A stretch of DNA of 64,000 bases, from the sequence record NC_015287.1; one strand, given 5' to 3'. The translations under genes and the position numbers were made by a program. Below, piece by piece: positions 1 through 64,000 of this stretch. The notes under the pieces are model-generated. The model did no database searches. It saw only the letters and a list, made by a program, of their open reading frames with translations, and was not told the DNA's origin. How positions within the stretch are numbered: position 1 is the stretch's first letter; each line of letters starts with the position of its first letter.

Positions 1-2
1 CT

Positions 3-1616
3 AACGAGGATTCGTCGGACTATTATGTCTCGAGCGGATTCTATGGGCAGTACGTTGATATTGATGGTGTATTTAAGTCTGAGTTTGAGTTAATAAAAAG
101 ATATAGAGAAATGGCACTGCATCCCGAAGTGGATAGTGCCATTGAAGATATTATAAATGAAGCAATAGTTTCAGATCAGAATGATTCTCCAGTCGAAATC
201 GATTTGGAGAATCTTCCAGCATCTAAGCAACTTAAAGATCTCATAAGAGAAGAGTTCAAAACAGTCAAGGAGATTTTGAACTTCGATGATAAGTGTCATG
301 AGATTCTTAGGAACTGGTATGTTGATGGAAGAATCTATTACCATAAGGTAATTGATATCAAAGCGCCAGAAGAAGGTATTAAAGAAGTAAGATATATTGA
401 CCCACTTAAGATTAAGTTGGTAAGGAAACTCAAGACAGATAATTCATTAAGAGGAGCAATCAATCAGGTAAATTCTAAGAACCCTGCTGATATTGAGAAT
501 CCAGAGATAGAAGAGTATTACCAGTATGATCCTAGTCAGACACAAGGTAAAAATGCCTTGGGTGCTATTGGTCAAACTCCCTTCTCTACCAAACAAAGAC
601 CAGTAAAGATTGCACCTGATGCTATTTCTTTCTGTCACTCTGGTTTGGTTGATAGAAATAAACAGACTATTCTTTCTTACTTACATAAGTCAATCAAGGC
701 ACTCAATCAACTTAGAATGATTGAGGACTCTCTTGTTATCTACAGGTTGAGTCGTGCTCCAGAAAGAAGAATTTTCTATATTGATGTAGGTAACTTACCT
801 AAGATGAAAGCGGAACAATACCTCAAAGAGGTAATGAACCGTTATAGAAATAAACTCGTCTATGACGCATCTACAGGAGAAATAAGAGATGACAGAAAAC
901 ACATGTCCATGCTCGAAGACTTCTGGTTACCCAGAAGAGAGGGTGGCAGAGGAACTGAGATCACTACGTTGCCAGGTGGACAAAATCTTGGCGAACTTAG
1001 CGACATCGAGTACTTCCAAAAGAAACTATACCGATCACTAGGAGTTCCAGAATCTCGTATCGCTGGATCTGGTGATGGATTCAATCTTGGTAGATCCTCT
1101 GAGATCTTAAGAGATGAGATCAAGTTTACAAAGTTTGTTGGCAGAATGAGAAAAAGATTCTCACATCTGTTCAACGACATGTTGAAGACACAGTTAATTC
1201 TAAAAAACATTGTTACCCCAGAAGATTGGGAAGTACTTGGAGATCATATTCAGTATGACTTTGTGTATGACAATCACTTTGCAGAACTTAAAGAGACAGA
1301 ACTACTCAACGAAAGACTTGGTGTTGTTGCCGCTGTTGATCCTTATGTTGGTAAATACTTCTCACTTGATTATGTGAGAAGAAAAATCCTCAAGCAAAAG
1401 GATGAGGAGGTCATTGAGATCGACAAGCAAATGGAGAAGGAAATCAAGGATGGCAAACTCGCTGATCCTATGGAAGTACAACAACTTCAACTTGGAGTTC
1501 ATCCCGAACAGATGCCTGGTGGTGCAATGAATCCACAAGATCCAAACATGGGTGGAGCACCTCAAGAAGGTGGTGCAGAACAAGCTCCACAGATGCCAGA
1601 AGGCGGGGAAATATAA
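3..1616 (+). CDS. gp20: Portal protein (5'-truncated by window edge)
   Basis: T4 gp20 motifs YRLSRAPERRIFYIDVGNLP and EDFWLPRREGGRGTEI. The frame is open from the window start (NEDSSDYYVSSGFYG...). Confidence 0.97.
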   Translation, partial: NEDSSDYYVSSGFYGQYVDIDGVFKSEFELIKRYREMALHPEVDSAIEDIINEAIVSDQNDSPVEIDLENLPASKQLKDLIREEFKTVKEILNFDDKCHEILRNWYVDGRIYYHKVIDIKAPEEGIKEVRYIDPLKIKLVRKLKTDNSLRGAINQVNSKNPADIENPEIEEYYQYDPSQTQGKNALGAIGQTPFSTKQRPVKIAPDAISFCHSGLVDRNKQTILSYLHKSIKALNQLRMIEDSLVIYRLSRAPERRIFYIDVGNLPKMKAEQYLKEVMNRYRNKLVYDASTGEIRDDRKHMSMLEDFWLPRREGGRGTEITTLPGGQNLGELSDIEYFQKKLYRSLGVPESRIAGSGDGFNLGRSSEILRDEIKFTKFVGRMRKRFSHLFNDMLKTQLILKNIVTPEDWEVLGDHIQYDFVYDNHFAELKETELLNERLGVVAAVDPYVGKYFSLDYVRRKILKQKDEEVIEIDKQMEKEIKDGKLADPMEVQQLQLGVHPEQMPGGAMNPQDPNMGGAPQEGGAEQAPQMPEGGEI

Positions 1617-1619
1617 ATA
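1612..1619 (+). promoter_or_regulatory. T4-type late promoter TATAAATA
   Basis: Exact gp55-dependent consensus upstream of the prohead core/protease genes. Confidence 0.75.
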
Positions 1620-1647
1620 ATACTAGTCTAATTCTATATTAACACTT

Positions 1648-1950
1648 ATGGATAATGATTTACTTGATATGATTGCTGCAGGGCAAGATGGATCTGCAAC
1701 TGAGATTCATGATAAGATCAAAGAGATCTTATATAACAAGGCTGCGGAAAACATTGACCTTGTGAAACCAGCTGTCACTGCTGACATGTTTGGTGGACCT
1801 AATCCTCATTTGAATGATGAGGAAGAACAGGAGGTTGAAGACGAAGCTCCTGGCACACCTAGTTCTGTTGAGGATACAGCAGAAGTTGAAGAGCCTGTCG
1901 CTGAGGCAGAACCTGTAGATGATGAAGTAGAAGAACAACCTGAGGCTTAA
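1648..1950 (+). CDS. Acidic prohead core protein (gp67-like)
   Basis: Lies between portal and protease; very Glu-rich C-terminus. Assignment is mainly by synteny. Confidence 0.55.
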   Translation: MDNDLLDMIAAGQDGSATEIHDKIKEILYNKAAENIDLVKPAVTADMFGGPNPHLNDEEEQEVEDEAPGTPSSVEDTAEVEEPVAEAEPVDDEVEEQPEA

Positions 1951-1951
1951 C

Positions 1952-2686
1952 ATGAAACTCATCACGGAAGAGATCGAAACCGCTAAGGTTCTTGTCGAAG
2001 AAAAAGACGGCAAGAAATCTATGTTCATTGAAGGTGTTTTCTTACAAGGAAACCTCAAGAACAGGAACGGTCGTTTCTATCCTGTTGAAACTCTCGAAAG
2101 AGAAGTCACAAGATACAACGAAGCTTTCGTTGGAAAAGGACGAGCTCTTGGTGAGTTAGGACACCCCGAAGGTCCTACTGTTAACCTAGACAGGGTATCC
2201 CACAAGATTGTAGACCTCCACAAAGAGGGAACTAATTTTGTAGGAAAAGCAAAGCTTTTAGAAACACCAATGGGTGTCATCGCCAAGAGTCTTATTGACG
2301 AAGGCGTACAACTTGGAGTTTCTTCTAGAGGCATGGGAAGTCTCAAAGACACTAGCGAAGGCTATAAAGTTGTTGGTGAGGACTTCATGCTTGCAACTGC
2401 AGCTGACATAGTTGCAGATCCTTCAGCACCAGACGCATTTGTGAATGGTATTATGGAGGGAGTTGATTGGATCTGGGAAGCTGGAATCCTAAAAGCAAAA
2501 GCATCTGAGATTAAAGTAATAGAAGAAAAAACTATTACTCATCCCAGCGTTGCAGTCGCTGAGCCTGAAAAGGCAGTGGAGGAAGTCATTGAGAAGACCC
2601 AAAAAACTATAAATAAATTAGTAGATCAAGGTCAACTTGACGAGAAGAAGTTGGAAATCTTCCAAAACTTCTTATCAAATCTTTGA
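1952..2686 (+). CDS. gp21: Prohead core protease
   Basis: MKLITE start, GELGHP and LGVSSRGMGSL catalytic motifs, ADPSAPDAFV. Confidence 0.95.
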   Translation: MKLITEEIETAKVLVEEKDGKKSMFIEGVFLQGNLKNRNGRFYPVETLEREVTRYNEAFVGKGRALGELGHPEGPTVNLDRVSHKIVDLHKEGTNFVGKAKLLETPMGVIAKSLIDEGVQLGVSSRGMGSLKDTSEGYKVVGEDFMLATAADIVADPSAPDAFVNGIMEGVDWIWEAGILKAKASEIKVIEEKTITHPSVAVAEPEKAVEEVIEKTQKTINKLVDQGQLDEKKLEIFQNFLSNL

Positions 2687-2689
2687 TTT

Positions 2690-2697
2690 AATAAATA
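2690..2697 (+). promoter_or_regulatory. Late promoter variant AATAAATA
   Basis: ATAAATA core in the gp21-gp22 intergenic gap. Confidence 0.55.
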
Positions 2698-2746
2698 AAC
2701 ATAGATTATACGATATCTAAACACGTTTTACGACGGAGAGTTCAAA

Positions 2747-3835
2747 ATGTCCCGTGGAGATTTACAAGAAATGGATGTAAAGACACAGCAATCTAATACC
2801 GCTGTAAATAGTGGAGCAGCAAAAGGCGATCCTATGCCTACTACTCCTAATTACGTTCCTGATGGTCAAGGTTCCGTTGAAGATCTTGGTGGTCCTACGC
2901 CTGAGAACTCAAAGCCTGACGACAACAGTAACATGCTTAAAACGCCAACTGCGACTATTAAGCAAGTTAAAGACGTAATCACTAAAAACGCTGGTAAAGC
3001 TGATCCAATGCCAACTGCACCTAAGTATGCCGAAGAGGCAGAAGCCGACGAATCAAAAGAAGTTGTTGCTGAAGAGGAATCTACAGAAGCAACTGAGGAA
3101 ACAGTCGATCTAAACGCTGCCATCGAAGAAGATGTCAACGCACTTCTTTCTGGAGAAGACCTCTCAGAGGAATTCAAAGAAAAGGCTAAGGTGATTTTTG
3201 AGGCATCTATCAATGCTAAAATCACAGATATCGAGAATCAGTTAAACGAAGAGTATGAGAAAGCACTCAACGAACAGGTTGAGGAAATCAAAGTCGAACT
3301 CACTGAGAGAACTGACGCATACTTGGAGTACGTTGCCGATGAATGGATGAAGGAAAACGCTCTCGCAGTCGAAAGAGGAATCAAGACTGAGATGACAGAA
3401 TCATTCATGGAAGGCATGAAAAAGCTTTTTGAAGAACATTATGTAACTTTACCTGAAGACAAATATGATGTCCTAGAAAACATGGTGGACAAGCTTGATG
3501 AAATGGAGACGAAGCTCAACGAGCAGATAGAAAAGAACGTTGCACTCAACCAGAGACTTGGTGAGTCAACCGCTCAGACTGTCTTTAACAATGTTGCTGA
3601 GGGTCTTGCAGTTTCTCAGAAAGAGAAATTGAAAACTCTTGCAGAAAGTGTTGAGTTTGAAAGTGAAGAATCCTATCGTGGAAAGATCGAAACTCTGAAA
3701 GAATCTTATTTCGGACAGAAGAAGACCACATCCACAGCGTCCGCTCCTCAAGAATTGAAAGAAGAAGCAGAACACGTTGAGCCAGCTACTGGTGCAATGG
3801 CTGCTTATCTTGATGCACTTGGACGTATGAAATAG
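2747..3835 (+). CDS. gp22: Prohead scaffold protein
   Basis: Acidic coiled-coil with FKEKAKVIFEA and YLEYVADEW; immediately upstream of the major capsid gene. Confidence 0.93.
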   Translation: MSRGDLQEMDVKTQQSNTAVNSGAAKGDPMPTTPNYVPDGQGSVEDLGGPTPENSKPDDNSNMLKTPTATIKQVKDVITKNAGKADPMPTAPKYAEEAEADESKEVVAEEESTEATEETVDLNAAIEEDVNALLSGEDLSEEFKEKAKVIFEASINAKITDIENQLNEEYEKALNEQVEEIKVELTERTDAYLEYVADEWMKENALAVERGIKTEMTESFMEGMKKLFEEHYVTLPEDKYDVLENMVDKLDEMETKLNEQIEKNVALNQRLGESTAQTVFNNVAEGLAVSQKEKLKTLAESVEFESEESYRGKIETLKESYFGQKKTTSTASAPQELKEEAEHVEPATGAMAAYLDALGRMK

Positions 3836-3871
3836 GAACTCGTTAATTTTTAACTAACAACTCTTAGACCG

Positions 3872-5278
3872 ATGCAACAAAACATCAATTATCAACAACT
3901 CACTGAAAAGTGGGCTCCCCTTCTCGATCACGAAGGGTCAGATCCAATTAAAGACGCACATAGAAGAAACGTTACTGCGGTTCTTCTCGAAAACCAAGAG
4001 CAAATGCTCAGAGAAGAGAATGCTTTCCAGTCTTTGACTGAGGCATCTCCTACTAACTCCGCTGGAACTGGTGGATTTAGTGGTTCTGCTGCTGCAGCAG
4101 GTCCTGTTGCTGGTTTCGACCCTGTGTTGATTAGTCTTATCAGACGTGCAATGCCTAACTTGGTCGCATATGACCTTGCTGGTGTTCAACCAATGTCTGG
4201 TCCTACAGGACTTATCTTCGCAATGAGATCCAGATTCACTAATCAGAGTGGAACTGAGGCTCTCTTCGATGAACCAGATACAAGCTTCTCTGGACAGAAC
4301 TCCTCTCAGAACCTTACAGGTGGCATGACAGATGTTGCCGCTGGTTTCGGTACTACATCTTCTCCTAACGGAACAAACCCTGGCGTTCTTAACCCTGTTG
4401 GTTCCGCAACTACTACTGACTACTCTGTTGGTCAGGGTATGGTTACTGGAGAGGCTGAGGCATTAGGAGACGCTGCTGCTAACGCTTTCCAAGAGATGGC
4501 ATTCAGCATCGAGAAAGTTACTGTGACTGCGAAGTCCAGAGCACTCAAAGCTGAGTACAGTTTAGAATTGGCTCAAGACCTTAAGGCAATTCACGGATTA
4601 AACGCTGAGTCTGAACTCGCAAACATTCTCTCTACTGAGATTCTTGCTGAGATCAACCGCGAAGTTATCCGTACTATCTACAAGGTCGCAGAACAAGGTG
4701 CAACAATCAACACTGCAACTGCTGGAACATTCGACTTAGACACTGACTCCAACGGTCGTTGGTCAGTTGAGAAGTTCAAGGGACTTCTATTCCAGATCGA
4801 AAGAGATGCGAACCAAATCGCACAAAGAACTCGTCGCGGAAAGGGCAACGTGGTTCTCTGCTCTGCCGACGTTGCTTCAGCTCTTACAATGGCTGGAATC
4901 CTTGATTACACCCCTGCACTTAACGCTAACTTAAACGTTGACGACACTGGCAACACATTTGCTGGTACTCTTGCTGGTAAGTACAAAGTTTACATCGATC
5001 CTTTCGCTGCAAACAATGACGCTAATCAGTACTACGTTGTTGGTTACAAGGGTACTAACCCTTATGACGCTGGACTGTTCTACTGCCCTTACGTTCCTCT
5101 TCAGATGGTTCGTGCTGTGGGTCAGGACACCTTCCAACCAAAAATTGGCTTCAAGACTCGTTACGGAATCGTTGCAAACCCATTTGCCGAAGGTAACGTA
5201 TCTAACCAAGGACTTGGAAGACTTCTTTCCAACGCTAACCGCTACTACAGAAGAGTCAAGGTTGCAAACCTTATGTAA
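3872..5278 (+). CDS. gp23: Major capsid protein
   Basis: GVQPMSGPTGLIFAMR, KSRALKAEYS, YCPYVPLQM, FQPKIGFKTRYG; probable gp21 cleavage at LTE/A. Confidence 0.98.
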   Translation: MQQNINYQQLTEKWAPLLDHEGSDPIKDAHRRNVTAVLLENQEQMLREENAFQSLTEASPTNSAGTGGFSGSAAAAGPVAGFDPVLISLIRRAMPNLVAYDLAGVQPMSGPTGLIFAMRSRFTNQSGTEALFDEPDTSFSGQNSSQNLTGGMTDVAAGFGTTSSPNGTNPGVLNPVGSATTTDYSVGQGMVTGEAEALGDAAANAFQEMAFSIEKVTVTAKSRALKAEYSLELAQDLKAIHGLNAESELANILSTEILAEINREVIRTIYKVAEQGATINTATAGTFDLDTDSNGRWSVEKFKGLLFQIERDANQIAQRTRRGKGNVVLCSADVASALTMAGILDYTPALNANLNVDDTGNTFAGTLAGKYKVYIDPFAANNDANQYYVVGYKGTNPYDAGLFYCPYVPLQMVRAVGQDTFQPKIGFKTRYGIVANPFAEGNVSNQGLGRLLSNANRYYRRVKVANLM

Positions 5279-5301
5279 TTCGGATATTACAATCTTCACA
5301 G

Positions 5302-5328
5302 AGAGACCCGAAAGGGTCTCTTTTTTTT
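5302..5328 (+). terminator. Rho-independent terminator after gp23
   Basis: AGAGACCC-GAAA-GGGTCTCT stem followed by a T-run. Confidence 0.9.
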
Positions 5329-5363
5329 GTGCCTATATAGTAAGCACTATATTGTGTGAAATT

Positions 5364-5987
5364 ATGACACAACCAAACAGTAAGTGGAAGTGGATCGCTA
5401 TAGGCACTGTGGGTAGTCTCTTTGCAGTATCACATATCGGTATGATAGGTATGTTGAGTCAAAGAGGATCTAAGTTACCACAGATTAACTTACCTGTAGG
5501 TGACTATACCTCTTATAGAGCAGACGTAAGCGAAGAAGGATATCGTATCGACTATAAGGGTAATGACCCTACAGTGATGCGTGTGGAAAGGGATAGAAAT
5601 GTAAAAGGCGGTTTTCTGGGATTGGGTAACAATAAAATCAGAACCGTTGAGGAGTATACTATGGACGGAGCTCACCACCAAGGAGGATCGACATCCAACC
5701 CAAGATCTTGGCAAGACAACACCAACGGAGGAGGAGAGTCGGGAAAGCTCACTGCCCAACAAGTCGAGTGTATCGAGGCGGTCGGTGGTGGAAAGCAGAC
5801 TGGCAGAGTTGTTGGGACTAGTATTGGTACTGCTGCTGCCCCTGCCGTTGTTAATATTCCCTTTGTTGGGTGGCTTGCTGCTGGTTGGATCGCGATGTTC
5901 GGAGGAAACCAAGGAGCGGAAATAGGTGGTAACATGGCTTCTGAACTTGCAGATGCCTGTGAGGATCCCGAATTGTCAGATAAATAA
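5364..5987 (+). CDS. Membrane protein with C-terminal glycine zipper
   Basis: N-terminal hydrophobic segment; GxxxGxxxG helices at the C-terminus. The true start is the ATG at 5364, not 4938. Confidence 0.75.
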   Translation: MTQPNSKWKWIAIGTVGSLFAVSHIGMIGMLSQRGSKLPQINLPVGDYTSYRADVSEEGYRIDYKGNDPTVMRVERDRNVKGGFLGLGNNKIRTVEEYTMDGAHHQGGSTSNPRSWQDNTNGGGESGKLTAQQVECIEAVGGGKQTGRVVGTSIGTAAAPAVVNIPFVGWLAAGWIAMFGGNQGAEIGGNMASELADACEDPELSDK

Positions 5988-5998
5988 AGATAAAAACC

Positions 5999-6559
5999 AT
6001 GGCAAGGCAAGAAAAAAGAGATCAAAATCTTTTTGATCGACAGATCAGTAATAGAAATTTCCTGTCTCCAGCTGGATTCAAATTTACTTTGCAGAAAGCT
6101 CCAAAGGTTGATTTCTTTTCCAAGTCGGTTTCCATACCTAACCTAACTCTAGGTGCTGCGGTTCAAAGCACTTACTTCAGAGACATCCCTGTTCCTGGCG
6201 ATAAGTTGCAGTATGGTGATCTGGATGTAGAATTCTTTATAGATGAGAATCTAGAAAACTATTTACAAATTGAACAATGGATGAGGGGTCTTGGATTTCC
6301 TGAGTCCTTCTCAGAGGCAATAGATCTAGATCCTCAAGTAACAGATCTCATAAACGCGGCCAGATCTGATGGATCGATCTTCGTTTATAACAGTAGTTTC
6401 AATCCCATTGCTAGGATTGACTTCAAAGATCTGTTCCCTACTGCTTTAACACCAGTTCCATTTAGCGCTGATGTAACTGATATAAATTATATTGTAGCGA
6501 CTGCTACTTTCAAATATACTATTTTTAATGTGGAGAGTCTACTAAAGGATGAATCTTGA
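5999..6559 (+). CDS. gp3: Tail tube terminator / tail completion protein
   Basis: NRNFLSPAGFKFTL and F.DLFPT.L...F motifs; canonical position before uvsY; ATAAATA at 5980-5986. Confidence 0.8.
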   Translation: MARQEKRDQNLFDRQISNRNFLSPAGFKFTLQKAPKVDFFSKSVSIPNLTLGAAVQSTYFRDIPVPGDKLQYGDLDVEFFIDENLENYLQIEQWMRGLGFPESFSEAIDLDPQVTDLINAARSDGSIFVYNSSFNPIARIDFKDLFPTALTPVPFSADVTDINYIVATATFKYTIFNVESLLKDES

Positions 6560-6974
6560 ATTTATACAAGACTTATGGGATAAAGATTCCATAATTGATA
6601 ATGAATTACTACACAACGAATCAACAAAAATACCCGCTTTACACGCAAAATACTACAAAATTTACACCAACATCCTGACACTACAGAAAGCTCAGGAAAC
6701 TCAGTATAAGATTTTAAAGAAAGAGAAGTGGATATATTATAGTGGCAAGGCATCACCAGAGGTGTATGCAGAAAATCCGTTTGACTATAAAGTTTTAAAA
6801 GCAGACTTAGACAAATACTTCGATGCAGATCAAGACCTCATTAGGTGTACTGCAAAGATAGAATATTATCAGATCATGTTGGATTATCTTGATAGTATTC
6901 TCAAGGTTATACAGAATCGAACGTATCAAATTAAAAATGCCATTGAGTGGCAACGATTTACGAATGGATTATGA
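6549..6974 (+). CDS. uvsY: Recombination mediator UvsY
   Basis: IQNRTYQIKNAIEWQRF C-terminal motif; synteny gp3-uvsY-uvsW. Confidence 0.9.
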   Translation: MNLEFIQDLWDKDSIIDNELLHNESTKIPALHAKYYKIYTNILTLQKAQETQYKILKKEKWIYYSGKASPEVYAENPFDYKVLKADLDKYFDADQDLIRCTAKIEYYQIMLDYLDSILKVIQNRTYQIKNAIEWQRFTNGL

Positions 6975-8425
6975 GTGATCTTATTATTGCCAAGAAGAAT
7001 GAAGTACATCTTACGGTGGATGCACCTCCTCATGTGCAACAAGAGTTATCTGATTACTTTACCTTTGATGTTCCTGGCGCAAAATACATGCCGCAATATA
7101 GGAATAGACATTGGGATGGTAAGATCAGACTATTCTCTACTGCAACAGGAGAAGTGTATGTGGGTTTACTTGACAAGATTATTGCTTGGGCAAGAAAGTC
7201 AGACTATAGTGTAGAGTTCAAGAACAATGAGACATATGGAACTCCATTTGAAGAGAATGATGAGATATCACTTGAAGGCGTAAAAGATTATATGACTGCA
7301 ATCTCTAGTTACAAACCTAGAGACTACCAAGTACAAGGTGTATTTGATGCACTGAAGTACAATAGAAAATTAATTATATCTCCAACTGGGTCAGGTAAAT
7401 CCCTGATGATATATGCCGTTGCGAGATACCATGTAGGAAGAAAGAGAAGAATATTATTAGTTGTACCAACCACATCTCTCGTAGAACAGATGTTCAAAGA
7501 TTTCCAAGACTATGGTTGGGATGTAGAGAAGTATTGTCATAAGGTTTATGCTGGTAGGAAGAAAAGTACACAACAACGTGTAACTATATCAACGTGGCAG
7601 TCCATCTATAACATGGATAAACAATGGTTCTCACAGTTTGATGTAATCATTGGAGACGAAGCACACCAATTCAAGTCCAAGTCACTCATTGGTATCATGT
7701 CAAAACTCAAGGATACCAAGTATAGATATGGATTTACAGGAACTCTAAGTGGATCACAGACACACAAGTGGGTGCTAGAAGGATTATTTGGTCCTTCTTA
7801 CAAGGTAACTCAGACATCTGATTTACAGAAGAAAGGACAACTCGCTAAGTTAGATATCCGAATCATCTTACTTAAACATCCAGCGATTCCGTTTGATGAT
7901 TACAGAGAGGAGATGAATTATATCATAGAACATGACAAAAGAAACCTATTCATCAAGAATCTTACCCTAAGTTTGAAAGGTAACTCTCTAGTTCTATTCA
8001 GTAGAGTGGAAGCTCATGGTGAACCACTATATAATTTAATCAATGAAGGTAATGATAGAAAAGTCTTTTATGTACATGGAGGTGTAGATAGTGAAGAACG
8101 TGAAGAGGTTAGATCTATCGTCGATAGAGAAGCAGATGCGATCATTGTTGCGTCTTACGGAACTTTTTCTACAGGAATTAACATTAAGAACTTACATAAT
8201 GTCATTTTTGCATCGCCTAGCAAATCTAGAATTAGAAATCTACAAAGTATTGGTAGGGTCCTTAGAAAGGGAAAGAACAAGAACAGAGCAATGTTATATG
8301 ATATCGCAGACGACATCTCAGTCAAGAGTAAAAAGAACTACACATTGAATCATCTTATAGAACGTGTTAAGATATACAATGAAGAGAACTTTAATTATGA
8401 AATTAGAAAGGTATATTTGAAATGA
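6971..8425 (+). CDS. uvsW: SF2 DNA helicase UvsW
   Basis: Walker A PTGSGKS, DEAH, TGT, QSIGRVLR. Confidence 0.95.
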   Translation: MSDLIIAKKNEVHLTVDAPPHVQQELSDYFTFDVPGAKYMPQYRNRHWDGKIRLFSTATGEVYVGLLDKIIAWARKSDYSVEFKNNETYGTPFEENDEISLEGVKDYMTAISSYKPRDYQVQGVFDALKYNRKLIISPTGSGKSLMIYAVARYHVGRKRRILLVVPTTSLVEQMFKDFQDYGWDVEKYCHKVYAGRKKSTQQRVTISTWQSIYNMDKQWFSQFDVIIGDEAHQFKSKSLIGIMSKLKDTKYRYGFTGTLSGSQTHKWVLEGLFGPSYKVTQTSDLQKKGQLAKLDIRIILLKHPAIPFDDYREEMNYIIEHDKRNLFIKNLTLSLKGNSLVLFSRVEAHGEPLYNLINEGNDRKVFYVHGGVDSEEREEVRSIVDREADAIIVASYGTFSTGINIKNLHNVIFASPSKSRIRNLQSIGRVLRKGKNKNRAMLYDIADDISVKSKKNYTLNHLIERVKIYNEENFNYEIRKVYLK

Positions 8426-9996
8426 AAGTTTTAGGGATTTACGGTTCTATTCTATTTGATGGCACTTGTCAGGATTCATACGTTCATGATGCTGGTGCAA
8501 CTTTATTTGTAGATGGTGTTCATGTTTGCAGCATACAAGAAGAAAGATTGAGTGGATTGAAATATGACGGAAGATTTCCAGAGAAGTCCATAGATTATGT
8601 CATGGAAGGACTTGAGAAGGAAGATATAAATCTAGTCATGTTTGTGGACATTGGATTACAGGATTGGGTAAGAAGTCTAGAAAAAGATGAACCTCAAGAG
8701 TATCTACAGAGAATGTTCCCTAATGCTGAGATAGGTTTTATTTCTCATCATCAAGCACACGCTTATTCATCTATATTCACACAACCATCTGATACTGGAG
8801 TATGTATTGTAATTGATGGTGGTGGTTCTCATAACTGGGCAGAAGGTCAGTCTCTTGGATTAGAAAAATGCTCAATGGTTCTCTTCGACAAGAGAAGAAA
8901 TAAATTTAAGTATTTCCCTTTCAATGGTGAGTGGGGATTACTATATCAATACTGGTCACATCATATCTACTGTAGTAAAACTAAACAGAAGATAGATTTT
9001 CTTGATCCAAAACATCATTGTTCTTTTGCTGGAAAGATCATGGGTCTCGCAGCATATGGATCTGGTAAACACATACAAAAGTTATATGACTTTGGAACAC
9101 ACTTTCCAGAAGTCTCATTTGATATGAGAGATCCAAGACCTTATCCAATTTCTTCTTCAGACAAAGCTCAGTTATTGCAATACAATTTTGAGGAATCTCT
9201 TACAGAACTAATGTTAAGATTAGATGAAGATTACTTAGAGGGAACAATTTGTTTGACTGGCGGAGTGTTTCTTAATATCAATGCTAACACAAAAATAGTA
9301 CAGACTCTGAAGCATAAGAAGTTTCACATCACACCTTTTGTGAGTGATTGTGGTTTGTCATTTGGAGCGGCGGCGTTTGGTGCATCTTTATGGAATGAAG
9401 TTCAGGTTCCTGAAAACCTTGCTTTCTTAGGAAAGGAATATTCTACACCAAAACATTTCAAATGGAATCCCTTAGATCTTAAGAAAGTTGCAAAATATCT
9501 AGATGAGGGCAAGATAGTTGCATGGTATCAAGGAAGATCTGAGTTCGGTCCTAGGGCACTTGGAAATAGATCCATTTTGATGTCACCTAAATATAAGGAG
9601 AACAAAGATATTCTAAACGAGAAGGTAAAACATAGAGAAGAGTGGAGACCCTTTGCTGGTGTCATACTTAAGGACTATCTAAAAGACTACTTTGAAGAAG
9701 GTATTGACAGTCCGTACATGTTATATTCTCAGACGGTAAAAGAAGACAAGAGAGATGAGATCCCAGCGGTAACACATGTTGACAATACATGTAGGATTCA
9801 GACAGTCAGTGAAGGTATCTTATCTGAGTTGCTAGAAGAGTATTATAAAATCAGTGGAGTCCCTGTATTGTTGAACACTTCGTTTAACGATAGCGGTAAA
9901 CCGATAGTCGAGACTCCAGAGGATGCTATTCAATCCTTTCTAAATATGAATATAGACTACTTAGTAATGAATAACTCAATTATAGGTAAAGACTAA
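8422..9996 (+). CDS. Carbamoyltransferase (NodU/CmcH/TobZ family)
   Basis: QEERL, HHQAHA, DGGG, GKIMGLAAYG, GRSEFGPRALGNRSIL, REEWRPFA, LLNTSFN. Confidence 0.93.
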   Translation: MKVLGIYGSILFDGTCQDSYVHDAGATLFVDGVHVCSIQEERLSGLKYDGRFPEKSIDYVMEGLEKEDINLVMFVDIGLQDWVRSLEKDEPQEYLQRMFPNAEIGFISHHQAHAYSSIFTQPSDTGVCIVIDGGGSHNWAEGQSLGLEKCSMVLFDKRRNKFKYFPFNGEWGLLYQYWSHHIYCSKTKQKIDFLDPKHHCSFAGKIMGLAAYGSGKHIQKLYDFGTHFPEVSFDMRDPRPYPISSSDKAQLLQYNFEESLTELMLRLDEDYLEGTICLTGGVFLNINANTKIVQTLKHKKFHITPFVSDCGLSFGAAAFGASLWNEVQVPENLAFLGKEYSTPKHFKWNPLDLKKVAKYLDEGKIVAWYQGRSEFGPRALGNRSILMSPKYKENKDILNEKVKHREEWRPFAGVILKDYLKDYFEEGIDSPYMLYSQTVKEDKRDEIPAVTHVDNTCRIQTVSEGILSELLEEYYKISGVPVLLNTSFNDSGKPIVETPEDAIQSFLNMNIDYLVMNNSIIGKD

Positions 9997-10404
9997 ATGG
10001 AAGAGGATTTCTACGCTTCAGTTAAATTAGTATCGGGAGAGGAAATCTTCGGTGAGGTCATGCCTTCTGAGGAAAATGGTCGCACGGTTTTGATTATCAG
10101 TGACCCTGTAGAAATTGAAACGGTCAGTATGAATGGGACTCATGAGGGTCTGAGAATGATGCCGTGGTTGAGAAGTATGCCAACGGAAAGTATCATCGTC
10201 ATTCCAATGGACAGAGTAATTACTGTCGTCGAGGCTCGCGAGGATTCAGAAGTAGTAAAGTATTATCAGAAATTTATCTTCTCCAATCTCAATGGAGGTC
10301 CTGCTGAGAAGATAAAGGTCACAAAGAAGATGGGATATGTAATTTCAGTCGAACAGGCTAGAGAGAATCTAGAGAAGCTTTATAAGAAAGGCGAAGCTTC
10401 ATAG
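9997..10404 (+). CDS. Conserved cyanomyovirus hypothetical (possible Sm-like fold)
   Basis: KLVSGEEIF start motif; usual neighbour of gp55. Confidence 0.75.
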   Translation: MEEDFYASVKLVSGEEIFGEVMPSEENGRTVLIISDPVEIETVSMNGTHEGLRMMPWLRSMPTESIIVIPMDRVITVVEAREDSEVVKYYQKFIFSNLNGGPAEKIKVTKKMGYVISVEQARENLEKLYKKGEAS

Positions 10405-10429
10405 CATTCCCTTGAACTCTGACAGAGTT

Positions 10430-10480
10430 ATTGTACACCCTTTTGGGTGACTTGTCAAGTGACTCGTTTTAGGGTATAAT
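10430..10480. promoter_or_regulatory. Back-to-back sigma70 promoters sharing one -35 element
   Basis: Plus strand: TTGTCA(10452-57)-17 nt-TATAAT(10475-80). Minus strand: TTGACA(10458-53)-17 nt-TACAAT(10435-30). Confidence 0.75.
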
Positions 10481-10506
10481 AAAACTATTAAAAGAGGTAT
10501 AAAAAC

Positions 10507-10989
10507 ATGCCTGCAAAGGGAACAAGAAAAAGATCTGAACACTATGTAAATAACAAAGAGTTTTTGTATGCTATCGTTCAATATAAAGCGGACGTAAAAG
10601 CGGCGGAGGAAGCGGGAGACCCCAAACCACGCATTACAAATTATCTTGGTGAGTGTTTTGTAAAGATCGCAACTCACTTATCGTACAAACCAAACTTTGT
10701 TAACTATATGTTCAGAGAGGATATGATCTCGGACGGCATTGAAAACTGTGTTCAGTATATTCACAATTTCAATCCAGAGAAATCTACCAATCCTTTTGCA
10801 TATTTTACACAAATCATACACTATGCCTTCCTCAGACGAATACAGAAAGAGAAGAAGCAGATGGAGATCCGTGAAAAGATTATCGAGAAGTCTGGATACG
10901 ATGAAGTTATGCACGTTGACGATGATTACGGCGCTTCTAGTGACTATAATTCTATAAAGGAAGCAGTTCAAACAAAGATGAATCAATGA
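10507..10989 (+). CDS. gp55: Late-transcription sigma factor
   Basis: HYVNNKEF, EDMISDGIENC, NPFAYFTQIIHYAFLRRI. Confidence 0.94.
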   Translation: MPAKGTRKRSEHYVNNKEFLYAIVQYKADVKAAEEAGDPKPRITNYLGECFVKIATHLSYKPNFVNYMFREDMISDGIENCVQYIHNFNPEKSTNPFAYFTQIIHYAFLRRIQKEKKQMEIREKIIEKSGYDEVMHVDDDYGASSDYNSIKEAVQTKMNQ

Positions 10990-11210
10990 AGTTAACTCAA
11001 GATGTGATCGATAAGATTCAAGAAGCAATGAATCATACCAAGAAAGATGGTAGTATGAATTGGCAAGATGGTGATGAGATTGAGGTAAATCTAGCAGGGA
11101 CATTTGCTGCTGACAGGTTTATTGTTATCAAGAACAAGACGAAAGATCCTGTTGTGAGTGCTGCACCTCATCCTAACTATGATTATGAAAAGAAGGAGTG
11201 GAAGAAATGA
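10986..11210 (+). CDS. Hypothetical protein
   Basis: ORF coupled to gp55 by an ATGA overlap. Confidence 0.75.
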   Translation: MKLTQDVIDKIQEAMNHTKKDGSMNWQDGDEIEVNLAGTFAADRFIVIKNKTKDPVVSAAPHPNYDYEKKEWKK

Positions 11211-11359
11211 ACCTTTACTCAGTAAAGTTTGAACGTAAAGAAGTTTATACCGTAGAGATCAAAGCGAATGATGGATTCGGAGCAGTACACGCCGCAAAAA
11301 AATATAATGAAGACAAAGTTCTTGGTGTCACTTTACTCAAAGAAGGCGAAAATTCATGA
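11207..11359 (+). CDS. Small hypothetical protein (50 aa, MNLYSVKFER...)
   Basis: Not in the ORF track; fills the gap exactly, with ATGA overlaps at both ends. Confidence 0.65.
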   Translation: MNLYSVKFERKEVYTVEIKANDGFGAVHAAKKYNEDKVLGVTLLKEGENS

Positions 11360-12399
11360 AGATAGCAATCATCACGGATACCCACTTTGGTGGTAGGAGA
11401 GGTAGCAAAACATTTCACGATTTTTTTCAAAAGTTCTATGATGAAATCTTTTTCCCTGAGTTAGAGAAGAGAGGGATCAAGTATTGCATCCATATGGGAG
11501 ATGCTTTTGACAATCGTAAGAATATTGATTACTGGTCATTGAACTGGGCAAAGGAAAATGTTTATGACAAGTTCAAAAATTTGGGCGTGAAGGTTTGGCA
11601 ACTTGTAGGTAATCACGATATCTACTATAAGAATACGAATGAGATCAACTCGATTGATTCTCTTCTAGAACACTACGATAATGTCACTCCTGTCTCTACT
11701 CCAGATACATATGACATCAATGGATTCAAAGCAATGATGTTACCGTGGATATGTGAGGATAATTATAAGGAGACTTGTACTAAGATTGATGAGTCTGATG
11801 CAAAGATTGCTTTTGGTCATCTTGAGTTGCATGGATTTGAACTCTATCCAGGCATGACTCAGCAGGGTGGTATTGATAAAGGTATCATTGAAAAGTTTGA
11901 TACAGTATTCTCAGGACACTATCACACCAGAAGTAATGATGGTCAGGTATTCTACCTAGGCAATCCCTATGAGATGTATTGGAATGACTGTGGTGACAAG
12001 AGGGGATTCAATATTCTGGACACAGAGACTATGGAGATTGAGTTTGTAGAGAATACAAACACCATCTTCGAGAAGATATACTTTGATTCTACCCCTGCTG
12101 CAACATTCAAAGCACATTTGTACAAGGATAAGATTGTAAAACTGTTCGTTAAATCAAGAAAGAGTCAGTTAGAATATGACAAGTTCCTTGAAAAACTTCT
12201 AAAAGCTGGTATAATAGATTTGAAGGTAGTGGAAAACACTGCGATCAATGATACGGAAGTTGATCTTGATGGTGAGAAAGTTGAAGATACTCTTACGCTT
12301 CTAAATAAGTACATCGAGGACTCTGATTTTGATTTAGAAAAAGAAAGAGTCAAGAAACTTCTCAAGGAAGTCTACCTAGAAGCTTGCGAAGCAGAGTAA
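11356..12399 (+). CDS. gp47: Recombination nuclease subunit (Mre11/SbcD-like)
   Basis: Metallophosphoesterase motifs DTH, GDAFD, GNHD, GHLE, GHYH. Confidence 0.95.
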   Translation: MKIAIITDTHFGGRRGSKTFHDFFQKFYDEIFFPELEKRGIKYCIHMGDAFDNRKNIDYWSLNWAKENVYDKFKNLGVKVWQLVGNHDIYYKNTNEINSIDSLLEHYDNVTPVSTPDTYDINGFKAMMLPWICEDNYKETCTKIDESDAKIAFGHLELHGFELYPGMTQQGGIDKGIIEKFDTVFSGHYHTRSNDGQVFYLGNPYEMYWNDCGDKRGFNILDTETMEIEFVENTNTIFEKIYFDSTPAATFKAHLYKDKIVKLFVKSRKSQLEYDKFLEKLLKAGIIDLKVVENTAINDTEVDLDGEKVEDTLTLLNKYIEDSDFDLEKERVKKLLKEVYLEACEAE

Positions 12400-12686
12400 T
12401 GTACATCTTATCACTTGTTGGTCACGAAGGAGAGGGAGCGTATGCCGTCACTAATGATGACGGTCAGAAGGCTCTTTATCTTTTCCAGCAAGAAGATGAC
12501 GCTACTAGATATGCAGGGCTTCTAGAAGCGGAAGAATCCACCGTATTGACAGTTGTAGAAATAGATGATATGCTAGCTGTCGAAACCTGTAAGAAACACA
12601 AATACAAATACGTTATTATCACACCTGACGACATAGTGATTCCGCCAAAAGATTATGATAACATTCAAGACGATTCGGTGGCGTAA
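12399..12686 (+). CDS. Conserved hypothetical between gp47 and gp46
   Basis: ATG overlaps the gp47 stop (TAATG); LYLFQQEDDATRYA. Confidence 0.75.
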   Translation: MYILSLVGHEGEGAYAVTNDDGQKALYLFQQEDDATRYAGLLEAEESTVLTVVEIDDMLAVETCKKHKYKYVIITPDDIVIPPKDYDNIQDDSVA

Positions 12687-14379
12687 CTTTTTATCTACTG
12701 GTAATCAGTTTATAATTGTTAGTTTCCAAAAGTCTCCAACAAATTTGATAGTCGGACAAAATGGTGCAGGGAAATCCACGATATTGGATGCTCTGACCTT
12801 TGTTTTGTATAATAAACCATTCCGAAAGATTAAGAAAGCACAGTTAGTCAACACTGTGAATGATAAAGAGTGCGAAGTTCAGATAGAATTTGAGATCCAA
12901 GGCAAAATTTATACCATTGTCAGAGGTATGAAGCCAACTTTGTTTGAAATTTATATTGATGGAAAGAAACAAGATCAGTTTGCCAGTTCAAATGATCAAC
13001 AACAACATTTAGAAGACAATATTTTACGATTAAACTATAAATCTTTCACTCAGACTACCATTTTGGGTGCTGCTACGTTCGTTCCTTTCATGCAGTTGAG
13101 TCAAACTCATCGCAGAGAGATTGTAGAAGACGTTTTAGACATCAAAATTTTCTCTGGAATGGCAAAAATCCTCCGTGAGAAGATGAGTAGAGCGAATACA
13201 GAGATCAGAGAACTTACAATCAAGAAAGAATTGATTGAAGAGAAGATTCAGATGCAAAAAAGTTTCATCTCTGACCTTGATAAGACAGGACAAAATAAGA
13301 TCACAGAGATAAAAGTTAAGATTGATACACTCTTAAGGGATTCTTCATCTTTGATGTCTGATAATGAGCAAATTGCAACAAATATAAAGGAAAAATATCA
13401 ACCAGAACTGGATACCCTAACATCTGCTACAGGTTCTCTTAAGAAAAAGACCACAATCAAAGCAAAACTGGAACAAAAGATACAGAATATAACATCCGAT
13501 CATAAATTCTTTAAAGAAAACGTATCATGCCCTACATGTGGACAGCAAATTGAGGAGGATTTCAGGCTAAATAAAATTGGAATTATCGAGGGTAAGGTAA
13601 AGGAGATCAACTCCGCTTATCAAGACCTTCAAAAGTCTATAAACGAAGAACAGAAAAAAGAGGCCAGGTTTATAGATGTTTCTAAGCAGATCTCAACACT
13701 AACGCATGACATTTCAACGAACAATTTTAAAATTTCTGAGTATCAACGACAAATCCGAGATTATGAACAGGAAGTTCAAGACATTACCGAACAAATTGCA
13801 AACAGAAATACTGAACGAGCTACGCTTAGAGGCCTCAAAAGTGATTTAAAGACAGTAGAAACAGATAAAGCAAACCACACTGAGAATATCGAGTACTTGG
13901 ACTTTGCAAACTCCATGATGAAGGACTCTGGTGTCAAAGCAAAGATTATGAAAAGGTATTTGCCCATCATGAATCAGAAGATCAATAAGTATCTTCAGAT
14001 GATGGACTTCTATATCAATTTTACATTGGATGAACAGTTCAATGAGTGTATCAAGTCGCCTATTCATGAAAAATTCAGTTACGAATCGTTCTCTGAGGGC
14101 GAGAAAATGCGAATTGATCTTGCTATTTTGTTTACTTGGCGAGATATTGCTAAGATGAAGAACTCATCTTCTACCAACATACTCATTCTTGACGAAATAT
14201 TTGACAGTTCTCTGGACAGTAATGGTACAGATGAATTTGTAAAGATTATCAGGTATGTCATCAAGGATGCTTACATCTTTATGATCTCTCATAAGGTAGA
14301 TGAGTTGACAGATAGATTGGATAATATGATTACCTTTGAAAAGATGAATGGATTCTCAAAAGTGAGGTATTCTACATAG
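12655..14379 (+). CDS. gp46: Recombination ATPase subunit (Rad50/SbcC-like)
   Basis: Walker A GQNGAGKS, zinc hook CPTC, signature FSEGE, Walker B LILDE. Confidence 0.96.
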   Translation: MITFKTIRWRNFLSTGNQFIIVSFQKSPTNLIVGQNGAGKSTILDALTFVLYNKPFRKIKKAQLVNTVNDKECEVQIEFEIQGKIYTIVRGMKPTLFEIYIDGKKQDQFASSNDQQQHLEDNILRLNYKSFTQTTILGAATFVPFMQLSQTHRREIVEDVLDIKIFSGMAKILREKMSRANTEIRELTIKKELIEEKIQMQKSFISDLDKTGQNKITEIKVKIDTLLRDSSSLMSDNEQIATNIKEKYQPELDTLTSATGSLKKKTTIKAKLEQKIQNITSDHKFFKENVSCPTCGQQIEEDFRLNKIGIIEGKVKEINSAYQDLQKSINEEQKKEARFIDVSKQISTLTHDISTNNFKISEYQRQIRDYEQEVQDITEQIANRNTERATLRGLKSDLKTVETDKANHTENIEYLDFANSMMKDSGVKAKIMKRYLPIMNQKINKYLQMMDFYINFTLDEQFNECIKSPIHEKFSYESFSEGEKMRIDLAILFTWRDIAKMKNSSSTNILILDEIFDSSLDSNGTDEFVKIIRYVIKDAYIFMISHKVDELTDRLDNMITFEKMNGFSKVRYST

Positions 14380-14401
14380 TAGCATAGGTTTTTGTAACCG
14401 T

Positions 14402-14644
14402 ATGATACTAATAGATGGATGCCATTCACTAAAACTAGAGTGTGCCTTGAGGGACTTAGGTTTTATTGATATGGAATGGAGGACAGTGGCACATGCTGGA
14501 ATCTTTTTTGTACAACCTGTAGGTATGCCAAATGATCCCGAAGGAGATCTGCTAGGATTTACAATCACATATGAGAGTAGAGTAATAAAATTACAGAACA
14601 CTGCAAAGAAAGCCTTGGATACTGCATTGAGATGGTCGGGGTAG
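14402..14644 (+). CDS. Hypothetical protein
   Basis: 80-aa ORF filling the gap after gp46. Confidence 0.7.
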   Translation: MILIDGCHSLKLECALRDLGFIDMEWRTVAHAGIFFVQPVGMPNDPEGDLLGFTITYESRVIKLQNTAKKALDTALRWSG

Positions 14645-14721
14645 ACAGTTGACAAACTGGCACATGGTTGATTGAAATTGGCACAGGGTCGGTTATCATG
14701 TGTACATAGACAAGAAAACAA
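14643..14721 (+). promoter_or_regulatory. Early-type promoter with upstream dyad motif (copy A)
   Basis: ACAGTT-gaca-AACTGGCACA, 29 nt, TATCAT, then GTACATAGACAAGAA; near-duplicate of 16975-17056. Confidence 0.7.
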
Positions 14722-16977
14722 ATGCTTAAAAAGGTCAATTACGAAGTCAAAGGTCAACTCGCTAAACTGCTTGCTACCGAAGATTTGATCATCGAGAACA
14801 AGAGAGTCCCTACGGCCTCCTTTGATGTGGATCGTAGAGTATTGACCCTTCCAATGTGGGACAAGGCCTCTGCGACCGTATACGACCTTCTGGTGGGTCA
14901 TGAGGTTGGACACGCACTATACACACCCAATGAGAACTGGAAACTAAGGTATCCAGAAGTTCCTATGTCATTCGTCAACATCCTTGAGGATGTTCGTATC
15001 GAGAAGTTGATGAAGCGTAAGTACGCTGGTATCGTCAAGACATTCCACATGGGATACAAAGAACTTTCCGATCAGGATTTCTTTGAACTGGGTGAGAATG
15101 AAGTTGAAGATATGAATCTTCCAGACCGTATCAACATTCACCACAAGATTGGAAAGTTTGTTGACGTTCCTATGAGTGAAGATGAAGTATATTTCCGTGA
15201 CTCTGCACTCAATACTGATACCTTTGATGAGGTTCTAGAACTTGCTAATGAACTTCATGAGTTCATGAAGACACAGCACACAGAATCCATCAAGATTGAT
15301 CTGCCATTTGATGGTGCAGAGATGGAACAGGGTGGTGGTTCTAAGGTTGATCCAATTCCCTCTGAAGATAAGTCTGATAGTTTTGATTCGATTGAAAGTG
15401 AAAGTTCCGATGGCGAAGAATCTGAGGAGCAAGAGTCTGGTGATAACTCAGATGAGACCACTGGTTTCCCGCCTGAATTTTCTGATTCACCTATTGGTGG
15501 TGAACATTGTGACTTTGAAACTATCACTGACAAGCTTTTCTCTGATAACTTGGAGAACTTGAATGATAAGAATAGGAACACAGGTGTGTATGATACTGAT
15601 TACTGCACCATTCCAGAACTGAATCTTGAAACTGTCAAAGCTAAAAATGCAGACGTACACAAACATCTTGATGAAGAGTGGATTGCACAGCAACAACACT
15701 ACGATAATGAACTTCTCAAAGAAGAAAACAAGTATCGTATTCCTATGAATCTTTATGCAAGTGTTGACAATGAGTACAGACTCTTCCGTCGTTCTGCACA
15801 GAAAGAAGTCAACTATCTTGTAAAAGAGTTTGAGTGTCGTAAGTCTGCTGACGCATACGCTCGTGCTACAGTATCAAAGACAGGTGTTCTTGATTGCACA
15901 AAACTTCATTCATACAAGTACAATGAAGATCTGTTCAAAAAAGTCACCACTCTACCTGATGGCAAAAATCATGGACTTATCTTTGTCCTTGATTGGTCTG
16001 GATCTATGAGTAATGTTCTTAAGGACACAGTAAAACAGTTGTTCAACTTGATCTGGTTCTGTAAGAAAGTTCAGATTCCTTTCCAAGTATTCGCTTTTAC
16101 TAATGAGTGGAATCGTGGAGATAAACAGTTTGATGAGTATGGTAACTACAGAGGTTACGCTTACCCTAAAGATCACCATGTTAAGAAAGACGGTCAACTT
16201 TATATCGAAGCACAATTCGCAATGGTTGAGTTTCTAACAAGTGACTGTAAGAAGGGAGATCTAGAACATCAAATGATGAACATCTGGAGACTCATGAGTT
16301 GTCTTGATCAACGTGGTCGTTGGGACAGTTCTGTGTACTACCAGTGCCCAAGTCGTTTGAGTCTGTCTGGAACTCCTCTGAACGAAGCTCTTGTTTCCTT
16401 GAACCAGATCATTCCTGAGTTCAAAAAGAAGACAGGTGTTCAGAAGATTCAGTGCATCACTCTTACTGATGGTGAAGCACATCCTCTCAAGTTTCACAAA
16501 GAGTTCAAATCCAGGCAGGGTAATGAACAATACTTGGGAACACGTTCAGCACATGGTAACGTATTCATTCGTGACAAAAATGGTAGAACATATCATTGTG
16601 CAGACGCATACTATGATTTGACTACTGCACTACTCAATCAACTCAGGGGTCGTTTTCCTGATGTCAATTTCCTTGGTATCCGAGTTGTTGATAATCGTGA
16701 TTGCAACAGTTTTGTCCGTCGCTATGTTGACTATGACTATGAAAGACATCAAACCATCATGGCACAGTGGAGAAAAACAAAGTCTCTTATGATTACTGAG
16801 GGTGGTGGATACCATGCCTACTTCGGATTGTCCTCATCCGCACTCAACTCTGATTCTAGTTTTGAAGTGAAAGAAGATGCAACCAAAGCACAGATCAAGT
16901 CTGCTTTCAAGAAGTCACTTTCTGCAAAGAAAATGAACAAGAAAGTTCTAGGTCAGTTCATGAGTTACATCGCATAG
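14722..16977 (+). CDS. HExxH metallopeptidase-like plus VWA (CobT-like) domain protein
   Basis: LVGHEVGH near the N-terminus, an acidic linker, and MIDAS motifs LDWSGSM and LTDGE. Confidence 0.85.
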   Translation: MLKKVNYEVKGQLAKLLATEDLIIENKRVPTASFDVDRRVLTLPMWDKASATVYDLLVGHEVGHALYTPNENWKLRYPEVPMSFVNILEDVRIEKLMKRKYAGIVKTFHMGYKELSDQDFFELGENEVEDMNLPDRINIHHKIGKFVDVPMSEDEVYFRDSALNTDTFDEVLELANELHEFMKTQHTESIKIDLPFDGAEMEQGGGSKVDPIPSEDKSDSFDSIESESSDGEESEEQESGDNSDETTGFPPEFSDSPIGGEHCDFETITDKLFSDNLENLNDKNRNTGVYDTDYCTIPELNLETVKAKNADVHKHLDEEWIAQQQHYDNELLKEENKYRIPMNLYASVDNEYRLFRRSAQKEVNYLVKEFECRKSADAYARATVSKTGVLDCTKLHSYKYNEDLFKKVTTLPDGKNHGLIFVLDWSGSMSNVLKDTVKQLFNLIWFCKKVQIPFQVFAFTNEWNRGDKQFDEYGNYRGYAYPKDHHVKKDGQLYIEAQFAMVEFLTSDCKKGDLEHQMMNIWRLMSCLDQRGRWDSSVYYQCPSRLSLSGTPLNEALVSLNQIIPEFKKKTGVQKIQCITLTDGEAHPLKFHKEFKSRQGNEQYLGTRSAHGNVFIRDKNGRTYHCADAYYDLTTALLNQLRGRFPDVNFLGIRVVDNRDCNSFVRRYVDYDYERHQTIMAQWRKTKSLMITEGGGYHAYFGLSSSALNSDSSFEVKEDATKAQIKSAFKKSLSAKKMNKKVLGQFMSYIA

Positions 16978-17056
16978 ACCAGTTCACAAACTGGCACAGG
17001 GGTGGTTGATTCCACCTCTCCTTCCATTATAATGTATACATAGACAAGAACAAACA
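16975..17056 (+). promoter_or_regulatory. Early-type promoter with upstream dyad motif (copy B)
   Basis: CCAGTT-caca-AACTGG perfect dyad plus CACA, 29 nt, TATAAT(17028-33), then GTATACATAGACAAGAA. Confidence 0.75.
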
Positions 17057-18172
17057 ATGCCTTTTGAAGCTAAAGTGAATCCCGAATCACTCATCAACAA
17101 CCTTCGTGATCTTTACGGTAACAAGATCACATCCGCACACATCAAAGCATACTGTGCTCAGCATGATGTGACATATCAGACTGTTACAAAATATCTGCAA
17201 CAGTTCAAAACAACAAAAGGCAAGTGGAACCTCACTGCTAAGGAGAAGAAAGCAAAACTTGAAAGTTCCTATGCTGCTCCTGCTGTTGTACCTCCTGTAG
17301 AACAGAATCTTATTCCAGAGATTGATTCTAACTTTGTCAAGTTTGGAAACTTCTCTGATGTAAAGAAAATCATTCAGTCCAAACTTTTCTACCCATGCTT
17401 TATTACTGGTCTTTCTGGTAATGGTAAAACCTTTGGTGTGGAACAAGCATGTGCTCAACTGAAACGTGAAGTCGTTCGTGTAAACATTACCATTGAAACT
17501 GATGAAGATGATCTTATTGGCGGTTTCCGCCTTGTTAATGGTTCCACAGTCTGGCATAACGGACCCGTTATTGAAGCACTTGAGCGGGGAGCTATCTTGC
17601 TCCTTGACGAGATCGACCTCGCCAGTAACAAAATTCTCTGTCTCCAAAGCATCCTTGAAGGTAATGGTGTATTCCTTAAAAAAATTGGCCGATACGTCAA
17701 ACCATCTGACGGTTTCAACGTCATCGCAACCGCAAACACTAAAGGTAAAGGTTCAGACGACGGACGATTCATTGGAACTAACGTGCTCAACGAAGCCTTC
17801 CTTGAGCGATTCCCAGTAACCTTTGAACAGTCCTATCCTAGTCCAAAGACTGAGGAGAAAATCTTGACCAACTTGTGTGACGATAAAGAGTTCTGCAAGC
17901 GTCTTGTAGATTGGGGTGACATCATCCGTAAGACCTTCTTTGATGGTGGTGTTGAGGAAGTTATTTCCACACGTCGTCTTGTACATATCGTCAAGGCATA
18001 CGCTATCTGGAAGAACAAAGAGAAGGCAATCGAAGTATGTGTAAACCGCTTTGATGATGAAACAAAACAAGCGTTCCTTGATCTCTATGACAAGGTTGAT
18101 GCTGATGTAAACTTTGGAGGTGAAACTAAAACTGATGAACCTATGGAAGAACTACAAGTCCCTTCTGTATGA
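17057..18172 (+). CDS. cobS: MoxR/CobS-like AAA+ ATPase
   Basis: Walker A GLSGNGKT, Walker B LLLDEID, ATANTKG, NEAFLERF. Confidence 0.9.
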   Translation: MPFEAKVNPESLINNLRDLYGNKITSAHIKAYCAQHDVTYQTVTKYLQQFKTTKGKWNLTAKEKKAKLESSYAAPAVVPPVEQNLIPEIDSNFVKFGNFSDVKKIIQSKLFYPCFITGLSGNGKTFGVEQACAQLKREVVRVNITIETDEDDLIGGFRLVNGSTVWHNGPVIEALERGAILLLDEIDLASNKILCLQSILEGNGVFLKKIGRYVKPSDGFNVIATANTKGKGSDDGRFIGTNVLNEAFLERFPVTFEQSYPSPKTEEKILTNLCDDKEFCKRLVDWGDIIRKTFFDGGVEEVISTRRLVHIVKAYAIWKNKEKAIEVCVNRFDDETKQAFLDLYDKVDADVNFGGETKTDEPMEELQVPSV

Positions 18173-18767
18173 GGTCTTTCCAGAACTGTACCACCATTCA
18201 ACTTGGGCAGAGTGGGAGGGGAAAGGAACCTCTCTCACCGCTAAGTTGTATGGAACTGATAAAGATTGGTACATTAATAAGTCTAGGGAAGTTGAGATCT
18301 GGAATGAAAAATCCTGTATTTACAACACTATAATCTATCCTAGAACTGGTGAGAATCTACCATGCTTCGGTATGGATTTGATGGGATTTTTTGAAAAGAA
18401 AGTCATTATTGTTTTTGACTTTCAACACCCTATAGAAAACTGCCCTTTCTCTGTACAGGGTCTACCCAAGGCAGAACAAGATTATCGATTTTTTGAAATG
18501 GGTAATCATTTTTCTGATAACATCTATGTCAGGTATTGTACGTTTGCAGAAGTAGACGAACATTTAGATATGTTTAAAAAGTACTTGACTGTTTACAGAG
18601 ATATGTTAGAATCAAAGAAACCCAGCCAGAATCTCATGCACAAAACCTATCATGATTTTGACAAATACATGAGAAAACTAGATCCTGTAGGTGGGTATCT
18701 TTCTGGCAAATTCGGTAAAGAAAAATCAGAGAGTCTTGTAAACGATTTTCTATTTACATATGGTTAA
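18135..18767 (+). CDS. pebS: Phycoerythrobilin synthase (ferredoxin-dependent bilin reductase)
   Basis: IYNTIIYP.TG..LPCFGMDLM, KVIIVFDFQHP, RFFEMGNHFS, LDPV.GY...FG closely match cyanophage PebS as recalled. Confidence 0.88.
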   Translation: MNLWKNYKSLLYEVFPELYHHSTWAEWEGKGTSLTAKLYGTDKDWYINKSREVEIWNEKSCIYNTIIYPRTGENLPCFGMDLMGFFEKKVIIVFDFQHPIENCPFSVQGLPKAEQDYRFFEMGNHFSDNIYVRYCTFAEVDEHLDMFKKYLTVYRDMLESKKPSQNLMHKTYHDFDKYMRKLDPVGGYLSGKFGKEKSESLVNDFLFTYG

Positions 18768-19683
18768 TTCGTGGAGTCTATTAGGCTCAATCTTAAACGG
18801 TACATTTGATGAGGACTATCCAATCGTGAAAAAGAAAAGCTCCAAGAACGTCTCAGAAGCAACCAAAGAAGACTATCAAGATTTTTGGGAAGAAGATGGT
18901 TTCAGTGTTACTGGAAACCCTGCTCCTGCTTCCCCAGATGTCATTCATGTGACTTCTAGTTTTGGTGGACTAGGTTCTGAATTTTATGCCGATGCTAAAA
19001 AACAAAAAGAAAAAATGCCTAAAGAAGAACAAGATAAATTCATCTACGAGTCTCCCGATGGCGGAAAGACAGTAACTCGTAGAACACCAAAATCCGATAA
19101 GAAGGAAGTAATTCAAGGTGATTATTATAAAGATATTCCTTGGAGTGGTGTAGAGGACAATCGAGATAGCGACCTTGATTGGATTGAAAAGAGTGGTGGG
19201 TTTGAATGGACACCTGGCTCACCATGGCCACCAGAGGTTCCTGATGAACCTGTTCGGGATAAATCAGACCTTCCTACTGTTGGTGTCTCAACTGATATGG
19301 GGGTAGCTTTTGACTCAACGTATTATGGTGATTATATGGCGGACATGGATGATATGTATTCTCATCACTTTAATCACTATAGGAAACCAGTAGATGACGA
19401 TTTCAAGTATTTCAAGTATAATGAACATACAATGCTTGATAAAGCAAAGAACTATATTGCAAGTACATATGGTTCACACTATACTGGAGATAAGGGAACA
19501 CAAACCCTAGATCTAATTGAAGGTATTGGAGATGCGGAAGCATTTTGCCGATCCAATGCAATCAAATATCTCTCAAGATTCGGCAAGAAAGATGGTAAGA
19601 ATGAAACTGACATTCTAAAGGCCATTCACTATTGTACACTTTTATACCACTTCGCTGGTTTACATAATGACGACAGCAACTAA
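18760..19683 (+). CDS. Hypothetical with C-terminal DUF3310-like domain
   Basis: QTLDLIEGIGDAEAFCRSNAIKYLSRFGKK...DILKAIHY. Confidence 0.7.
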   Translation: MVNSWSLLGSILNGTFDEDYPIVKKKSSKNVSEATKEDYQDFWEEDGFSVTGNPAPASPDVIHVTSSFGGLGSEFYADAKKQKEKMPKEEQDKFIYESPDGGKTVTRRTPKSDKKEVIQGDYYKDIPWSGVEDNRDSDLDWIEKSGGFEWTPGSPWPPEVPDEPVRDKSDLPTVGVSTDMGVAFDSTYYGDYMADMDDMYSHHFNHYRKPVDDDFKYFKYNEHTMLDKAKNYIASTYGSHYTGDKGTQTLDLIEGIGDAEAFCRSNAIKYLSRFGKKDGKNETDILKAIHYCTLLYHFAGLHNDDSN

Positions 19684-19690
19684 GATCCCT

Positions 19691-20359
19691 ATGAAACTTT
19701 CCGATAGAACTATCAATCTGTTGAAGAACTTTGCTTCTATCAATCAATCTATCCTGTTCAAACAAGGTAAGTCCTTGAGAACTATTTCTGTAATGAAGAA
19801 CATTCTTGCAGAAGCAAATATCGACGAGGACATTCCTCAAGAGTTTGGTGTTTATGATCTTAGTCAGTTCTTGAACTCTCTAGGTCTTTTCCAAGATCCA
19901 GAACTAAACTTCACAGGACAAAGTTTCGTCAACATTAAAGAAGGCAAACAGAAGTCTAAGTATTTCTTTGCTGACCCAAGTGTGATTGTTTCTCCTCCAG
20001 AGAAGTCTATCACTCTTCCCTCTGTAGATGTTGAGTTCACACTCAAGAGTTCTCAACTTGACAGACTCCTCAAAGCAGCCGCAGTATATCATCTAACAGA
20101 TCTATCTGTTGTTGGTGATGGTAGTGAAATTAAGATGGTTGTATCTGATCGCAAGAACGATACATCTAATGATTTCTCTATTGTTGTTGGAGAGACTACT
20201 AAGAAGTTTGGACTTCATTTCAAAGTGGAGAACATGAAGATTGTGCCTGGCACATATGAGGTGAAAATCTCTCGTAAACTTTTGTCACAATTTAAGTCAT
20301 GTGAATACGACTTGACCTACTATATAGCTCTAGAACCAGATCTTACATGGGAGGATTAA
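19691..20359 (+). CDS. gp45: Sliding clamp
   Basis: MKLS..TINLLKNFASINQSI, FGVYDLSQFL, YYIALEPD. Confidence 0.95.
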   Translation: MKLSDRTINLLKNFASINQSILFKQGKSLRTISVMKNILAEANIDEDIPQEFGVYDLSQFLNSLGLFQDPELNFTGQSFVNIKEGKQKSKYFFADPSVIVSPPEKSITLPSVDVEFTLKSSQLDRLLKAAAVYHLTDLSVVGDGSEIKMVVSDRKNDTSNDFSIVVGETTKKFGLHFKVENMKIVPGTYEVKISRKLLSQFKSCEYDLTYYIALEPDLTWED

Positions 20360-20526
20360 TGTTATTCGCATCTCATCCAAGTGTCTACACATTGCCAGGC
20401 ACTTGGGAAGCACAACCTGACGTGGTATATGATCCCACATTATTAATCGCGTCAGCAGTAGTTGTATTTGCAACTGCAACACTTATATCTGTAATTTCAA
20501 TTAAGCGATCTAGAAAGAGAGCCTGA
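20359..20526 (+). CDS. Small single-TM protein (55 aa, MLFASHPSVYTLPGTWE...)
   Basis: Not in the ORF track; TAATG coupling to gp45; hydrophobic helix then a basic tail. Confidence 0.65.
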   Translation: MLFASHPSVYTLPGTWEAQPDVVYDPTLLIASAVVVFATATLISVISIKRSRKRA

Positions 20527-20544
20527 TTACCTTACTATTTTATT

Positions 20545-21009
20545 ATGAAAGAATTTGATTATGACCTCGATTACAAGAGTCTTGATTTTTCACATGAAGA
20601 GACTCGGAAGTTATATCGCATTGGAAGGGGGGAACAAGGAGTTTTATTGGTACGCCCTTATACTAACGATATATGTGCTCATTGGAGATTCAAAACTCCT
20701 CACGAAGCAGTAATCTCATCCAACAAAATCTTTGCCATGTACCTAGACTATAGGGATGGTAAGGATTTTATTGGTATGGACATGTGCCGTAAATTTCTAG
20801 AGATGGGATTTACCAGAGCAAGACGTTATGCAAACCATAACTCAGGTAGAAAGTATAAGAAAGGAACGAAAGAAATATTGCCGCAAGAAGAAGATCATAT
20901 GACAAGTAAATATGCAGAGTCCGCTAGGATATTCAAGAAGGTAAGAGATATTGTTGCCAAAAGTGATTCTTATGTTAAGATGAGAAAGAACTGGAGGTCA
21001 GAAGAGTGA
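20545..21009 (+). CDS. DUF4385-like protein
   Basis: YRIGRGEQGVLLVRPY, HWRFKTP, DMCRKFLEMGFTRARRYANH. Confidence 0.75.
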   Translation: MKEFDYDLDYKSLDFSHEETRKLYRIGRGEQGVLLVRPYTNDICAHWRFKTPHEAVISSNKIFAMYLDYRDGKDFIGMDMCRKFLEMGFTRARRYANHNSGRKYKKGTKEILPQEEDHMTSKYAESARIFKKVRDIVAKSDSYVKMRKNWRSEE

Positions 21010-21539
21010 ATATCTTTGTCACAGATCCATGCCCACGCAAGTCTGCTCAGGTATTACCTGACAAACATGTGGTCAAGATGCCACTAGAGACATGTCAAAT
21101 GCTCTCTATTGTTTTTTCACACTGGTATTATGATTGGGGTGATGATCTATTAAAGAAAAAGGATGGCACTCCTTACAAAACAAGTAAGGGTGCTTTCCGA
21201 AATCATCCATGTACACAATGGGCAGCCAAAAGTTTATACAATACTGCATGGTTGATTCAACATGGGTGTGCATTATCAACCGAGTACACTCATCGCTACG
21301 GTAAAGAACACGGATGTCGTGACACTTTATGGCAAGCGAAGAAAGTATTCCATCGCTTTTCTGAGAAAGCAATTACATGTTACAATTATGTTGAAGACTA
21401 CGCCTTCGCAGGTCCAGACCAGTTTAAATATGACACAAGCATTGACACTCTTACTGCTTACAAACGTTATATATCGAGCAAACCTTGGGCTGCATCTAAT
21501 TATCTTCGTGACCCATCCAGAAAACCAGATTGGTTATGA
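21006..21539 (+). CDS. Pyrimidine-dimer DNA glycosylase (DenV)-like protein
   Basis: MNIF..D..P..SA..LPDKHVVKMPLETCQMLS and NHPCTQW. Confidence 0.7.
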   Translation: MNIFVTDPCPRKSAQVLPDKHVVKMPLETCQMLSIVFSHWYYDWGDDLLKKKDGTPYKTSKGAFRNHPCTQWAAKSLYNTAWLIQHGCALSTEYTHRYGKEHGCRDTLWQAKKVFHRFSEKAITCYNYVEDYAFAGPDQFKYDTSIDTLTAYKRYISSKPWAASNYLRDPSRKPDWL

Positions 21540-21766
21540 CTCAGTTAATTGAAAAGGATGACCCACGTTACTTCTCACAGACAAGTAACAAATCATATGA
21601 CAGGCATCACTATAAAATAGTTTACAAAGACCGTTCTATTGTGTTAGAATCTTGGGATGAGGTCCAAGAATGGTGGTGGAATAATTGCCATCAACCACAA
21701 TTTGATGCCGTTGTACACGTTATTGACATACCAAAGACTAAGAAAAAGTCCAAAGGATTTATTTAA
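21536..21766 (+). CDS. Hypothetical protein
   Basis: ATGA-coupled ORF. Confidence 0.7.
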   Translation: MTQLIEKDDPRYFSQTSNKSYDRHHYKIVYKDRSIVLESWDEVQEWWWNNCHQPQFDAVVHVIDIPKTKKKSKGFI

Positions 21767-21768
21767 TT

Positions 21769-22005
21769 ATGACTAAAAGAAAGGAAGAACTTGCTCTTGA
21801 GTTCGTGAAATATACCGTCAGTTTGATGGACGAGGAATCTCTTCGGAAGATTGCTGAGATCAATTTACTTGCTAACCTGAGTGGAGACGTAGATCTTGAA
21901 ACTTGGGAAGATTATGTAGCACAAATGAAAGGTCTAAACACGGCCGAAAAATGTATTGAGTTGATCAAACCAGCAATGCTTTTGAGGGGACAAAATGAGG
22001 GATGA
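21769..22005 (+). CDS. Hypothetical protein
   Basis: 78-aa ORF in the operon. Confidence 0.65.
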   Translation: MTKRKEELALEFVKYTVSLMDEESLRKIAEINLLANLSGDVDLETWEDYVAQMKGLNTAEKCIELIKPAMLLRGQNEG

Positions 22006-22942
22006 ATTTATTTGGGTCGAGAAGTATAGGCCAAAAACTGTTGAGGATTGTATCCTCCCAGAGACTACAAAGAACACCTTTAAAGAATTTCTAAAGAAGG
22101 GAGAGATCCCTAATCTTCTGTTGTCAGGTCCTCCTGGCGTAGGTAAGACTACAGTTGCAAAAGCATTGTGTACAGAACTAGGAGTCGATTATTATGTCAT
22201 CAATGGATCCGATGAAGGGAGATTTCTTGACACGGTTAGGAACCAAGCAAAGAACTTTGCTTCGACCGTCTCACTTCAAGGAATGGACGCACAGCACAAA
22301 GTCATCATTATTGACGAAGCTGACAACACAACCCACGACGTACAACTCCTCTTACGGGCAAATATTGAGGCATTTTATAAGAACTGCCGATTCATCTTCA
22401 CCTGTAATTTCAAAAACAGAATCATCGAACCCCTCCACTCAAGATGTTCAGTCATCGAGTTTGGAATCTCAGGCAAACAAAAACCAGAGATCCAAGCACA
22501 GTTCTTCAAACGACTGGTTGAGATCCTTGATCAAGAACATATTGAAGCAGATAAGAAAGTAGTAGCTGAACTAATCAACAAACATTTTCCTGATTGGAGG
22601 AGAGTTCTTAATGAGTGTCAACGACACTCTGTAAGTGGTAAGATTGATTCATCTATTCTTGCCAACTTCTCTGAGGTGAATATAGATGACCTCATGAAGA
22701 ACCTCAAGAAAGGTAATTTCCCAGAGGTCAGGAAATGGGTGGTAAATAACTTGGACAATGATTCTGCTGTACTTATGAAACGTGTCTATGATACTCTTCT
22801 TAAGTCTTTGAAAGGTCCTAGTATCGCTGATGCGGTTCTGATTATCAGTAAGTATCAGTATCAGATTGCGTTCGTAGCTGATCAGGAAATTAACCTGTTA
22901 GCATGTCTTACAGAAATTATGGGAGAGTGTGAATTCAAATGA
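21995..22942 (+). CDS. gp44: Clamp loader large subunit
   Basis: WVEKYRP, GPPGVGKTT, IIDEAD, HSRC. Confidence 0.96.
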   Translation: MRDEFIWVEKYRPKTVEDCILPETTKNTFKEFLKKGEIPNLLLSGPPGVGKTTVAKALCTELGVDYYVINGSDEGRFLDTVRNQAKNFASTVSLQGMDAQHKVIIIDEADNTTHDVQLLLRANIEAFYKNCRFIFTCNFKNRIIEPLHSRCSVIEFGISGKQKPEIQAQFFKRLVEILDQEHIEADKKVVAELINKHFPDWRRVLNECQRHSVSGKIDSSILANFSEVNIDDLMKNLKKGNFPEVRKWVVNNLDNDSAVLMKRVYDTLLKSLKGPSIADAVLIISKYQYQIAFVADQEINLLACLTEIMGECEFK

Positions 22943-23253
22943 CTAAAACAAAATTAAGAGCACAAGTGAAATCTAGATGGTATTATTATTTCTGGGGTGC
23001 TGCTACTATTGCAGTGGTCTCAGGACAAATTTATGTGGGAAATGGTTTCCGCAGAATGGCAAGAAGTTTTGACAGACTTGTCAATGGTTTTGTTATAGAA
23101 CTTCTACAAGAAGAACCAAAACCTAGAGGCAGATATGAACCTCTGATCCCTCCCCCAACAGGAGACTATCGTGACTTTGGTCCTGGATTGACTCAGGAGA
23201 AATCTCCTGATGATCATATTATTTGGTTAGAATGGTACAATGATTCTAAGTGA
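22939..23253 (+). CDS. Hypothetical single-TM protein
   Basis: KSRWYYYFWG.AT..VV.GQ hydrophobic N-terminus. Confidence 0.7.
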   Translation: MTKTKLRAQVKSRWYYYFWGAATIAVVSGQIYVGNGFRRMARSFDRLVNGFVIELLQEEPKPRGRYEPLIPPPTGDYRDFGPGLTQEKSPDDHIIWLEWYNDSK

Positions 23254-24382
23254 AAGTGAATCTGTTTATGCAGCAGATAAATTTATTGATTATTTCTCTA
23301 ACACAGGAAGAATCGATGAATATCTTCGTAATGTAAAAACATCTAGAATCAAAGATCAACCTAATAGTCTAGGTGCTTTCTTTGATGGAGGCGGTGGTGG
23401 AACTGAGGACGATCTCTTCAGTAAGTTTGACATGCACCCTTCTGATATGAAGATCAAGATCTATCGTGCTGGAGAGAATCTGGGATTGAGTAATCAGTTC
23501 TTCAATGAGAGATTACAGATTACAATGTCTCATGCTTTTGAAAGTTCTATCCCAGGCAAATCTCTCAAGTGGATTGTCAAAGAAGAGAATACAAAAAAAG
23601 TTATTGGGTTTATAAGGTTCGGTTCTCCCACCATCAACTCTAAACCGAGGAATGATTGGTTGGGTGACGTACCAGATTTGGGTCGGTTTAACCGCCATGC
23701 AATCATGGGATTCATCATCGTACCTACTCAACCGTTCGGTTTCAACTACCTTGGTGGTAAACTCTTAGCGATGTTGTGTTGTTCACATCAAGCAAGAGAA
23801 GAACTCAATGCAAAATACAACTCAAACATTTGTTTGTTCGAGACCACATCCTTATATGGTTCTACTAAATCATCATCACAGTATGATGGACTCAAACCAT
23901 ATATGAGATACAAAGGTCTGACTGATAGTGACTTCACTCCTCTATTACATGACTCTATCTTCCAAGATCTAAACAAATGGTTCACAGCAAGGAACAATGA
24001 TAAATGTTTAGTCAAAGAGGATGCGTCTAGTAGAAAACTGAAGATACAAACAAAGATGATTTCTATTATCAAAAAGTCTTTGCAAGATAAAGACAAACTG
24101 GAATCATTCAATGCTGCGATCAGATCTGCAAAAGATCTCACTGAACAAAAACGTTTCTACATGTCTACCTATGGTTTCAAGAATGCTCGCGAAGTTATCT
24201 TGGGGGAGCAAGATACTTTGGTTAAGGCTGAGAATTATGATCGGTTCTCTGTTGATCAGATTATTTCTTGGTGGAGAAAGAAAGCTTCTCGTAGATACGA
24301 GACGCTCAGAGATGAAGGACGATTGAGAACTAAGTTGGAAACTTGGAACACAAATCCAGACGAGATTGATATCATACGATGA
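23240..24382 (+). CDS. DUF4338 / Druantia DruA-like protein
   Basis: IGFIRFGSP...RNDWLG, PFGFNYLGGKLLAMLCCS, ETTSLYG...SQYDGL resemble the DruA core. The ORF is secure; the family call is tentative. Confidence 0.55.
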   Translation: MILSESESVYAADKFIDYFSNTGRIDEYLRNVKTSRIKDQPNSLGAFFDGGGGGTEDDLFSKFDMHPSDMKIKIYRAGENLGLSNQFFNERLQITMSHAFESSIPGKSLKWIVKEENTKKVIGFIRFGSPTINSKPRNDWLGDVPDLGRFNRHAIMGFIIVPTQPFGFNYLGGKLLAMLCCSHQAREELNAKYNSNICLFETTSLYGSTKSSSQYDGLKPYMRYKGLTDSDFTPLLHDSIFQDLNKWFTARNNDKCLVKEDASSRKLKIQTKMISIIKKSLQDKDKLESFNAAIRSAKDLTEQKRFYMSTYGFKNAREVILGEQDTLVKAENYDRFSVDQIISWWRKKASRRYETLRDEGRLRTKLETWNTNPDEIDIIR

Positions 24383-24762
24383 AAGAACTTAAAGATTGGT
24401 TGAACTCCATAAACCTCACAAAAGAGGATATTACGGAGACAGATCCTGATGCGATCAAGAAGTATCCACCATTCATTGTGAACAAATGTATGTCAGCACA
24501 CATTGATACTGTCATGCTTGCCAATGAAATGAACTTAAACCACCACATAGAAAAGGGTGCTCAATATCAATTTTATCTAAATAGTGTCAGGAAGAGAAAG
24601 AGATTCTCTCCTTGGCTCCGCAAAGATAAGATCAAAGATCTTGACGTTGTGAAAAAATACTATGGTTATAGTAATGATAAAGCAATCCAAGCATTGAAAA
24701 TCTTAACTGCTGAGCAGTTGAACTACATTAAAAAACGCATTGACGTTGGAGGTACAGGATGA
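24379..24762 (+). CDS. gp62: Clamp loader small subunit
   Basis: KYPPFIVNKCMS, KRKRFSPWL, VKKYYGYS. Confidence 0.92.
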   Translation: MKELKDWLNSINLTKEDITETDPDAIKKYPPFIVNKCMSAHIDTVMLANEMNLNHHIEKGAQYQFYLNSVRKRKRFSPWLRKDKIKDLDVVKKYYGYSNDKAIQALKILTAEQLNYIKKRIDVGGTG

Positions 24763-25220
24763 GTGGGTTTACAGAACCTGAGATTGCTTGGTCACAAGAT
24801 CAGATGATCGAAGTCACACTTAACGAACCAGATGATTTCTTGAAGGTTAGAGAAACTCTGACGAGAATCGGTGTCGCTTCACGCAAGGAAAAAAAGATTT
24901 ATCAATCGTGCCATATTCTGCACAAGCAAGGTAGATATTATATTGTTCATTTCAAAGAACTGTTCGCATTGGATGGAAAGTCCGCTAATCTTTCTATCAA
25001 TGATGTGCAGCGTAGGAATAGAATCATCACTCTGTTATCAGATTGGGGATTGATTACTATTCTTAGACCAGAACAAATTGTAGATGTTGCTCCTTTGAAT
25101 CAGATCAAAGTTCTCTCTTATAAAGATAAAGGAGACTGGACTTTAGAGACTAAGTACAACATAGGAAAGAAGAAAAAGGTAGTACAATCGTCACAAAGTA
25201 CGTTCGTAAAGGCAGACTGA
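24759..25220 (+). CDS. regA: Translational repressor RegA
   Basis: DDFLKVRETLTRIG, CHILHKQGRYYIVHFKELF. Confidence 0.96.
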   Translation: MSGFTEPEIAWSQDQMIEVTLNEPDDFLKVRETLTRIGVASRKEKKIYQSCHILHKQGRYYIVHFKELFALDGKSANLSINDVQRRNRIITLLSDWGLITILRPEQIVDVAPLNQIKVLSYKDKGDWTLETKYNIGKKKKVVQSSQSTFVKAD

Positions 25221-25239
25221 CGGTTATCACTATGTTTTC

Positions 25240-25267
25240 AGAGGGTTTACATAACCCTCTTTTTTTT
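25240..25267 (+). terminator. Rho-independent terminator after regA
   Basis: AGAGGGTT-TACAT-AACCCTCT followed by a T-run. Confidence 0.85.
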
Positions 25268-25277
25268 ATGCTCGTTG

Positions 25278-25334
25278 TATAATTAGTAATGTCGCCGCAA
25301 GGGACAAAACTAAACTCGCTTTTAAAGGAGAAAC
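25278..25334 (+). promoter_or_regulatory. hsp20 -10 element and structured 5' leader (ROSE-like)
   Basis: TATAAT 25278-83; GNRA hairpin GTCGCC-GCAA-GGGAC; TCGCT can pair with the SD AGGA. Confidence 0.55.
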
Positions 25335-25766
25335 ATGACTAACATTCAAAGATATCATACTCAGGATCTGGGCACACTAGTTGACAAGATCATGAAGAAC
25401 AGCGTTGGTATGGACGATTACTTCAACCAGTTCTTCAATTTTGATTCCACTACTAATTACCCGCCCTACAATCTTGTACAAATTAACAATGTAGATTCTA
25501 GACTAGAAATTGCACTTGCTGGATTCAGTAAGGAAGAAGTTAAAGTCTACACAGAGTACGGACGGATTGTTGTAGAGGGTAAGAAAGAAAAAACAGAAGA
25601 AGAATCTGAGTATCTACACAGAGGTTTGGCTCAGAGATCTTTCCAGAGAGCCTGGGCATTGTCAGAAGACATTACAGTTAAGGATGTAAATTTTGCAGAT
25701 GGACTTCTCACAATTAAACTGGGCAAAGTGATACCAGAACATCATGCACGGAAAGACTACCTATAA
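25335..25766 (+). CDS. hsp20: Small heat-shock protein
   Basis: NYPPYNL, EIALAGF, YLHRGLAQRSF.R, F.DGLL.I; strong SD AAGGAG. Confidence 0.95.
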   Translation: MTNIQRYHTQDLGTLVDKIMKNSVGMDDYFNQFFNFDSTTNYPPYNLVQINNVDSRLEIALAGFSKEEVKVYTEYGRIVVEGKKEKTEEESEYLHRGLAQRSFQRAWALSEDITVKDVNFADGLLTIKLGKVIPEHHARKDYL

Positions 25767-25789
25767 ATAGTATTAGTTCGAGATGGATC

Positions 25790-25813
25790 AACCCTCCCTA
25801 CGGAGGGTTTTTT
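25790..25813 (+). terminator. Rho-independent terminator after hsp20
   Basis: AACCCTCC-CTAC-GGAGGGTT followed by a T-run. Confidence 0.8.
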
Positions 25814-25816
25814 ATT

Positions 25817-26395
25817 ATGGACATAAGTAACTTCAAGAATAATAGATTATCTGGTTTGACATCGCCATTTGAACCTGTAATATATGATTGCCCATATCAA
25901 GATCAGATTGCAGATCCTCTATTACAATGGATATATGATAGGGCAAACGTTAGAGTAAATGGTGGAGCATTAAAGACAAAGTTCTACACAGGAAAAGATA
26001 GAGATACACCAGAACATACCATATTGATTGATTGGATAGAGAGTTTGGTGGTGGAAGCAGTTCACGGAATGTCTAGGTGGACAAACTCTGCATACAACCA
26101 AAGTTCAGAGTCTTCCAAAAGATTTAACATTGCTGATTATTGGGGTATGTATTATGATGAGGGAGGAGGTGCAGTGTTGCATAATCACTGGCCATATCCC
26201 ATATCATTTGGATACTACCTAAAGACCCCAGAAGGCAGTTCACCATTGATTATAGATGAACAATCAATTCAAGTTACAGAAGGTAGATTAATTTTATTTG
26301 CTGGACATCAACCACATGAGGTTCCAGATTGTGAAGTAACTGGAAGGTGCATGATCGCAGGCAATATTGTGTATAAGGGTGTAACAGACTGGTAA
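25817..26395 (+). CDS. 2OG-Fe(II) oxygenase-like protein (HxH type)
   Basis: LHNHW, distal HEV, RCMIAGN. Confidence 0.75.
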   Translation: MDISNFKNNRLSGLTSPFEPVIYDCPYQDQIADPLLQWIYDRANVRVNGGALKTKFYTGKDRDTPEHTILIDWIESLVVEAVHGMSRWTNSAYNQSSESSKRFNIADYWGMYYDEGGGAVLHNHWPYPISFGYYLKTPEGSSPLIIDEQSIQVTEGRLILFAGHQPHEVPDCEVTGRCMIAGNIVYKGVTDW

Positions 26396-26442
26396 ATGTG
26401 GGAATCCCCTGACAATAAATATTGTTACAGGAGGTAAAGATC

Positions 26443-26619
26443 ATGTTAAAACTTACATGGGAACCAAAAGAAGTTCCAGAATACGATCCAGAAATTCATA
26501 ATCCAGAGAAGGTCTTTGCTCTTCTCTGTTACCGTGGTATCCACTATGCTAAGTGGGTTTGCTTGGATGTTTTCAAATCAGGACCATGGAGATTAAAAAA
26601 TCCTAGAGAAAGGGGATAA
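26443..26619 (+). CDS. Small protein with YRG motif (DUF4278-like, tentative)
   Basis: SD GGAGG, ATAAATA upstream, LCYRGIHY. Confidence 0.6.
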   Translation: MLKLTWEPKEVPEYDPEIHNPEKVFALLCYRGIHYAKWVCLDVFKSGPWRLKNPRERG

Positions 26620-26660
26620 TATATTTTTTCTTTGTTATAGTAGTATTTTGAGAGTTTGGT

Positions 26661-27332
26661 ATGAAAAAATTGATTATGGGTTTGATGGCCGCGGCCTCAT
26701 TATCCATACCAGCACTCGCTGAACCCACCAAAGGATATTACACTATGGATGCCATGGGTTGTATGCTCTTGAAAGAGTGTACAGATGGTGTAGAGCGTAT
26801 CTATTCTTCTGGTGATCTTCGTGCAGCATTTCCTGACTCTGATTGGGATAATGTTGATGATGAATTTGATGAGATCATGGTGGCTTTTAGTCAGATTGGT
26901 GTAGATGTTCATCTTGCAGATGAGAAATATTTCCCAGTAGGACATAGAGGTGTATATCACACTGTAAGTAATCACTTCTATCTCAATAAAACTTATGTGC
27001 ATCGCCCACATGTACTCATGAGTGTTGTTCGTCATGAGGGATGGCACGCCGCACAAGATTGTATGGCAGGGACAATCAAAAATAATATGATTGCGATTAT
27101 CATGGATGAGGAAAAGGTTCCTCAGATCTGGCAAGACATTGCTTCTAATACTTATAGGGCAACACCTCATGCAATCCCTTGGGAGAAAGAAGCCTTTTGG
27201 GCAGGGAAGACTGGTGGTATGACTCTTGAGGCACTTCAATCTTGTGCTCGTGGTAAAATGTGGGAAGACTATGATCCCACTCCTATGACAGAGGAATGGT
27301 TAATTGAAAATGGATATATTCAAAAGGGTTGA
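26661..27332 (+). CDS. Secreted HExxH metallopeptidase-like protein
   Basis: Signal peptide ending PALA; VVRHEGWHAAQDC; downstream WEKEA. Confidence 0.7.
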   Translation: MKKLIMGLMAAASLSIPALAEPTKGYYTMDAMGCMLLKECTDGVERIYSSGDLRAAFPDSDWDNVDDEFDEIMVAFSQIGVDVHLADEKYFPVGHRGVYHTVSNHFYLNKTYVHRPHVLMSVVRHEGWHAAQDCMAGTIKNNMIAIIMDEEKVPQIWQDIASNTYRATPHAIPWEKEAFWAGKTGGMTLEALQSCARGKMWEDYDPTPMTEEWLIENGYIQKG

Positions 27333-27357
27333 CATGATCCCCACTTGATACTATAAT
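27329..27357 (+). promoter_or_regulatory. Consensus sigma70 promoter
   Basis: TTGACA(27329-34)-17 nt-TATAAT(27352-57). Confidence 0.9.
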
Positions 27358-27385
27358 GTATTTGTTGAGTTGACGAACTTAACAT

Positions 27386-27558
27386 GGGAGTGACTGAATA
27401 ACCCTGTTGGAATTAGGCGGGGTAATGTAAATGGTTAGAGGTGGTACTCGCCTTCCCTAAAGGAAGTGAACCCGAACCAAGGGAACCATTGTTGTTATGT
27501 ACTAATTTTCGCTTTAGCGATTCCCATAACTTGAGGGTACGAAGTATTCCCTCCTCCC
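27386..27558 (+). ncRNA. manA-like structured RNA
   Basis: Starts GGGAGTGACTGAATAA, contains AGGTGGT and CTTCC-loop-GGAAG, ends CTCCC. Nested stems AATGGTT/AACCATT, GTTATG/CATAAC, GAGGG/CCCTC. Family recalled, not searched. Confidence 0.6.
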
Positions 27559-27562
27559 CCAT

Positions 27563-27633
27563 GCGGATGTAGTTTAATGGTAAAATACGAGGTTTCCAAC
27601 CTCTTGTCCTCAGTTCGATTCTGAGTATCCGCT
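27563..27633 (+). tRNA. tRNA-Gly(TCC)
   Basis: Acceptor GCGGATG/TATCCGC, anticodon loop TTTCCAA, T-arm CTCAG-TTCGATT-CTGAG; CCA not encoded. Confidence 0.93.
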
Positions 27634-27655
27634 TTGCAAACTATATACTGGTGCA

Positions 27656-27991
27656 ATGACCGTCAAACTGGTACTACTTAAATCTAATGAAGAAGTCATC
27701 GCAGATGTAAAGGAACTTGTTGATGCGGATGACAAACCCATCTTTGTAGTTCTTGAAAACGCTTACTGTTGTAAGTTGGTTGAAGCACCTGTGATGCTTA
27801 CTGAAGGAAAAGAGGAGACTGAAACACAGTACAGTGTGCAATACTATCCTTGGATGCCTTTGTCTGATGAGAAAAAGATATCGATTGATCCTAGCTGGGT
27901 TGTTGCGATAGTAGAACCAAAACCAATGGTCAAACAATCCTACGAGAATAAGATTTATGGAACAGGAAGTAAAGATTCTAGTCCTAGTTAG
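27656..27991 (+). CDS. Conserved hypothetical (Sm-like beta barrel?)
   Basis: KLVLLKS.EEVIADVKE; usual pair before gp43. Confidence 0.75.
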   Translation: MTVKLVLLKSNEEVIADVKELVDADDKPIFVVLENAYCCKLVEAPVMLTEGKEETETQYSVQYYPWMPLSDEKKISIDPSWVVAIVEPKPMVKQSYENKIYGTGSKDSSPS

Positions 27992-28217
27992 TGGAGATGT
28001 CCTAATCTCAGGAGTAGAGGAAGTCGCTGCTGTTGATATAGGAGATCCAAATTGTAAACTGGTATCGCCTTACCAACTAGACGGTGAGGAAATGTCACCT
28101 TGGTTAAAGAAAGTGACAGATGATGTTGAAATTATGATATGTTCTGATAAGATAGTAACATTGGTGGAACCCCACCGAGAACTCATTGATTCGTATTTGA
28201 AACTGGCAACCGCATGA
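27957..28217 (+). CDS. Conserved hypothetical
   Basis: GDPNCKLVSPY, SDKIVTLVEP. Confidence 0.75.
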   Translation: MEQEVKILVLVSGDVLISGVEEVAAVDIGDPNCKLVSPYQLDGEEMSPWLKKVTDDVEIMICSDKIVTLVEPHRELIDSYLKLATA

Positions 28218-30718
28218 AATTCTACACTAATGTTTTCCAGATCGGCAACAGTATGCTGGTCAGAGGATACGACAATGGGAGACATTTTAGTGACAGGGAG
28301 GAGTTTCATCCTACCTTTTATGTGCCTACAAAGAAAAGAAGTAAGTGGAAGACCCTTGATGGTCAACGTGTAGAACCAGTAAAACCTGGCACTATCAAAG
28401 ATTGTAGGGAGTTTATTGACAAATATTCTGCTGTTCAAAACTTCAACATCTATGGTAATGAAAGATATGTCCATCAATATATCTCTGAGAATTACCCAGA
28501 AGATGAGATCAAGTTTGACCTGAGCAAAATTAATCTAATCACCATTGACATCGAGGTTGCCGCAGAGAGTGGATTCCCCGATGTTTTTAATTGTGCAGAA
28601 GAATTACTTCTAATCACCGTACAAGATTACAATACCAAAAGAATTACTACCTTCGGATCACGTCCATACCAGACCAATCCGAACAGAAAGAACTACTCAT
28701 ATATTGACTGCCATAACGAGGAAGGTCTGATCTATACATTCCTAGACTGGTGGCAGAAACACACGCCTGAGGTCATTACAGGGTGGAACTGTGAACTGTA
28801 TGATATCCCTTACCTTGTAGGTAGGGTAGAACGACTTATGGGTGAGAAGATGACTAAGAAGTTCTCTCCTTGGGGTGTGGTTCGTAAGAATGAAATCAAG
28901 ATTGCTGGTCGAGATAATATATCATATGATCTGGCAGGCATCTCTATCATTGACTATCTTGATCTATACAAGAAATCCCCTGCAACTCCTAACCAAGAGA
29001 GTTTCCGATTGGATCATATTGCCATGATGGAACTCGGTCAACAGAAGTTGGATCACAGTGAGTTCGATACATTCCGTGAGTTCTATACAAAGAACTGGCA
29101 GAAGTTTGTAGATTACAACATCGTTGACGTGGAACTGGTTGACCGTCTTGAGGATAAACTCAAGTTGATTGATCTATGTTGTACTCGAGCATATGATGCC
29201 AAGATAAACTTTAGTGACGTTGCTTTCCAAGTTCGTACATGGGATGCAATCATCTACAACTATCTCAAGAAGAAAAATATTGTGATCCCACAAAAGGATC
29301 GTAATAAGAAGGATGAAAAGTATGCTGGTGCGTATGTGAAAGAACCTAAGCCTGGTAAGTATGACTGGGTGGTTTCTTTTGACTTGAACTCACTGTATCC
29401 ACACCTCATCATGCAGTACAATATTTCCCCAGAAACACTACAGGAAAAGAAACATCCTAGTGCCACGGTGGAGAAACTTCTCAATCAAGAGATTACCTTT
29501 GAAATGTACAAGGACTATGCAGTTTGTGCTAATGGTGCAATGTTTAGTAAGGAAAAGAAAGGTTTTCTCCCTGAGTTGATGGAGAAGATGTATAACGAAC
29601 GTGTCATCTTCAAGAAGAGGATGATCAAAGCAAAGAAAGCCTATGAAAAAACCCCTACTAAGGAACTGGAAAAAGAGATTGCAAGATGCAACAACGTCCA
29701 AATGTCCAAGAAGATCGCCCTTAATAGTGCTTATGGCGCTATTGGTAATCAATACTTTCGTTATTACAAACTTGCGAACGCAGAGGCCATCACTCTATCT
29801 GGACAGGTATCAATCCGATGGATTGAGAACAAAATGAATAAAAAAATGAATACTATCTTAAAAACGGAGGATAAAGATTATGTTATTGCTAGTGATACTG
29901 ATTCTATCTATTTGCATATGGGTCCTTTGGTTGACCGTGTATACGAAAGCCGAGAAGCGACTACTGAAAGCATCGTCTCGTTCCTTAATAAGGTGTGTGA
30001 AATGGAACTTGAGCCTTATATTGAGAGTTCTTACCAAGAACTGGCCGAATACGTCAACGCCTACGACCAGAAGATGATCATGAAGCGGGAGAATATCGCT
30101 GATCGTGGTATTTGGACTGCAAAGAAAAGATATATTCTCAACGTATGGGATAGTGAGGGTGTGAGATATGAACAGGCAAAACTTAAGATCATGGGTATTG
30201 AAGCAATCAAAACTTCTACCCCTGCACCATGTCGTAAGTTCTTGAAAGATGCTTTCAAACTTTTGATGTCGGGAACAGAAGATGAAGTGATCGACTATAT
30301 TGAAAAGTGTAGGACAGAGTTTAAATCATTACCACCAGAGGAAGTTGCTTTTCCTCGTAGTCTATCAAATGTAGAGAAATGGAAGTCATCCACAGACATG
30401 TATCACAAGGGATGCCCCATCCATGTTCGTGGTGCAATCTTATATAATCACTACACAAAGAAGAAGAAGTTGACTAATAAATATGCTGCTATTCAAAATG
30501 GTGAGAAGATCAAGTTCTGCTACTTGAAGACACCAAATTGGATGCACGAAAATGTTATATCTTTCATTCAAGATTTCCCAACAGAACTTGACCTAGATAA
30601 ACATATTGACTATGAACTACAGTTCAATAAGTCATTTATGGAACCTGTAAAGGTTATCCTTGATTGCATCGGTTGGGAGACCGAACGCAAGAACACACTT
30701 GAATCATTCTTCTCATGA
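28214..30718 (+). CDS. gp43: Family B DNA polymerase
   Basis: Exonuclease DIE, SFDLNSLYP, KIALNSAYG, ASDTDS; 834 aa, uninterrupted. Confidence 0.98.
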   Translation: MKFYTNVFQIGNSMLVRGYDNGRHFSDREEFHPTFYVPTKKRSKWKTLDGQRVEPVKPGTIKDCREFIDKYSAVQNFNIYGNERYVHQYISENYPEDEIKFDLSKINLITIDIEVAAESGFPDVFNCAEELLLITVQDYNTKRITTFGSRPYQTNPNRKNYSYIDCHNEEGLIYTFLDWWQKHTPEVITGWNCELYDIPYLVGRVERLMGEKMTKKFSPWGVVRKNEIKIAGRDNISYDLAGISIIDYLDLYKKSPATPNQESFRLDHIAMMELGQQKLDHSEFDTFREFYTKNWQKFVDYNIVDVELVDRLEDKLKLIDLCCTRAYDAKINFSDVAFQVRTWDAIIYNYLKKKNIVIPQKDRNKKDEKYAGAYVKEPKPGKYDWVVSFDLNSLYPHLIMQYNISPETLQEKKHPSATVEKLLNQEITFEMYKDYAVCANGAMFSKEKKGFLPELMEKMYNERVIFKKRMIKAKKAYEKTPTKELEKEIARCNNVQMSKKIALNSAYGAIGNQYFRYYKLANAEAITLSGQVSIRWIENKMNKKMNTILKTEDKDYVIASDTDSIYLHMGPLVDRVYESREATTESIVSFLNKVCEMELEPYIESSYQELAEYVNAYDQKMIMKRENIADRGIWTAKKRYILNVWDSEGVRYEQAKLKIMGIEAIKTSTPAPCRKFLKDAFKLLMSGTEDEVIDYIEKCRTEFKSLPPEEVAFPRSLSNVEKWKSSTDMYHKGCPIHVRGAILYNHYTKKKKLTNKYAAIQNGEKIKFCYLKTPNWMHENVISFIQDFPTELDLDKHIDYELQFNKSFMEPVKVILDCIGWETERKNTLESFFS

Positions 30719-30879
30719 CACGATACATTGTATGCTGGACAGATGACGGCATATTCTCTGATAGACAGATGAAAGTCTTTGAATCCAGAGACCCTGCCAA
30801 CTGGTTTGCAAAAAGTATAGAAAGAGAGTATAATGATGTTAAAGTATACTTAGCTAGAAAAGGAGAGTTTGATGACTAA
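30715..30879 (+). CDS. Small hypothetical (54 aa, MTRYIVCWTD...)
   Basis: Not in the ORF track; ATGA overlap with gp43. Confidence 0.65.
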   Translation: MTRYIVCWTDDGIFSDRQMKVFESRDPANWFAKSIEREYNDVKVYLARKGEFDD

Positions 30880-31336
30880 GAAGAGAATACTTACTCTAGT
30901 CACAGGCGGTTTTGATCCTCTTCATAGTGGCCACATTGCTTACTTCGAGCAAGCAAAAGATCTTACAAATTACCTAGTAGTGGGGTTGAACACAGAAGAA
31001 TGGTTGACTAAGAAGAAAGGACAATACTTCATGTCATGGAAAGAACGGGCAGAGATCATTCGACATTTAGATGTTGTTGATGCCGTGATCACAGTAGAAG
31101 ATGATGAACACGGTTCTGCTTGCCATGCAATCGAAAGATGTTTAGAGATTGCACAAACCGTAGTCTTTGCCAATGGTGGAGACAGAGGATCAGATAACAC
31201 ACCAGAGATGGATAAGTTTGGTAATGATCCTAGAGTTGAAATGGAGTTCGGTGTCGGAGGAACTGATAAGAAAAATAGTAGTTCATGGTTGCTTCATAAC
31301 TACTTTGAGAGACAACGAAAAATTGTAGGTATCTAA
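30869..31336 (+). CDS. Cytidylyltransferase-like (HIGH motif; TagD/RfaE-II-like)
   Basis: VTGGFDPLHSGH, VVGLN, ERAEII, FANGGDR. Confidence 0.85.
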   Translation: MMTKKRILTLVTGGFDPLHSGHIAYFEQAKDLTNYLVVGLNTEEWLTKKKGQYFMSWKERAEIIRHLDVVDAVITVEDDEHGSACHAIERCLEIAQTVVFANGGDRGSDNTPEMDKFGNDPRVEMEFGVGGTDKKNSSSWLLHNYFERQRKIVGI

Positions 31337-31419
31337 TGAATAACATAGGATTAGAAGTTGTATTCTGGACAGTATTGTCAATGTATCTTTTAGTCAGACT
31401 TGGAGTTTTCAAGAAATGA
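31336..31419 (+). CDS. 27-aa hydrophobic peptide
   Basis: TAATG and ATGA coupling on both sides; MNNIGLEVVFWTVLSMYLLVRLGVFKK. Confidence 0.5.
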   Translation: MNNIGLEVVFWTVLSMYLLVRLGVFKK

Positions 31420-31562
31420 ATTGCTGGCATTGCAATACTGAACTTATATGGGGAGGGGACAATGATTGTCCCTTTGCAGAGGAGTATAGTTTCGTAACTA
31501 ATCTCCACTGCCCCAAGTGTGATTCTTACGTTGAAGTTTATTATCCAAAGAAAGATGAGTGA
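31416..31562 (+). CDS. 48-aa zinc-ribbon protein
   Basis: CWHC...CPKC pairs; not in the ORF track. Confidence 0.7.
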   Translation: MNCWHCNTELIWGGDNDCPFAEEYSFVTNLHCPKCDSYVEVYYPKKDE

Positions 31563-32214
31563 CATATCTTGGGAAGGGTTTGAATTACCCAATCTCCCAT
31601 TGTATAGAACTAAACTTAATGATAAGTGGATGACTTATCTTTGGTCTGTGGTTAAACAGGCGGAGAAGGATAATGTCAACAATAGTAACGATTACAGTTA
31701 TAGACTTGCTGGAAATATATCTGGCAGTTTGGGATTGAAAGATGTAGATCATGTATTCAAAAATGAAGTTGTAGGTCCTTTGACACAACAACTATTGGAT
31801 GAAGACCCAAAGCATTACTTTCCTCCCATAGATCTTGACCCACGTTTAGATCTGAAGTATAAACCAGAATTTAGATTGAATTGGTGGGTAAACTACCAAT
31901 ATGCAACTGAGTTCAATCCAGAACATGCTCACACAGGCATCACATCATTTGTGATCTGGATGAAGATCCCCACACATTATAAGGATCAACACAACCTACC
32001 GTTCCATTCCAAAGCTGCATCTGATTTTCAGTTTACATACAATGATATTCTAGGGAATACTGTTGAGTATCCCATCTTCATGAGTCCAGAAATGGAAGGC
32101 ACATTGATGTTATTCCCTTCGAGTTTGCATCATCAAGTGTATCCATTCTATAACACAGAAGAACCAAGAATATCAATCGCTGGTAATTTATTGTGGTCCA
32201 TGGTAGAATTATAA
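31555..32214 (+). CDS. 2OG-Fe(II) oxygenase-like protein (HxH type)
   Basis: FNPEHAH, LFPSSLHHQVYP, RISIAGN. Confidence 0.8.
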   Translation: MSDISWEGFELPNLPLYRTKLNDKWMTYLWSVVKQAEKDNVNNSNDYSYRLAGNISGSLGLKDVDHVFKNEVVGPLTQQLLDEDPKHYFPPIDLDPRLDLKYKPEFRLNWWVNYQYATEFNPEHAHTGITSFVIWMKIPTHYKDQHNLPFHSKAASDFQFTYNDILGNTVEYPIFMSPEMEGTLMLFPSSLHHQVYPFYNTEEPRISIAGNLLWSMVEL

Positions 32215-32229
32215 TAGAAGTGAATCATT

Positions 32230-33231
32230 ATGGATTTTTTAAAAGAAATAGTAAAAGAGATAGGAGATGAGTACACCCAACTCGCCTCAGAGGCAGAATC
32301 CACTGAAGAATATGTGGACACAGGTTCGTACATTTTTAACGGGCTTGTATCAGGCAGTATATTTGGTGGTGTATCTAGGAACAAGATTACTGCTATTGCT
32401 GGCGAAAGCTCTACTGGAAAGACTTTTTTCAGCCTCGCTGTCGTTAAAAATTTCCTTGACAGTAACCCTGATGGGTATTGCCTATATTTTGATACTGAAG
32501 CTGCTGTCAACAGGGGACTTCTTGAGTCTAGAGGAATTGATCTCGAAAGGCTCGTTGTTGTCAATGTGGTAACTATTGAGGAGTTTAGATCAAAGGCACT
32601 TAGAGCAGTTGATATATACCTCAAGACAGAGGAAGGTAATCGCAAACCTTGTATGTTTGTTCTTGATTCTCTTGGTATGCTTTCTACCGAGAAAGAGATC
32701 CGAGATGCACTAGATGATAAACAAGTTCGTGACATGACCAAATCACAACTTGTCAAAGGTGCGTTCCGTATGCTTACCTTGAAACTTGGTCAAGCAAACA
32801 TCCCACTTATAGTTACAAATCACACCTATGATGTCATCGGATCATACGTTCCCACCAAAGAAATGGGCGGAGGCAGCGGTCTCAAGTATGCAGCAAGCAC
32901 GATCATTTATCTCAGCAAAGCTAAAGAAAAGGAAGGAACAGAAGTCGTTGGAAATATTATTAAAGCTAAGACAGCAAAGTCGCGTCTGAGTAAAGAAAAT
33001 AAGGAAGTCAAGATCAGACTTTACTATGATGAACGTGGTTTGGATAGATATTATGGTCTCTTAGAACTTGGTGAACTTGGAGGACTTTGGAAGAATGTCG
33101 CAGGCAGATACGAAATCGACGGCAAAAAAGTCTACGCAAAGAAAATATTGGCTTCCCCCGAAGAATATTTCACTGACGAGGTTATGGCAAAGTTGGAGGA
33201 GATTGCAGGGGAGACCTTTAGCTATGGATAA
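32230..33231 (+). CDS. uvsX: RecA-like recombinase
   Basis: AGESSTGKT, FDTE, VLDSLGML, MGGGSGLKY. Confidence 0.95.
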   Translation: MDFLKEIVKEIGDEYTQLASEAESTEEYVDTGSYIFNGLVSGSIFGGVSRNKITAIAGESSTGKTFFSLAVVKNFLDSNPDGYCLYFDTEAAVNRGLLESRGIDLERLVVVNVVTIEEFRSKALRAVDIYLKTEEGNRKPCMFVLDSLGMLSTEKEIRDALDDKQVRDMTKSQLVKGAFRMLTLKLGQANIPLIVTNHTYDVIGSYVPTKEMGGGSGLKYAASTIIYLSKAKEKEGTEVVGNIIKAKTAKSRLSKENKEVKIRLYYDERGLDRYYGLLELGELGGLWKNVAGRYEIDGKKVYAKKILASPEEYFTDEVMAKLEEIAGETFSYG

Positions 33232-33766
33232 ATTCATCAAGACCTATGAGGTTTTTGATGAAACACTATGCCAATCTATTATAGAAATATTTGAAACCTC
33301 TCAACAACAGAGGGTGGATAATGCTGGTGTGCCTAACTTTACTCAGGTCAATATAAACTCTAGTGGTAAGTATGGTAAGTTCGTAAAGTTATTGTGTTAT
33401 AAAACTGTAGATATTTTAAAGAAATATAAGAAAGATCTGCCAGAATATATTGAGTGGTTTCCTGATAAGTTTTACTTTGAAGAGTTTAGAATCAAAAAAT
33501 ATAATCCAGGCAAAGTAGATCAGTTTGGATTGCATACTGATGTTCAAGATCATATGACTGCGAAGAGATATCTTGCTTTCCTATTCTATCTTAATGATGA
33601 TTTTGTAGGAGGAGAGACTGATTTTCCTTACAATGAATTGACAGTTACGCCTGAAACTGGTAAAGTGTTAGTATTCCCTCCTACATGGCAGTATCCACAT
33701 AGAGGATTGCATGTCAAGGGCGGATCACCAAAGTATATCATGAGTACATATCTTCATTATCAATGA
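33224..33766 (+). CDS. 2OG-Fe(II) oxygenase (prolyl-4-hydroxylase-like)
   Basis: HTD, YLNDDFVGGET, FPPTWQYPHRG, KY. Confidence 0.85.
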   Translation: MDKFIKTYEVFDETLCQSIIEIFETSQQQRVDNAGVPNFTQVNINSSGKYGKFVKLLCYKTVDILKKYKKDLPEYIEWFPDKFYFEEFRIKKYNPGKVDQFGLHTDVQDHMTAKRYLAFLFYLNDDFVGGETDFPYNELTVTPETGKVLVFPPTWQYPHRGLHVKGGSPKYIMSTYLHYQ

Positions 33767-35148
33767 TTGAAACTATTGAAAATACCATCATCAAGAATCT
33801 TATCTGTAATGAGGAATATACTAGGAAGGTTCTTCCTTTCTTAAAACCAGATTACTTTGACAAAGCACATGAGAAGATAATTTTTGATGAGTGTGCCAAG
33901 TTTATTGTACAGTATGATAAATGTCCTACTATAGAGATTCTTTCTATTGAATGTGAGAAGAGGAAAGATATTAATGATGATACTTACAAAGAAATTCTAG
34001 ATTATCTCAAGCAAACAAGTCAGACTGAAGAGAACGTAGATGATTGGCTGATAGATACTACAGAGAAATGGTGTAAAGAAAGAGCAATCTATCTTGCACT
34101 GGTCGAAAGTATCTCTATTGCAGATGGACATGATATCAAGAAAGGTGTTGATGCTATCCCTGCTATCCTATCAGATGCACTTGCTGTTGGGTTTGATAAT
34201 CATGTTGGACACGATTACCTAGAAGACTATGAGGAGAGATTTGACTTCTACCACAAGAAGGAGGACAGAATCGAGTTTGACCTCGAATTTTTCAACAAGA
34301 TTACAAAGGGTGGCCTTCCAAATAAAACACTCAATATTGCTCTCGCTGGCACTGGTGTTGGTAAGTCTTTGTTTATGTGTCATGTCGCAAGCAGTGTGTT
34401 ACTCCAAGGCAAGAACGTATTATACATCACGCTTGAGATGGCTGAGGAGAAAATTGCTGAGAGAATTGATGCTAATCTTTTAAACATTCCTGTACAACAG
34501 TTGACGGATATTCCTCGTCAGATGTTTGAGAGTAAAGTTACTAAACTATCAGAGAAAACTCAAGGTAGTCTTATCATCAAAGAATATCCTACTGCTGCTG
34601 CACACTCAGGACATTTCAAAGGTTTGTTGAATGAACTTGCACTCAAGAAATCTTTTAAACCACATATCATTTTCATTGACTACTTAAATATATGTGCATC
34701 CTCTCGTTATAGAGCTGGTTCCAATGTCAACTCATATTCCTACATCAAAGCAATCGCTGAAGAACTTAGAGGTCTTGCAGTCGAAACAGATGTCCCTATT
34801 GTATCAGCGACTCAAACCACTCGTAGTGGGTATTCTAACAGTGACGTTGATCTTACAGATACCTCTGAGTCATTCGGTCTTCCCGCTACTGCCGACCTTA
34901 TGTTTGCTCTTATTTCTACAGAAGAATTAGAGGAAGTAAATCAGATCATGGTCAAACAGTTGAAGAATAGATACAATGATCTGAACAGAAACAAGAGATT
35001 TGTGATTGGTATTGATCGTTCAAAGATGAAACTATATGACTGTGACCAGAGTGCTCAGGATGATATAGTTGACAGTGGACAAGAAGAAGAGTATAATAAT
35101 GACGAATCTAAAAAGATTAAAAACAAGTTCGCAAAGTTGACATTCTAA
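33763..35148 (+). CDS. gp41: Replicative DnaB-like helicase
   Basis: AGTGVGKS, IFIDYL, SATQTTR, QLKNRY. Confidence 0.96.
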   Translation: MIETIENTIIKNLICNEEYTRKVLPFLKPDYFDKAHEKIIFDECAKFIVQYDKCPTIEILSIECEKRKDINDDTYKEILDYLKQTSQTEENVDDWLIDTTEKWCKERAIYLALVESISIADGHDIKKGVDAIPAILSDALAVGFDNHVGHDYLEDYEERFDFYHKKEDRIEFDLEFFNKITKGGLPNKTLNIALAGTGVGKSLFMCHVASSVLLQGKNVLYITLEMAEEKIAERIDANLLNIPVQQLTDIPRQMFESKVTKLSEKTQGSLIIKEYPTAAAHSGHFKGLLNELALKKSFKPHIIFIDYLNICASSRYRAGSNVNSYSYIKAIAEELRGLAVETDVPIVSATQTTRSGYSNSDVDLTDTSESFGLPATADLMFALISTEELEEVNQIMVKQLKNRYNDLNRNKRFVIGIDRSKMKLYDCDQSAQDDIVDSGQEEEYNNDESKKIKNKFAKLTF

Positions 35149-35552
35149 TGACTATTGATTTTAAAAGGTACGAAACATTCGTAGATGCCGTAACCTCTGA
35201 CGCTTCAAAGGACTTTGTTAATCTCGCTGACCGTATGGTTGAGTTGGATGGACAGGGTGCGAACATTGAAAGGCTTTTGACCTCTGCGGTTGGTATGTCC
35301 GCCGAAGCTGGTGAGTTCACTGAGATTGTAAAGAAGATGGTGTTTCAAGGAAAACCTTGGAACGGAGCAAACAAACATCATCTTATCACAGAACTGGGTG
35401 ATATCATGTGGTATGTAGCAAATGCTTGTATGGCATTGGATGTATCATTTGATGATGTAATCGCAACCAATGTTAAGAAACTGGAAAAGAGATATCCTGG
35501 CGGTAGTTTTGATGTATTCTATTCCGAGAATAGACAGGAGGGAGACCTCTAA
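35148..35552 (+). CDS. mazG: MazG-type nucleotide pyrophosphohydrolase
   Basis: EAGEF.E.VKK and ELGDIMWY. Confidence 0.92.
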   Translation: MTIDFKRYETFVDAVTSDASKDFVNLADRMVELDGQGANIERLLTSAVGMSAEAGEFTEIVKKMVFQGKPWNGANKHHLITELGDIMWYVANACMALDVSFDDVIATNVKKLEKRYPGGSFDVFYSENRQEGDL

Positions 35553-35555
35553 ATA
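35549..35555 (+). promoter_or_regulatory. Late promoter variant CTAAATA
   Basis: TAAATA core overlapping the mazG stop. Confidence 0.5.
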
Positions 35556-35568
35556 GTATCAAAAACTC

Positions 35569-36828
35569 ATGGCTAGATCTGCTGAAGAAGTATTAGAACT
35601 CAATCAGATTTTACAAGAGATAAACATTCCCGATAGGGATGTATCTGTCAAGGGTGCAACTTCTAAACAAGTTACCTATGTTGTAAAATCTAATGATAGA
35701 GATGGCACTAAAGCTGCCGTAGAGTCTTTGATATCTAGATTGGGTAGAGTATATAACGAACAAAGATCTATTAGTTCCATTCCTGTGTCCTGTGTGAGGA
35801 TGAGTGATGGAACTATTTTGACGTTTATATACAAACCAAAAACAGGTGGAATGTCAATGACAACATTGAACTCCTCCATCACAGAACTGTTTCCATGTAT
35901 TGCTTTTATGAATGGTATCAGTCCTAACTTGTCAGTCAGAGATTTTTATCAAGCAGTTAGAAACGCCAATAGCCCTTCTGGTGGATACTATCTCACATCA
36001 CAGGATGCACTTGCTGGAAAGAAATTTATAGATCAAGCGGAGACTGGTTCGTTCCAAACAAAAGTTACTAATGCAAAAAATATAACTAAGTGGTTGTTAT
36101 CTCATAATTCAAAACATCCTATCTCTCAATGTTACTGGGGATACCGAGCAAAACCAAGTGGTGTGGAGGGAAGTCATCCTGGCGATATTTTTATTCAGTA
36201 TAGAAATGGTGGTATGTTAGGTATTAGTTTGAAGGCTGGAACTGCCAAGTCTGCCGAACCCAAACTGAATACATATGTGAAACCTATCTTTGATTTCTTT
36301 GGTGAACAGAACAGATATAATGCAATCAAAGATAGATTGTGGCCACAGTATGAATCTATAGAAGGTATCGAAGCATCTGATAAAGCTTTTTGGGGAACAT
36401 CAAGGTTGGCAGTCAAGACCTTTGAGTTTGAAAAGGAGAACGAGGCAGAATATAATAGGTTGTATGATATAAATTTGGGTATTGTAAGAGAAGAATTAAT
36501 CAATCTCTTCAATGGTAATTTTACCATGGCTAAAAAGTACATCACTCAGAAGATTGCATACTCTGGTTTTAGAACTCCAGCAATAACAATCAAAGCAACT
36601 GAGACTGATGCTAGTTTGGATAATACTAATGAAAAACTCTCTGCGGCCTTGTCTGCTGTTACAAGTGTAAGGGCATCAGTAGGTAGTGGTAAACAGGATT
36701 TTAATATTATGTTGAGTGATGGTTCAGTCATGTCAATGGCTTTTACTACTAGAACTAATAAAGTAGGTGCAATGCACAAATTAGGTCAGTTCCAAAACCT
36801 TGCTGTTAAATTTAACAAAATATCTTAA
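35569..36828 (+). CDS. Hypothetical, possible PD-(D/E)xK nuclease
   Basis: HPGDIFIQ...GISLK pattern. Confidence 0.55.
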   Translation: MARSAEEVLELNQILQEINIPDRDVSVKGATSKQVTYVVKSNDRDGTKAAVESLISRLGRVYNEQRSISSIPVSCVRMSDGTILTFIYKPKTGGMSMTTLNSSITELFPCIAFMNGISPNLSVRDFYQAVRNANSPSGGYYLTSQDALAGKKFIDQAETGSFQTKVTNAKNITKWLLSHNSKHPISQCYWGYRAKPSGVEGSHPGDIFIQYRNGGMLGISLKAGTAKSAEPKLNTYVKPIFDFFGEQNRYNAIKDRLWPQYESIEGIEASDKAFWGTSRLAVKTFEFEKENEAEYNRLYDINLGIVREELINLFNGNFTMAKKYITQKIAYSGFRTPAITIKATETDASLDNTNEKLSAALSAVTSVRASVGSGKQDFNIMLSDGSVMSMAFTTRTNKVGAMHKLGQFQNLAVKFNKIS

Positions 36829-36832
36829 TAGG

Positions 36833-36839
36833 ATAAATA
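36833..36839 (+). promoter_or_regulatory. Late promoter ATAAATA
   Basis: Intergenic, about 25 nt upstream of the GTG start. Confidence 0.6.
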
Positions 36840-36864
36840 AAACTGTAATCGTCTACTGAATTTT

Positions 36865-38247
36865 GTGAAATCCTTCGGTCAATTTTTAACAGAAGCTGTC
36901 AAGACTGCCGCCTCCACTGAAGCCAAACTAAAGGGCTTGAAGGGAGATGGTCATGGCGGATGGTATGATGCAAAGGGTAATTTTGTAGCTAAGACTGTTA
37001 ACGGTAAACTTCAATACACAGGAGGAAAAGGTGCGGCCGAGACTGAAGATCCTAAATCTACTAAGGTGGCCACGCCTGAGAAACCTACTGCAAAGAAGAA
37101 AGCACCTGTTGCAACTCCCTCTGCTACCAAGTCCCAACAACCAGCAGACCCTGCCCCTGATGCTAGGAAGGCTCCAGAGCCAGGTGATGCACAAACACAG
37201 TCGGCGGAAGTTATGGGGATGCCTACGAGTGAGGGTGCGGTAATTGTATTTGGTAGATTCAACCCACCAACAGTAGGACACGAAAAGTTATTAAAGAAAG
37301 CTCAGTCAGAGGCAAGCAGATTGAAGTATGACTTGAAGATATATCCAAGTCGTAGTGTAGATGCTAAGAAGAATCCTCTACAGCCTGGTGCGAAGATAGA
37401 ATATATGAGGAAGATGTTCCCTGATTATGGGGATAGTATCAAGGATGATCCTAATGGAAGAACCATCTTTGATGTTCTTGGTGCTTGTTTCAATCTGGGA
37501 TATAAAGGAGTAACAATAGTTGTAGGACAGGATAGACTCTCTGAGTTCCAGAGTCTTGCACAGAAATATAATGGTGACTTGTATGATTTTGAAGATCTTC
37601 AAGTCATATCCGCTGGTGCAAGAGACCCAGACGCAGAGGGAATTGAGGGTATGTCTGCATCTAAGATGAGAGATGCTGCTGCCAAAGATGACTTTAAAGC
37701 ATTTGCAAAGGGTATCCCCAACTTAGGTAACATGGAGAAGAAGAATCTCTTCAACCTTCTCAAGAAGTCAATGGGAGTAACCCAAGATCAACTTGCAAAT
37801 GGTTCTAAAAGAATCAGACCCGCTCTAGAAACATGGCAGTATGCACCTAAGTTAGATCCATTTGGACTAAGGATTGCATATCTGAAAGAAGAGTGTTTCA
37901 AAGTAGGAACTTTAGTAGAGAATGTAAATACTGGAGTGAGAGGTAGAATTATTAGGAGAGGTGCGAATCATGTTATCGTACAAACTCCAGAGTCTACCAT
38001 GTTTAAGTCATGGTTGAGAGACCTGACAGAGGCATATGATGTAGGCACTGATGAGTATAGACAATACATGCAGAGAATGACACCAGGCCAAGGTGATAAG
38101 AAGTGGAATAATGATCCAATTATCAAACCAATTACCACTGGATCTTACTATGATGGTAAGAAGGTCAAGAATCCCAATGACCCTGCTAGTGGACCTGGCA
38201 CAAAGTATAATGATACATCTATACCTTATAAGGTTGGAAAGGGATAA
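36865..38247 (+). CDS. HIGH-motif nucleotidyltransferase (cytidylyl/NMNAT-like) with extended N-terminus
   Basis: FGRFNPPTVGH, VVGQDR, MSASKMR; N-terminus MKSFGQFLTEA. Confidence 0.8.
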   Translation: MKSFGQFLTEAVKTAASTEAKLKGLKGDGHGGWYDAKGNFVAKTVNGKLQYTGGKGAAETEDPKSTKVATPEKPTAKKKAPVATPSATKSQQPADPAPDARKAPEPGDAQTQSAEVMGMPTSEGAVIVFGRFNPPTVGHEKLLKKAQSEASRLKYDLKIYPSRSVDAKKNPLQPGAKIEYMRKMFPDYGDSIKDDPNGRTIFDVLGACFNLGYKGVTIVVGQDRLSEFQSLAQKYNGDLYDFEDLQVISAGARDPDAEGIEGMSASKMRDAAAKDDFKAFAKGIPNLGNMEKKNLFNLLKKSMGVTQDQLANGSKRIRPALETWQYAPKLDPFGLRIAYLKEECFKVGTLVENVNTGVRGRIIRRGANHVIVQTPESTMFKSWLRDLTEAYDVGTDEYRQYMQRMTPGQGDKKWNNDPIIKPITTGSYYDGKKVKNPNDPASGPGTKYNDTSIPYKVGKG

Positions 38248-38250
38248 ATA
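38244..38250 (+). promoter_or_regulatory. Late promoter ATAAATA
   Basis: At the gene end, upstream of the 38287 ORF. Confidence 0.55.
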
Positions 38251-38286
38251 AGGATAGATCAAAGAATCTCTAATTTTTTTACTATC

Positions 38287-39120
38287 ATGACTGACGACTC
38301 AAAACTGGTTGACGCTTATAAGTCAATGTATGAACACCATCAAAAAGATGCTGACGGTAAAGTTATCGAGCATGATGATAAAGAACAGTTAGATGAACTA
38401 GCACCTCTAGCTGCTATCCCAGCGGTGATGAAGGGAGTTGGTACTGCTATGAAGGTTGCATCTGCTGTTAGTACAGCTAAAGATGTGGTAGGAGGAATTG
38501 CGAATAAAGTTAGAGGAAAAGGTCAATTAAATAAACAAGCGCAAGAGTCTGTAGAATTGCATGATGCCGAGGGTAATTTGACTCATGAGATCACTGATGT
38601 TGTCACTCCAGAACCATTAGGTAATCCAGATGAGAACTTGGCAGATAGACTTTGGGATCAGGTTGCAGCAAACTTGACAACTCTTGGAGAGATGGCTGGT
38701 GTTAGATACCAAGTATCTCCTGTAGAAGAATTACAAGAGAAGAAAAAGAAGAAGGGTAAGAAATTAGATCCAGTTGGAAAAGAAGATGAGGACATTGATA
38801 ATGATGGTGATGTAGATGACTCTGATTCATACCTTAAGAAGCGTCGTGAGGCAATCGGAAAGGCAATGAAGAAAGAAGAGGTAGAGGTAGAGACTGAACT
38901 TGATGAGAGAGCATGTTGGGACTCCCATAAGAAGGTGGGTATGAAGATGAAGGGTGGTAAACTCGTTAACGATTGCCGTCCTAAGAATGAAAGTTTCAAC
39001 GTCAAGAGTCCAGTCGTATTCTCAAAACCAGAAGAGAAAGTAGAAGAGACTATCTCTGAGGAGACAATCGAAAAACACGCAAGTTCCATTCTTAAAGCAC
39101 ACAAGTCCATCCAAAAGTAG
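38287..39120 (+). CDS. Charged low-complexity protein with EF-hand-like loop (candidate internal head protein)
   Basis: DEDIDNDGDVDDSD loop; several L-x-E sites. Confidence 0.6.
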   Translation: MTDDSKLVDAYKSMYEHHQKDADGKVIEHDDKEQLDELAPLAAIPAVMKGVGTAMKVASAVSTAKDVVGGIANKVRGKGQLNKQAQESVELHDAEGNLTHEITDVVTPEPLGNPDENLADRLWDQVAANLTTLGEMAGVRYQVSPVEELQEKKKKKGKKLDPVGKEDEDIDNDGDVDDSDSYLKKRREAIGKAMKKEEVEVETELDERACWDSHKKVGMKMKGGKLVNDCRPKNESFNVKSPVVFSKPEEKVEETISEETIEKHASSILKAHKSIQK

Positions 39121-39127
39121 GATAAAC

Positions 39128-40246
39128 ATGAAGAGCTTTGAACAATTTGAATATGAACAGTCTCTTGTGGACGAGGGACTAAGAGATGACATCTCCTTTG
39201 TTGGGGCAAATGTCCGCAGCAGATTTCAGAAAGGCAAACGTGCTCCAGAAAGAAAAATTTCTAATAAAGGGGTCCCAACCCAAGATGCAGTCAAGTCCAC
39301 CAACATCGGAAAACCGAGCTCGTCATCGCCTAATCGCCCTTCTGAAATAGGCAGTGATCCAGGTCCTGCTCCTAATATTCCTACAAGGCCTGGGAGAAGA
39401 TCAGATGGATCTAAAAAGACTGGTGTAGCGGCAACAATAGAAAGAAATAAAGAAAGAGCAACGGCCTATGCAAAGTCTGAAAGAGGTAAAAAAATAGGTA
39501 GAACAGTAGGGGGAGCTCTCGGTGCTGCAAGGACTTATAAACCTGATGGAGAGGCGGTAGATACTGGTGCATCTGGAATGGGAACCCAGATGAGACATCT
39601 TCGTGGTATTGGTGCGGCTGCCATGGACGGTGCTATTAAGGGATATCAAAATAGAACTAAAGATGCTAAAAAGGATGGCAGAAACATTTCTGGTTCTGGA
39701 GCACAGAAAGGTGGAACTACTGCTAGTCGTGGATTATTCGGGTTAGTTTCCGACTTTGCCAAAGACAAAATTAAGAAGAAAGTTGGTATTGATAGTAAGA
39801 AGACAGCTGGTGGTAAAACAATTACTGGTGATGTTGAATCAAAGTATAGAAAAGGTCAACAAGAAAGACAAAAGCAAAGAGACCTAGACAAAGAAAGGAT
39901 GACACCAAAATCTGAGACTCAAGCGAGTAAAGATGCAACAAGAGCTACTAAAAATAAACCTACCGAAAAGTCTCCAGAAAGGATTGCTCAAGACAAAAAA
40001 GTTAATAAGGCTCTAGGTGGTGATGCTAAAGGTGTAAAGGCACAAAGAGAGATTGATAAACAAATAGAGACAGCTCGGAAAGATACTGCTGCTAGGGACC
40101 AAGTTAAGAAAGATTTTGAGTCCTCTTATGGAAAGGGAGCATCTCTCAAGTCTGACGAGAAAAAACCTTCCGAGTCTGAGTCTAAGGTGAAGAGTTTAGT
40201 CAAAGGTGCAGAATCAGAATCAAAGGCAAGAAAAAAAATTAAATGA
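39128..40246 (+). CDS. Lys/Gly-rich low-complexity protein (candidate internal head protein)
   Basis: N-terminus MKSFEQFEYE; may continue into the next ORF through an A8 run. Confidence 0.6.
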   Translation: MKSFEQFEYEQSLVDEGLRDDISFVGANVRSRFQKGKRAPERKISNKGVPTQDAVKSTNIGKPSSSSPNRPSEIGSDPGPAPNIPTRPGRRSDGSKKTGVAATIERNKERATAYAKSERGKKIGRTVGGALGAARTYKPDGEAVDTGASGMGTQMRHLRGIGAAAMDGAIKGYQNRTKDAKKDGRNISGSGAQKGGTTASRGLFGLVSDFAKDKIKKKVGIDSKKTAGGKTITGDVESKYRKGQQERQKQRDLDKERMTPKSETQASKDATRATKNKPTEKSPERIAQDKKVNKALGGDAKGVKAQREIDKQIETARKDTAARDQVKKDFESSYGKGASLKSDEKKPSESESKVKSLVKGAESESKARKKIK

Positions 40247-40802
40247 TGCTCCTCCAAAAAAAGGTGGTGTGGAAGGCTTGATGTCTGCGATGAAGAAACA
40301 GGAAGAAAACGAAAAGAAAAAAGAGACTAAAACTGTCAAGGCAACAACAGTGCCTAAGAAACCAAAAGAAGAAAAACCAAAAGAACAGAAACTCAAGAGA
40401 CCTAATATAAGAAGTTATAAAGGTGATCTTGAGGGATATGAGAAAGCACGAGCAGCATACAATGCCCAAAAACCTGAGAACAAAACTAAGGTAGGTAACC
40501 AAGGAAGACCTAAGAAGGAAGTCAAGGAGGCCACTGGACGCATTGCAATGATGAGAGCTGCCAAAGAACAAGGAAAAACTATAAAGACTAGAACTTATAG
40601 TCAGATGAAGAAGGATGAGGCAAGGGAAGCCGCAATAAAAAGAATACAGAATGAACAATTCTCACACTGGCGTGAAGAATTCCTATGGGAAGTTGATAAA
40701 AAGTATCCAGATAAGGTCAAAGAAATCAAACCCATGAGTGGTAAAAACACTATCATCATCAACCCAGAGGATGAATCCGCTAAATATAAGAGAGGTTATT
40801 AA
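40206..40802 (+). CDS. Lys/Glu-rich protein, start uncertain
   Basis: FSHWREEF and KNTIIINP motifs; +1 frame relative to the upstream ORF. Confidence 0.55.
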   Translation: MQNQNQRQEKKLNDAPPKKGGVEGLMSAMKKQEENEKKKETKTVKATTVPKKPKEEKPKEQKLKRPNIRSYKGDLEGYEKARAAYNAQKPENKTKVGNQGRPKKEVKEATGRIAMMRAAKEQGKTIKTRTYSQMKKDEAREAAIKRIQNEQFSHWREEFLWEVDKKYPDKVKEIKPMSGKNTIIINPEDESAKYKRGY

Positions 40803-40808
40803 GGAATC

Positions 40809-41081
40809 ATGTTAACTAACATAAAAGGAGCTCAAGCAGCTTGCGGCGTTAATGCTGCAAACGCCTCTACATTCGGAAGTGCGACAGTGGTTCGTCTTTG
40901 CAACAATGGATCAACTGCAAGATTGGTTACTGTGATCGATTCTGTTGGTGGATCAACCACAATCGGAACATTCACAATGCCACCAAACACTGTTGAGTTT
41001 GTAGAGAAAAAATCAACCGAAGCAATCTTCGCAGCAAACGCTGAAGTGTTAGGTTCAGCAGCTGGATATACAATAGGATGA
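40809..41081 (+). CDS. Small beta-rich hypothetical (likely virion)
   Basis: SD AAGGA; ATVVRL.N and F.EK...E.IFA. Confidence 0.7.
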   Translation: MLTNIKGAQAACGVNAANASTFGSATVVRLCNNGSTARLVTVIDSVGGSTTIGTFTMPPNTVEFVEKKSTEAIFAANAEVLGSAAGYTIG

Positions 41082-41329
41082 ATATTCTAAAGACTCTAGG
41101 TGAAAAGTTCCGTCTTGCAAGGAAGGAACCGAAGGAGTTTACTTTAGGATATGATTTATACGCAGAGATGCCAGATCACATGATGAAGAACCCACCTTCT
41201 AGATGTGACTGGTTTGAGGAATCAATATATGCAGTTCCAGTGCTGCCAACAGAGACACCAATTCATCAGAAAATGTATGAATTGTCTTCAAAAAATCTTA
41301 ACATTGGAGGTTCGGAGACCCTGACATAA
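41078..41329 (+). CDS. Hypothetical protein
   Basis: 83-aa ORF coupled to the upstream gene. Confidence 0.65.
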   Translation: MNILKTLGEKFRLARKEPKEFTLGYDLYAEMPDHMMKNPPSRCDWFEESIYAVPVLPTETPIHQKMYELSSKNLNIGGSETLT

Positions 41330-41386
41330 GTAGTGGTTTTTACCTAGTCTGTTATACTAAATATTAGCGGTATAAGGACGATAAAA

Positions 41387-41557
41387 ATGTCACACTATAC
41401 GGTCGGATATCACGACGGTATTCAAAATTCACACGAAATCTGCGAGTATGCTAACAACGCATATGAAGCAGTAAAGAACGCACAAGAGGATGTTCCTTAT
41501 CTAAAAGGGCATCCTCTTTCTATTGATTACGCACTGATCACGGAGGAAGAACAATGA
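41387..41557 (+). CDS. Small conserved cyanophage protein (56 aa, MSHYTVGYHD...)
   Basis: Not in the ORF track; EICEYA..AYEA...A.EDVPYL. Confidence 0.75.
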   Translation: MSHYTVGYHDGIQNSHEICEYANNAYEAVKNAQEDVPYLKGHPLSIDYALITEEEQ

Positions 41558-41646
41558 AAACATTGCCTATCATATCCACCATTGTGATCTTTGGATCAAT
41601 AGGGTTCATCATCACATACTTACCTCAAATCGCATACGTTCAATAA
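41554..41646 (+). CDS. 30-aa single-TM peptide
   Basis: ATGA overlap, SD GGAGG, hydrophobic. Confidence 0.55.
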   Translation: MKTLPIISTIVIFGSIGFIITYLPQIAYVQ

Positions 41647-41648
41647 TT

Positions 41649-41972
41649 ATGAAATTTTTATTCGCATTATTTGCTTCATTATTTCTTGCTTTACCCGCTT
41701 GGGCAGTAGATGTACAAATGGGTTACGATGGAAACCTTGTCTTTGAACCATCTGAAATCACAATCAGTGCTGGTGATACAGTACACTTTGTTAATAATAT
41801 GCTCCCTCCACACAATGTAATCGTTGAGGATCACGATGAGTTATCCCACGATGCACTTGCAATGATGCCTGGTGAGGAGTTCGATGTTACCTTTACAGAA
41901 GTGGGAGACTATACCTTCTTTTGTGGTCCGCATCAAGGAGCTGGTATGATTGGTACAATACATGTAGAATAA
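41649..41972 (+). CDS. petE: Plastocyanin
   Basis: Signal peptide ending AWA; Cu ligands PHN and CGPHQGAGM. Confidence 0.96.
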   Translation: MKFLFALFASLFLALPAWAVDVQMGYDGNLVFEPSEITISAGDTVHFVNNMLPPHNVIVEDHDELSHDALAMMPGEEFDVTFTEVGDYTFFCGPHQGAGMIGTIHVE

Positions 41973-42475
41973 TGAAACAATTCAACACAATCATTCTAGA
42001 TATCACTATCGGAATACTCGACTTCCTATACCGCAACAGACCTTTCCAAAGGTTCTGGGTATTGGAAGTCATTGCCAGAGCACCTTACTTCGCATTTATC
42101 AGTGTGTTACATTTCCGTGAAAGTCTTGGACTTAGGGGAGATGACCATATATACTTGATGAAAGAACACTTCTATCAAGCTCTAAATGAAACAGAACATC
42201 TGGAGGAAATGGAACTTAGGGAAGGAAATAAGTATTGGATCGACCGCTTCTTTGCCAAGCATCTTGTTCTGGTTTATTATTGGATCATGGTTGGGTACTA
42301 TCTCATTGATCCTGTGGACGCTTATGACATCAACATGAAGATTGAGAGTCACGCATACGAAACTTATGTCAAGTATAGTGCATGGCATCCAGAAGATAAA
42401 AAAATTATGGAGATTGCCAACGACGAATTAGAACATGCTAGGGAATTGCAACATGCGATGACGCTAATAGGTTGA
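41972..42475 (+). CDS. ptox: Plastoquinol terminal oxidase
   Basis: Di-iron motifs LEVIARAPY, NETEH, ESHAYETY, DELEH. Confidence 0.93.
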   Translation: MKQFNTIILDITIGILDFLYRNRPFQRFWVLEVIARAPYFAFISVLHFRESLGLRGDDHIYLMKEHFYQALNETEHLEEMELREGNKYWIDRFFAKHLVLVYYWIMVGYYLIDPVDAYDINMKIESHAYETYVKYSAWHPEDKKIMEIANDELEHARELQHAMTLIG

Positions 42476-42514
42476 TACGACTACATAGTATATACTTATC
42501 AATATTATTAGTCT

Positions 42515-42814
42515 ATGTTATCAACTCAATATCGTTTACGCTTAGAAGCAATTTGTAAAGACATCGCTTCTGGTACAGATGTATCAATAGAAGATATGAT
42601 CTGGGCACAAAAATTAGCAAAGGCTAATACATCTGCAAGAGGTATGTTACAAACAGCAAGACGTATGAGTACGAATCCTAACGATTCTTTTCTTAATCAC
42701 TTGAATTTAGGAGACCCCGATTCAAGTAATCACAAAAGGGGTTTCAGTGGACCAGAAGAAATTGTAGATTGGTTCCACCAAGAAAGATCTGATGACTGGA
42801 GACAACGTGACTGA
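42515..42814 (+). CDS. Conserved hypothetical
   Basis: MLSTQYRLRLE..C, DDWRQRD. Confidence 0.75.
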   Translation: MLSTQYRLRLEAICKDIASGTDVSIEDMIWAQKLAKANTSARGMLQTARRMSTNPNDSFLNHLNLGDPDSSNHKRGFSGPEEIVDWFHQERSDDWRQRD

Positions 42815-43058
42815 ATATGAAAGACGAGCAGAAGACCCATGCTGGCAACACAGACAAGAGTGCATTGCCATGTTCACCCTCGATTCACACAACACTTCTT
42901 ACATATATCGAAGAGAAGATAACACATATTACTGGCAACATTGTAGAAAAAAGGCGGAAGACGATATCTTCCTAGACGCTGATGGTTTACAGTTGGATTT
43001 GTTTGGTAAACCAATCCTAAGTAAAGAATATATTATGAAAGAAATATTATGTCTGTAG
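42807..43058 (+). CDS. Hypothetical protein
   Basis: GTG start overlapping the upstream gene. Confidence 0.6.
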   Translation: MTEYERRAEDPCWQHRQECIAMFTLDSHNTSYIYRREDNTYYWQHCRKKAEDDIFLDADGLQLDLFGKPILSKEYIMKEILCL

Positions 43059-43210
43059 TACATAGTGTAAATATTATGATAATGATACTGCTTGTTGCGG
43101 TATCTATTGTCATATACTATATTTTAACGTATGATGAATTTTATCCGAACGACTCTTCTCACTCTCATGATGACCACTCCAGTCATGGCGGGTCCGATAA
43201 TGGAGGATGA
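43049..43210 (+). CDS. Small TM protein with His-rich tail (53 aa)
   Basis: MSVVHSVNIMIMILLVAVSIVIYYILTYDE...SHSHDDHSSH; not in the ORF track. Confidence 0.55.
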   Translation: MSVVHSVNIMIMILLVAVSIVIYYILTYDEFYPNDSSHSHDDHSSHGGSDNGG

Positions 43211-43409
43211 TATGTATGATCAACTCTATGAAGCGTTTGAAGATGCAAAGATTGAAAGGCGGAAACAATGGAGAACTTCCCCAGAAGACTCTATAAATAA
43301 AGCACTAATGGAGTTTTACTATGGGAGCAATGACCCCACCCTCACGGAAGAGTTGTTACAACTTCCGAGTGACGAAGATCAACAGAGTAGTAGATGGAGA
43401 TACGATTGA
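43131..43409 (+). CDS. Hypothetical, heavily overlapped
   Basis: Signal-like N-terminus; overlaps both neighbours by 80-89 nt. Confidence 0.4.
   Translation: MMNFIRTTLLTLMMTTPVMAGPIMEDDMYDQLYEAFEDAKIERRKQWRTSPEDSINKALMEFYYGSNDPTLTEELLQLPSDEDQQSSRWRYD
43292..43299 (+). promoter_or_regulatory. Late promoter TATAAATA
   Basis: Exact consensus 21 nt before the nuclease ATG. Confidence 0.6.
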
Positions 43410-43785
43410 CGTAACCATTGATCTTGGATTTGATCTGCAAAAGAAAGAAAGAGTCAGAATAGCTGGAGTAGATACACCTGAGAAGAGGACAAGAGACAAA
43501 GAAGAAAAAGCATTAGGTATTGATGCCACTAACTGGATGAAGGAGAAGTTGAATGAAGCTCTCAAAGGTGATGATAATCTTGTTATCCGCACTGAACTTG
43601 TTGGCGGTGTCGGGAAGTACGGTCGTCTTCTTGGCTGGTTATACATCGGGGATGAAGACTTGTCAATCAACGAACAAATGATTGCCGAAGGATATGCTTG
43701 GGAGTATGACGGCGGTACAAAGAAGAAAGACTTTGAGGAACTCAGAGAGATTCGTAGATCATTGGGTACGTTAGATGCAGGGTGA
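43321..43785 (+). CDS. Thermonuclease (SNase-like)
   Basis: RVVDGDTIDV, RVRIAGVDTPE, GKYGRLLG, YAWEY. Confidence 0.85.
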   Translation: MGAMTPPSRKSCYNFRVTKINRVVDGDTIDVTIDLGFDLQKKERVRIAGVDTPEKRTRDKEEKALGIDATNWMKEKLNEALKGDDNLVIRTELVGGVGKYGRLLGWLYIGDEDLSINEQMIAEGYAWEYDGGTKKKDFEELREIRRSLGTLDAG

Positions 43786-43975
43786 CAGTAAAAGTCAGGT
43801 CATAAATCTCATAAGGATTGTAATCTTATTCCAGTTAGGAATAGTAGGTGCAACCATAATTGGATGCTTTTTGCCTGGTGCAAAACCATGTGATGCTGAT
43901 GTTAAACAACATATAGCTAACATGATGACTGTTATAACTACTTCTACATTCGCTTTATATGCTGCAGAAAAATGA
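43775..43975 (+). CDS. Small two-TM protein
   Basis: Two hydrophobic segments flanking C-x7-C. Confidence 0.6.
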   Translation: MQGDSKSQVINLIRIVILFQLGIVGATIIGCFLPGAKPCDADVKQHIANMMTVITTSTFALYAAEK

Positions 43976-44244
43976 AAGATTTTAAAATGCCCGTTGCTAT
44001 AATTACATTCCTTGCTGCCCAAGCAGGTGGTATGGTTTGGTTTTTATCAGGACTACAGAGTAGAGTCAAAGCACTTGAATCCTTTGACTCAGGAATAGAA
44101 GTCACAGCAAGTGAGAACAGAAGATATATCCGAGAAGTTATCATGCCTTCTTATGCAATCAGTGACAACTGGTTCAACCCACACTATCAAATGTGGTTAG
44201 ATCAAGGTGGTTGGGCTGATATCAGAGAGTGTAAGCACGATTAA
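43972..44244 (+). CDS. Hypothetical TM protein
   Basis: AQAGGMVWF.S.L..RV..LE. Confidence 0.65.
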   Translation: MKDFKMPVAIITFLAAQAGGMVWFLSGLQSRVKALESFDSGIEVTASENRRYIREVIMPSYAISDNWFNPHYQMWLDQGGWADIRECKHD

Positions 44245-44248
44245 GTAA

Positions 44249-45352
44249 ATGAAAGTAGCCATAGTCGGTGCTGGAACAGCTGGTCTGTATTGTGCTGTCT
44301 CCCTTTTAGAGTCACTACCAAAGTTCATTAAGGTAGATTTAATTCATAGTAGAGTCATCAATCCTATAGAAGTTGGTGAGTCTTCTCTGGTTTCATTTCC
44401 ACATGCCTTGAGTTGTGGTGTGGACTATGTGCATCATTTTGATGCAGCTGAACTAGGTTCTACTATAAAGTTTGGAGTTCAATTTAAGAATTGGAATGGC
44501 GATCCTTTCATTCCTTTTGCTTCTGGAGCATACGGAATACAGTTTGATACTACAAAATTGCCTAGGTTTATCCTACCTAGACTGAATAAGATGTATCAGA
44601 ACTTCTCAGAAAAACTTAAAACAGTAAAAGAAATAAAGTCTTTAGGTAAGAAAGTATCTATTGATGGTCAAATATATGATTATGTGATTGATTGTAGAGG
44701 ATATCCAGAGGATTACTCCGATTATATTATTAGTGACAAAGTTTATCTTGATTCTGGTATAGTTGTAAAGTCATACACGCCTGGAGATTGGGAGTATACA
44801 TATCACATCGCTCATGAACATGGGTGGATGTTTGGTATACCCTTACAGGAGAGAACTGCTTGGGGTTATTTGTGGAACTCTGAGGTTACTTCGGAACTAG
44901 AAGCACAATCTAATCTTGTAAACCTTTTAGGGGAGTACCAAATAGAGTATTTTAGTGAAGATTGTAGGCAGTTTAAGTTCAAGAACTACTATGCCAAGAG
45001 TATAGTAAATGAAGATGGTAATATATTTGTCAATGGCAACCGTGCCTTGTTTCTAGAACCCATACAAGCAACATCTCTTGGTTGTTATGGTATTATAAAT
45101 GGAATGATTATAGATAAGATCCTAGATGATAAGTACGATAACGATATGTACCATCATATTATGGATGAGGTGATTAAGTTTATCAACTTACACTATCTAA
45201 ATGGTTCAAACTTTGATACTCCTTTCTGGCAGATGGCTAGTAAGGGTGCGAAAGAACTTTATGAGGGGATCGATCCCACTAAATGTAATTGGAATTACAT
45301 ACTAGATTGGAACCCACAATTCAGACAGAAAATGTTTGATAGTTTTTTATAA
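44249..45352 (+). CDS. Flavin-dependent (tryptophan) halogenase-like protein
   Basis: GAGTAG FAD motif, VGES, conserved K in TIKFG, GWMFGIP, FLEPIQATSLG. Confidence 0.82.
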   Translation: MKVAIVGAGTAGLYCAVSLLESLPKFIKVDLIHSRVINPIEVGESSLVSFPHALSCGVDYVHHFDAAELGSTIKFGVQFKNWNGDPFIPFASGAYGIQFDTTKLPRFILPRLNKMYQNFSEKLKTVKEIKSLGKKVSIDGQIYDYVIDCRGYPEDYSDYIISDKVYLDSGIVVKSYTPGDWEYTYHIAHEHGWMFGIPLQERTAWGYLWNSEVTSELEAQSNLVNLLGEYQIEYFSEDCRQFKFKNYYAKSIVNEDGNIFVNGNRALFLEPIQATSLGCYGIINGMIIDKILDDKYDNDMYHHIMDEVIKFINLHYLNGSNFDTPFWQMASKGAKELYEGIDPTKCNWNYILDWNPQFRQKMFDSFL

Positions 45353-45388
45353 ACTGCTCGTATATATAGTGTAATTCGCTATAAGATT

Positions 45389-45583
45389 ATGTTAGCCTTT
45401 TTACTACCCTTTGCATCTAAGATTGTATCAGATGCCGTCGCTAAGATCCCCGATGACGCGGAACTTGGTGAGAAATTAATCGACTTGTGCCTCGTTATTC
45501 TGTCTAAGGCAGTCAAAATGACTAAGACAGACATGGATGACAAGTTACTTGAGACCGTTAAAGCTGCGATTCAAAGCCGCTAA
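45389..45583 (+). CDS. Small hypothetical
   Basis: KAVKMTKTDMDDKLL. Confidence 0.7.
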   Translation: MLAFLLPFASKIVSDAVAKIPDDAELGEKLIDLCLVILSKAVKMTKTDMDDKLLETVKAAIQSR

Positions 45584-45628
45584 ACCATAAATAAATCTAG
45601 AAAGTAGTCTTAATTTGGAGAAAAGCCC

Positions 45629-46192
45629 ATGCCTCTTTGGGGAGCAACCGACTCAGACGAGTCAAAGCCTAAGTTTCTGACAGACGAACAGAAGAAGCAA
45701 TGTTTTGCTACAAAGTCTGGTTGGGTGTTGGAAAATGGTGCATTAACAGGTAACGATAATCCTAATGCAGATCCAGAAATTCTGGTTGCAATCGGAGAAC
45801 TCGCTACAAGTATCGGAAGTGCAGACATTACCGAACTTGAGTTCATCACAACATCATTTGACAAGTCAGATGGTGGAACTCTACAGGTAAGAGTAAGATT
45901 CAACGAAGCAGTTGATGTTACAGGCACACCACAACTTACAGTGGTCAATGACCAACGAGCAAACCATACATTGTCATATGCCTCAGGTACAGGCAGTAAT
46001 GAATTAGTATTCTCACTCACAATCGCCGCTGGTAACGCAGCGACTTCTGCTGGTGACGAACTATCATTAGGAGCAAACGCAGTTGCACTTAACGGTGGAA
46101 CCATTAAGGACGCTGGTACATCTACCAACGCCACAATTACTAATGCTGCTGGTGTTGGAACTGCTGCTGGTACAATTACAGTTGTTGCATAA
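45629..46192 (+). CDS. Virion structural protein (Ig/beta-rich)
   Basis: MPLWG start, NPNADPEILVAIG, F.EAVDVTGTP; ATAAATA at about 45587. Confidence 0.65.
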   Translation: MPLWGATDSDESKPKFLTDEQKKQCFATKSGWVLENGALTGNDNPNADPEILVAIGELATSIGSADITELEFITTSFDKSDGGTLQVRVRFNEAVDVTGTPQLTVVNDQRANHTLSYASGTGSNELVFSLTIAAGNAATSAGDELSLGANAVALNGGTIKDAGTSTNATITNAAGVGTAAGTITVVA

Positions 46193-46222
46193 CAACCTAC
46201 ATAATATAGAATTAAATGATTG

Positions 46223-46594
46223 ATGAAGTTTTCAGAACTGAATGAAAATAATTATGTAATCTTTGCAATTAAGAATTACGAAAACCCTCACGCAGTCACT
46301 AAAGAAGATTTTGAAGAGGATCTGAAAAGATTCAAATGGGTAAAGAGGCTTTTGAAACGCTACAAAACAACTGGCGTTTTGAAAGCCCATTTACTTATTA
46401 ACCACTTTATAATCCTTTATAATGTTTTTGGTGAGGCCGCCACACCTCTTCTATTTTTTAAGATAGATAAGGATCTTTGGCCTGTTGTTAAAACTTTTGT
46501 TGTATACTTAGGTAGATTTCCTGAGTATCCTAAATCGACACTCCATGATGTGCCGATGGATGATAATTGTTTAAAGTGTCTCAAAGAACTATGA
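46223..46594 (+). CDS. Conserved T4-like hypothetical
   Basis: FAIKNYENP, DLKRFKWVKRLL.RY, HLLINH.I.LYNVF. Confidence 0.78.
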   Translation: MKFSELNENNYVIFAIKNYENPHAVTKEDFEEDLKRFKWVKRLLKRYKTTGVLKAHLLINHFIILYNVFGEAATPLLFFKIDKDLWPVVKTFVVYLGRFPEYPKSTLHDVPMDDNCLKCLKEL

Positions 46595-46764
46595 AGACCT
46601 ACAAGGAACTTAAAGAAATGATGGCTGTCGGTACAGGTGGTTTCACTTCTGCTGCAGATTCTAAAGGTCCTGTTGCTGGATATGACTTGCCTTTTGGTGG
46701 TATGATTAGAAGATGGTACACCGCTGCTAAGCAAACTCAGAAAAGAAAGAAAGATGGACGTTAA
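46591..46764 (+). CDS. 57-aa protein MKTYKELKE...GPVAGYD
   Basis: ATGA coupling to the upstream gene. Confidence 0.65.
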   Translation: MKTYKELKEMMAVGTGGFTSAADSKGPVAGYDLPFGGMIRRWYTAAKQTQKRKKDGR

Positions 46765-47179
46765 TTCTGCCATATTAGAAAGATTAGAAAAAGTTGTAGA
46801 TACCCTTCAAGAAAACTCAGTCAAGATGGGTCAACTTCTAGCAGTCCATAACGAGAAATTAGATAAACAAGATCGTATCGATGCAGTTCTATTTGAGAAA
46901 GTAGAGAAACTTCATGAGTGTGTCGAACAGAGATCGAAAGAAATTAAAGAAGGATGTGAAAGAGATATAAGATTGGTCGATAAGCGTCTCAGAACGCTGG
47001 AAAGGAAGATGTGGAGTATCGCTGGTGGTATTGCGGTTATCTCCTGTCTAGTCTCTCCTGTGGGTCAGAGAATCATCAAGGGGTTGTCAACACCACAGAC
47101 ATCTGTTATACTAGAAGAACGTAGAGCAGACGATCTTGGATCTAGTAGACAGCAAATACATCAGTCTGGTATCATCTAG
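46754..47179 (+). CDS. Coiled-coil protein with C-terminal TM
   Basis: LLAVHNEKL, RLRTLERKMW.IAGG. Confidence 0.7.
   Translation: MDVNSAILERLEKVVDTLQENSVKMGQLLAVHNEKLDKQDRIDAVLFEKVEKLHECVEQRSKEIKEGCERDIRLVDKRLRTLERKMWSIAGGIAVISCLVSPVGQRIIKGLSTPQTSVILEERRADDLGSSRQQIHQSGII
47084..47112 (+). promoter_or_regulatory. sigma70-type promoter for primase-nrdAB
   Basis: TTGTCA(47084-89)-17 nt-TATACT(47107-12). Confidence 0.7.
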
Positions 47180-48137
47180 ACTCCAAAAGTTTTCAAAGAA
47201 GAGTAGAGGATTATACAATTTTAGATGCCCTTACTGTGGGGATTCTAGTAAGTATAAGAATAAAGCAAGGGGATTCCTATATCCTATAAAGAACGATTAT
47301 AATTTCAAGTGTCACAACTGTGGCGTTTCTAAAACACTTACCAACTTTCTTAAGGATCAGGATACTATACTGCACAAGCAGTATATTATGGAGAGGTACA
47401 AAAAAGGTACTGTGGGACTGGGTTCTAACACTCCTGTACCTAAATTTGAACTACCAAAACCTGTATTTATCAAAGACAAATTTAAGATAGATTTAGAAAA
47501 TATCGCCAGTCTAAATAAATCACACCCCGCTCGAATATATCTAGAACAGAGTAGACAGATTGCTGGCGAAACGCTAGAAAATTTGTACTATTGTAGAAAC
47601 TTTAAAGAGTGGACTAATGCACAAAAGCACACGTTTGATGATGTCAACAATGATGAACCAAGAATCATCATTCCGCTTAGGTACAAAGGTACACTTGTAG
47701 GATACCAAGGGAGGTCGCTAGTCCCTAGATCCAAGATCAAATACATCACGATCATGTTGGAGGAGGATGCTCCGAAGATTTATGGTCTCGACGATATCAA
47801 TACTGGAAAAACTGTTTACGTTACGGAAGGACCATTTGACTCCACATTCATTTCTAATTCTATCGCAATGTGTGGAGCGGATGGTGATGTCTCCAAGTGG
47901 GGAATCACTAACCCTGTGTGGATATATGACAACGAACCACGGAACAGACAAATAGTTGAAAGACTTGCCGCCACTATTGATAGGGGCGATAGAGTCGTGA
48001 TCTTTCCTAAGAATATTCTTGAAAAGGACATAAACGACATGTATCTTAGTGGACAGAAAGTGCAAAGAGTGGTAGACTCAAATATCTACCAAGGTCTAGA
48101 AGCCAAATTAAAATTACAAGACTGGAAACGAGTATGA
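47136..48137 (+). CDS. gp61: DNA primase
   Basis: Zn finger CPYC...CHNC, TOPRIM VTEGPFDS, DNE; TTG start. Confidence 0.93.
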   Translation: MDLVDSKYISLVSSRLQKFSKKSRGLYNFRCPYCGDSSKYKNKARGFLYPIKNDYNFKCHNCGVSKTLTNFLKDQDTILHKQYIMERYKKGTVGLGSNTPVPKFELPKPVFIKDKFKIDLENIASLNKSHPARIYLEQSRQIAGETLENLYYCRNFKEWTNAQKHTFDDVNNDEPRIIIPLRYKGTLVGYQGRSLVPRSKIKYITIMLEEDAPKIYGLDDINTGKTVYVTEGPFDSTFISNSIAMCGADGDVSKWGITNPVWIYDNEPRNRQIVERLAATIDRGDRVVIFPKNILEKDINDMYLSGQKVQRVVDSNIYQGLEAKLKLQDWKRV

Positions 48138-50434
48138 GCAATGGTATTAAAGTAGTCAAGAGAGCAGGGCATATTGAACCTCTTGACTTAGAGAAGATGC
48201 ACAAGATGGTTGAACTAGCTTGTGATGGTCTTGCAGGGGTATCTGCAAGTCAAGTTGAAATCCAATCTGGAATTCAATTTTATGATGGTATGACCACTGC
48301 TGAAATCCAAGGAATCCTTGTCAAGTCCGCAAGTGACCTCATAGATTTGGATGCACCAAACTACCAATACGTTGCTGCCAGACTTCTTCTCTTTGGTCTC
48401 CGTAAAAACTTATACGGTAGAATACATGAACTCCCAACACTACTTGATCAGATCAAGAGAGGAGTAGATAAAGGTATCTACGATGGTGATATACTCAATA
48501 AATATACCAAATCGGAGATTGAAGACCTAGATAAGATTATTGACCACGAACGTGACTATTTGTTCACCTACGCTGGTCTTAGACAAGTTGTTGATAAGTA
48601 TTTGGTACAGGACAGAAGCACTGGTGCTCTTTATGAGACCCCTCAGTTCATGTACTTGCTTATTGCAATGACTATCTTTGCGGAGTATCCGCCAGAAAAT
48701 AGAATAGATTACGTTACACGTTACTACAATGCCATTTCCCGACACAAAATCAACATACCGACCCCAATCATGGGCGGTGTCCGAACACCTATACGGCAAT
48801 TTGCGTCTTGTGTTCTGGTTGATGTTGACGACACCTTGGATAGTATTTTTAGTTCTGATATGGCCATCGGTCGCTATGTCGCTCAAAGGGCTGGTATTGG
48901 TATCAACGCAGGCCGCATCCGTGGGATCAACAGTAAAATCAGAGGCGGAGAAGTACAGCACACTGGCGTTGTTCCGTTTCTCAAAAAATTTGAATCGACT
49001 GTCAGATGCTGCACTCAAAATGGCATCAGAGGTGGATCAGCTACGGTCCACTTTCCAATCTGGCACCAAGAAATAGAGGACATTTTAGTTCTCAAAAACA
49101 ACAAAGGAACCGAAGATAACCGTGTCAGAAAACTCGACTACTCAATCCAAATCTCAAAACTCTTCTATGAAAGGTTTATCGAAGATAAGGAAATCACGCT
49201 TTTTTCTCCCCATAGTTGTCCTAACTTGTTTGAGAGTTTTGGGACCCCTGACTTTGATGAGTTATATTGCCGTTACGAACTGGATGAATCAATCCCCAAG
49301 CGAAAAGTTAGAGCTCAAGAACTGATCATGAACCTCCTTAAGGAGAGGGCAGAGACAGGTCGTATCTACATTATGAATATTGACCATTGTAATGACCACT
49401 CTTCCTTTAAGGACAAGGTGAGTATGAGTAATCTCTGTCAAGAGATCACTCTACCTACAGAACCTCTCCAACATATTGATGCCATAGACGGTGAGATTGC
49501 ACTCTGTATCCTATCTGCTATCAATGTAGGTAAGTTGACTAGGTTGGAGGAGTTGGAAGACCTCTGTGACCTCTCTGTGAGGTCTCTGGAGGAGTTGATT
49601 GACTATCAAGATTATCCTGTGAAGGCTGCTGAACTTGCCACATTGGGTCGTAGATCCCTTGGAGTGGGTTATATCGGTCTCGCACATTATCTTGCTAAAC
49701 ATGGGTGGAAGTACGACTCACAGGATGCCTGGGACGCAGTACACAAACTTACTGAGTCATTCCAGTATTACCTATTGAAATCTTCCAATCAACTTGCTAA
49801 AGAGAAGGGTTGTTGTACTGATTTCTTCAGCACAAAATACTCTGATGGAATCCTACCGATTGATACATACAAAAGAGATGTAGATGAAATTACAAAGGTA
49901 GGTTTGAAACATGATTGGGAATCTCTTAGAGCATCTATCGTGGAACACGGACTCAGGCACAGCACGTTGTCCGCACAGATGCCTTCGGAGAGCAGTTCCG
50001 TTGTGTCAAATGCCACAAATGGAATCGAACCACCTAGAGATTACTTGTCCATTAAAAAATCAAAGAAAGGACCTCTTAAGCAAGTGGTTCCGTCTTATGG
50101 ACACTTGAAAAATAATTATACTTTGCTCTGGGATATGGAGGGAAATGATGGATACATCAAAGTAGTTGCAGTAATGCAGAAGTTCTTTGATCAGGCTATC
50201 AGTGGTAACTGGAGTTACAATCCAACCCAGTATCCAGACAATGAAGTGCCTATTTCTGTTATGGCACAGGATCTTCTCAAGACATACAAGTATGGATGGA
50301 AGACCTCATACTATCAGAATACTTATGACATGAAGAGTGATGATGTAGATGATGTTGAAGAAGTGAAACCACAATTAGAAAAACTATTCACCGAACTATC
50401 AGAGGAGCAAGAGTGTGACAGTTGCACCATCTAG
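48134..50434 (+). CDS. nrdA: Ribonucleotide reductase class Ia alpha
   Basis: ATP cone, QFASCVL, SNLCQEI, C-terminal CDSC. Confidence 0.97.
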   Translation: MSNGIKVVKRAGHIEPLDLEKMHKMVELACDGLAGVSASQVEIQSGIQFYDGMTTAEIQGILVKSASDLIDLDAPNYQYVAARLLLFGLRKNLYGRIHELPTLLDQIKRGVDKGIYDGDILNKYTKSEIEDLDKIIDHERDYLFTYAGLRQVVDKYLVQDRSTGALYETPQFMYLLIAMTIFAEYPPENRIDYVTRYYNAISRHKINIPTPIMGGVRTPIRQFASCVLVDVDDTLDSIFSSDMAIGRYVAQRAGIGINAGRIRGINSKIRGGEVQHTGVVPFLKKFESTVRCCTQNGIRGGSATVHFPIWHQEIEDILVLKNNKGTEDNRVRKLDYSIQISKLFYERFIEDKEITLFSPHSCPNLFESFGTPDFDELYCRYELDESIPKRKVRAQELIMNLLKERAETGRIYIMNIDHCNDHSSFKDKVSMSNLCQEITLPTEPLQHIDAIDGEIALCILSAINVGKLTRLEELEDLCDLSVRSLEELIDYQDYPVKAAELATLGRRSLGVGYIGLAHYLAKHGWKYDSQDAWDAVHKLTESFQYYLLKSSNQLAKEKGCCTDFFSTKYSDGILPIDTYKRDVDEITKVGLKHDWESLRASIVEHGLRHSTLSAQMPSESSSVVSNATNGIEPPRDYLSIKKSKKGPLKQVVPSYGHLKNNYTLLWDMEGNDGYIKVVAVMQKFFDQAISGNWSYNPTQYPDNEVPISVMAQDLLKTYKYGWKTSYYQNTYDMKSDDVDDVEEVKPQLEKLFTELSEEQECDSCTI

Positions 50435-51581
50435 CAGAAAAGTAGAAAGAATGACTGTTTTTAATAAGAGTCATGTAGATACCAAGTCTCAGCCTATGTT
50501 TTTTGGAGCACCATTGGGTGTCCAAAGGTATGATGAATACAAGTATCCAGTGTTTGATAAACTTACAACTCAAATGCTTGGATACTTCTGGAGACCAGAG
50601 GAGGTTTCCTTACAGAAGGACAGATCAGACTATCAATCTCTACGTCCAGAACAGAAACACATCTTTACTTCCAATCTAAAATACCAAATTCTTTTAGATT
50701 CTGTACAAGGTCGTGGTCCTGGAATGGCTTTCGCACCCTATTGTGCATTGCCTGAACTGGAAGGAGCTATGAATGTGTGGCAATTTATGGAGATGATACA
50801 TTCTAGATCCTATACATATATTATCAAGAACGTGTATCCTAATCCAGCGGAAGTCTTTGACACGATTCTAGATGATGAAAAGATTTTAAAGAGAGCAAAC
50901 TCTGTAACAGCATCCTACGACGACTTTATTAATGATGCCCAAGAGTATGGGCAGGGACGTATGTGGGAAAAAGACTGGAAAGATTCACCTTCATCACAGT
51001 GGACAATTCATGAACTCAAAAGAAAACTCTATCGAGCAGTCGCAAATGTCAATATCTTGGAAGGAATTAGGTTCTATGTCTCCTTCGCGTGCTCGTTTGC
51101 TTTTGGAGAGCTTAAGCTTATGGAAGGATCGGCAAAAATCATTAGCCTTATCTCAAGAGATGAAAACCAACACCTCGTCCTCACGCAAAACATATTAAAG
51201 AACTGGATGAACGGCGATGATCCAGAGATGAAACAGATCGCTGATGAAGAAAGAAACAATGTAATAGGCATGTTCAGAAATGCCGTTGAAGAAGAGAAAG
51301 AATGGGCAGAGTATCTGTTCAGTGGTGGTTCTATGATTGGTTTGAATGACAAACTACTCAATCAATATGTTGAGTGGATTGCTAACAAGAGAATGAAAGC
51401 TCTTGGGTTTGATCCTATCTACGATCAACCATTAAGAAATAATCCATTGCCTTGGACACAACACTGGATCTCATCTAAGGGATTACAGGTTGCACCACAG
51501 GAAACAGAGGTCGAATCCTATGTGGTTGGTGGTATCAAACAAGATATCAAGAAGAACCAGTTCAGCGGATTCAAACTGTAG
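50415..51581 (+). CDS. nrdB: Ribonucleotide reductase class Ia beta
   Basis: FWRPEEV, EMIHSRSY, LEGIRFYVSF, DENQH. Confidence 0.97.
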   Translation: MTVAPSSRKVERMTVFNKSHVDTKSQPMFFGAPLGVQRYDEYKYPVFDKLTTQMLGYFWRPEEVSLQKDRSDYQSLRPEQKHIFTSNLKYQILLDSVQGRGPGMAFAPYCALPELEGAMNVWQFMEMIHSRSYTYIIKNVYPNPAEVFDTILDDEKILKRANSVTASYDDFINDAQEYGQGRMWEKDWKDSPSSQWTIHELKRKLYRAVANVNILEGIRFYVSFACSFAFGELKLMEGSAKIISLISRDENQHLVLTQNILKNWMNGDDPEMKQIADEERNNVIGMFRNAVEEEKEWAEYLFSGGSMIGLNDKLLNQYVEWIANKRMKALGFDPIYDQPLRNNPLPWTQHWISSKGLQVAPQETEVESYVVGGIKQDIKKNQFSGFKL

Positions 51582-51582
51582 A

Positions 51583-51589
51583 CTAAATA
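51583..51589 (+). promoter_or_regulatory. Late promoter variant CTAAATA
   Basis: Immediately after the nrdB stop, before the fibre gene. Confidence 0.55.
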
Positions 51590-51612
51590 GTATAAAAGTA
51601 GTCCTGTAAAGA

Positions 51613-53757
51613 ATGGCTAAGCAACAAATTGGTGTGGGTTCTGCCAGTAATGATGGAACAGGAGACACCCTGCGACAAGGAGCAGTAAAGGTAAACGCAA
51701 ACTTTAGCGAGATATACTCGGTATTTGGTGATGCGACTAATTTGGTAAGCTTTGCCAAGACTTCTGGTATCTCCAGTGACTCTAATAAGTTTGGTGGTCA
51801 GATACCTTCTTTCTATCAGGATGCAACTAATTTAACCTCTGGTTTACTTTCACCCGATCGTTTACCAGAGGTTGTTGTAGCGACTGCTTTTAGTGGTGGG
51901 TTGATAGGAAGTGTAACTGGTAACGTTACAGGTGATCTCACTGGTACTGCATCTACATCTGTCAATGCTGCGGTTGCATATGCCGTAACTGGACAACCAG
52001 ATCTCTTAGCAAGGGATATAGTTGCAGTCAGTATTGCTTGTACTAACGTTATAGGTGATCTTACTGGGGCTGCAGCGTATGCTCAGACCTCTGGACTTTC
52101 AAACTATTCTTTTGTATCTGGTCTTTCTACAAACTCTCAGAGATCAGTATATTCTCAACTCTCTGGTGTATCTACTGTATCTGGTTATGCAACTACTGCT
52201 GGTATCGCCACTCTTGCAGTCAACTCTCAAGGTCTAACTGGATCACCTGATATTGTTGTTGGTCTTGCTAGTGGAACGTTTAAGGGTGATGGATCTCAAC
52301 TGACTGGAGTTGTTGCTGCATCTTCTGGTATCCTTATTAGGGATAACGATACTCCTATTGGTATTGCTGCTAGTGTTAATTTTGGATATGGTGCAACAGT
52401 ATCACCTTTATCTGCTGGTATTGTTACCGTAACTGCTGTCACCCAATACGATCAATTAGAAATTTCTGGTGTCTCAACCTTTACTGGAGACATCAAACCA
52501 AATGGAAACATTACAGGTGATGGCAACACAGTTATAACTGGTGTATCATCGGCTTACATCACTGATCTTCATGGTGGATTGATTGGAAATGTAATCACCG
52601 CAGCACAACCAAACATCACATCACTAGGTACTCTAACTTCATTGAATGTTAGTGGTGACGTAAGTATTGGTGGAACATTAACATACGAAGATGTAACTAA
52701 TATTGATTCTGTTGGTTTGATCACCGCAAGATCTGGTATGGTTGCAACTGGTGTCGTAACTGCGACAGCATTTAGTGGACCTTTGATCGGAAATGCAGAC
52801 ACTGCCACTAGTTCTGGAACTGCAACTACGGCGACCAGAGCAAATAACATTGCAGTTGTCGATGAATCTACAGATACAACATGTAGTGTGTTGTATACTA
52901 ATGCTGCCTCAGGTTATCAGGCTGCCAAAACAGGAACTAACTTACTGTTTGATGCAGTACAGGGAACTCTAAAACCAACTAATATTAACGCAACTGGTAT
53001 TATAACTGCTAGTTCATTTAGTGGTAATGCTACGAGTGCCACTCAAGCTACCACTGCAAATGTAGCATCTGCTGTTCTCTTAAGTGATGAATCCTCAGAC
53101 ACTACTTGTTATCCTACATTTGCTAACTCAGGAATAGGTACACAGTCATTGAAGACTGGATCTAATTTATATTTCAACTCTAATTCGGGTCAGTTATACG
53201 CTACACAATTCAGTGGTTCTGGAGCGGGTCTTTCTAATATACCAGCATCTGCTATTACTGGTCTTAATGTTGATACTAGACCAAACTTCCAGACAGCAGA
53301 ATATAGCACAAAAACTACTTTTGATTTTACTCATAATTATACATCAGTGCCTAATATGTCTTGCACTATTACTCCTACTAATTCAAATAGTAAGATTCTC
53401 ATACAGGTTCTGATAATGGGTTGGGCATCAGGCGGTAAATATGATACTGTGTGGGGAATCCAAAGATCAATATCTGGTGGGTCTACAAACGATTTAACCT
53501 ATCCAAATGACGGTCTCAGGCAAGGAAGTATGTATTATGAAACTGACACCACTCAAAACTATCAGGCACATTGTTTCCAGTACTGGTATGTGGATACTCC
53601 TGGCACGACAGCTGCAATAACATATACTCCAAGAATTAGAAATGGATATACTGCTGGAACCAGAACCTTCTATTTTAACAGGGATTTTGGATATTTTAAT
53701 TATCAAAGTTATAGAGTAGGTGGTAGTAGAATGTCAGTAATGGAGGTACAACCCTAA
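51613..53757 (+). CDS. Tail fibre protein
   Basis: NDGTGDTLR attachment motif, Gly/Thr/Ser-rich shaft, two DES.DTTC repeats, C-terminal SCTITP..SNSKILI beta domain. Confidence 0.85.
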   Translation: MAKQQIGVGSASNDGTGDTLRQGAVKVNANFSEIYSVFGDATNLVSFAKTSGISSDSNKFGGQIPSFYQDATNLTSGLLSPDRLPEVVVATAFSGGLIGSVTGNVTGDLTGTASTSVNAAVAYAVTGQPDLLARDIVAVSIACTNVIGDLTGAAAYAQTSGLSNYSFVSGLSTNSQRSVYSQLSGVSTVSGYATTAGIATLAVNSQGLTGSPDIVVGLASGTFKGDGSQLTGVVAASSGILIRDNDTPIGIAASVNFGYGATVSPLSAGIVTVTAVTQYDQLEISGVSTFTGDIKPNGNITGDGNTVITGVSSAYITDLHGGLIGNVITAAQPNITSLGTLTSLNVSGDVSIGGTLTYEDVTNIDSVGLITARSGMVATGVVTATAFSGPLIGNADTATSSGTATTATRANNIAVVDESTDTTCSVLYTNAASGYQAAKTGTNLLFDAVQGTLKPTNINATGIITASSFSGNATSATQATTANVASAVLLSDESSDTTCYPTFANSGIGTQSLKTGSNLYFNSNSGQLYATQFSGSGAGLSNIPASAITGLNVDTRPNFQTAEYSTKTTFDFTHNYTSVPNMSCTITPTNSNSKILIQVLIMGWASGGKYDTVWGIQRSISGGSTNDLTYPNDGLRQGSMYYETDTTQNYQAHCFQYWYVDTPGTTAAITYTPRIRNGYTAGTRTFYFNRDFGYFNYQSYRVGGSRMSVMEVQP

Positions 53758-54065
53758 TGAATTACAATCACGAAGCAATCCGTGCAGCATATCCAGATAA
53801 AAATTTATTAATCTGTGATGATGTTGGCATATTCGATAGAGATATCAGTGACACTACACCGTTTGAAATTGATCAAGCGTTAGTAGATGCAGCTGCAGTC
53901 ACCACAGATAAAGAAAAACAGAACACTTACCATAAGTACATGCGTGAAAAAGAGTTCCGTGAGTTTGCAGACCCAATGTATTTCAAAGTGCAAAGAGGTG
54001 AAGTGACACAGGCAGAGTATGACGCGAAAGTCGAAGAGATTAGGACAAAATATCCTTATATATAA
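53757..54065 (+). CDS. Tail fibre assembly/chaperone-like protein
   Basis: Coupled to the fibre gene; R..EF...ADPMYFK.QRGE. Confidence 0.6.
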   Translation: MNYNHEAIRAAYPDKNLLICDDVGIFDRDISDTTPFEIDQALVDAAAVTTDKEKQNTYHKYMREKEFREFADPMYFKVQRGEVTQAEYDAKVEEIRTKYPYI

Positions 54066-54086
54066 TAAGCCTTAAATTATTATCCA

Positions 54087-54506
54087 ATGGCAGAAGCAGC
54101 GAAGACTCCTCCCAAAGAGGATAAACCAAAAGGTTTACTAGGTAAATTAAAAGAAGCATCGGAAGACAAAGAAGAACAGATGGCTATTCTGTCAACCTTT
54201 GTACGTCTAGGCATCTTGGTCTGGAGTGGTGCGATCTTGACTCTCGCATATGTAGAGTTACCACCAGCTCTTAAAATACCTAAACAAGATCTTGATCCAA
54301 CTTTCATAGCATCGGTCTTCACGGGCGTGCTGGCGACTTTTGGCGTTCAAGCTGGAAAGAGTAAGAATAATGGATCTAATGGTGGTGGTGCAAACATATC
54401 TAAAAAAGATATGGAGATTCTTATTGAAAAGGCATCTCAGACTGCCCCTGCACAGGTAGTTCGTATCGAACAAGCTCCTGTAAAAATTGTCCCTGATCAA
54501 AAATAA
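54087..54506 (+). CDS. Two-TM membrane protein
   Basis: LSTFVRLGILVWSG, FIASVFTGVLATFGV. Confidence 0.72.
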   Translation: MAEAAKTPPKEDKPKGLLGKLKEASEDKEEQMAILSTFVRLGILVWSGAILTLAYVELPPALKIPKQDLDPTFIASVFTGVLATFGVQAGKSKNNGSNGGGANISKKDMEILIEKASQTAPAQVVRIEQAPVKIVPDQK

Positions 54507-54507
54507 A

Positions 54508-54774
54508 ATGTTACAAAAAATCGTAAATGGAATCGCTATCGCAAGTGGTATTGTATCTCTCACCGTTGTGGGTACTGCTGGTTATCTATATCTTAACAAG
54601 GATGCTATTCTCGAAAACGTCAAATCTAAAGTGATGGAATCTGTCCTACCAGGCGGACTTAGTGGTGTTGGAGCATTGAGTGGTGCTGCAGGCTTAGGAC
54701 TACCATCACCATCGACACCAGTGCCTGATGCGTCTGCTCCAGACTCTCCTTCTATTCCACCAATATCTTTTTAG
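54508..54774 (+). CDS. Single-TM protein with Pro-rich tail
   Basis: MLQKIVN.IAI.S... Confidence 0.7.
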   Translation: MLQKIVNGIAIASGIVSLTVVGTAGYLYLNKDAILENVKSKVMESVLPGGLSGVGALSGAAGLGLPSPSTPVPDASAPDSPSIPPISF

Positions 54775-54825
54775 TATCTCCTTGATACTAAATAGTTGCT
54801 CATAGTCACGCAAGGAGGAACCTTG

Positions 54826-55020
54826 ATGGACGAAGACAACGAACTCTGGTTTGACTTTAACATGAACTATACTTCTGTTAAACAAGTCTACACCTCATTA
54901 TGTTTTCATTTGGAGAAATGGCCTGGAAACAGTATCGATCCAAACGAACAAGAACGTTTACAGGAATTAAAATCTAATTTCTATAAACTTATGCTTGAAA
55001 AACAGTACATTTGTGAGTAA
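54826..55020 (+). CDS. Hypothetical protein
   Basis: SD GGAGG; CTAAATA at 54788. Confidence 0.65.
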   Translation: MDEDNELWFDFNMNYTSVKQVYTSLCFHLEKWPGNSIDPNEQERLQELKSNFYKLMLEKQYICE

Positions 55021-55023
55021 ATT

Positions 55024-55257
55024 ATGAACATTAGAACATGCCCAAGGTGCGAAGCTAAATGGATAGACGAACAATTATATTGGTCAACAGGCAAAGAAGG
55101 TGATCCTCATGATCTTGCAGGGTTAGTATGCAATATTCAAGACTTTGAAGACTGCATCAACCCATGTAAGGGTTCCACTAGTGGACAAACGTGGGAACAA
55201 CGTAGAGCCTTTCTCGACGCTTGGAACGAGAATGGTACAATTAAAGATGACGACTAA
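55024..55257 (+). CDS. Small Cys-rich protein
   Basis: CPRC...DLAGLVC...CINP.KG. Confidence 0.7.
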   Translation: MNIRTCPRCEAKWIDEQLYWSTGKEGDPHDLAGLVCNIQDFEDCINPCKGSTSGQTWEQRRAFLDAWNENGTIKDDD

Positions 55258-55502
55258 TGGACTTACAAAAAATTGCCACCTATGGAACCGCAGCAGCAGT
55301 TGTAGGAACTGGTGCCGTGGTAGGTGGCGGTCAAATTATTGATCAACAGATGGGTGGTCCTGCAAAGAGACAGGAAGTTCAATTACAAGAAATTAGAAAG
55401 GTAGTCAGAGAGGAAGTTAGGTCTGCTTTGGAAGAAGCGTGGCCTACTCAATCTGGACCAGTCAAGGGTTTGAAATTGGTAACCCCCGATGCCAACAAAT
55501 AA
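55257..55502 (+). CDS. Hypothetical with hydrophobic N-terminus
   Basis: TAATG coupling. Confidence 0.65.
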   Translation: MDLQKIATYGTAAAVVGTGAVVGGGQIIDQQMGGPAKRQEVQLQEIRKVVREEVRSALEEAWPTQSGPVKGLKLVTPDANK

Positions 55503-56367
55503 TATCCCACAGATCTATGTTAATGGAACTGGATTGAGACTCATCCAGACCATAGATACTGGTACAATTAATATTGCAAATATAAACAGACCTTGGATGG
55601 CAACCCCTCCACAGTCAATTCCTTGGACACCTCCTGTAACTATGAACATAGGTACGCCTATCGTAGATATGCCAGGTTGTGTCAAGGTAAACAAAGAGAA
55701 CGCTAAGAGAGATCCATCTAGGAATAAAAATCTAGTCAATGATGACCCCAAGGGTAACGTAGTATTATGTGATAGTGGTATGCCATACTACGAACCACCT
55801 GATTATCAGGCGAATGAATTGACATGGACTACAGTATATGGCGAACCAGAAGAAGTTACAGGTGGTGTTGATACAGGTGATCCACCTCCTCCACCAGATT
55901 CCAATACTGAACGACCAAATACTCCAGAAGAATATAAAGATCCTGATTGCCCTGGTCCCAATCAACTTAGAGTGGGTGATGTAACTCAGTCAGGAGATGA
56001 AAGGGTGACTGGACATCAGTTGATAACTGATCCAAACAATCCTAAACAGAAAATATGTGAGACATTGTACGAATCTACTACAGTTGCAGAGAAATTTTTG
56101 CCTTCCGTGCCTCAGGCAACCACTACCGTCGCTATTGCTGTAATTGCAACTGCTGGTGCAGCTGCAACACCACTCTTACTAAGAATAATCAAACCTATTG
56201 TTCAAAAAGCAATCAAGGCAATACAAAAAAAATTCGGTAAGAAAGAGGCTAAACTCTCCATGTCCGAATTAAAAACTAATAAGTATAGAAAAGAAAAAGG
56301 ATTACCAGAACTAAGGTTTGGTGATAGAAAGAATATGATAAAGGACTTGAAGAAGTCTAGTAAGTAA
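55489..56367 (+). CDS. Pro-rich protein with C-terminal TM anchor
   Basis: PIVDMPGCV, CPGP, TTVAIAVIATAGAA followed by a basic tail. Confidence 0.7.
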   Translation: MPTNNIPQIYVNGTGLRLIQTIDTGTINIANINRPWMATPPQSIPWTPPVTMNIGTPIVDMPGCVKVNKENAKRDPSRNKNLVNDDPKGNVVLCDSGMPYYEPPDYQANELTWTTVYGEPEEVTGGVDTGDPPPPPDSNTERPNTPEEYKDPDCPGPNQLRVGDVTQSGDERVTGHQLITDPNNPKQKICETLYESTTVAEKFLPSVPQATTTVAIAVIATAGAAATPLLLRIIKPIVQKAIKAIQKKFGKKEAKLSMSELKTNKYRKEKGLPELRFGDRKNMIKDLKKSSK

Positions 56368-56854
56368 AGGTTATATTACCAGAGACAATCAACCTTTGTT
56401 CATTGGTAGGTATGGTTTCATGCCATAACCATGAAGGGAAACAAATTATATCACCACTGCTCTGACCATCAGGAACTAATGTGTTGCCTTGAGTGTCAGT
56501 AAAACGAAAACACTTTTGTTCTGGCACATCTACAAAGTGAACCCAAGATATATCTGAGGGAACATGATTATGTTCTCCTATATTGTTACCTTGATCATAT
56601 AGTTGTGACCAGTATGTATATGTGTATGTTGATTTATTGAAGGCGCCTACATTCTTTACGATATCTTCTACAATAATATCGTATCTTTCATTTAGAAATT
56701 GATCTGGTCTCTGATCTGCATACTCTTGATTCATCCAGTAAGAACTTTTATGATTGTCAATCAATTCTATGTTCGACAGTCTGGATTTTAATTTGTTTAT
56801 TATATTATCTGAGAGCTTAATGTTATCATGAGACCAATAGGGTGGTCTAAACAT
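56357..56854 (-). CDS. 2OG-Fe(II) oxygenase-like protein (HxH type)
   Basis: EHNH, FPSWLWHET, RLIVSGN. Confidence 0.72.
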   Translation of the reverse strand: MFRPPYWSHDNIKLSDNIINKLKSRLSNIELIDNHKSSYWMNQEYADQRPDQFLNERYDIIVEDIVKNVGAFNKSTYTYTYWSQLYDQGNNIGEHNHVPSDISWVHFVDVPEQKCFRFTDTQGNTLVPDGQSSGDIICFPSWLWHETIPTNEQRLIVSGNITFTY

Positions 56855-57690
56855 TAGGGTATTTCAAATGTTCCTAGATCCTCAGCAGTTCCATTTGGTT
56901 TTTCATCCCAGTTTGGTTTAGGCATGTCATGTGTATGAGGAAGTAATTGACCGCCAGGATTTGTAACTACTACGTCAGCACATACAGAATAGTATGGTGA
57001 TTTGGGGTGGAAAAATATGCCGCTCTTTTTCAATTCGCCACAATTCTTGAGTCTCGCTAGTTCAAAATCTAATCTCTTGTTTGCAATGAGTTGACCTTGC
57101 ATATCATTCTGTAGTTGTGCTGCTTCCATACATTGTTTCTGTAGTTTTCTATTCAATGGTATGGATAATGTGGCAGATAAACCAAGATTTAATGATTGGT
57201 TTGCTGTCATGTCAGTACGAACAGGTTTCTCCCAGATCACTTGGCCTGGATTGTCTGGTATGCCGTCTGGACCATCTACATCTATGGTAATCTCCATGTC
57301 CTCACCATCAGGGAACCATCTAGTTCCATCTGCTTTAGTCCTTGTGTCATACCATGACTCCCAAGGATAGTTCTTTACAGTTACAGTTTGTTGGGTTGTA
57401 CGACCAGTGAAGTCAGTAGTATTATACTGAGGTTCCATTACGAAATCTCTCCACGGATCTTTTCTACTATCCGCAAACTGTAAGTATGGTGTGAAGTTGA
57501 TAGTGGCACCTTGACATTGTACGCCACCACCGTAAGTATTAGTTATATACGGTCCCTGAAGGACCTGAATAGCTTGATTCGTAACACTGCCCGAGCTGTT
57601 CGCGATTGGATTTGCTGTCGCTGAAACTCCTCCGACATTCTCTGCTAATGCCGCCGTCGGACTAATAATTGATAGTACTAATGTACTTAC
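56854..57690 (-). CDS. Conserved exported-type protein, start codon non-canonical or unresolved
   Basis: GGVSATANPIANSSGSVTNQAIQVLQG, KRLDFELARLKNCG; no ATG/GTG/TTG near the signal-like N-terminus. Confidence 0.6.
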   Translation of the reverse strand, partial: VSTLVLSIISPTAALAENVGGVSATANPIANSSGSVTNQAIQVLQGPYITNTYGGGVQCQGATINFTPYLQFADSRKDPWRDFVMEPQYNTTDFTGRTTQQTVTVKNYPWESWYDTRTKADGTRWFPDGEDMEITIDVDGPDGIPDNPGQVIWEKPVRTDMTANQSLNLGLSATLSIPLNRKLQKQCMEAAQLQNDMQGQLIANKRLDFELARLKNCGELKKSGIFFHPKSPYYSVCADVVVTNPGGQLLPHTHDMPKPNWDEKPNGTAEDLGTFEIP

Positions 57691-58172
57691 TGCGTAAACG
57701 TTGAAGTTGTGTCTGTTACGCTTTCCACGGTAGTTACTCTCTGGATTATGGTCTGGTTTGTCATGCCAGGTCCTTGGTAACTCTGAGTGAATTGGAACGC
57801 TCCGCCTGGATTTGTTATCGTAAAGTTGTTTGGGCTGGAGAAATCTAAGGAGTCGAAGGAACTTGTTACTGTTCCTGTTACTACCGCTCCTCCTGTTGCT
57901 CCCGCTGAACTGCTTGGTGTCACGTTCACTGTTGATGTAGTCACTGGTGGGTTGAGAGGTTCTCCGTTGTTGGAAACCCCAACCCCTGTCACGCTGTATT
58001 CCCATCCTGTCCTCATATCGATAGAATTTATTGTCTCCGTCACGGTAGAACTCGTCTCCGTTCGGGAGGTCATGCTGCCCTGTTGGAAATTAGGCACCAC
58101 AGGGACAGCATTCGCAGTCCTCACATTCGCAAGGACAAACGCACCCACAACAATCGCAAGTACTCTCTTCAT
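57687..58172 (-). CDS. Signal-peptide Ser/Thr-rich protein
   Basis: MKRVLAIVVGAFVLANVRTANA/VPVVPNF. Confidence 0.75.
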   Translation of the reverse strand: MKRVLAIVVGAFVLANVRTANAVPVVPNFQQGSMTSRTETSSTVTETINSIDMRTGWEYSVTGVGVSNNGEPLNPPVTTSTVNVTPSSSAGATGGAVVTGTVTSSFDSLDFSSPNNFTITNPGGAFQFTQSYQGPGMTNQTIIQRVTTVESVTDTTSTFTQ

Positions 58173-58180
58173 TACTCATG

Positions 58181-58699
58181 CTAATCCACGCTGATTTCGG
58201 ACACAAATTGGCCAGTAGCTGTAGTACCCGCCCCACCAGCTGTTAGTGTCATAACGCCCGCTGATGTAATTGTACCAGCCAAACTGCCTGCCACGCCACC
58301 ACTTTGAGTAGTTACACTACCATAAGCGGGCATGTCGGCAACGATGCCAGTAGATACGTCAACACCAGTTCCGATTGGGTTTACTGCATCGCCCATAACG
58401 AACGACTCAGTTAAGCTGAACGCGGACCCAGCTGTGGTAACTGAATATGCACCTTGAGTCTGTGACGCTGCAGCGGTTGCCGCACTGTCACCAGATGCTT
58501 TGGTAAGTCCACCCATAGTACCAGCGGTGATATTGTTTCCGCTTACACTGTAGGTTGAACCAATTCTTGTAGCCTGAGTTGCTGCACCATCCACACTAAG
58601 TTGCGTGCTCGTAGTGAGTCTGTGAATCAAATCGGCTCTAACTGGGCTTGCCAAGGGAGCCGCCATCAAAAGCATAACAATAGGTAGGAATCTTTTCAT
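58181..58699 (-). CDS. Signal-peptide Gly/Thr-rich protein
   Basis: MKRFLPIVMLLMAAPLASPVRA/DL. Confidence 0.75.
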   Translation of the reverse strand: MKRFLPIVMLLMAAPLASPVRADLIHRLTTSTQLSVDGAATQATRIGSTYSVSGNNITAGTMGGLTKASGDSAATAAASQTQGAYSVTTAGSAFSLTESFVMGDAVNPIGTGVDVSTGIVADMPAYGSVTTQSGGVAGSLAGTITSAGVMTLTAGGAGTTATGQFVSEISVD

Positions 58700-58726
58700 G
58701 GATCTCCGCACTAGTTAGTCTGCCTG

Positions 58727-58734
58727 TATTTATA
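58727..58734 (-). promoter_or_regulatory. Late promoter TATAAATA
   Basis: TATTTATA on the plus strand, 28 nt upstream of the ATG at 58699. Confidence 0.75.
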
Positions 58735-58759
58735 CGCAAAAATTTTATATAATTTGATA

Positions 58760-59362
58760 CTAATTTTGGAAGAAAGTTATTTGATAAGTGTTTAAGTCAA
58801 TGGTGGCACGAGCTATTCTCTGACCATTCCCTTCTCGGTCAACACTTGTAACAACTTTAGGTTGTGATTCTTTGTAATTTGTAAAGGATTGTGCATATCC
58901 TACGTTGATAAATCCAAATCCAGGCACATTGGGTGTGTCTCTTTCTAATGACATAGTTCCACCTTGATAGGCAGAACCTCTTACTACCACTGGATCTGTG
59001 CCAACTTCTGCATACCACATGCCTCTGAAATCTAGTTCAATAGTATTGTCTGTAAGTCCGCCTGGGATACTTTTGATTGCATTTACATCAATGTATATAC
59101 CCTCATATCCCTCAGTATCATTGACGTTATCTCCACCCCATTTCATATATGTAATTGACCCACCACCATCTACAATCTGAGGTAGTTTGTCAGTTCCTAC
59201 TACTTGTCCAGCTAATTGAGTAGGACGAATGAACTCACATCTGAGGTCAAAGTCCTTACCATCAGTCCAGTGCCAATAGAACTGTAATAAATTTGCGAAA
59301 AATATCGGAGGATCGAACTGAGCTCCTCTCGACTTCCCGATTCCAAATGCTAAAGGTGACAT
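58760..59362 (-). CDS. Hypothetical virion-associated protein
   Basis: YWHWTDGKDFD, WGGDN...G.E; lies in the structural block. Confidence 0.65.
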   Translation of the reverse strand: MSPLAFGIGKSRGAQFDPPIFFANLLQFYWHWTDGKDFDLRCEFIRPTQLAGQVVGTDKLPQIVDGGGSITYMKWGGDNVNDTEGYEGIYIDVNAIKSIPGGLTDNTIELDFRGMWYAEVGTDPVVVRGSAYQGGTMSLERDTPNVPGFGFINVGYAQSFTNYKESQPKVVTSVDREGNGQRIARATIDLNTYQITFFQN

Positions 59363-59363
59363 A

Positions 59364-60098
59364 TTAACTAGGGATTACAAATGTGCCTAACATACCACCG
59401 TGAGCGGTACATTGATATTGATAACTTGATGGTGCGTCGTGTGGGATTGTGAAAATCTGTACTCCTGTTTGAGATCCACTGACATATGTTCCAACACCTG
59501 TTGATGTATTGGTAAACTGAATACGGAATGGGTGTGAACCACCAGTAGAGTTTTCAAACATGTATGTAAATCCTCTCATTAAGTAGAGAGTAGGATTTCC
59601 CACAGTATTTCTTTGGCCAGGACCAGCAAAACGATAGTCACTAGAACCATTTGCAGTGATGTAATATCTAGTGCAGAATCCTCTACCAGTTCCATCACTG
59701 GTAATAAGATCAGTAACAAAACTACCAGCAGTTACAATACCTACAACATCTAGAGTATCAGCAGTGAGGTTTGCTGGTACACTACCACCTCCAGTCTGAT
59801 CAGCAACCCAATCATAGTCACTTCCGTTCCAACTTAGAATCTCTCCAGAGGAAGCACTACCAGTATTGAGGTGTGTATCAACATCAGAGTTACCATAACT
59901 ACCTCCGCCTGGAAGGTTAGTTAATCCAGCACCGTTACCTACAAACGCTGTTGCAGTAACAACTCCTGTGACTGTGGTGTTAGTCTGGATTGCAACTTGA
60001 CCAGCTTTTAAATTTAGGTCACCATTACTTTCTATAGTCGGATCACCAGTTGCTCCAACTATATTCAGGTCCTTTACACCAAATGATTTTTCTGCCAT
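59364..60098 (-). CDS. Virion structural protein with C-terminal cupredoxin-like domain
   Basis: MAEKSFGVK start; SHPF...YQCTAHGGM.G; AATAAATA at 60124-60117. Confidence 0.7.
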   Translation of the reverse strand: MAEKSFGVKDLNIVGATGDPTIESNGDLNLKAGQVAIQTNTTVTGVVTATAFVGNGAGLTNLPGGGSYGNSDVDTHLNTGSASSGEILSWNGSDYDWVADQTGGGSVPANLTADTLDVVGIVTAGSFVTDLITSDGTGRGFCTRYYITANGSSDYRFAGPGQRNTVGNPTLYLMRGFTYMFENSTGGSHPFRIQFTNTSTGVGTYVSGSQTGVQIFTIPHDAPSSYQYQCTAHGGMLGTFVIPS

Positions 60099-60122
60099 TT
60101 CGCTAGTCTTTTTTAGTATTTA

Positions 60123-62339
60123 TTAGGAAAATTTTATTTCAACTCCACCACTAATTTTAAGGTTAGGGGAGTTTGTGATTCGGATCTCAGGTTTCTTTGG
60201 TTCATTAGGTGAACCAGTAGGAGCATCCCAGATGATAACAGGTCCTTGACCATATGCCATGTGAGAGTACATATCTTCCCATGCAGCTGTTGTTGCAGTG
60301 AAAGATGTGATGTCATCACCGTAGTAAAATCTGTCAGGATCTTGAGTGCCACATTGATTATTCAACCAACTTTTGACATCTCTCCAAGTCCAACCTCTAT
60401 TATATTGTAGTTTGGTGGTGATCCACCCAGCACATGTAGGACATCCAGAACTTGTGCCTCCAAAATCTACATCATATGGAGTAAGTCCTAAACCAACATA
60501 TGTTTCTGGGTGAACATATGTAAGAGATGACGCTCTACCATCTGCTGTAAGTGTGTCATCAGCCGCACCATAACAATCAATACCTGTTCCCATATCACTA
60601 TAGGAAACTTTCTTTTCTTTATAGTCTGTGGTATTACCACCCAGTCCACTACTTATATATTGGTCATCTAACGCACCAATATTGATAGCAGCATACTCAG
60701 TTCCAGCAGTAGATAAACCAGATGTAGTCTTACCTAATGACTGTGGCCACCCTCTTCTGTTGATAGTGTTATAACATGTCAATCCAAATTCACTATGAGT
60801 TGCAGTTGCTAAAGACCGACTATCACCTTGAGAAGATGTAGCCCAATAATTATCAAAGTCAAGATCGCCAGGACTGCATTGAGTCTGATTACTATTACCA
60901 GCAGCACAGACGAAGATAACTCCTGCCTCAGACAACTCATCACCAGCAGCAGTAACAGAACTGTCTACCATCTCACCTTTCATTCTATTGCCATCACCAT
61001 ACGCACCTAGTAGATCAATAAATTCTGGTGCGGATGAACTACTATATGATGTCCCTGTTTCAGATCCGTCTATCGCTGATGGTCTATACCAATAGTATCC
61101 ACCGTTGTGTATGGTGTTTGCTCTATATCCCCAACTATTACTTGACAATGTGGGGTTTTTAGTATCATTTTGTCTGCCAGTAATAGCAGAATGTCTATCA
61201 TAGTTTGGTTTATATAAGTGGAAGAGTTTCTGTATATCAAATTGACTACCATTGATTCCAGCATTAGAACCACCAATACCATTTAATACCCATTTGTTGC
61301 AGTTATATGCTGATCCATAATTCTTACCATATACTTGACCAGCACACTGAGTTCCATGATCAGAACCGTTAGTTGGTTTCTGTGTGTTACTTCCATTACA
61401 ACTTTGTCTACTATAGAAACTACTGAAACCATTAGTAGTACCAATGGTAGAGAATCCCGCTGATCTTTGACTCGAATCAGACCACCATGCTCTAGCAACA
61501 GATTCCACTGGAACTGTTGTACCATCCCAACGTTGAGTTAATCTATTGCCTGGATCTGCATTGAACCAGTCTGGGTCAATATAATATGGACCATCAAGAA
61601 GTACATCTAGGACACCACATGTGCCTGGTGTTGTAGATATACCACTCCATGTCAATGCGTTTCCTGTTGACCAACCTACAGGATCATCGGCAGTTGTTAC
61701 AAATTCTGGGTGTGCAATCCAGAAACCATCATCAGATACGATTGCATCTACACCAGTTCCGTCACCTAATTGAAAATTTTCTTTCTCTATAATAATATGG
61801 TCTGATCCAGTGAGTCCAGTGAATGTTGCATCCCAAGGATTCTCTTTCTGAGTATGTCTTAGTATTTGATATCCAGTTCTGTTTTTATCTGTTGCACCAA
61901 TACCAGCCTGAGTTGTTGGTGGTCTTGTACCAGTAGGTGCAGTATTAAATGCTCTGTAGTTAGATATTGAACCCACTCCTCTGCCAAATCTTTGCACACC
62001 AGCAACAATATCTTTTGGATCAGGATGATAGTTGCCTGGATATACATCATAGTCGATACAAACCCACTGCACCTTCTCATGTTTTCTTAAATCTTCTGCC
62101 TCTGCATCAGTCAACATATAAGTTGCTCTGGTATCACTGTGTTCCTTTTTGTCAGGACATACTATAGATGGATCAGGTATATTATCCTCTAGTGAACCAT
62201 CCTTTTCTAGCTCTTCGTGGATGAATACCCAATCCTCTTTGGTATAACATTTGATAGAGTATGCTTTTTTAGCATCAGGATCAGTAGGCCTAGTCGCTAG
62301 ATTGGTCCTATCAAGAGTGTTCGTACTAGTATGAATCAT
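60123..62339 (-). CDS. S8 subtilisin-like serine protease (likely virion-associated)
   Basis: Triad DDG, HGTQCAG, FGGTSSGCP; oxyanion AAGNS. Confidence 0.88.
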   Translation of the reverse strand: MIHTSTNTLDRTNLATRPTDPDAKKAYSIKCYTKEDWVFIHEELEKDGSLEDNIPDPSIVCPDKKEHSDTRATYMLTDAEAEDLRKHEKVQWVCIDYDVYPGNYHPDPKDIVAGVQRFGRGVGSISNYRAFNTAPTGTRPPTTQAGIGATDKNRTGYQILRHTQKENPWDATFTGLTGSDHIIIEKENFQLGDGTGVDAIVSDDGFWIAHPEFVTTADDPVGWSTGNALTWSGISTTPGTCGVLDVLLDGPYYIDPDWFNADPGNRLTQRWDGTTVPVESVARAWWSDSSQRSAGFSTIGTTNGFSSFYSRQSCNGSNTQKPTNGSDHGTQCAGQVYGKNYGSAYNCNKWVLNGIGGSNAGINGSQFDIQKLFHLYKPNYDRHSAITGRQNDTKNPTLSSNSWGYRANTIHNGGYYWYRPSAIDGSETGTSYSSSSAPEFIDLLGAYGDGNRMKGEMVDSSVTAAGDELSEAGVIFVCAAGNSNQTQCSPGDLDFDNYWATSSQGDSRSLATATHSEFGLTCYNTINRRGWPQSLGKTTSGLSTAGTEYAAINIGALDDQYISSGLGGNTTDYKEKKVSYSDMGTGIDCYGAADDTLTADGRASSLTYVHPETYVGLGLTPYDVDFGGTSSGCPTCAGWITTKLQYNRGWTWRDVKSWLNNQCGTQDPDRFYYGDDITSFTATTAAWEDMYSHMAYGQGPVIIWDAPTGSPNEPKKPEIRITNSPNLKISGGVEIKFS

Positions 62340-64000
62340 AATCCTTGAATCAGAGTCTTAACGTATCTATATGTGGACAATCCAGAGATCCCTGCCTCTG
62401 GTGTGAATTTAACTAAAACGTTACCACTACTTATTGTTGCAGCAATAGATACCTGTTGTTCTGGAGAGAACATGATGCCATATTCTTGTGAGAACGCTGT
62501 GCTTCCGTCGTGCATGACAAGAACTTTCTGTGATTGTCTGAATGTTCCCAGACCAATCATGAATGTGTACTCAGCACCAGAGTAACTGGCAACTGGGAAT
62601 GAATCAATCTGTTGTTCTACACCAGCGGATGCAGTGTATGTTCCGAATCCAGTGGTTGAGACACCACCGCCACCACCTATTGCACTGATCGTGATAGTTG
62701 CATCAGTTCCAGATGCCGTTGCAGTGACTCCACTTCCAACAAAGTTGATTGAGGTTACACCTGTTGCAACGTTAGTTCCCTCTTCTTTGATGATGACACC
62801 ACCACCACTACCACCACCACCTTGAGCAGCAGCTGGAACCCATTGTGATCCACTCCATGTTAGTACATGGTTGGTGCTTGGAGTTGCACTCGAAACATTA
62901 GATAGATCACCTAAGTTTGAACCATTAATATTTGTGATGTATCCAGCACTTGCATGGTTGCCCCATGAGTATGCTTGTTCATACTGGGATATATCTAGAC
63001 CAGTGATAGTTGCAGCAGCACCTGTGAATGGAACCGCTCCTGCCAAGTTAACAGTTGCAACTCCACCACTATGCGTCACTGTACATGCAGCACCAATAAA
63101 GTTAACTGTCTGTGCAGTACCAACGGTAGATCCTTCCTCTTGGTATACCATACCAGAGATGCCACCACCTCCACCACCTGATGTGGTGACTGTTACAACA
63201 CCAGCAGATGCAGGGGAAACACTGAAACCAGTTCCGAAGTTTACAGTTCCAATAGTTCCTACGAGTGTGCCACCTTCTCTAATGATAATACCACTACCAG
63301 ATGCGGTGATACCTGTCAGTCCAGAACCATCTCCAACGAATGTTGCACCAGTAACAATACCAGTACAGTTGATATTAGCAACTAAAATGTCTGGTTTACC
63401 AGTCAATCCTCTTGATAGAGTTGCGATACCAGAAGAAGCTGCATAGGATACCGCGATATTAGATAATCCAGATCCATCACCAGTGAATGATGTCGCAGTT
63501 ATAACACCAACTTTATAGTGTTCAGTTCCTGTTCCTACAGTATTATCAAGGTTTCTACTGATGAGTTCTATCCATGCACCAGCGTGTGCAAAGTATGCTT
63601 TACCAGTATCATGTGCATGTGCAAACTGACCGTGATAATCTCCTGGCAAAGGTAGAGATGAATAAGAAGCCCATAGGAATGGTAGTCTATTATCTGTTGC
63701 AGTACCGTCTACACGACCAGCAATTCCAAGATTACCTACAACTCTAAGTTTATAACTCTGTGTATTGGTAGTTCCAAGACCAACATTGCTGAGAGTGTGA
63801 ATACCAGTGGAGTTTGTTCTCCAAATACTATCTGTTGATGGTAAGTTTGTAAGTTCAGATCCATCACCAGCAAACTTGGATGCAGTTATAACACCCACGG
63901 TGAAGTAGTTACCTAGATGATCACCATGAAGTATCTTTCTCCAACCATTGTAACCACCCATTGTGGTTCCACTGGAAACATATGCAGTCTTAGTATTGTT
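62336..64000 (-). CDS. Tail fibre / structural protein (5'-truncated by window edge)
   Basis: The frame stays open past 63961; GDGS.LT repeats, poly-Gly linkers, YHGQFAHAHDTG module, C-terminal DSF...YSGAEY domain. Confidence 0.82.
   Translation of the reverse strand, partial: NNTKTAYVSSGTTMGGYNGWRKILHGDHLGNYFTVGVITASKFAGDGSELTNLPSTDSIWRTNSTGIHTLSNVGLGTTNTQSYKLRVVGNLGIAGRVDGTATDNRLPFLWASYSSLPLPGDYHGQFAHAHDTGKAYFAHAGAWIELISRNLDNTVGTGTEHYKVGVITATSFTGDGSGLSNIAVSYAASSGIATLSRGLTGKPDILVANINCTGIVTGATFVGDGSGLTGITASGSGIIIREGGTLVGTIGTVNFGTGFSVSPASAGVVTVTTSGGGGGGISGMVYQEEGSTVGTAQTVNFIGAACTVTHSGGVATVNLAGAVPFTGAAATITGLDISQYEQAYSWGNHASAGYITNINGSNLGDLSNVSSATPSTNHVLTWSGSQWVPAAAQGGGGSGGGVIIKEEGTNVATGVTSINFVGSGVTATASGTDATITISAIGGGGGVSTTGFGTYTASAGVEQQIDSFPVASYSGAEYTFMIGLGTFRQSQKVLVMHDGSTAFSQEYGIMFSPEQQVSIAATISSGNVLVKFTPEAGISGLSTYRYVKTLIQGL

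Follow-up and report, generated by a model that had tools for sequence, protein, structure and literature searches.

A ROSE-like two-hairpin leader, and candidate RNA thermometer, in front of hsp20 in Synechococcus phage S-SSM7 and related phages

The window analysed here is a stretch of 64,000 nucleotides from the genome of Synechococcus phage S-SSM7 (NC_015287.1 / GU071098), in which the small heat-shock gene hsp20 follows regA (Table 1). The end of regA sets the 5' boundary of the element described below, and the intrinsic terminator behind regA insulates hsp20 as a separate transcription unit. In metatranscriptome contigs the coverage is zero across positions 25213-25269, and the order of a terminator followed by a promoter is common to the relatives of this locus. 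The hsp20 product matches the Pfam family HSP20 (6.6e-14), and its best NCBIfam matches are IbpA (1.2e-25) and IbpB (1.8e-24), both of them under the equivalog cut-offs.

Table 1. Features of the regA-hsp20 region of S-SSM7, in positions of the window
Feature	Position	Strand	Basis and remarks
regA, T4-type translational repressor	24759..25220	+	open reading frame; annotated regA in GU071098/NC_015287; upstream gene, outside the element
Intrinsic terminator of regA	25240..25268	+	terminator scan; stem AGAGGGUU/AACCCUCU plus U-run
Promoter box TATAAT-TAGTA (-10 element)	25278..25288	+	sequence; TATAAT at 25278-25283
Putative transcription start	25289..25291	+	contig-level 5' end; leader of 44-46 nt
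Hairpin 1	25290..25306	+	MFE fold; stable stem at the 5' terminus, about -6.5 kcal/mol at 37 °C
Unpaired A/C-rich linker AAACUAAA	25307..25314	+	MFE fold
Anti-SD CUCGCUU with bulged G25318	25315..25321	+	ROSE motif UCGCU at 25316-25320
Loop of hairpin 2, UUA	25322..25324	+	free to vary; both stems fixed in relatives
Shine-Dalgarno sequence AAGGAG	25325..25330	+	all bases paired in hairpin 2 (MFE fold)
hsp20, 143-aa small heat-shock protein of IbpA/IbpB type	25335..25766	+	open reading frame; annotated hsp20
Intrinsic terminator of hsp20	25790..25815	+	terminator scan; metatranscriptome contigs stop at 25781-25784

A -35 hexamer was not detected before the -10 box of hsp20, which is why a sigma-70 scan makes no call at this promoter. 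The box itself lies 6-8 nt 5' of hairpin 1, a position that is kept in 80 loci and in further clades, and in relatives it takes the forms TTAAATAGTA, TATAAATA or TTGACA-N17-TATAAT. A separate promoter class defined by the TATAATTAGTA box was also considered and dropped, as the window holds one additional site, which is not above chance. A metatranscriptome contig of 493 nt covers approximately positions 25289-25781, with its 5' end 2 nt before 25291, and the contig of a relative starts at that relative's own hairpin 1. A leader of about 45 nt fits these contigs, which give support at contig level and not a mapped 5' end. With its boundaries defined at the same level, the hsp20 mRNA is monocistronic and about 0.5 kb long. 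The leader (approximately 25289-25334) is the 5' UTR of an Hsp20/IbpA-type gene, the kind of gene that ROSE-like elements precede. The P-HM2 paper, consulted for the timing of expression, does not mention hsp20.

A preliminary description of this DNA, made from the letters alone, had placed in this region a leader of roughly 45 nt with a GNRA hairpin, followed by a ROSE-like motif that pairs with the Shine-Dalgarno (SD) sequence and leaves a G bulged, and all of its coordinates proved correct when checked against the sequence. The minimum free energy (MFE) fold computed with ViennaRNA consists, from 15 to 42 °C, of exactly the two hairpins that had been claimed. The first had been described as a GNRA hairpin; it is indeed capped by the GNRA loop GCAA (25297-25300), and in addition it carries a bulged G of its own, G25294, between the outer pairs U25290-A25306, G25291-C25305, U25292-A25304 and C25293-G25303 and the upper pairs C25295-G25302 and C25296-G25301. 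In the predicted hairpin 2, the lower pairs C25315-G25330, U25316-A25329 and C25317-G25328 are followed by the unpaired G25318 and by the upper pairs C25319-G25327, U25320-A25326 and U25321-A25325. Here the UCGCU of 25316-25320 pairs with the AGGA of 25326-25329, which agrees with the U(U/C)GCU anti-SD motif of ROSE elements and leaves a bulged G opposite the SD, as had been proposed. The AUG of hsp20 (25335-25337) begins 4 nt 3' of hairpin 2; it is unpaired at every temperature tested when the short leader is folded, and from 37 °C upward in longer contexts.

Hundreds of phages from oceans and lakes have the same leader before hsp20, and the element is carried by the named phages P-SSM2, P-HM2, S-RIM8, S-CRM01, HTVC008M and Atu_ph07. 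Approximately 250 different leaders of hsp20 on phage contigs keep the two-hairpin architecture, those selected through proteins of about 30% identity among them. Trained on 17 other phage leaders, a covariance model has a single match in the window, at the hsp20 leader (46 bits, E ~4e-11). Scanning viral contigs for ACTCGCTT-N2-8-AAGGAG gave 119 loci, and in 89 of them an Hsp20 open reading frame of 28-69% identity starts 4-10 nt after the motif; three further loci are hsp20 operons or encode a long Hsp20. A sample blind to the leader, in which hsp20 loci were fetched by protein alone, has the element at almost all loci, with 90 of 100 sources recovered by a phage-only model (R1) at E<=0.1, and a few phage hsp20 genes, of the L443 type, are without it. 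When Hsp20 proteins were scanned in one genome per species, eight loci were obtained, all of them on metagenome-assembled contigs and most with a leader of the phage type.

An alignment of hsp20 leaders had been suggested as a source of covariation, and it does yield such a signal. MAFFT puts the 3' strand of hairpin 1 in the wrong place, and the covariation counts therefore come from alignments fitted to the model. Since such alignments lean towards the structure, slid and shuffled controls are given with the counts. Over the whole structure, the protein-selected alignment (A8) contains 260 double changes (66±10 after shuffling), and 97.6% of its cells are paired, versus 75.4% after shuffling and 52-61% after sliding. 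Alignments of 96 and of 90 leaders each preserve the two hairpins, and the covariation falls within hairpin 1 and on the terminal pairs of hairpin 2. For hairpin 1 the signal is strong: in a second alignment (A7), compensatory changes occur at all eight pairs, with 133 double changes versus 30±4 in shuffled alignments, and a bulged-G hairpin 1 is present in 150 of 157 unique leaders versus 19% of shuffles. Its tetraloops exchange between GNRA and UUCG, and only pyrimidine-purine pairs (UG 90, CG 46, UA 13) stand under the bulge. The linker is G-poor in the relatives and varies in length from 1 to 15 nt, with a mode of 11, and the loop of hairpin 2 has 3-10 nt of variable sequence.

Hairpin 2 behaves differently in such counts, as its core pairs with the SD and cannot covary; the support for this helix comes from the pairs at its two ends and from alignments fitted to the model. 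In A8 the outer pair is CG in 68 leaders, UG in 12, AU in 3 and GC in 1, and the inner pair is UA in 70, AU in 9 and CG in 4, so that the last position of the anti-SD covaries with the SD side. P-HM2 naturally has the swapped AU pair in place of U25321-A25325. RNAalifold predicts hairpin 2 with its bulge independently, on the MAFFT alignment that was not fitted to any model. The anti-SD CUCGCUU is invariant in the 91 distinct leaders of A7, and the column of the bulged G holds a G in all 91 of these and in 89 of the 90 protein-selected leaders of A8. The base before it is C in 61 and U in 26 leaders of A8 (as pairs, 59 C-G and 26 U-G, and little else), a natural alternation at precisely the place where U(U/C)GCU allows either base.

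Folding energy says less. The predicted free energy of hairpin 2 rises from -4.4 kcal/mol at 20 °C to -2.2 at 37 °C, and the relatives of this hairpin, from phages with hosts as different as cyanobacteria and Agrobacterium, have a median of -2.0 kcal/mol at 37 °C (interquartile range -2.9 to -0.75). According to nearest-neighbour prediction, the cost of opening the SD falls from 4.3 kcal/mol at 20 °C to 2.5 at 37 °C and to 1.3 at 50 °C. Deleting G25318 in silico locks the hairpin closed, and scrambling the anti-SD opens it. In silico, any hairpin melts. The occlusion of the hsp20 ribosome-binding site is not exceptional, as its opening cost at 20 °C ranks 26th among 74 genes of the window and 14th of 32 in another gene set, both ranks being rough because the gene sets use heuristic starts. 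It is thus by comparison, through conservation and covariation, that the leader is singled out, and not by its folding energy. The sequence CUCGCUU, taken on its own, occurs at its expected frequency. An AGGAG SD precedes only 2 of the 74 heuristic genes of the window and 58 of them have no SD, which makes the weight of SD access in the hosts of S-SSM7 uncertain.

With an occlusion that is predicted to lie within the normal range for this genome, the leader could be a constitutive module that senses nothing, in which hairpin 1 blocks decay that depends on the 5' end and hairpin 2 fixes a moderate rate of initiation on an unusually strong SD. Hairpins at the 5' terminus are known stabilisers (PMC3669281), and the word depth of hsp20 contigs in metatranscriptomes is higher than that of regA, which is a poor measure. 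However, such a module would leave unexplained why a destabilising bulged G is retained almost absolutely, why weak A-U closing pairs are accompanied by compensatory changes that keep the helix marginal, and why the element is linked exclusively to a heat-shock gene and is akin to validated thermometers. I therefore consider this explanation very unlikely.

The repressor encoded next door was considered as another candidate, with the leader as a RegA operator. Although regA adjoins hsp20 in S-SSM7, P-HM2 and S-CRM01, the stretch between the SD and the AUG is not conserved, and in P-SSM2 and S-RIM8 the neighbours of hsp20 differ; this candidate was set aside.

An existing interpretation concerns the conserved ACTCGCTTAA stretch as DNA. 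In cyanophage S-PM2d, ATTCAAACTCGCTTAAATA was given as the putative Pho box of S-PM2d130 (Hsp20), a site for the host's PhoB, and the hsp20 mRNA is up under phosphate depletion, though this site lies outside the set examined by EMSA in the same work (PMC10976474). A Pho box, as taken here, lies upstream of the transcription start and is made up of tandem repeats of PyTTAAPyPy(T/A) or CTTA-N7-CTTA. Neither the half-site YTTAAYYW nor CTTA-N7-CTTA occurs in 25200-25340 on either strand, and only 18 of 157 unique leaders contain a half-site, which is single and always an accident of the variable loop. Furthermore, the conserved stretch is located downstream of the putative transcription start, inside the transcript; it covaries as RNA, and it is kept in Pelagibacter and Agrobacterium phages and in E. 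coli ibpB. Following the half-site scan of the leader and its relatives, I rejected this reading, and I give it hardly any chance.

The comparison with bacterial elements bears directly on the ROSE-likeness that the preliminary description had seen in the leader. The Rfam models ROSE, ROSE_2 and ROSE_3 give no match to the S-SSM7 leader at E<=10, also when a slice of 71 nt is used, and the classical ROSE model matches none of the phage leaders searched. These models were built from narrow bacterial groups; as a positive control, ROSE_2 scores ibpA with 100 bits. ROSE_3 does score relatives of the S-SSM7 leader, with 38.1, 31.5 and 27.4 bits, all under its gathering score of 43. In the opposite direction, R1 picks out the leader of ibpB within a 5-kb locus of E. 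coli (18.7 bits, E 1.6e-4) and gives only 8.6 bits to the hairpin of E. coli ibpA. The ibpB leader reads ACUCGCUU-CUUAG-AAGGAG-N8-AUG, with both arms identical to those of phage hairpin 2, and its upstream AUGCUCGCCGUCAGGGAGCAU is a bulged-G hairpin of the type of phage hairpin 1. The likeness that had been proposed is in this way borne out through the relatives and through ibpB, the S-SSM7 leader itself being without an Rfam match. At the level of sequence, every hallmark of a ROSE-like thermometer is in place and has been kept in evolution.

The E. coli ibpA and ibpB elements (ROSE_2, RF01832; Gaubig et al. 2011, as cited in PMC6096418) differ from the phage leader in having at least three hairpins, a length of about 96 nt and a place in a sigma-32 operon. 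Their hairpins are also stronger, with predicted free energies at 37 °C of -4.6 (ibpA) and -5.1 kcal/mol (ibpB), so that phage hairpin 2 is approximately 2.4-2.9 kcal/mol weaker, and the temperature at which the free energy is predicted to reach zero is 54 °C for the phage hairpin versus 66-69 °C for those of E. coli.

The Pseudomonas ibpA element (ROSE_3, RF02523; Krajewski et al. 2013, PMC3669281) is similar to the phage leader in having two hairpins only and an IbpA-type gene downstream. Its hairpin I, stable, rich in G+C and with a bulged G, has the same motif as phage hairpin 1 (consensus GgGAUGCCGAAgUCGGGUCcC, compared with GGAUGCC-GAAA-GGGUCC in phages), its linker is likewise A-rich, and its hairpin II, ACUcGCu...aGgAG, also has a bulged G and leaves the AUG free. 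The phage leader is shorter (about 45 versus 61-62 nt) and borne by a virus, and its hairpin II has six pairs closed by U-A (CUCGCUU/AAGGAG), whereas that of Pseudomonas has a G-C clamp (CUCGCUGA/UCAGGAG) and is predicted to be 2-3 kcal/mol stronger. In the Pseudomonas elements the upper G-C clamp of hairpin II is important (PMC3669281), and this clamp is absent from phage hairpin 2. In short ROSE-like elements of two hairpins, hairpin I is stable and does not sense, hairpin II is enough for sensing, and the element is locked off once the bulged G is deleted (PMC3669281). The predicted features of the phage leader match these published properties, which I count in favour of a thermometer.

The kinship with ibpB also suggests another signal. 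In E. coli, free IbpA binds the 5' UTRs of ibpA and ibpB and blocks translation until clients titrate it, and ROSE-type 5' UTRs mediate repression by the IbpA proteins of E. coli, Cedecea and Vibrio, with Arg93 essential for RNA binding (PMC10474464). The leader could accordingly be chiefly an operator for feedback by Hsp20 on its own synthesis, responding to the load of unfolded protein, for instance during capsid assembly, and not to temperature; the putative binding sites would be the bulged-G helices, YGCC/GGR in hairpin 1 and CGCU/AGG in hairpin 2. The same bulged-G module is present in both hairpins, the pyrimidine-purine pair of hairpin 1 is not demanded by stability alone, and the best bacterial match of the phage model is a leader that is also repressed by IbpA. 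R101, the equivalent of Arg93, occurs in every one of 15 diverse phage Hsp20s, and R or K stands at the equivalent of R97. However, Arg93 is widespread in alpha-crystallin domains, so its presence is weak evidence; the positive charge required at E. coli K98 is missing from all 10 aligned phage proteins, which have A, G, S, T, V or Q there, and the bulged-G helices as sites for Hsp20 are my own conjecture. Self-feedback as the chief role of the leader is a live alternative that I regard as unlikely, and it would be compatible with a thermometer. Somewhat less doubtful, though still more speculation than expectation, is a dual sensor in which hairpin 2 melts and both bulged-G helix modules dock free Hsp20, and in which gene and switch moved horizontally as one cassette between phages whose hosts are cyanobacteria, SAR11, Agrobacterium and unknown freshwater organisms. 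If this were true, the phage would adjust the synthesis of its chaperone both to temperature and to how much unfolded structural protein is present during assembly.

Among known thermometers, the classical rhizobial ROSE element (RF00435) shares with the phage leader the U(U/C)GCU anti-SD, the bulged G, the placement in the 3'-most hairpin and the small heat-shock gene, and it exerts control by zipper-like melting (PMC11182007); in contrast to the phage leader, it has four hairpins, about 100 nt and a much longer sensing hairpin. The host phylum has short 5' UTRs that occlude the SD at hsp17 and hspA (Synechocystis hsp17, and avashort and avalong of Anabaena; Cimdins et al. 2014, PMC4152365). 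The avalong element has a ROSE-like anti-SD as in the phage, but with a bulged U instead of the G, whereas the thermometer of Synechocystis hsp17 has just one hairpin, which is interrupted by an internal loop, and lacks a UYGCU motif. Both the phage protein and its leader are closer to proteobacterial IbpA/B than to cyanobacterial Hsp17. A paper from 2024 counts just three phage thermometers, lambda cIII, blyA of SPbeta (fourU) and a fourU element of a gut-phage sigma-70 gene (PMC11182007). Like the S-SSM7 leader, these are phage-encoded mRNA structures, and they respond to temperature, but they belong to other structural classes (an alternative-structure switch and fourU) and to other genes (lysis-lysogeny, autolysin and sigma factor), and none is ROSE-like, controls a chaperone or is conserved across a large group of viruses. 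The preliminary description knew of no such element in a phage, and in the full-text literature searched I likewise found no report of a ROSE-like leader of a phage hsp20.

Taken together, I consider it probable, at roughly 0.7, that the hsp20 leader acts as a ROSE-like RNA thermometer, compact and built of two hairpins, its response to temperature being a prediction. Hairpin 1, at the extreme 5' end of the mRNA, would be stable and would not sense; its likely role is that of a stabiliser, which protects the mRNA, and of a nucleus that helps hairpin 2 to fold. Hairpin 2 would be a weak helix of six pairs, weakened on purpose by its bulged G25318 and its A-U closing pairs, in which CUCGCUU sequesters the SD AAGGAG. 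In the cold the SD would be inaccessible to the ribosome, and upon warming within the physiological range hairpin 2 would unzip, allowing Hsp20 to be translated without new transcription. As hairpin 2 is weaker than its E. coli counterparts, its working range is predicted to be approximately 15 °C lower, which would match a marine host. In the open ocean, temperature changes experienced by the hosts are small and slow, and what a phage would gain there from a heat switch is not evident.

T4-like cyanophages kill a large share of oceanic Synechococcus and Prochlorococcus. In these phages, hsp20 is one of 25 core genes (PMC3037559). The element described here extends the ROSE-like class from alpha- and gamma-proteobacteria to viruses, it reveals that hairpin I of short ROSE elements has a conserved bulged-G motif of its own, and it corrects the published Pho-box reading of the same sequence. 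It also provides hundreds of natural variants of a minimal element of 45 nt, probably tuned to 15-30 °C and with compensatory mutants built in. If the proposed thermometer is real, cyanophages would carry their own post-transcriptional sensor, for which the ribosome would be the only host factor needed, and this would offer a molecular handle on the effect of temperature on the outcome of infection in a warming ocean.

Over 24700-26400 the sequence matches Synechococcus phage S-SSM7 (GU071098/NC_015287) with 100% identity, and the genes annotated there are regA, hsp20 and a 2OG-Fe(II) oxygenase gene. Four marine metatranscriptomes contain contigs over hsp20 and none over 25213-25269; one contig of 493 nt has its 5' end 2 nt before 25291 and its 3' end at 25781, and a contig from a related phage starts at that phage's own hairpin 1 (GGGUGAUGCCGAAAGGGUCAC...), the 5' bulged-G hairpin of the hsp20 leader. 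At the level of contigs, without a mapped 5' end, these ends and the uncovered stretch fit a monocistronic hsp20 mRNA with a leader of about 45 nt, which starts 6-8 nt past the TATAAT box. A T4-late-promoter-like box, TATAAATAGTA, one base off the hsp20 promoter box, overlaps the hsp20 stop codon (25764-25766), within 25762-25816, and the second terminator hairpin runs with its 3' arm GGAGGG and U-run directly into the AUG (25817) of the oxygenase gene, whose sole SD-like sequence lies inside that hairpin at the highest opening cost of the window (14-21 kcal/mol).

Features of the hsp20 locus in window positions (position in record NC_015287 = window position + 124000)
Feature	Position	Strand	Basis
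regA stop codon	25218-25220	+	sequence
Intrinsic terminator 3' of regA, then U-run	25240-25260	+	terminator prediction
TATAAT box	25278-25283	+	sequence
Hairpin 1, UGUC-G-CC[GCAA]GG-GACA	25290-25306	+	sequence and predicted fold
Linker AAACUAAA between hairpins 1 and 2		+	sequence
Anti-SD CUCGCUU	25315-25321	+	sequence and predicted fold
UUA loop of hairpin 2	between 25321 and 25325	+	sequence
SD AAGGAG of hsp20	25325-25330	+	sequence; AUG four bases further on
hsp20 ORF, 143 aa	25335-25766	+	ORF call
Second terminator, 3' of hsp20	25790-25809	+	terminator prediction

The preliminary description placed a ROSE-like thermometer in this leader, with the SD paired to UCGCU around a bulged G25318. 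Every one of its coordinates is correct on inspection of the sequence, and the pairing recurs in the minimum-energy fold predicted by ViennaRNA, which from 15 to 42 C consists at all temperatures of hairpin 1, with G25294 bulged, and the anti-SD/SD hairpin (hairpin 2), with G25318 bulged. At 37 C the predicted energy is about -6.5 kcal/mol for hairpin 1 and -2.2 for hairpin 2, which reaches -4.4 at 20 C. For the whole leader, AGGAG is predicted to be completely unpaired with a probability about 17-fold higher at 37 than at 20 C; in silico, deletion of G25318 abolishes opening, and scrambling of the anti-SD opens the SD. By folding energy, occlusion of the hsp20 ribosome binding site is unexceptional among window genes (opening cost at 20 C 4.3-4.6 kcal/mol; rank 14/32 and 26/74 in two heuristic gene sets), and CUCGCUU shows no excess over chance expectation, so the case depends on the comparison with relatives. 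The SD itself is the strongest among the 74 heuristically called genes of the window; AGGAG occurs in two of them, and in 58 nothing resembling an SD lies within 16 nt of the start. This would fit joint acquisition of hsp20 and its leader, as a single cassette, from a lineage that uses SDs.

A first set of relatives, 80 viral-contig loci fetched by Hsp20 protein alone (61-100% identity), shares one layout throughout: promoter box, hairpin 1, G-poor linker, CUCGCUU, variable loop and AAGGAG. While CUCGCUU is invariant in this set, the loop of hairpin 2 differs in length and sequence, and the stem of hairpin 1 occurs in compensatory variants (GUCGCC/GGGAC, GUACGCC/GGGUAC, GGAUGCC/GGGUCC, GAACGCC/GGGUUC). 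The reverse scan of viral contigs for ACTCGCTT-N2-8-AAGGAG yielded at least 119 loci; among the 119 matches listed, 89 have an ORF homologous to Hsp20 (down to 28% identity) 4-10 nt after the motif, three more are followed by a gene for a long Hsp20 or by a small ORF and then hsp20, and several others are truncated by the end of their contig. Divergent phage Hsp20s served as queries in four more searches by protein alone; among the loci these gave, chosen irrespective of leader, nearly all have an SD-sequestering bulged-G hairpin. The anti-SD of divergent leaders also occurs as CUUGCUU, and natural variants of hairpin 2 pair CCUUGCU with AGGAGG, AAUCGCUU with AAGGAUU, GACGCUC with GAGGUC and AACGCUC with GAGGUU; a few of the protein-selected loci examined (L443 type) have no such leader. 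The element is present in P-SSM2, P-HM2, S-RIM8, the freshwater phage S-CRM01, Pelagibacter phage HTVC008M and the Agrobacterium jumbo phage Atu_ph07, and Hsp20 homologues are found in 490 phage records, mostly cyanomyoviruses.

In P-HM2 (L459, NC_015284.1 133301-133798) hsp20 is annotated from a start codon within the promoter (ATGTCTGCTGTTATAATTAGTA...), upstream of both the two-hairpin leader and an SD, UAGGAG, so translation most likely begins at the ATG 75 nt downstream of that codon; hairpin 2 of this phage has its inner pair flipped (CUCGCUA/UAGGAG), a natural compensatory mutant. A complete two-hairpin leader also precedes an ORF of 71-75 aa without Pfam match that is followed by hsp20 (contigs L098, 1388-1600, and L165, 744-968, both minus strand; L112, L149 and L142 are listed as well), and other small ORFs (63-84 aa) and one peroxiredoxin (AhpC/TSA, contig L091) stand behind the ACTCGCTT...AAGGAG motif. 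MAG-binned contigs (L266-L271), from bins labelled Actinomycetota, Psychromonas, Acidibacter, Thermoplasmata and Gammaproteobacteria, carry a cyanophage-type hsp20 (45-62% identity) with phage promoter box and two-hairpin leader; they look like misbinned phage contigs. Some divergent phage contigs (L330, 31-176; L282, 126-197) have tRNA genes immediately upstream of the hsp20 promoter.

The covariance model R1, built from 17 phage hsp20 leaders with the window excluded, has a single match in the 64-kb window, at 25289-25341 (46 bits, E ~4e-11). The covariation that the preliminary description proposed to look for in cyanophage hsp20 leaders is found in hairpin 1: across 96 aligned leaders (A7) all 8 of its pairs show compensatory changes, with 133 double changes against 30+-4 in shuffled alignments (0/500 reach 133) and 9-38 with the partner slid, in an alignment fitted to the model and hence biased towards pairing. 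Hairpin 2 is invariant in A7. In the 90 protein-selected leaders of A8, which carries the same bias, 97.6% of cells pair (75.4% shuffled, 52-61% slid), with 260 double changes against 66+-10 in shuffles; here hairpin 2 varies in its outer pair (CG 68, UG 12, AU 3, GC 1), in the pair adjoining the bulge (CG 59, UG 26) and in its inner pair (UA 70, AU 9, CG 4), and its bulged G is kept in 89/90. From a plain MAFFT alignment, RNAalifold still predicts hairpin 2, bulge included, and a register-free parse detects a hairpin 1 with bulged G in 150 of the 157 unique leaders (19% of shuffles), with a CC/GG top, UUCG or GNRA tetraloops and always a pyrimidine-purine pair under the bulge.

The same sequence has been published otherwise: a study of S-PM2d gives ATTCAAACTCGCTTAAATA as a putative Pho box for S-PM2d130 (Hsp20) and finds hsp20 mRNA raised under phosphate depletion (PMC10976474, Table 2 for the box). 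This stretch of S-PM2d corresponds to the linker, anti-SD and loop of the hsp20 RNA element. However, the window has no Pho half-site, one occurs in only 18/157 leaders, each time within the variable loop, and the stretch is transcribed and covaries as RNA; on these grounds the Pho-box reading is ruled out, barring a very small residual chance.

Promoters upstream of the element differ. The S-SSM7 group has a -10-like box alone, directly after the terminator, some relatives have a T4-late-like TATAAATA, and freshwater and other clades (L200-L265, L320-L327, L461, L462) have the leader under a full sigma-70 promoter, TTGACA-N17-TATAAT/TATAAAT. Among these clades the promoter type has changed and the RNA element has been retained.

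The best curated matches of S-SSM7 Hsp20 are IbpA (1.2e-25) and IbpB. An Rfam search of the window's own hsp20 leader gave no match; ROSE_3, the Rfam model of short Pseudomonas ibpA thermometers, scores 38.1 (E 9e-5), 31.5, 27.4, 23.3 and 20.8 bits on related phage leaders, against a gathering score of 43, and as positive control ROSE_2 scores 100 bits on the E. coli ibpA leader. Consensus hairpin I of ROSE_3 (GgGAUGCCGAAgUCGGGUCcC, one bulged base) is the same as phage hairpin 1. Conversely, R1 run over the E. coli ibpAB locus scores highest on the ibpB leader, ACUCGCUU-CUUAG-AAGGAG-N8-AUG (18.7 bits, E 1.6e-4), and the ibpA-ibpB spacer of E. coli K-12 (L274 2954-2974, minus strand) holds, shortly before the thermosensing hairpin of ibpB, a bulged-G hairpin of phage hairpin 1 form (UCGCC-tetraloop-GGGA), AUGCUCGCCGUCAGGGAGCAU, on which the hairpin 1 part of R1 scores 13.1 bits. 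Taken with hairpin I of ROSE_3, this suggests a conserved bulged-G motif in non-sensing hairpins of ibp leaders, so far unexplained. A passage in PMC6096418, citing Gaubig et al. 2011, reports ROSE-like thermometers for both ibpA and ibpB. In the two-hairpin elements of Pseudomonas (61-62 nt; Krajewski et al., PMC3669281), hairpin I is G+C-rich and temperature-insensitive and was suggested to stabilise the mRNA, hairpin II suffices by itself for regulation, and loss of the bulged G, combined with U38C, keeps the switch locked off. The phage leader has the same design, but is shorter, A+U-richer and without the upper G-C clamp.

Taken by itself, hairpin 2 of the window is predicted at -2.2 kcal/mol at 37 C, compared with -4.6 for ibpA and -5.1 for ibpB; its stability at 20 C equals that of ibpA at about 37 C, and its zero-stability temperature is 54 C versus 66-69 C. 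The median over the 90 phage leaders goes from -4.0 kcal/mol at 20 C to -2.0 at 37 C. All these stabilities are nearest-neighbour predictions, which leave out non-canonical pairs such as the ROSE NMR structure contains.

I favour, at a probability of roughly 0.7, a ROSE-like zipper in which hairpin 1 would act as 5' stabiliser and folding aid and hairpin 2 would occlude the SD in the cold and open on warming, so that Hsp20 could be made from already existing mRNA. A leader that merely serves expression and senses nothing is improbable, as it leaves the strict upkeep of a destabilising bulge and the marginal stability unexplained. Somewhat less improbable, though still unlikely, is feedback of the IbpA type, compatible with a thermometer, in which phage Hsp20 would bind its own leader. 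E. coli IbpA binds the ibpA and ibpB 5' UTRs, for which Arg93 is indispensable (PMC10474464); in the phage Hsp20s the equivalent of Arg93 and the basic residue after it are retained while the third is absent, and the duplicated bulged-G module might be a natural protein site.

The preliminary view that no phage ROSE element had been described agrees with the full-text literature, where no thermometer in a phage hsp20 leader was found, most subscription journals lying outside the search, so that this absence is not proof. According to a 2024 paper (PMC11182007), the known phage thermometers are lambda cIII, SPbeta blyA and one sigma-70 fourU element, and a 2024 review merely speculates that viral RNAs could act as such (PMC10884466). 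Judged by its predicted fold, the phage-borne ROSE-like element is distinguished by its minimal size and its weak, A-U-closed sensing hairpin, and by its apparent distribution it is widespread in viruses of several bacterial phyla.

Follow-up and report, generated by a model that had tools for sequence, protein, structure and literature searches.

A manA-family RNA between a consensus promoter and a tRNA-Gly gene in cyanophage S-SSM7, and the recurrence of its tRNA junction in other phages

The fold of a tRNA can fix the end of the RNA that precedes it: in MALAT1/mascRNA and in mitochondrial tRNA punctuation, the downstream tRNA structure sets the 3′ end of the upstream RNA via RNase P. The tRNA cluster of phage T4 contains RNAs C and D, small stable RNAs of unknown function that are co-transcribed with it and released by tRNA-processing enzymes. 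GOLLD and ROOL are structured phage RNAs that often lie near tRNAs, and co-transcription was suggested by their discoverers (PMC5737381). Weinberg et al. (PMC2864571) put the manA motif forward as a candidate riboswitch; the genes it precedes were mannose/fructose, nucleotide, ibpA and photosynthesis genes. Since 2010 it has stayed an orphan among riboswitch candidates, and papers up to 2025 list it as a cis-regulator on the basis of position alone.

We analyzed a manA RNA in a 64,000-nt stretch of sequence record NC_015287.1 (hereafter the window; window position = record position minus 124000). The 1-kb stretch around manA is 100% identical to Synechococcus phage S-SSM7 (NC_015287/GU071098), a marine T4-like cyanophage of the Kyanoviridae whose host is Synechococcus WH8109, and 99.8% identical to Cyanophage S-SSM6a. 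The features of the locus, in window coordinates, are as follows.

26661–27332, + strand: ORF SSSM7_179, 223 aa, phrog_591, function unknown; upstream of manA
27329–27357, + strand: σ70-type promoter (host RNA polymerase, early), TTGACA, 17-nt spacer, TATAAT, 12/12
27364, + strand: predicted transcription start, a G, seventh nucleotide past the −10 box, at the base of P1
27363–27384, + strand: P1, the 5′-terminal hairpin of manA, model positions 1–22
27388–27558, + strand: manA core, GGGAG to CTCCC, with the invariant GGGAGUGACUGAAUAA and five internal helices
27363–27563, + strand: full Rfam manA (RF01745) match, 123.6 bits, model positions 1–192 of 192
27559–27562, + strand: linker CCAU, 4 nt; predicted RNase P cut between U27562 (position −1) and G27563
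27563–27633, + strand: tRNA-Gly, anticodon UCC, without encoded CCA (ARAGORN, Rfam, GenBank)
27441–27572, + strand: GenBank CDS SSSM7_180, 43 aa, GTG start, entirely within manA and the tRNA
27656–27991, + strand: ORF SSSM7_182 (ORF182), 111 aa, DUF6561-like, phrog_431
27957–28217, + strand: ORF SSSM7_183, 86 aa, DUF6561, tandem paralog of ORF182
28214–30718, + strand: gp43 DNA polymerase, downstream of both DUF6561 ORFs

The RNA matches the whole RF01745 covariance model with 123.6 bits, against a gathering score of 55.2 (E = 1e-31), and the GenBank record of S-SSM7 searched with the same model gives the same match. The initial annotation, made from the sequence alone, had described a "divergent manA-like" RNA of ~175 nt closed by GGGAG/CTCCC and had proposed this search, whose outcome is strongly positive. 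The closing helix pairs GGGAG (27388–27392) with CTCCC (27554–27558), giving a core of 171 nt, and the RNA between the predicted start at G27364 and the tRNA measures 199 nt. The conserved junction GGGAGUGACUGAAUAA is present, exactly, at 27388–27403. Every stem that had been named (AATGGTT/AACCATT, CTTCC/GGAAG, GTTATG/CATAAC, TCGC/GCGA and GAGGG/CCCTC) proved to be a helix of the Rfam manA consensus, which holds two more that had been missed, P1 (27363–27384) and a CCCUGU/GCGGGG hairpin (27403–27425). In the covariance-model alignment, P1, the GGGAG/CUCCC closing helix and the internal multi-stem junction are all paired. The unconstrained minimum free energy structure of 27364–27562 reproduces the consensus helices (RNAfold, −58.4 kcal/mol, z = −2.0), and in the predicted fold of the 297-nt precursor the tRNA and manA form two distinct domains.

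Most of the listed S-SSM7 stems differ from the consensus on both strands yet keep their pairing in the covariance-model alignment, as the initial annotation had supposed. Most phage manA copies, among the loci listed and the phage records, score 170–197 bits; S-SSM7 falls into a low-score subtype of 120–125 bits together with S-SSM4, P-RSM1 and two IMG/VR contigs. "Divergent" holds only relatively, in the sense of a lower-scoring subtype, and "divergent manA-like" says too much of a match that is full-length and more than twice the gathering score. We conclude that the S-SSM7 RNA is a member of the manA family, of a low-score subtype that keeps its pairs through compensatory changes. The RNA itself was already known; what is new is its recurrent junction with a tRNA. 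With the described family (RF01745, PMC2864571), it shares the helices, the invariant junction, the CCUCCC closing strand and a T4-like cyanophage host. The family is filed as "Cis-reg" and placed in 5′ UTRs, whereas the S-SSM7 copy has a tRNA next to it and no expression platform.

In the GenBank record of S-SSM7, tRNA-Gly and SSSM7_180 are annotated here and the manA RNA is not. If the region encoded this 43-aa protein, the RNA structure would be incidental. An ORF does exist at 27441–27572, where GenBank has its CDS, but it opens with GTG, its whole length falls within an RNA supported by covariance, its last 10 nt overlap the tRNA gene, and the compensatory changes that keep the pairs alter its codons. 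We consider the probability of a coding role to be negligible and rejected SSSM7_180 as a real gene; it is most likely a spurious call.

As would be expected of a free-standing small RNA gene, manA in S-SSM7 has its own promoter. The TTGACA box (27329–27334) and the TATAAT box (27352–27357), separated by a 17-nt spacer, match the consensus at 12 of 12 positions, so that the promoter is as perfect as had been claimed. The TGA stop of SSSM7_179 (27330–27332) falls within its −35 box. Two 12/12 sites occur in the window on both strands together, that of manA being one, where ~0.02 would be expected by chance. A perfect promoter is not peculiar to the S-SSM7 locus; it is a family-wide trait of manA.

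Directly upstream of manA, a σ70 promoter matching at least 11 of 12 positions was found in 96 of the 104 other loci listed (12/12 in 18 of those), compared with 3 of 521 random 80-nt windows taken from the same loci. The first paired base of P1 lies 4–6 nt past the −10 box in 96 of the 101 manA loci listed, so transcription would begin at the foot of the 5′-terminal hairpin. In S-SSM7, this geometry of promoter and P1 makes G27364 the likely start. On the plus strand, no promoter-like or terminator site was found between 27358 and 28032, and no terminator-like site between 25809 and 29350, so that none precedes manA; nor is an intrinsic terminator predicted between manA and gp43.

A start at the base of P1 in these 96 of 101 loci, and a promoter that is strong throughout the family, would also suit a structured 5′ module without any sensing or trans role, which either ensures strong early expression or protects early transcripts (pre-tRNA and operon mRNA) from 5′-end-dependent decay. 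Stem-loops at the 5′ terminus do protect bacterial RNAs from RNase E. For such a role a hairpin alone would suffice, however, and a 170-nt core with invariant junctions and five covarying helices appears too elaborate; moreover, in S-SSM7, manA could not protect the downstream RNA once RNase P had cut. We therefore regard this explanation as improbable.

The tRNA-Gly(UCC) is called by ARAGORN at 27563–27633 and by Rfam (RF00005) with 62.2 bits against a cut-off of 29. It has a canonical T-loop and no encoded CCA, and it is preceded by a U at position −1, which is the favored context for RNase P. It begins 4 nt (CCAU) past the manA closing helix, and the start codon of ORF182 lies beyond it, 98 nt from manA. 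ARAGORN and Rfam thereby agree with the initial annotation, which had placed a tRNA, not an ORF, as the next element 4 nt downstream. In the long ORFs of the window, GGA makes up 35% of Gly codons. The possibility that the CCAU 3′ end mimics the CCA of a tRNA was considered and rejected, the linkers at other Gly loci being AACU, ACUU and ACAU.

Given the 4-nt gap and the lack of a promoter-like site within manA, the tRNA is presumably transcribed through manA. As it has no promoter of its own, its maturation by RNase P would have to sever a manA RNA of ~199 nt. The release of manA by RNase P, put forward in the initial annotation, is thus a sound deduction from the 4-nt gap, and it is strengthened by the manA–tRNA junctions found in other phages. 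The freed RNA might also, as suggested there, be abundant and act in trans. The same gap, together with the lack of a terminator before gp43, leaves no riboswitch-type expression platform in S-SSM7; a cis-regulatory leader would be a 5′ UTR with an adjoining platform, which is not the arrangement found here.

We propose that host RNA polymerase starts at the consensus σ70 promoter and that the transcript would begin at the base of the 5′ hairpin, cross the 171-nt core, enter tRNA-Gly(UCC) 4 nt further on and continue through the two DUF6561 ORFs into the DNA polymerase gene. A cut by RNase P at the 5′ end of the tRNA would free a ~199-nt manA RNA whose 5′ hairpin bears a triphosphate and whose 3′ end lies 4 nt past the closing helix. 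This RNA may bind a factor or a small molecule in trans, or it may act only during transcription. The tRNA of S-SSM7 would be both a co-expressed cargo and the signal that forms the 3′ end of manA. On balance, we lean towards reading promoter and manA as an independent cassette that makes a compact RNA acting in detached form, and not as a classical riboswitch of the next ORF.

The junction is not confined to S-SSM7. The 782 kb of manA loci listed hold 16 tRNAs, 11 of which start 4–54 nt past manA on the same strand, against an expectation of 0.07; a binomial test gives P ~4e-23 to 1e-22, a value that supposes independent loci and overstates the significance because manA loci are related. The tRNA-linked loci are phylogenetically non-independent as well and represent roughly 8 distinct contexts. 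We conclude that the link between manA and tRNAs is not due to chance. Rfam confirms the manA-linked tRNAs, among them four tRNA-Gly genes with an odd T-loop that were missed by default ARAGORN and recovered by Rfam and ARAGORN -ps. Extra calls by ARAGORN -ps85 (Pyl, "???") were discarded as noise. Roughly a tenth of the listed phage manA loci have a tRNA junction, and the only cultured phages in the collection to carry it are S-SSM7 and its near-twin S-SSM6a.

Two tRNA identities, Gly-UCC and Asn-GUU, follow manA among the loci listed. Loci L085 and L051 share the arrangement of S-SSM7, with tRNA-Gly(UCC) 4 nt past manA and before a DUF6561 ORF; at L021, L066 and L114 the order is manA, a 50-nt hairpin, tRNA-Gly(UCC) and the DUF6561 ORF; and at L026 manA and tRNA-Gly stand before talC (transaldolase) and not before a DUF6561 ORF. 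The tRNA-Asn(GUU) lies 7–18 nt past manA at L009, L037, L052 and L090, whose flanks are unrelated on both sides and whose next genes are PurS, a transaldolase, a small ORF and an oxygenase. At L115 the order is reversed: a tRNA-Thr, ending at 1191, is followed without an intervening promoter by manA from 1192 onwards, and a strong terminator after manA is followed by a new 12/12 promoter. No mention of a manA–tRNA link or of manA expression data was found in the open-access literature searched. The supplementary alignment of Weinberg et al. carries no comment on tRNAs; by eye, the flanks of its entries BABC01000017.1 and JCVI_SCAF_1101668133563 look tRNA-like.

Scanning IMG/VR with the invariant 16-mer GGGAGTGACTGAATAA returned at least 120 loci. 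IMG/VR and the phage records together yielded at least 109 loci with a complete manA, 108 of them with enough 3′ flank to be classified. The CTCCC partner lies 159–238 nt from the 16-mer in all 110 listed segments with enough sequence, and 41 of 41 loci and records scored with the covariance model reach 119.6–197 bits. By the covariance model, each of 4 complete genomes (177–233 kb) and 18 contigs of 26–149 kb contains a single manA, and by BLAST each of 40 phage records has one manA place. The motif is absent from Syn9, and is thus dispensable for some cyanomyoviruses.

At 95% identity, the loci listed form 97 non-redundant clusters, in which the next element after manA is a tRNA (11), a terminator-like hairpin with a U-run (25) or directly an ORF (61); terminators were found in 5% of control windows. 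In many terminator-bearing loci the U-run leads straight into a start codon, with no new promoter. The genes 3′ of manA encode gp32, transaldolase, phosphomannomutase, mannose-6-phosphate isomerase, PurS, Hsp20, 2OG-Fe(II) oxygenases, small phrog_878 proteins and DUF6561, classes that agree with those listed by Weinberg et al. (PMC2864571). At L080, the ORF after manA carries its own glutamine riboswitch. No neighboring protein gene is conserved beside manA, the contexts varying among the loci listed; since phage genes are packed tightly on one strand, such variable neighbors are weak evidence for a cassette.

This census also bears on the received interpretation, in which manA would be a cis-acting leader or riboswitch of the DUF6561–DUF6561–gp43 operon and the tRNA a passenger in the 5′ UTR. 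Such a leader would work during transcription, by sensing a metabolite or by controlling elongation (pausing, Rho-dependent or intrinsic termination), and a later RNase P cut would be irrelevant to it. The interpretation accords with the original assignment as a riboswitch candidate (PMC2864571) and with the same gene classes in our census, but promoter, manA and tRNA-Asn together precede four unrelated genes, at L115 and L080 the manA unit leads into no ORF of its own, and no ligand is reported in the literature searched up to 2025.

Relatives with the same DUF6561 ORF can be read both ways. At L107, L025 and L008, manA lies 23–26 nt directly before this ORF with no tRNA, so that the tRNA of S-SSM7 may have entered a functional 5′ leader as a passenger. 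Across these relatives, however, what separates manA from the ORF, and by how much, is freely variable (23 nt, a hairpin, a tRNA, or the last two combined), and the role of manA would then have to tolerate any spacing from the ORF, and even severance from it. The terminators are equally double-edged. A hairpin of this kind stands between manA and the ORF in 25 of the 97 clusters listed, often with no new promoter, and a terminator that abuts a start codon without a new promoter resembles an attenuator or riboswitch. By eye, the 5′ arm of the terminator in S-SSM4, the closest relative of the S-SSM7 core, contains GGGAG and could compete for CUCCC; outside the S-SSM4 type, antiterminator pairing judged by eye is indistinguishable from generic GAGGG...CCCUC phage terminators. 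In S-SSM7 itself, there is neither a terminator before gp43 nor an RBS within reach, the tRNA being 4 nt away. We consider a leader function the main rival explanation, less likely than a detached RNA.

A single copy, a private promoter, a frequent private terminator and a promoter–manA–tRNA unit that moves as a whole lead us to favor a self-contained RNA. A broader proposal extends this to the family, and we advance it tentatively, with less than even confidence: manA may not be a riboswitch but a single-copy mobile phage RNA gene, consisting of an early promoter and a compact 200-nt RNA whose 3′ end would be formed by its own terminator in roughly a quarter of loci and by the enzymes of tRNA processing in roughly a tenth. 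Early in infection, the free RNA would target some factor of the host or the phage, as a cyanophage counterpart of the orphan stable RNAs of T4 or of GOLLD/ROOL. No description of the family-wide promoter, the P1 start geometry, the single copy or the downstream classes was found in the literature searched.

Among known systems, manA would behave most like the phage RNAs found in the company of tRNAs, and it also resembles RNAs whose 3′ ends are set by RNase P. These likenesses have limits. The T4 RNAs C and D lie within a cluster of eight tRNAs; manA, by contrast, is transcribed from a promoter of its own and in most loci has no tRNA beside it; we claim no homology. MALAT1/mascRNA and mitochondrial punctuation are eukaryotic or organellar, and S-SSM7 differs in having a real and probably functional tRNA, with a cleavage that we infer. 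GOLLD and ROOL resemble manA in being structured, phage-carried, of unknown function and often beside tRNAs; they are ~580–800 nt long and occur in other phyla, whereas the manA junction is tight, at 4–18 nt, and on the 3′ side, and here too we draw the comparison without a claim of homology.

S-SSM7 offers a natural test case because manA would have to be cut free there and has no expression platform. Should manA prove stable and needed in S-SSM7, the family would work detached, and the search should turn to partners of the free RNA and away from gene-switching ligands. The consensus promoter, the flush 5′ hairpin, the single copy per genome and the terminator and tRNA junctions provide experimental handles. 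If the tRNA is a mere passenger, this would be an ordinary manA locus with a mis-annotated CDS. The tRNA junction calls the riboswitch label into question in a modest but concrete way, which is open to test in a cultured phage.

Twelve RNA runs contain at least part of the stretch, and four of these, from four studies, were compared over 26400–28800. They consist of assembled contigs, which show presence and not RNA ends, strand or level. In run X1, contigs tile 26793–28227; one covers 27499–28065 (the 3′ portion of manA together with the tRNA and ORF182) with zero differences, and a second joins the upstream ORF, through the promoter, to manA. These X1 contigs could be precursor RNA, read-through or contaminating DNA. 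In runs X2, X3 and X8, the core alone (27382/27386 to 27551/27558) is found at 98–100% identity, followed by other flanks. We rejected the ends of these matches as ends of a discrete RNA; they are most likely assembly breaks where strains diverge. The comparison shows that RNA libraries contain S-SSM7-like sequence and that the core travels as a cassette with the closing helix as its boundary. In the X8 metatranscriptome contig, the S-SSM7 manA core, with 3 differences, is followed after 7 nt by a different tRNA.

The core of manA, a structured RNA (Rfam RF01745), was 98-100% identical over window 27382-27558 to metatranscriptome contigs from three other studies. The flanks of these contigs were unrelated on both sides, and P1, the 5'-terminal hairpin of manA, also differed. 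Between phages S-SSM4 and S-SSM7, the manA core shares 95% identity and the adjoining ORF at most about 80%. Judged from these sequence comparisons, the manA core looks like a cassette swapped among phages, with its boundary at the closing helix.

In some manA-bearing IMG/VR loci (L-numbers), a tRNA gene precedes or follows manA.

L115:1120-1500, tRNA-Thr(UGU)-manA, the tRNA ending 1 nt ahead of manA's first hairpin
L085, L051, L026, L021, L066 and L114, 3' of manA, tRNA-Gly(UCC) with an odd T-loop

No promoter was found between tRNA-Thr(UGU) and manA in L115, and manA is followed there by a strong terminator and then by the next gene's 12/12 promoter (a sigma70 promoter with all TTGACA and TATAAT positions matched). 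This locus looks like a tRNA-manA unit to which no mRNA is joined. The tRNA-Gly(UCC) genes that follow manA in the six other loci carry the T-loop UGCGAUA or UGCAAUA, not UUCGAAU, and an A/U-rich D-arm; four of these genes went undetected by ARAGORN at default settings, with Rfam scores of 52-58 bits. Inspected by eye, the flanking sequences given with the original manA alignment of 2010 (PMC2864571, supplementary manA.sto) show tRNA-like stretches on both sides of manA in BABC01000017.1 and, near manA but beyond a terminator, in JCVI_SCAF_1101668133563. These flanks suggest that the association of manA with tRNAs may reach past cyanophages.

Many loci carry a long conserved hairpin downstream of manA, mostly with a U-run, for which no Rfam family was matched. 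In L021, L066 and L114 it lies upstream of tRNA-Gly and the U-run is weakened. One locus, L080, has a glutamine riboswitch 57 nt past manA, immediately ahead of the next small ORF, and another copy upstream of manA.

10-55 nt after manA, hairpin AGACCUAAGAUGCAACU...GUGGGGCAGAUGGUCU, in L017, L082, L093, L098, L112, L055, L059 and L117; also in L021, L066 and L114
L080:1194-1242, minus strand, glutamine riboswitch (RF01739), 37.7 bits

The motif GUUCAUCC...GCAAGUAAG is common to L080 and, by eye, to L039, L091 and L105, where it falls under the RF01739 cut-off.

Upstream of manA, many IMG/VR loci have the preceding gene's terminator hairpin (GGAGGGG-TTGACA-CCCTCC, then a T-run) with the -35 box TTGACA as part of its loop, so that a single compact element serves as both terminator and promoter.

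75 nt upstream of manA, terminator/promoter overlap, e.g. in L004, L006, L012, L016, L021, L025 and L028
Window 35069-35097, second 12/12 sigma70 promoter, the sole other such site in the window
Window 27441-27572, GenBank CDS SSSM7_180, 43 aa, GTG start
Window 27656-28217, ORF182 and ORF183 (SSSM7_182 and SSSM7_183), DUF6561 paralogs (E = 6e-6 and 5e-33) that lie in tandem and overlap

A 461-aa ORF holds the second promoter within its final 80 nt, and a 134-aa ORF (35148-35552) begins 50 nt past the promoter. No part of SSSM7_180 lies outside manA and the tRNA's first 10 nt, and this CDS is almost certainly a false gene prediction. The ORF182/ORF183 pair is directly upstream of the DNA polymerase gene gp43, and the motif CTATATA(A/C)..GATGCAATG ahead of ORF182 is kept with or without an intervening tRNA.

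Follow-up and report, generated by a model that had tools for sequence, protein, structure and literature searches.

Closest described systems

For phage T4 the capsid-targeting sequence goes back to Mullaney and Black (1996), as reviewed in PMC9026906. Genetic work on T4 assigns targeting to residues 4 and 7 of this sequence and processing to residues 8 and 10, and the same review puts the propeptide of gp23 at 65 residues and that of Alt, which is trimmed at both ends, at 7 (PMC9026906). Translation of NC_000866 gives MKTYQEFIAE/A as the start of both ipII and ipIII, and MKTFKEF as that of ipI.

T4-GC190 of the cyanomyoviruses has been reported in virions since 2010. Mass spectrometry of purified S-SM1 virions yielded 25 peptide counts for T4-GC190, with 18 for gp20 and 22 for gp22. 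Orthologues carrying the N-terminal tag described below were detected in purified virions of S-SCSM1 (ORF91) and S-CREM2 (ORF154). Earlier papers have suggested both that the enzyme travels in the virion and that it has an NMNAT/NAD+ role (PMC9602691, PMC10665884, PMC12801897). The papers on S-SM1, S-SCSM1 and S-CREM2 report detection and speculate on delivery, and a description of a targeting sequence or cleavage site was not found in them. The literature searched yielded no prior explanation of the entry of T4-GC190 into virions, no paper linking capsid targeting with a T4-GC190-type enzyme, and no N-terminus or ejection data for the cyanophage orthologues; the capsid-targeting and gp21-cleavage mechanism proposed here for SSSM7_194 appears to be new.

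Gene and upstream region

T4-GC190 is a core gene of the oceanic cyanomyoviruses, which rank among the most abundant viruses on Earth. The window, that is, the whole stretch of 64,000 nucleotides analysed, corresponds to bases 124001–188000 of NC_015287, from the marine cyanophage Synechococcus phage S-SSM7. The gene and the motif preceding it are:

36865–38247, + strand: CDS SSSM7_194 (T4-GC190), 460 aa, GTG start; tagged, predicted HIGH-type nucleotidyltransferase
36832–36839, + strand: GATAAATA, late-promoter-like motif, 26 nt upstream of the SSSM7_194 GTG

The GTG is the first possible start in the ORF check, an in-frame stop lying 8 codons upstream. The annotated name is "cytidylyltransferase" T4-GC190, and the product, a basic protein (pI 9.4), matches the phrog_395 'cytidyltransferase' profile with an E-value of 1.7e-103. 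Its family comprises 4074 representative clusters. The gene adjoins replication genes (gp41, mazG), outside the head module.

The sequence-only reading had given the gene its own late promoter. GATAAATA does fit the cyanomyovirus late-promoter consensus NATAAATA (PMC2984593), as a motif match only, and its placement resembles that ahead of known late genes; TATAAATA and AATAAATA are found upstream of the S-CREM2 and S-SCSM1 orthologues, respectively. An excess of the motif was not found: the window holds 15 copies of ATAAATA against 15.5 expected, and it is the placement of the copies, not their number, that is informative. Eleven of the 15, in sense orientation, precede a start codon by 13–50 nt, those of gp22, gp3 and the gene of an S-layer-domain virion protein included. 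A promoter and terminator scan of 35000–41500 returned counts no higher than those in shuffled sequence.

N-terminal tag and head-assembly proteins

The features relevant to targeting and cleavage are:

36865–36894, + strand: residues 1–10, (fM)KSFGQFLTE, capsid-targeting-like propeptide; predicted gp21 cut after Glu10
1952–2686, + strand: gp21 prohead protease (PF03420 Peptidase_S77, E-value 1e-36), predicted to cut after Glu10
2747–3835, + strand: gp22 scaffolding core protein (PF25623 T4_CASP, E-value 1.4e-80)
4031–4045, + strand: SLTE/A in gp23 (Glu57), which a pairwise alignment places on the T4 gp23 site FLTE/A (Glu65/Ala66)

The N-terminus of SSSM7_194 reads (fM)KSFGQFLTE/AVKT, with a predicted mature start of AVKTAAS. 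It had been said to match the targeting sequence of the T4 internal proteins and to end in a gp21-type L-x-E site, and both statements hold. Over the first 11 positions, five residues are identical to those of IPII/IPIII (M1, K2, F7, E10, A11) and four are conservative replacements (S/T3, F/Y4, Q/E6, L/I8). All four positions critical in T4 are kept (F4, F7, L8, E10), the residues at 4 and 7 being Phe and Phe here and in IPI, and Tyr and Phe in IPII/IPIII. L8-T9-E10/A11 fits the gp21 cleavage motif (L/I)-x-E at 8–10, and FLTE/A is identical to the maturation site of T4 gp23. The orthologues of S-SM2, P-SSM2, S-RIM2, S-SM1, Syn9, S-CREM2 and S-SCSM1 keep the same four positions at an overall identity of only about 40–58%. 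A cut by gp21 after Glu10 is supported at the sequence level. The gp21 of S-SSM7 shares 79 identical residues with T4 gp21, the GELxHP and GVSSRGxGS stretches among them, and gp22 is the protein onto which, by analogy with T4, a capsid-targeting sequence would dock.

A tag scan of the whole S-SSM7 genome (ORFs of at least 50 aa) found the strict motif at one of 4359 candidate starts, that of SSSM7_194 itself, and no second fully tagged protein. SSSM7_196 carries a partial tag only and was left out of the tagged count; it has no similarity to Syn9 gp185.

SSSM7_194 resembles T4 IPI, IPII and IPIII in having at its N-terminus a tag of some 10 residues, M-K-(S/T)-(F/Y)-x-x-F-(L/I)-x-E/A with aromatics at 4 and 7, in a gp21 site at 8–10 together with homologous gp21 and gp22 proteins, and, as predicted from the promoter-like motif, in late expression. 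It differs in that the S-SSM7 cargo is a 49-kDa enzyme whereas that of T4 is a small basic protein, in that sequence relation ends with the tag, and in that the host is a cyanobacterium; for SSSM7_194 both cleavage and packaging are predicted. With T4 Alt, an ADP-ribosyltransferase that is packaged and ejected, the likeness is one of concept, an enzyme preloaded in the head that gp21 trims and that reaches the cell along with the DNA, and extends to a second LTE/A near the C-terminus of SSSM7_194, Alt being trimmed at both ends. Fold and chemistry are different, SSSM7_194 has no homology to ADP-ribosyltransferases, and the Alt propeptide has 7 residues.

Distribution of the tag

A degenerate DNA pattern of the tag matched at least 120 loci on the viral contigs of IMG/VR. 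The control, a codon-permuted pattern of the same composition searched in the same database, matched 11 loci, none of which stood at a convincing ORF start and two of which had T4-like genes. Against the baseline of these 11 control loci, T4-like core genes were present on 93 of 120 tagged loci among the matches listed. In that same set, 123 of 124 matches lay no more than 30 codons from an upstream in-frame stop (median 6), and 119 tagged ORFs fell, once the tag was removed, into at least 34 unrelated clusters. Because a single start in the S-SSM7 genome fits the motif, and because the tag pattern finds at least 120 loci and its permuted form 11, the likeness to T4 exceeds chance as judged from sequence.

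Within the family itself, 149 representatives were chosen by homology alone. The tag core lay in the first 22 residues of 41% of them, or of 61% when a one-residue-shorter variant was allowed, as compared with 0.9% and 2.3%, respectively, in internal control windows. A looser version of the motif stands directly before the first beta strand in many family members. On this sequence evidence the tag has the character of an N-terminal signal that moves between proteins, and T4-like phages are its main carriers.

Domain layout and predicted fold

Downstream of the tag the protein is laid out as follows:

36895–37029, + strand: residues 11–55, small helix and beta module with GDGHGGWYD (pLDDT about 82–94)
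37030–37224, + strand: residues 56–120, disordered linker rich in Ala, Pro, Lys and Thr (pLDDT 40–57)
37225–37800, + strand: residues 121–312, predicted Rossmann-fold nucleotidyltransferase domain (pLDDT above 95, AF2 model)
37270–37281, + strand: T-x-G-H motif, T136-V-G-H139
37654–37671, + strand: S-x-S-x-x-R motif, S264-A-S-K-M-R269
37882–38034, + strand: residues 340–390, SH3-like beta-barrel (pLDDT about 95), with MscS beta-domain matches
38023–38034, + strand: second LTE/A, at the end of the SH3-like barrel
38035–38244, + strand: residues 391–460, conserved VGTDEYR...MTPGQ followed by a disordered tail

A Pro/Ala/Lys linker and a HIGH-family catalytic domain had been read from the letters, and the model bears out both, residues 56–120 having this composition and being modelled as disordered, and TVGH (136–139) and SASKMR (264–269) lying in the predicted Rossmann fold. 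The site list has no [LI]xE site within the linker. The module at residues 11–55 is conserved in many tagged orthologues and matches the N-terminus of phrog_3561. In the catalytic domain P134, P135 and H139 are invariant, and G130, R131, T136, G138, S264, S266 and R269 are conserved to at least 90%. A few homologues match the MSSS SH3 and TRAM families at the SH3-like barrel. At the position of the second LTE/A, 18 of about 22 cyanophage-type orthologues have [LIVM]xE. An internal "fossil tag" at residues 378–390 was set aside because its K and W are conserved parts of the folded barrel. At one locus (L085) a separate ORF has the tag and then a stretch resembling VGTDEYR...MTPGQ.

Foldseek matched the model to PPAT (TM 0.65–0.70), NadD (about 0.55) and NMNAT (about 0.49), the TM values being target-normalised and in the range 0.5–0.7; these matches and that to FAD synthetase had a probability of 1.0 and E-values of 4e-5 to 3e-3. 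The predicted fold is that of a HIGH-type nucleotidyltransferase, nearest to PPAT, NadD and NMNAT. With PPAT (CoaD), NadD and NMNAT the protein shares the Rossmann nucleotidyltransferase fold and the (T/H)xGH and ISxxxxR-type motifs; it differs in having 12–17% identity to them and in adding the N-terminal module, the linker and the C-terminal SH3-like barrel. PF01467 (CTP_transf_like) is matched by 65 of 72 homologues (best E-value 2.4e-9) and SSSM7_194 alone scores 15.8 bits, below the gathering threshold of 21; it is a member of this superfamily at the family level, sub-threshold as a single sequence.

Substrate and NAD+ metabolism

Neither the single protein nor a 72-sequence profile gave a meaningful match to solved structures, and Pfam had no match to SSSM7_194 alone at an E-value of 0.01. 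NCBIfam returned sub-threshold matches over the first motif, where TIGR01526, the NadR-type NMNAT model, scored 15.4 bits, its cut-off being 341; phrog_3462 likewise covered 60 residues around the first motif only (E-value 0.005). No NMNAT-specific family model was matched by the sequence. Since these searches were empty or sub-threshold, the substrate is not assignable from them, and the predicted fold does not decide it, NMN or NaMN being one candidate among several. A BFVD fold search returned only other viral "cytidyltransferase-like" proteins. The literature searched held no biochemical report of NMN/NaMN adenylyl transfer.

S-SSM7 specifies a true NAD synthase (PF02540, E-value 1.7e-45) inside a sugar-modification cluster, and no Nampt/NadV was seen among its annotated genes listed. 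Fusion partners within the family are DUF6267 (with a KxDG-like motif), a PAP2 phosphatase, a P-loop kinase and a Pol-beta-type nucleotidyltransferase. DUF6267 itself has no match among solved structures, so the argument for its being ligase-like is a KWDG motif read by eye.

The pathways by which phages reconstitute NAD+ (Osterman et al. 2024, as cited by PMC12801897) would have in common with SSSM7_194 a step of NAD+ synthesis if the latter were an NMNAT. They differ in that SSSM7_194 has no detectable specific relationship to them (phrog_3462, E-value 0.005) and in that a partner Nampt or ADPR-pyrophosphokinase was not seen in S-SSM7. No packaging is known for the enzymes of these pathways.

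Virion association

All three orthologues detected in virions (T4-GC190 of S-SM1, ORF91 of S-SCSM1 and ORF154 of S-CREM2) are tagged. They share 40–58% identity and the same tag with SSSM7_194, and those of S-SCSM1 and S-CREM2 have a NATAAATA-type motif upstream, as SSSM7_194 does. By sequence, SSSM7_194 is the S-SSM7 member of this virion-associated 'cytidylyltransferase / NMNAT-like' group. The orthologues of P-HM2 (a 183-aa catalytic domain only) and S-PM2 (a DUF6267 fusion) lack the tag, so the enzyme would be useful without packaging. The S-PM2 form was undetected in the virion proteome, as was the Syn9 orthologue; both proteomes are less sensitive, missing gp21, gp4 and gp5 too. The virions of S-SM1 also hold the untagged neighbours T4-GC1453, 1454 and 1455, so the tag is not the sole route of entry. 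The papers on S-SCSM1 and S-CREM2 themselves point out that abundant late proteins may co-purify in virion mass spectrometry.

The sequence-only reading had the enzyme packaged in the head. This is well supported, indirectly, by the tagged orthologues in the virions of S-SM1, S-SCSM1 and S-CREM2 and by the portability of the tag.

Discussion

We consider it probable (roughly 65%) that SSSM7_194 is a late-expressed HIGH (T/HxGH) nucleotidyltransferase that is loaded into the head via a T4-type tag. The decapeptide would serve for capsid targeting as in T4, with Phe4 and Phe7 docking the protein onto the gp22/gp21 scaffolding core during prohead assembly. Cleavage by gp21 after Leu8-Thr9-Glu10 would leave a mature protein of about 49 kDa, beginning with AVKTAAS, that stays in the DNA-filled head and then probably enters the cell as the DNA is ejected, by analogy with the T4 internal proteins and Alt; the enzyme would therefore be present from the first moment of infection. 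We infer the docking, the cut after Glu10, the ejection and any activity of the protein. A tag on a T4-GC190-type enzyme would explain its repeated detection in purified cyanophage particles.

It is quite improbable that SSSM7_194 is an ordinary intracellular auxiliary metabolic enzyme, its motif being a conserved family helix and the virion signal a product of late abundance and co-purification. Co-purification was raised by the S-SCSM1 and S-CREM2 authors themselves, the P-HM2 and S-PM2 orthologues do without the tag, the gene lies beside gp41 and mazG and not in the head module, and many family members have the looser motif right before the first beta strand. The decapeptide, however, also stands at the head of at least 33 other unrelated clusters, mostly on T4-like contigs, ends in the exact gp23 cleavage site and keeps the four positions known from T4 genetics. 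Detection was repeated in the preparations of three independent laboratories, with counts comparable to those of gp20 and gp22, and the parts of the S-SM1 virion table covered here show no product of the neighbouring DUF6267 gene, which has no tag. An unlikely alternative is that the protein is packaged by its tag but works only in the particle or its assembly, for example as a core or DNA-condensing component, and does not reach the cell as a working enzyme. In S-SM1 virions, gp22 and gp21 fragments are found as well, and SSSM7_194 is basic, with a long disordered linker and tail. Its catalytic motifs, on the other hand, hardly vary over thousands of clusters, which speaks for selection acting on catalysis; there is no obvious NTP supply inside the head, and T4 proteins with a tag of this kind do undergo ejection (PMC9026906).

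A more specific proposal, unlikely in our judgement, is that the enzyme is an NMN/NaMN adenylyltransferase which, once ejected, would replenish NAD+ in the face of NAD+-depleting defences; the sequence-only reading raised it, and PMC9602691 and PMC12801897 voice the same idea. The structural matches include NadD and NMNAT, NadR-type NMNAT models match weakly at the first motif, and the S-SSM7 NAD synthase would complete a route from NaMN through NaAD to NAD+; yet this synthase sits in the sugar-modification cluster, the best structural matches are to PPAT and not to NMNAT, all at 12–17% identity, and TIGR01526 reaches 15 bits against its cut-off of 341. The S-SSM7 annotations listed include no Nampt/NadV, so that the phage alone could not recycle the nicotinamide that such defences release. 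The fusion partners (DUF6267, PAP2 phosphatase, P-loop kinase, Pol-beta-type) point to other chemistry.

Packaging through the tag and the gp21 site would provide a concrete, testable mechanism for the entry of T4-GC190 into virions, and probable entry with the DNA narrows the chemistry worth assaying. Tentatively, the decapeptide may serve marine T4-like phages in general as a loading code, with the nucleotidyltransferase as its most widespread cargo, acting in the first moments of infection. If so, any M-K-(S/T)-F-x-x-F-(L/I)-x-E/A protein would be loaded and ejected, and which proteins a phage ejects could be predicted from sequence by the tag alone. The early target would then be a host target or a metabolite, such as NAD+ or another adenylylated cofactor, and the enzyme might work with the ligase-like DUF6267 protein on nucleic-acid ends. 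The tag could serve as a natural label for putting foreign proteins into cyanophage heads in the laboratory. It is also searchable in metagenomes, where it marks at least 34 unrelated families, and would thereby give a cheap list of candidate ejected proteins of uncultured marine phages.

Gene SSSM7_194 and its surroundings

The window matches Synechococcus phage S-SSM7 (NC_015287/GU071098), a T4-like cyanomyovirus of 232,878 bp, with window base 1 corresponding to genome base 124001. In gene order, the portal gene is followed by the head genes gp21, gp22 and gp23, then by the replication genes, and lastly by nrdA and tail genes. The gene of interest is preceded by gp41 (helicase), mazG and one hypothetical gene:

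36865–38247, + strand: SSSM7_194, annotated "cytidyltransferase", T4-like gene cluster 190 (T4-GC190)

The 460 amino acid product is read from a GTG codon; this is the first possible start, as a stop in the same frame precedes it by eight codons. A perfect sigma-70 consensus (TTGACA, 17 nt, TATAAT) was seen at 35069–35097 (+), within the 3' end of gp41 and ~50 nt 5' of mazG, and a further match (11/12) at 36428–36456 within SSSM7_193. The annotated hypothetical gene SSSM7_149 (5016–5987, +) overlaps the final 260 nt of gp23 in a different frame.

The N-terminal tag

With its initiator methionine SSSM7_194 begins MKSFGQFLTE, followed by AVKT. The sequence-only reading had likened this decapeptide to the T4 capsid-targeting sequence (CTS), and comparison with ipI, ipII and ipIII translated from the T4 record bears this out. 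The N-terminus of IPII and IPIII is MKTYQEFIAE with A next, and that of IPI is MKTFKEF; against the former, five of the first 11 positions are identical and four conservative. According to a review of the T4 head (PMC9026906), residues 4 and 7 are the main determinants of IPIII targeting and residues 8 and 10 those of its processing; all four are retained in SSSM7_194 (F4, F7, L8, E10).

The tag is kept in orthologues of just ~40–58% overall identity, in which the linker that follows varies freely:

Tags of SSSM7_194 orthologues
S-SM2: MKSFFQFLSE/A
P-SSM2: MKSFSQFLTE/T
S-RIM2: MKKFSAFLTE/A
S-SM1: MKKFSAFLNE/A
Syn9: MKKFSAFLSE/A
S-CREM2: MKNFSSFLTE/A
S-SCSM1: MKSFLQFLKE/A

The 120 closest metagenomic relatives retain KSFGQF(L/I)xEAVKT. 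Within the complete S-SSM7 genome only one of 4359 candidate starts (ORFs of ≥50 aa) carries the strict motif, that of SSSM7_194. IMG/VR was then scanned with a degenerate DNA pattern for M-K-(S/T)-F-x-x-F-(L/I)-x-E-A, which matched at least 120 loci. An in-frame stop lies within 30 codons upstream (median 6) in 123 of the 124 matches listed, and these are therefore ORF starts. At least one T4-like core gene is present in 93 of the 120 listed loci, each of ≤15 kb. Only 11 loci were matched by a control pattern of the same composition with permuted codons, two of them with T4-like genes and none with the match at a convincing ORF start. Among the matches listed, the tagged ORFs fall into 34 unrelated clusters once the tag is removed; 58 of these ORFs belong to the SSSM7_194 enzyme family, and the other clusters include a DUF5661/phrog_727 family, small basic proteins, DUF6267 proteins, DPBB lytic transglycosylases and many orphans. 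In a sample of 149 cluster representatives of the family, picked by homology to the whole protein, the tag core lies within the first 22 residues of 41% (internal control windows 0.9%), or of 61% when a one-residue-shorter variant is allowed (2.3%). Judged from sequence by these four tests (conservation, uniqueness, portability and the family sample), the tag is more than a chance resemblance.

Three small tagged ORFs in retrieved loci (L025 3736–4149, L047 1211–1858 and L098 1085–1591) have in common a Y-H-G-T / Y-T-S stretch a short distance behind the tag. Pfam gave no match to them; these cargo proteins might be enzymes.

The predicted cleavage site

Maturation of T4 gp23 removes a 65-residue propeptide (PMC9026906). 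Residues 58–72 of gp23 in the T4 record are AFGSFLTEAEIGGDH, including Glu65 and Ala66, so that the same five residues, FLTE/A, are found in T4 gp23 and SSSM7_194; the gp21-type L-x-E site proposed earlier is thus supported at the sequence level. Aligned globally with T4 gp23, the S-SSM7 gp23 shows SLTE/A (Glu57) at the matching position. The phage also possesses a gp21 with a Peptidase_S77 match (E-value=1e-36) and 79 residues identical to T4 gp21, and a gp22 matching the T4 scaffolding family (E-value=1.4e-80).

The C-terminal barrel of the enzyme ends in a second LTE/A (window 38023–38034, residues 387–390), which 18 of about 22 cyanophage-type orthologues retain as [LIVM]xE. The conserved VGTDEYR..MTPGQ stretch behind it is similar to the N-terminal part of another ORF, in locus L085, that has a tag of its own. 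In T4, Alt loses residues from both termini (PMC9026906), and by analogy C-terminal trimming of SSSM7_194 is possible but speculative.

Detection in virions of related phages

The claim that the enzyme is packaged gains indirect support from tagged orthologues in the virions of three other phages. Supplementary Table 8 of Sullivan et al. 2010 (PMC3037559) lists T4-GC190 in purified S-SM1 particles with 25 peptide counts, beside 18 for gp20, 22 for gp22 and 25 for gp6; hence the remark "similar to S-SM1 protein" on SSSM7_194 in the S-SSM7 record. Orthologues were also detected in virions of S-SCSM1, where the protein is named NMNAT (PMC9602691), and S-CREM2 (PMC10665884), and both papers comment that proteins of this kind turn up repeatedly and might be brought into the host. 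The tag is present in each of these three virion-positive orthologues. In S-PM2 and Syn9, by the same Table 8, T4-GC190 was not detected. In the S-PM2 form the catalytic domain is fused behind a DUF6267 segment and lacks the tag, which fits tag-dependent loading; since the S-PM2 and Syn9 proteomes were shallow, little weight is placed on these negatives.

Late-promoter motif and neighbouring genes

The following features lie at and behind the gene:

26 nt 5' of the SSSM7_194 start, +: GATAAATA, motif match
38287–39120, +: SSSM7_195, next gene, with its own GATAAATA at 38243–38250 overlapping the stop codon of the enzyme gene
39128–40246, +: SSSM7_196, orphan ORF two genes downstream, N-terminus MKSFEQFEYEQ

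The upstream motif corresponds to the late promoter proposed in the sequence-only reading. The cyanomyovirus late-promoter consensus is NATAAATA (PMC2984593), and the S-CREM2 and S-SCSM1 orthologues are preceded by TATAAATA and AATAAATA, respectively. ATAAATA is not over-represented within the 64-kb window (15 copies vs 15.5 expected); 11 of the 15 sit 13–50 nt 5' of a start codon in the sense orientation, and the genes behind them include gp22, gp3, that of an S-layer-domain virion protein, SSSM7_194 and SSSM7_195. The copy at 5980–5986 is 5' of gp3. From the motif, SSSM7_194 is probably expressed late.

SSSM7_195 contains an acidic DPVGKEDEDIDNDGD...RREAIGKAM module with 55% identity over 66 aa to S-SM1 SSM1_191 (T4-GC1454), a protein detected in S-SM1 virions (PMC3037559). 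Both neighbours of the S-SCSM1 orthologue are annotated as virion proteins. Because of this module, the SSSM7_195 motif and the S-SCSM1 neighbours, the enzyme gene may belong to a small group of late genes for virion proteins. SSSM7_196 has a partial tag (F4, F7 and E10, with no aliphatic residue at position 8), is very basic (pI 10.1, 23% K+R) and of low complexity, and had no match in a family search; it is possibly an internal protein that has decayed or diverged.

The enzyme family and its substrate

SSSM7_194 alone had no Pfam match at E 0.01, only sub-threshold NCBIfam matches over the first motif, and none in PDB, including by profile search. An AlphaFold model built from 72 sequences (mean pLDDT 80, catalytic domain >95) recovers both the Ala/Pro/Lys-type linker and the HIGH-family domain proposed earlier:

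Residues 56–120: linker rich in Ala, Pro, Lys and Thr, modelled disordered
Residues 121–312: Rossmann domain modelled with confidence, with the motifs TVGH and SASKMR
Residues 340–390: SH3-like barrel

PF01467 is matched by 65 of the 72 homologues, the signature residues are near-invariant across the family, and the model matches PPAT (TM 0.65–0.70), NaMN adenylyltransferase (~0.55), human NMNAT (~0.49) and FAD synthetase, all at 12–17% identity. The protein is therefore firmly assigned, at family level, to the HIGH-type nucleotidyltransferases. Nothing in the present analysis establishes the name NMNAT that recent papers give it; NMN or NaMN is a rather unlikely substrate, and the genomic and fusion context of the family points in several directions. 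S-SSM7 carries a true NAD synthase elsewhere in its genome, SSSM7_258 (PF02540; 204978–205739), within a sugar-modification gene cluster. SSSM7_239 (195003–195440), annotated "NAD synthetase", was rejected as such, being a SegE-type GIY-YIG endonuclease domain (E-value=2e-56); both genes are in locus L130, outside the window.

The family often adjoins or is fused with DUF6267 (T4-GC71), whose KWDGAP motif looks like the ligase KxDG:

L006 47295–48269; L128 2272–3234; L005 1791–3570; L147 1–1055; L012 4695–5942; S-SSM7 genome 42031–42996 (outside the window): DUF6267

DUF6267 lies directly 5' of the enzyme gene in S-SM1, Syn9, S-RIM2 and P-HM2, is fused to it in S-PM2 and phrog_455, and is tagged on its own in several metagenomic contigs, which suggests that the two act jointly. 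Long members of the enzyme family (900–1200 aa; proteins P0151, P0163, P0170, P0233 and others) contain PAP2 phosphatase, AAA_33/zeta-like P-loop kinase, Pol-beta-type nucleotidyltransferase and DUF5824 domains, frequently behind a tag-like N-terminus.

Proposed role

Every feature of the T4 internal-protein/CTS system that can be looked for in sequence holds for the SSSM7_194 tag and its phage. From sequence and from T4 we infer that the gene is probably transcribed late, that the protein would dock onto the scaffolding core by its decapeptide, that gp21 would cut after Glu10, and that the mature 49-kDa enzyme would remain in the head and probably be ejected with the DNA. Packaging by the tag with cleavage is given a probability of about 0.65; for ejection, by analogy with T4, the chances are about even. 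Earlier papers already report virion association of the family and raise the NAD+ idea; among the literature searched, no paper was found that connects the tag or the gp21 site to cyanophages.

Not every member of the family carries the tag, the P-HM2 orthologue being a bare 183-aa catalytic domain; the predicted pre-loading would thus be a lineage-specific addition to an enzyme that putatively also works when made in the cell. The spread of the tag over many cargo families of marine T4-like contigs is a useful by-product of the analysis.
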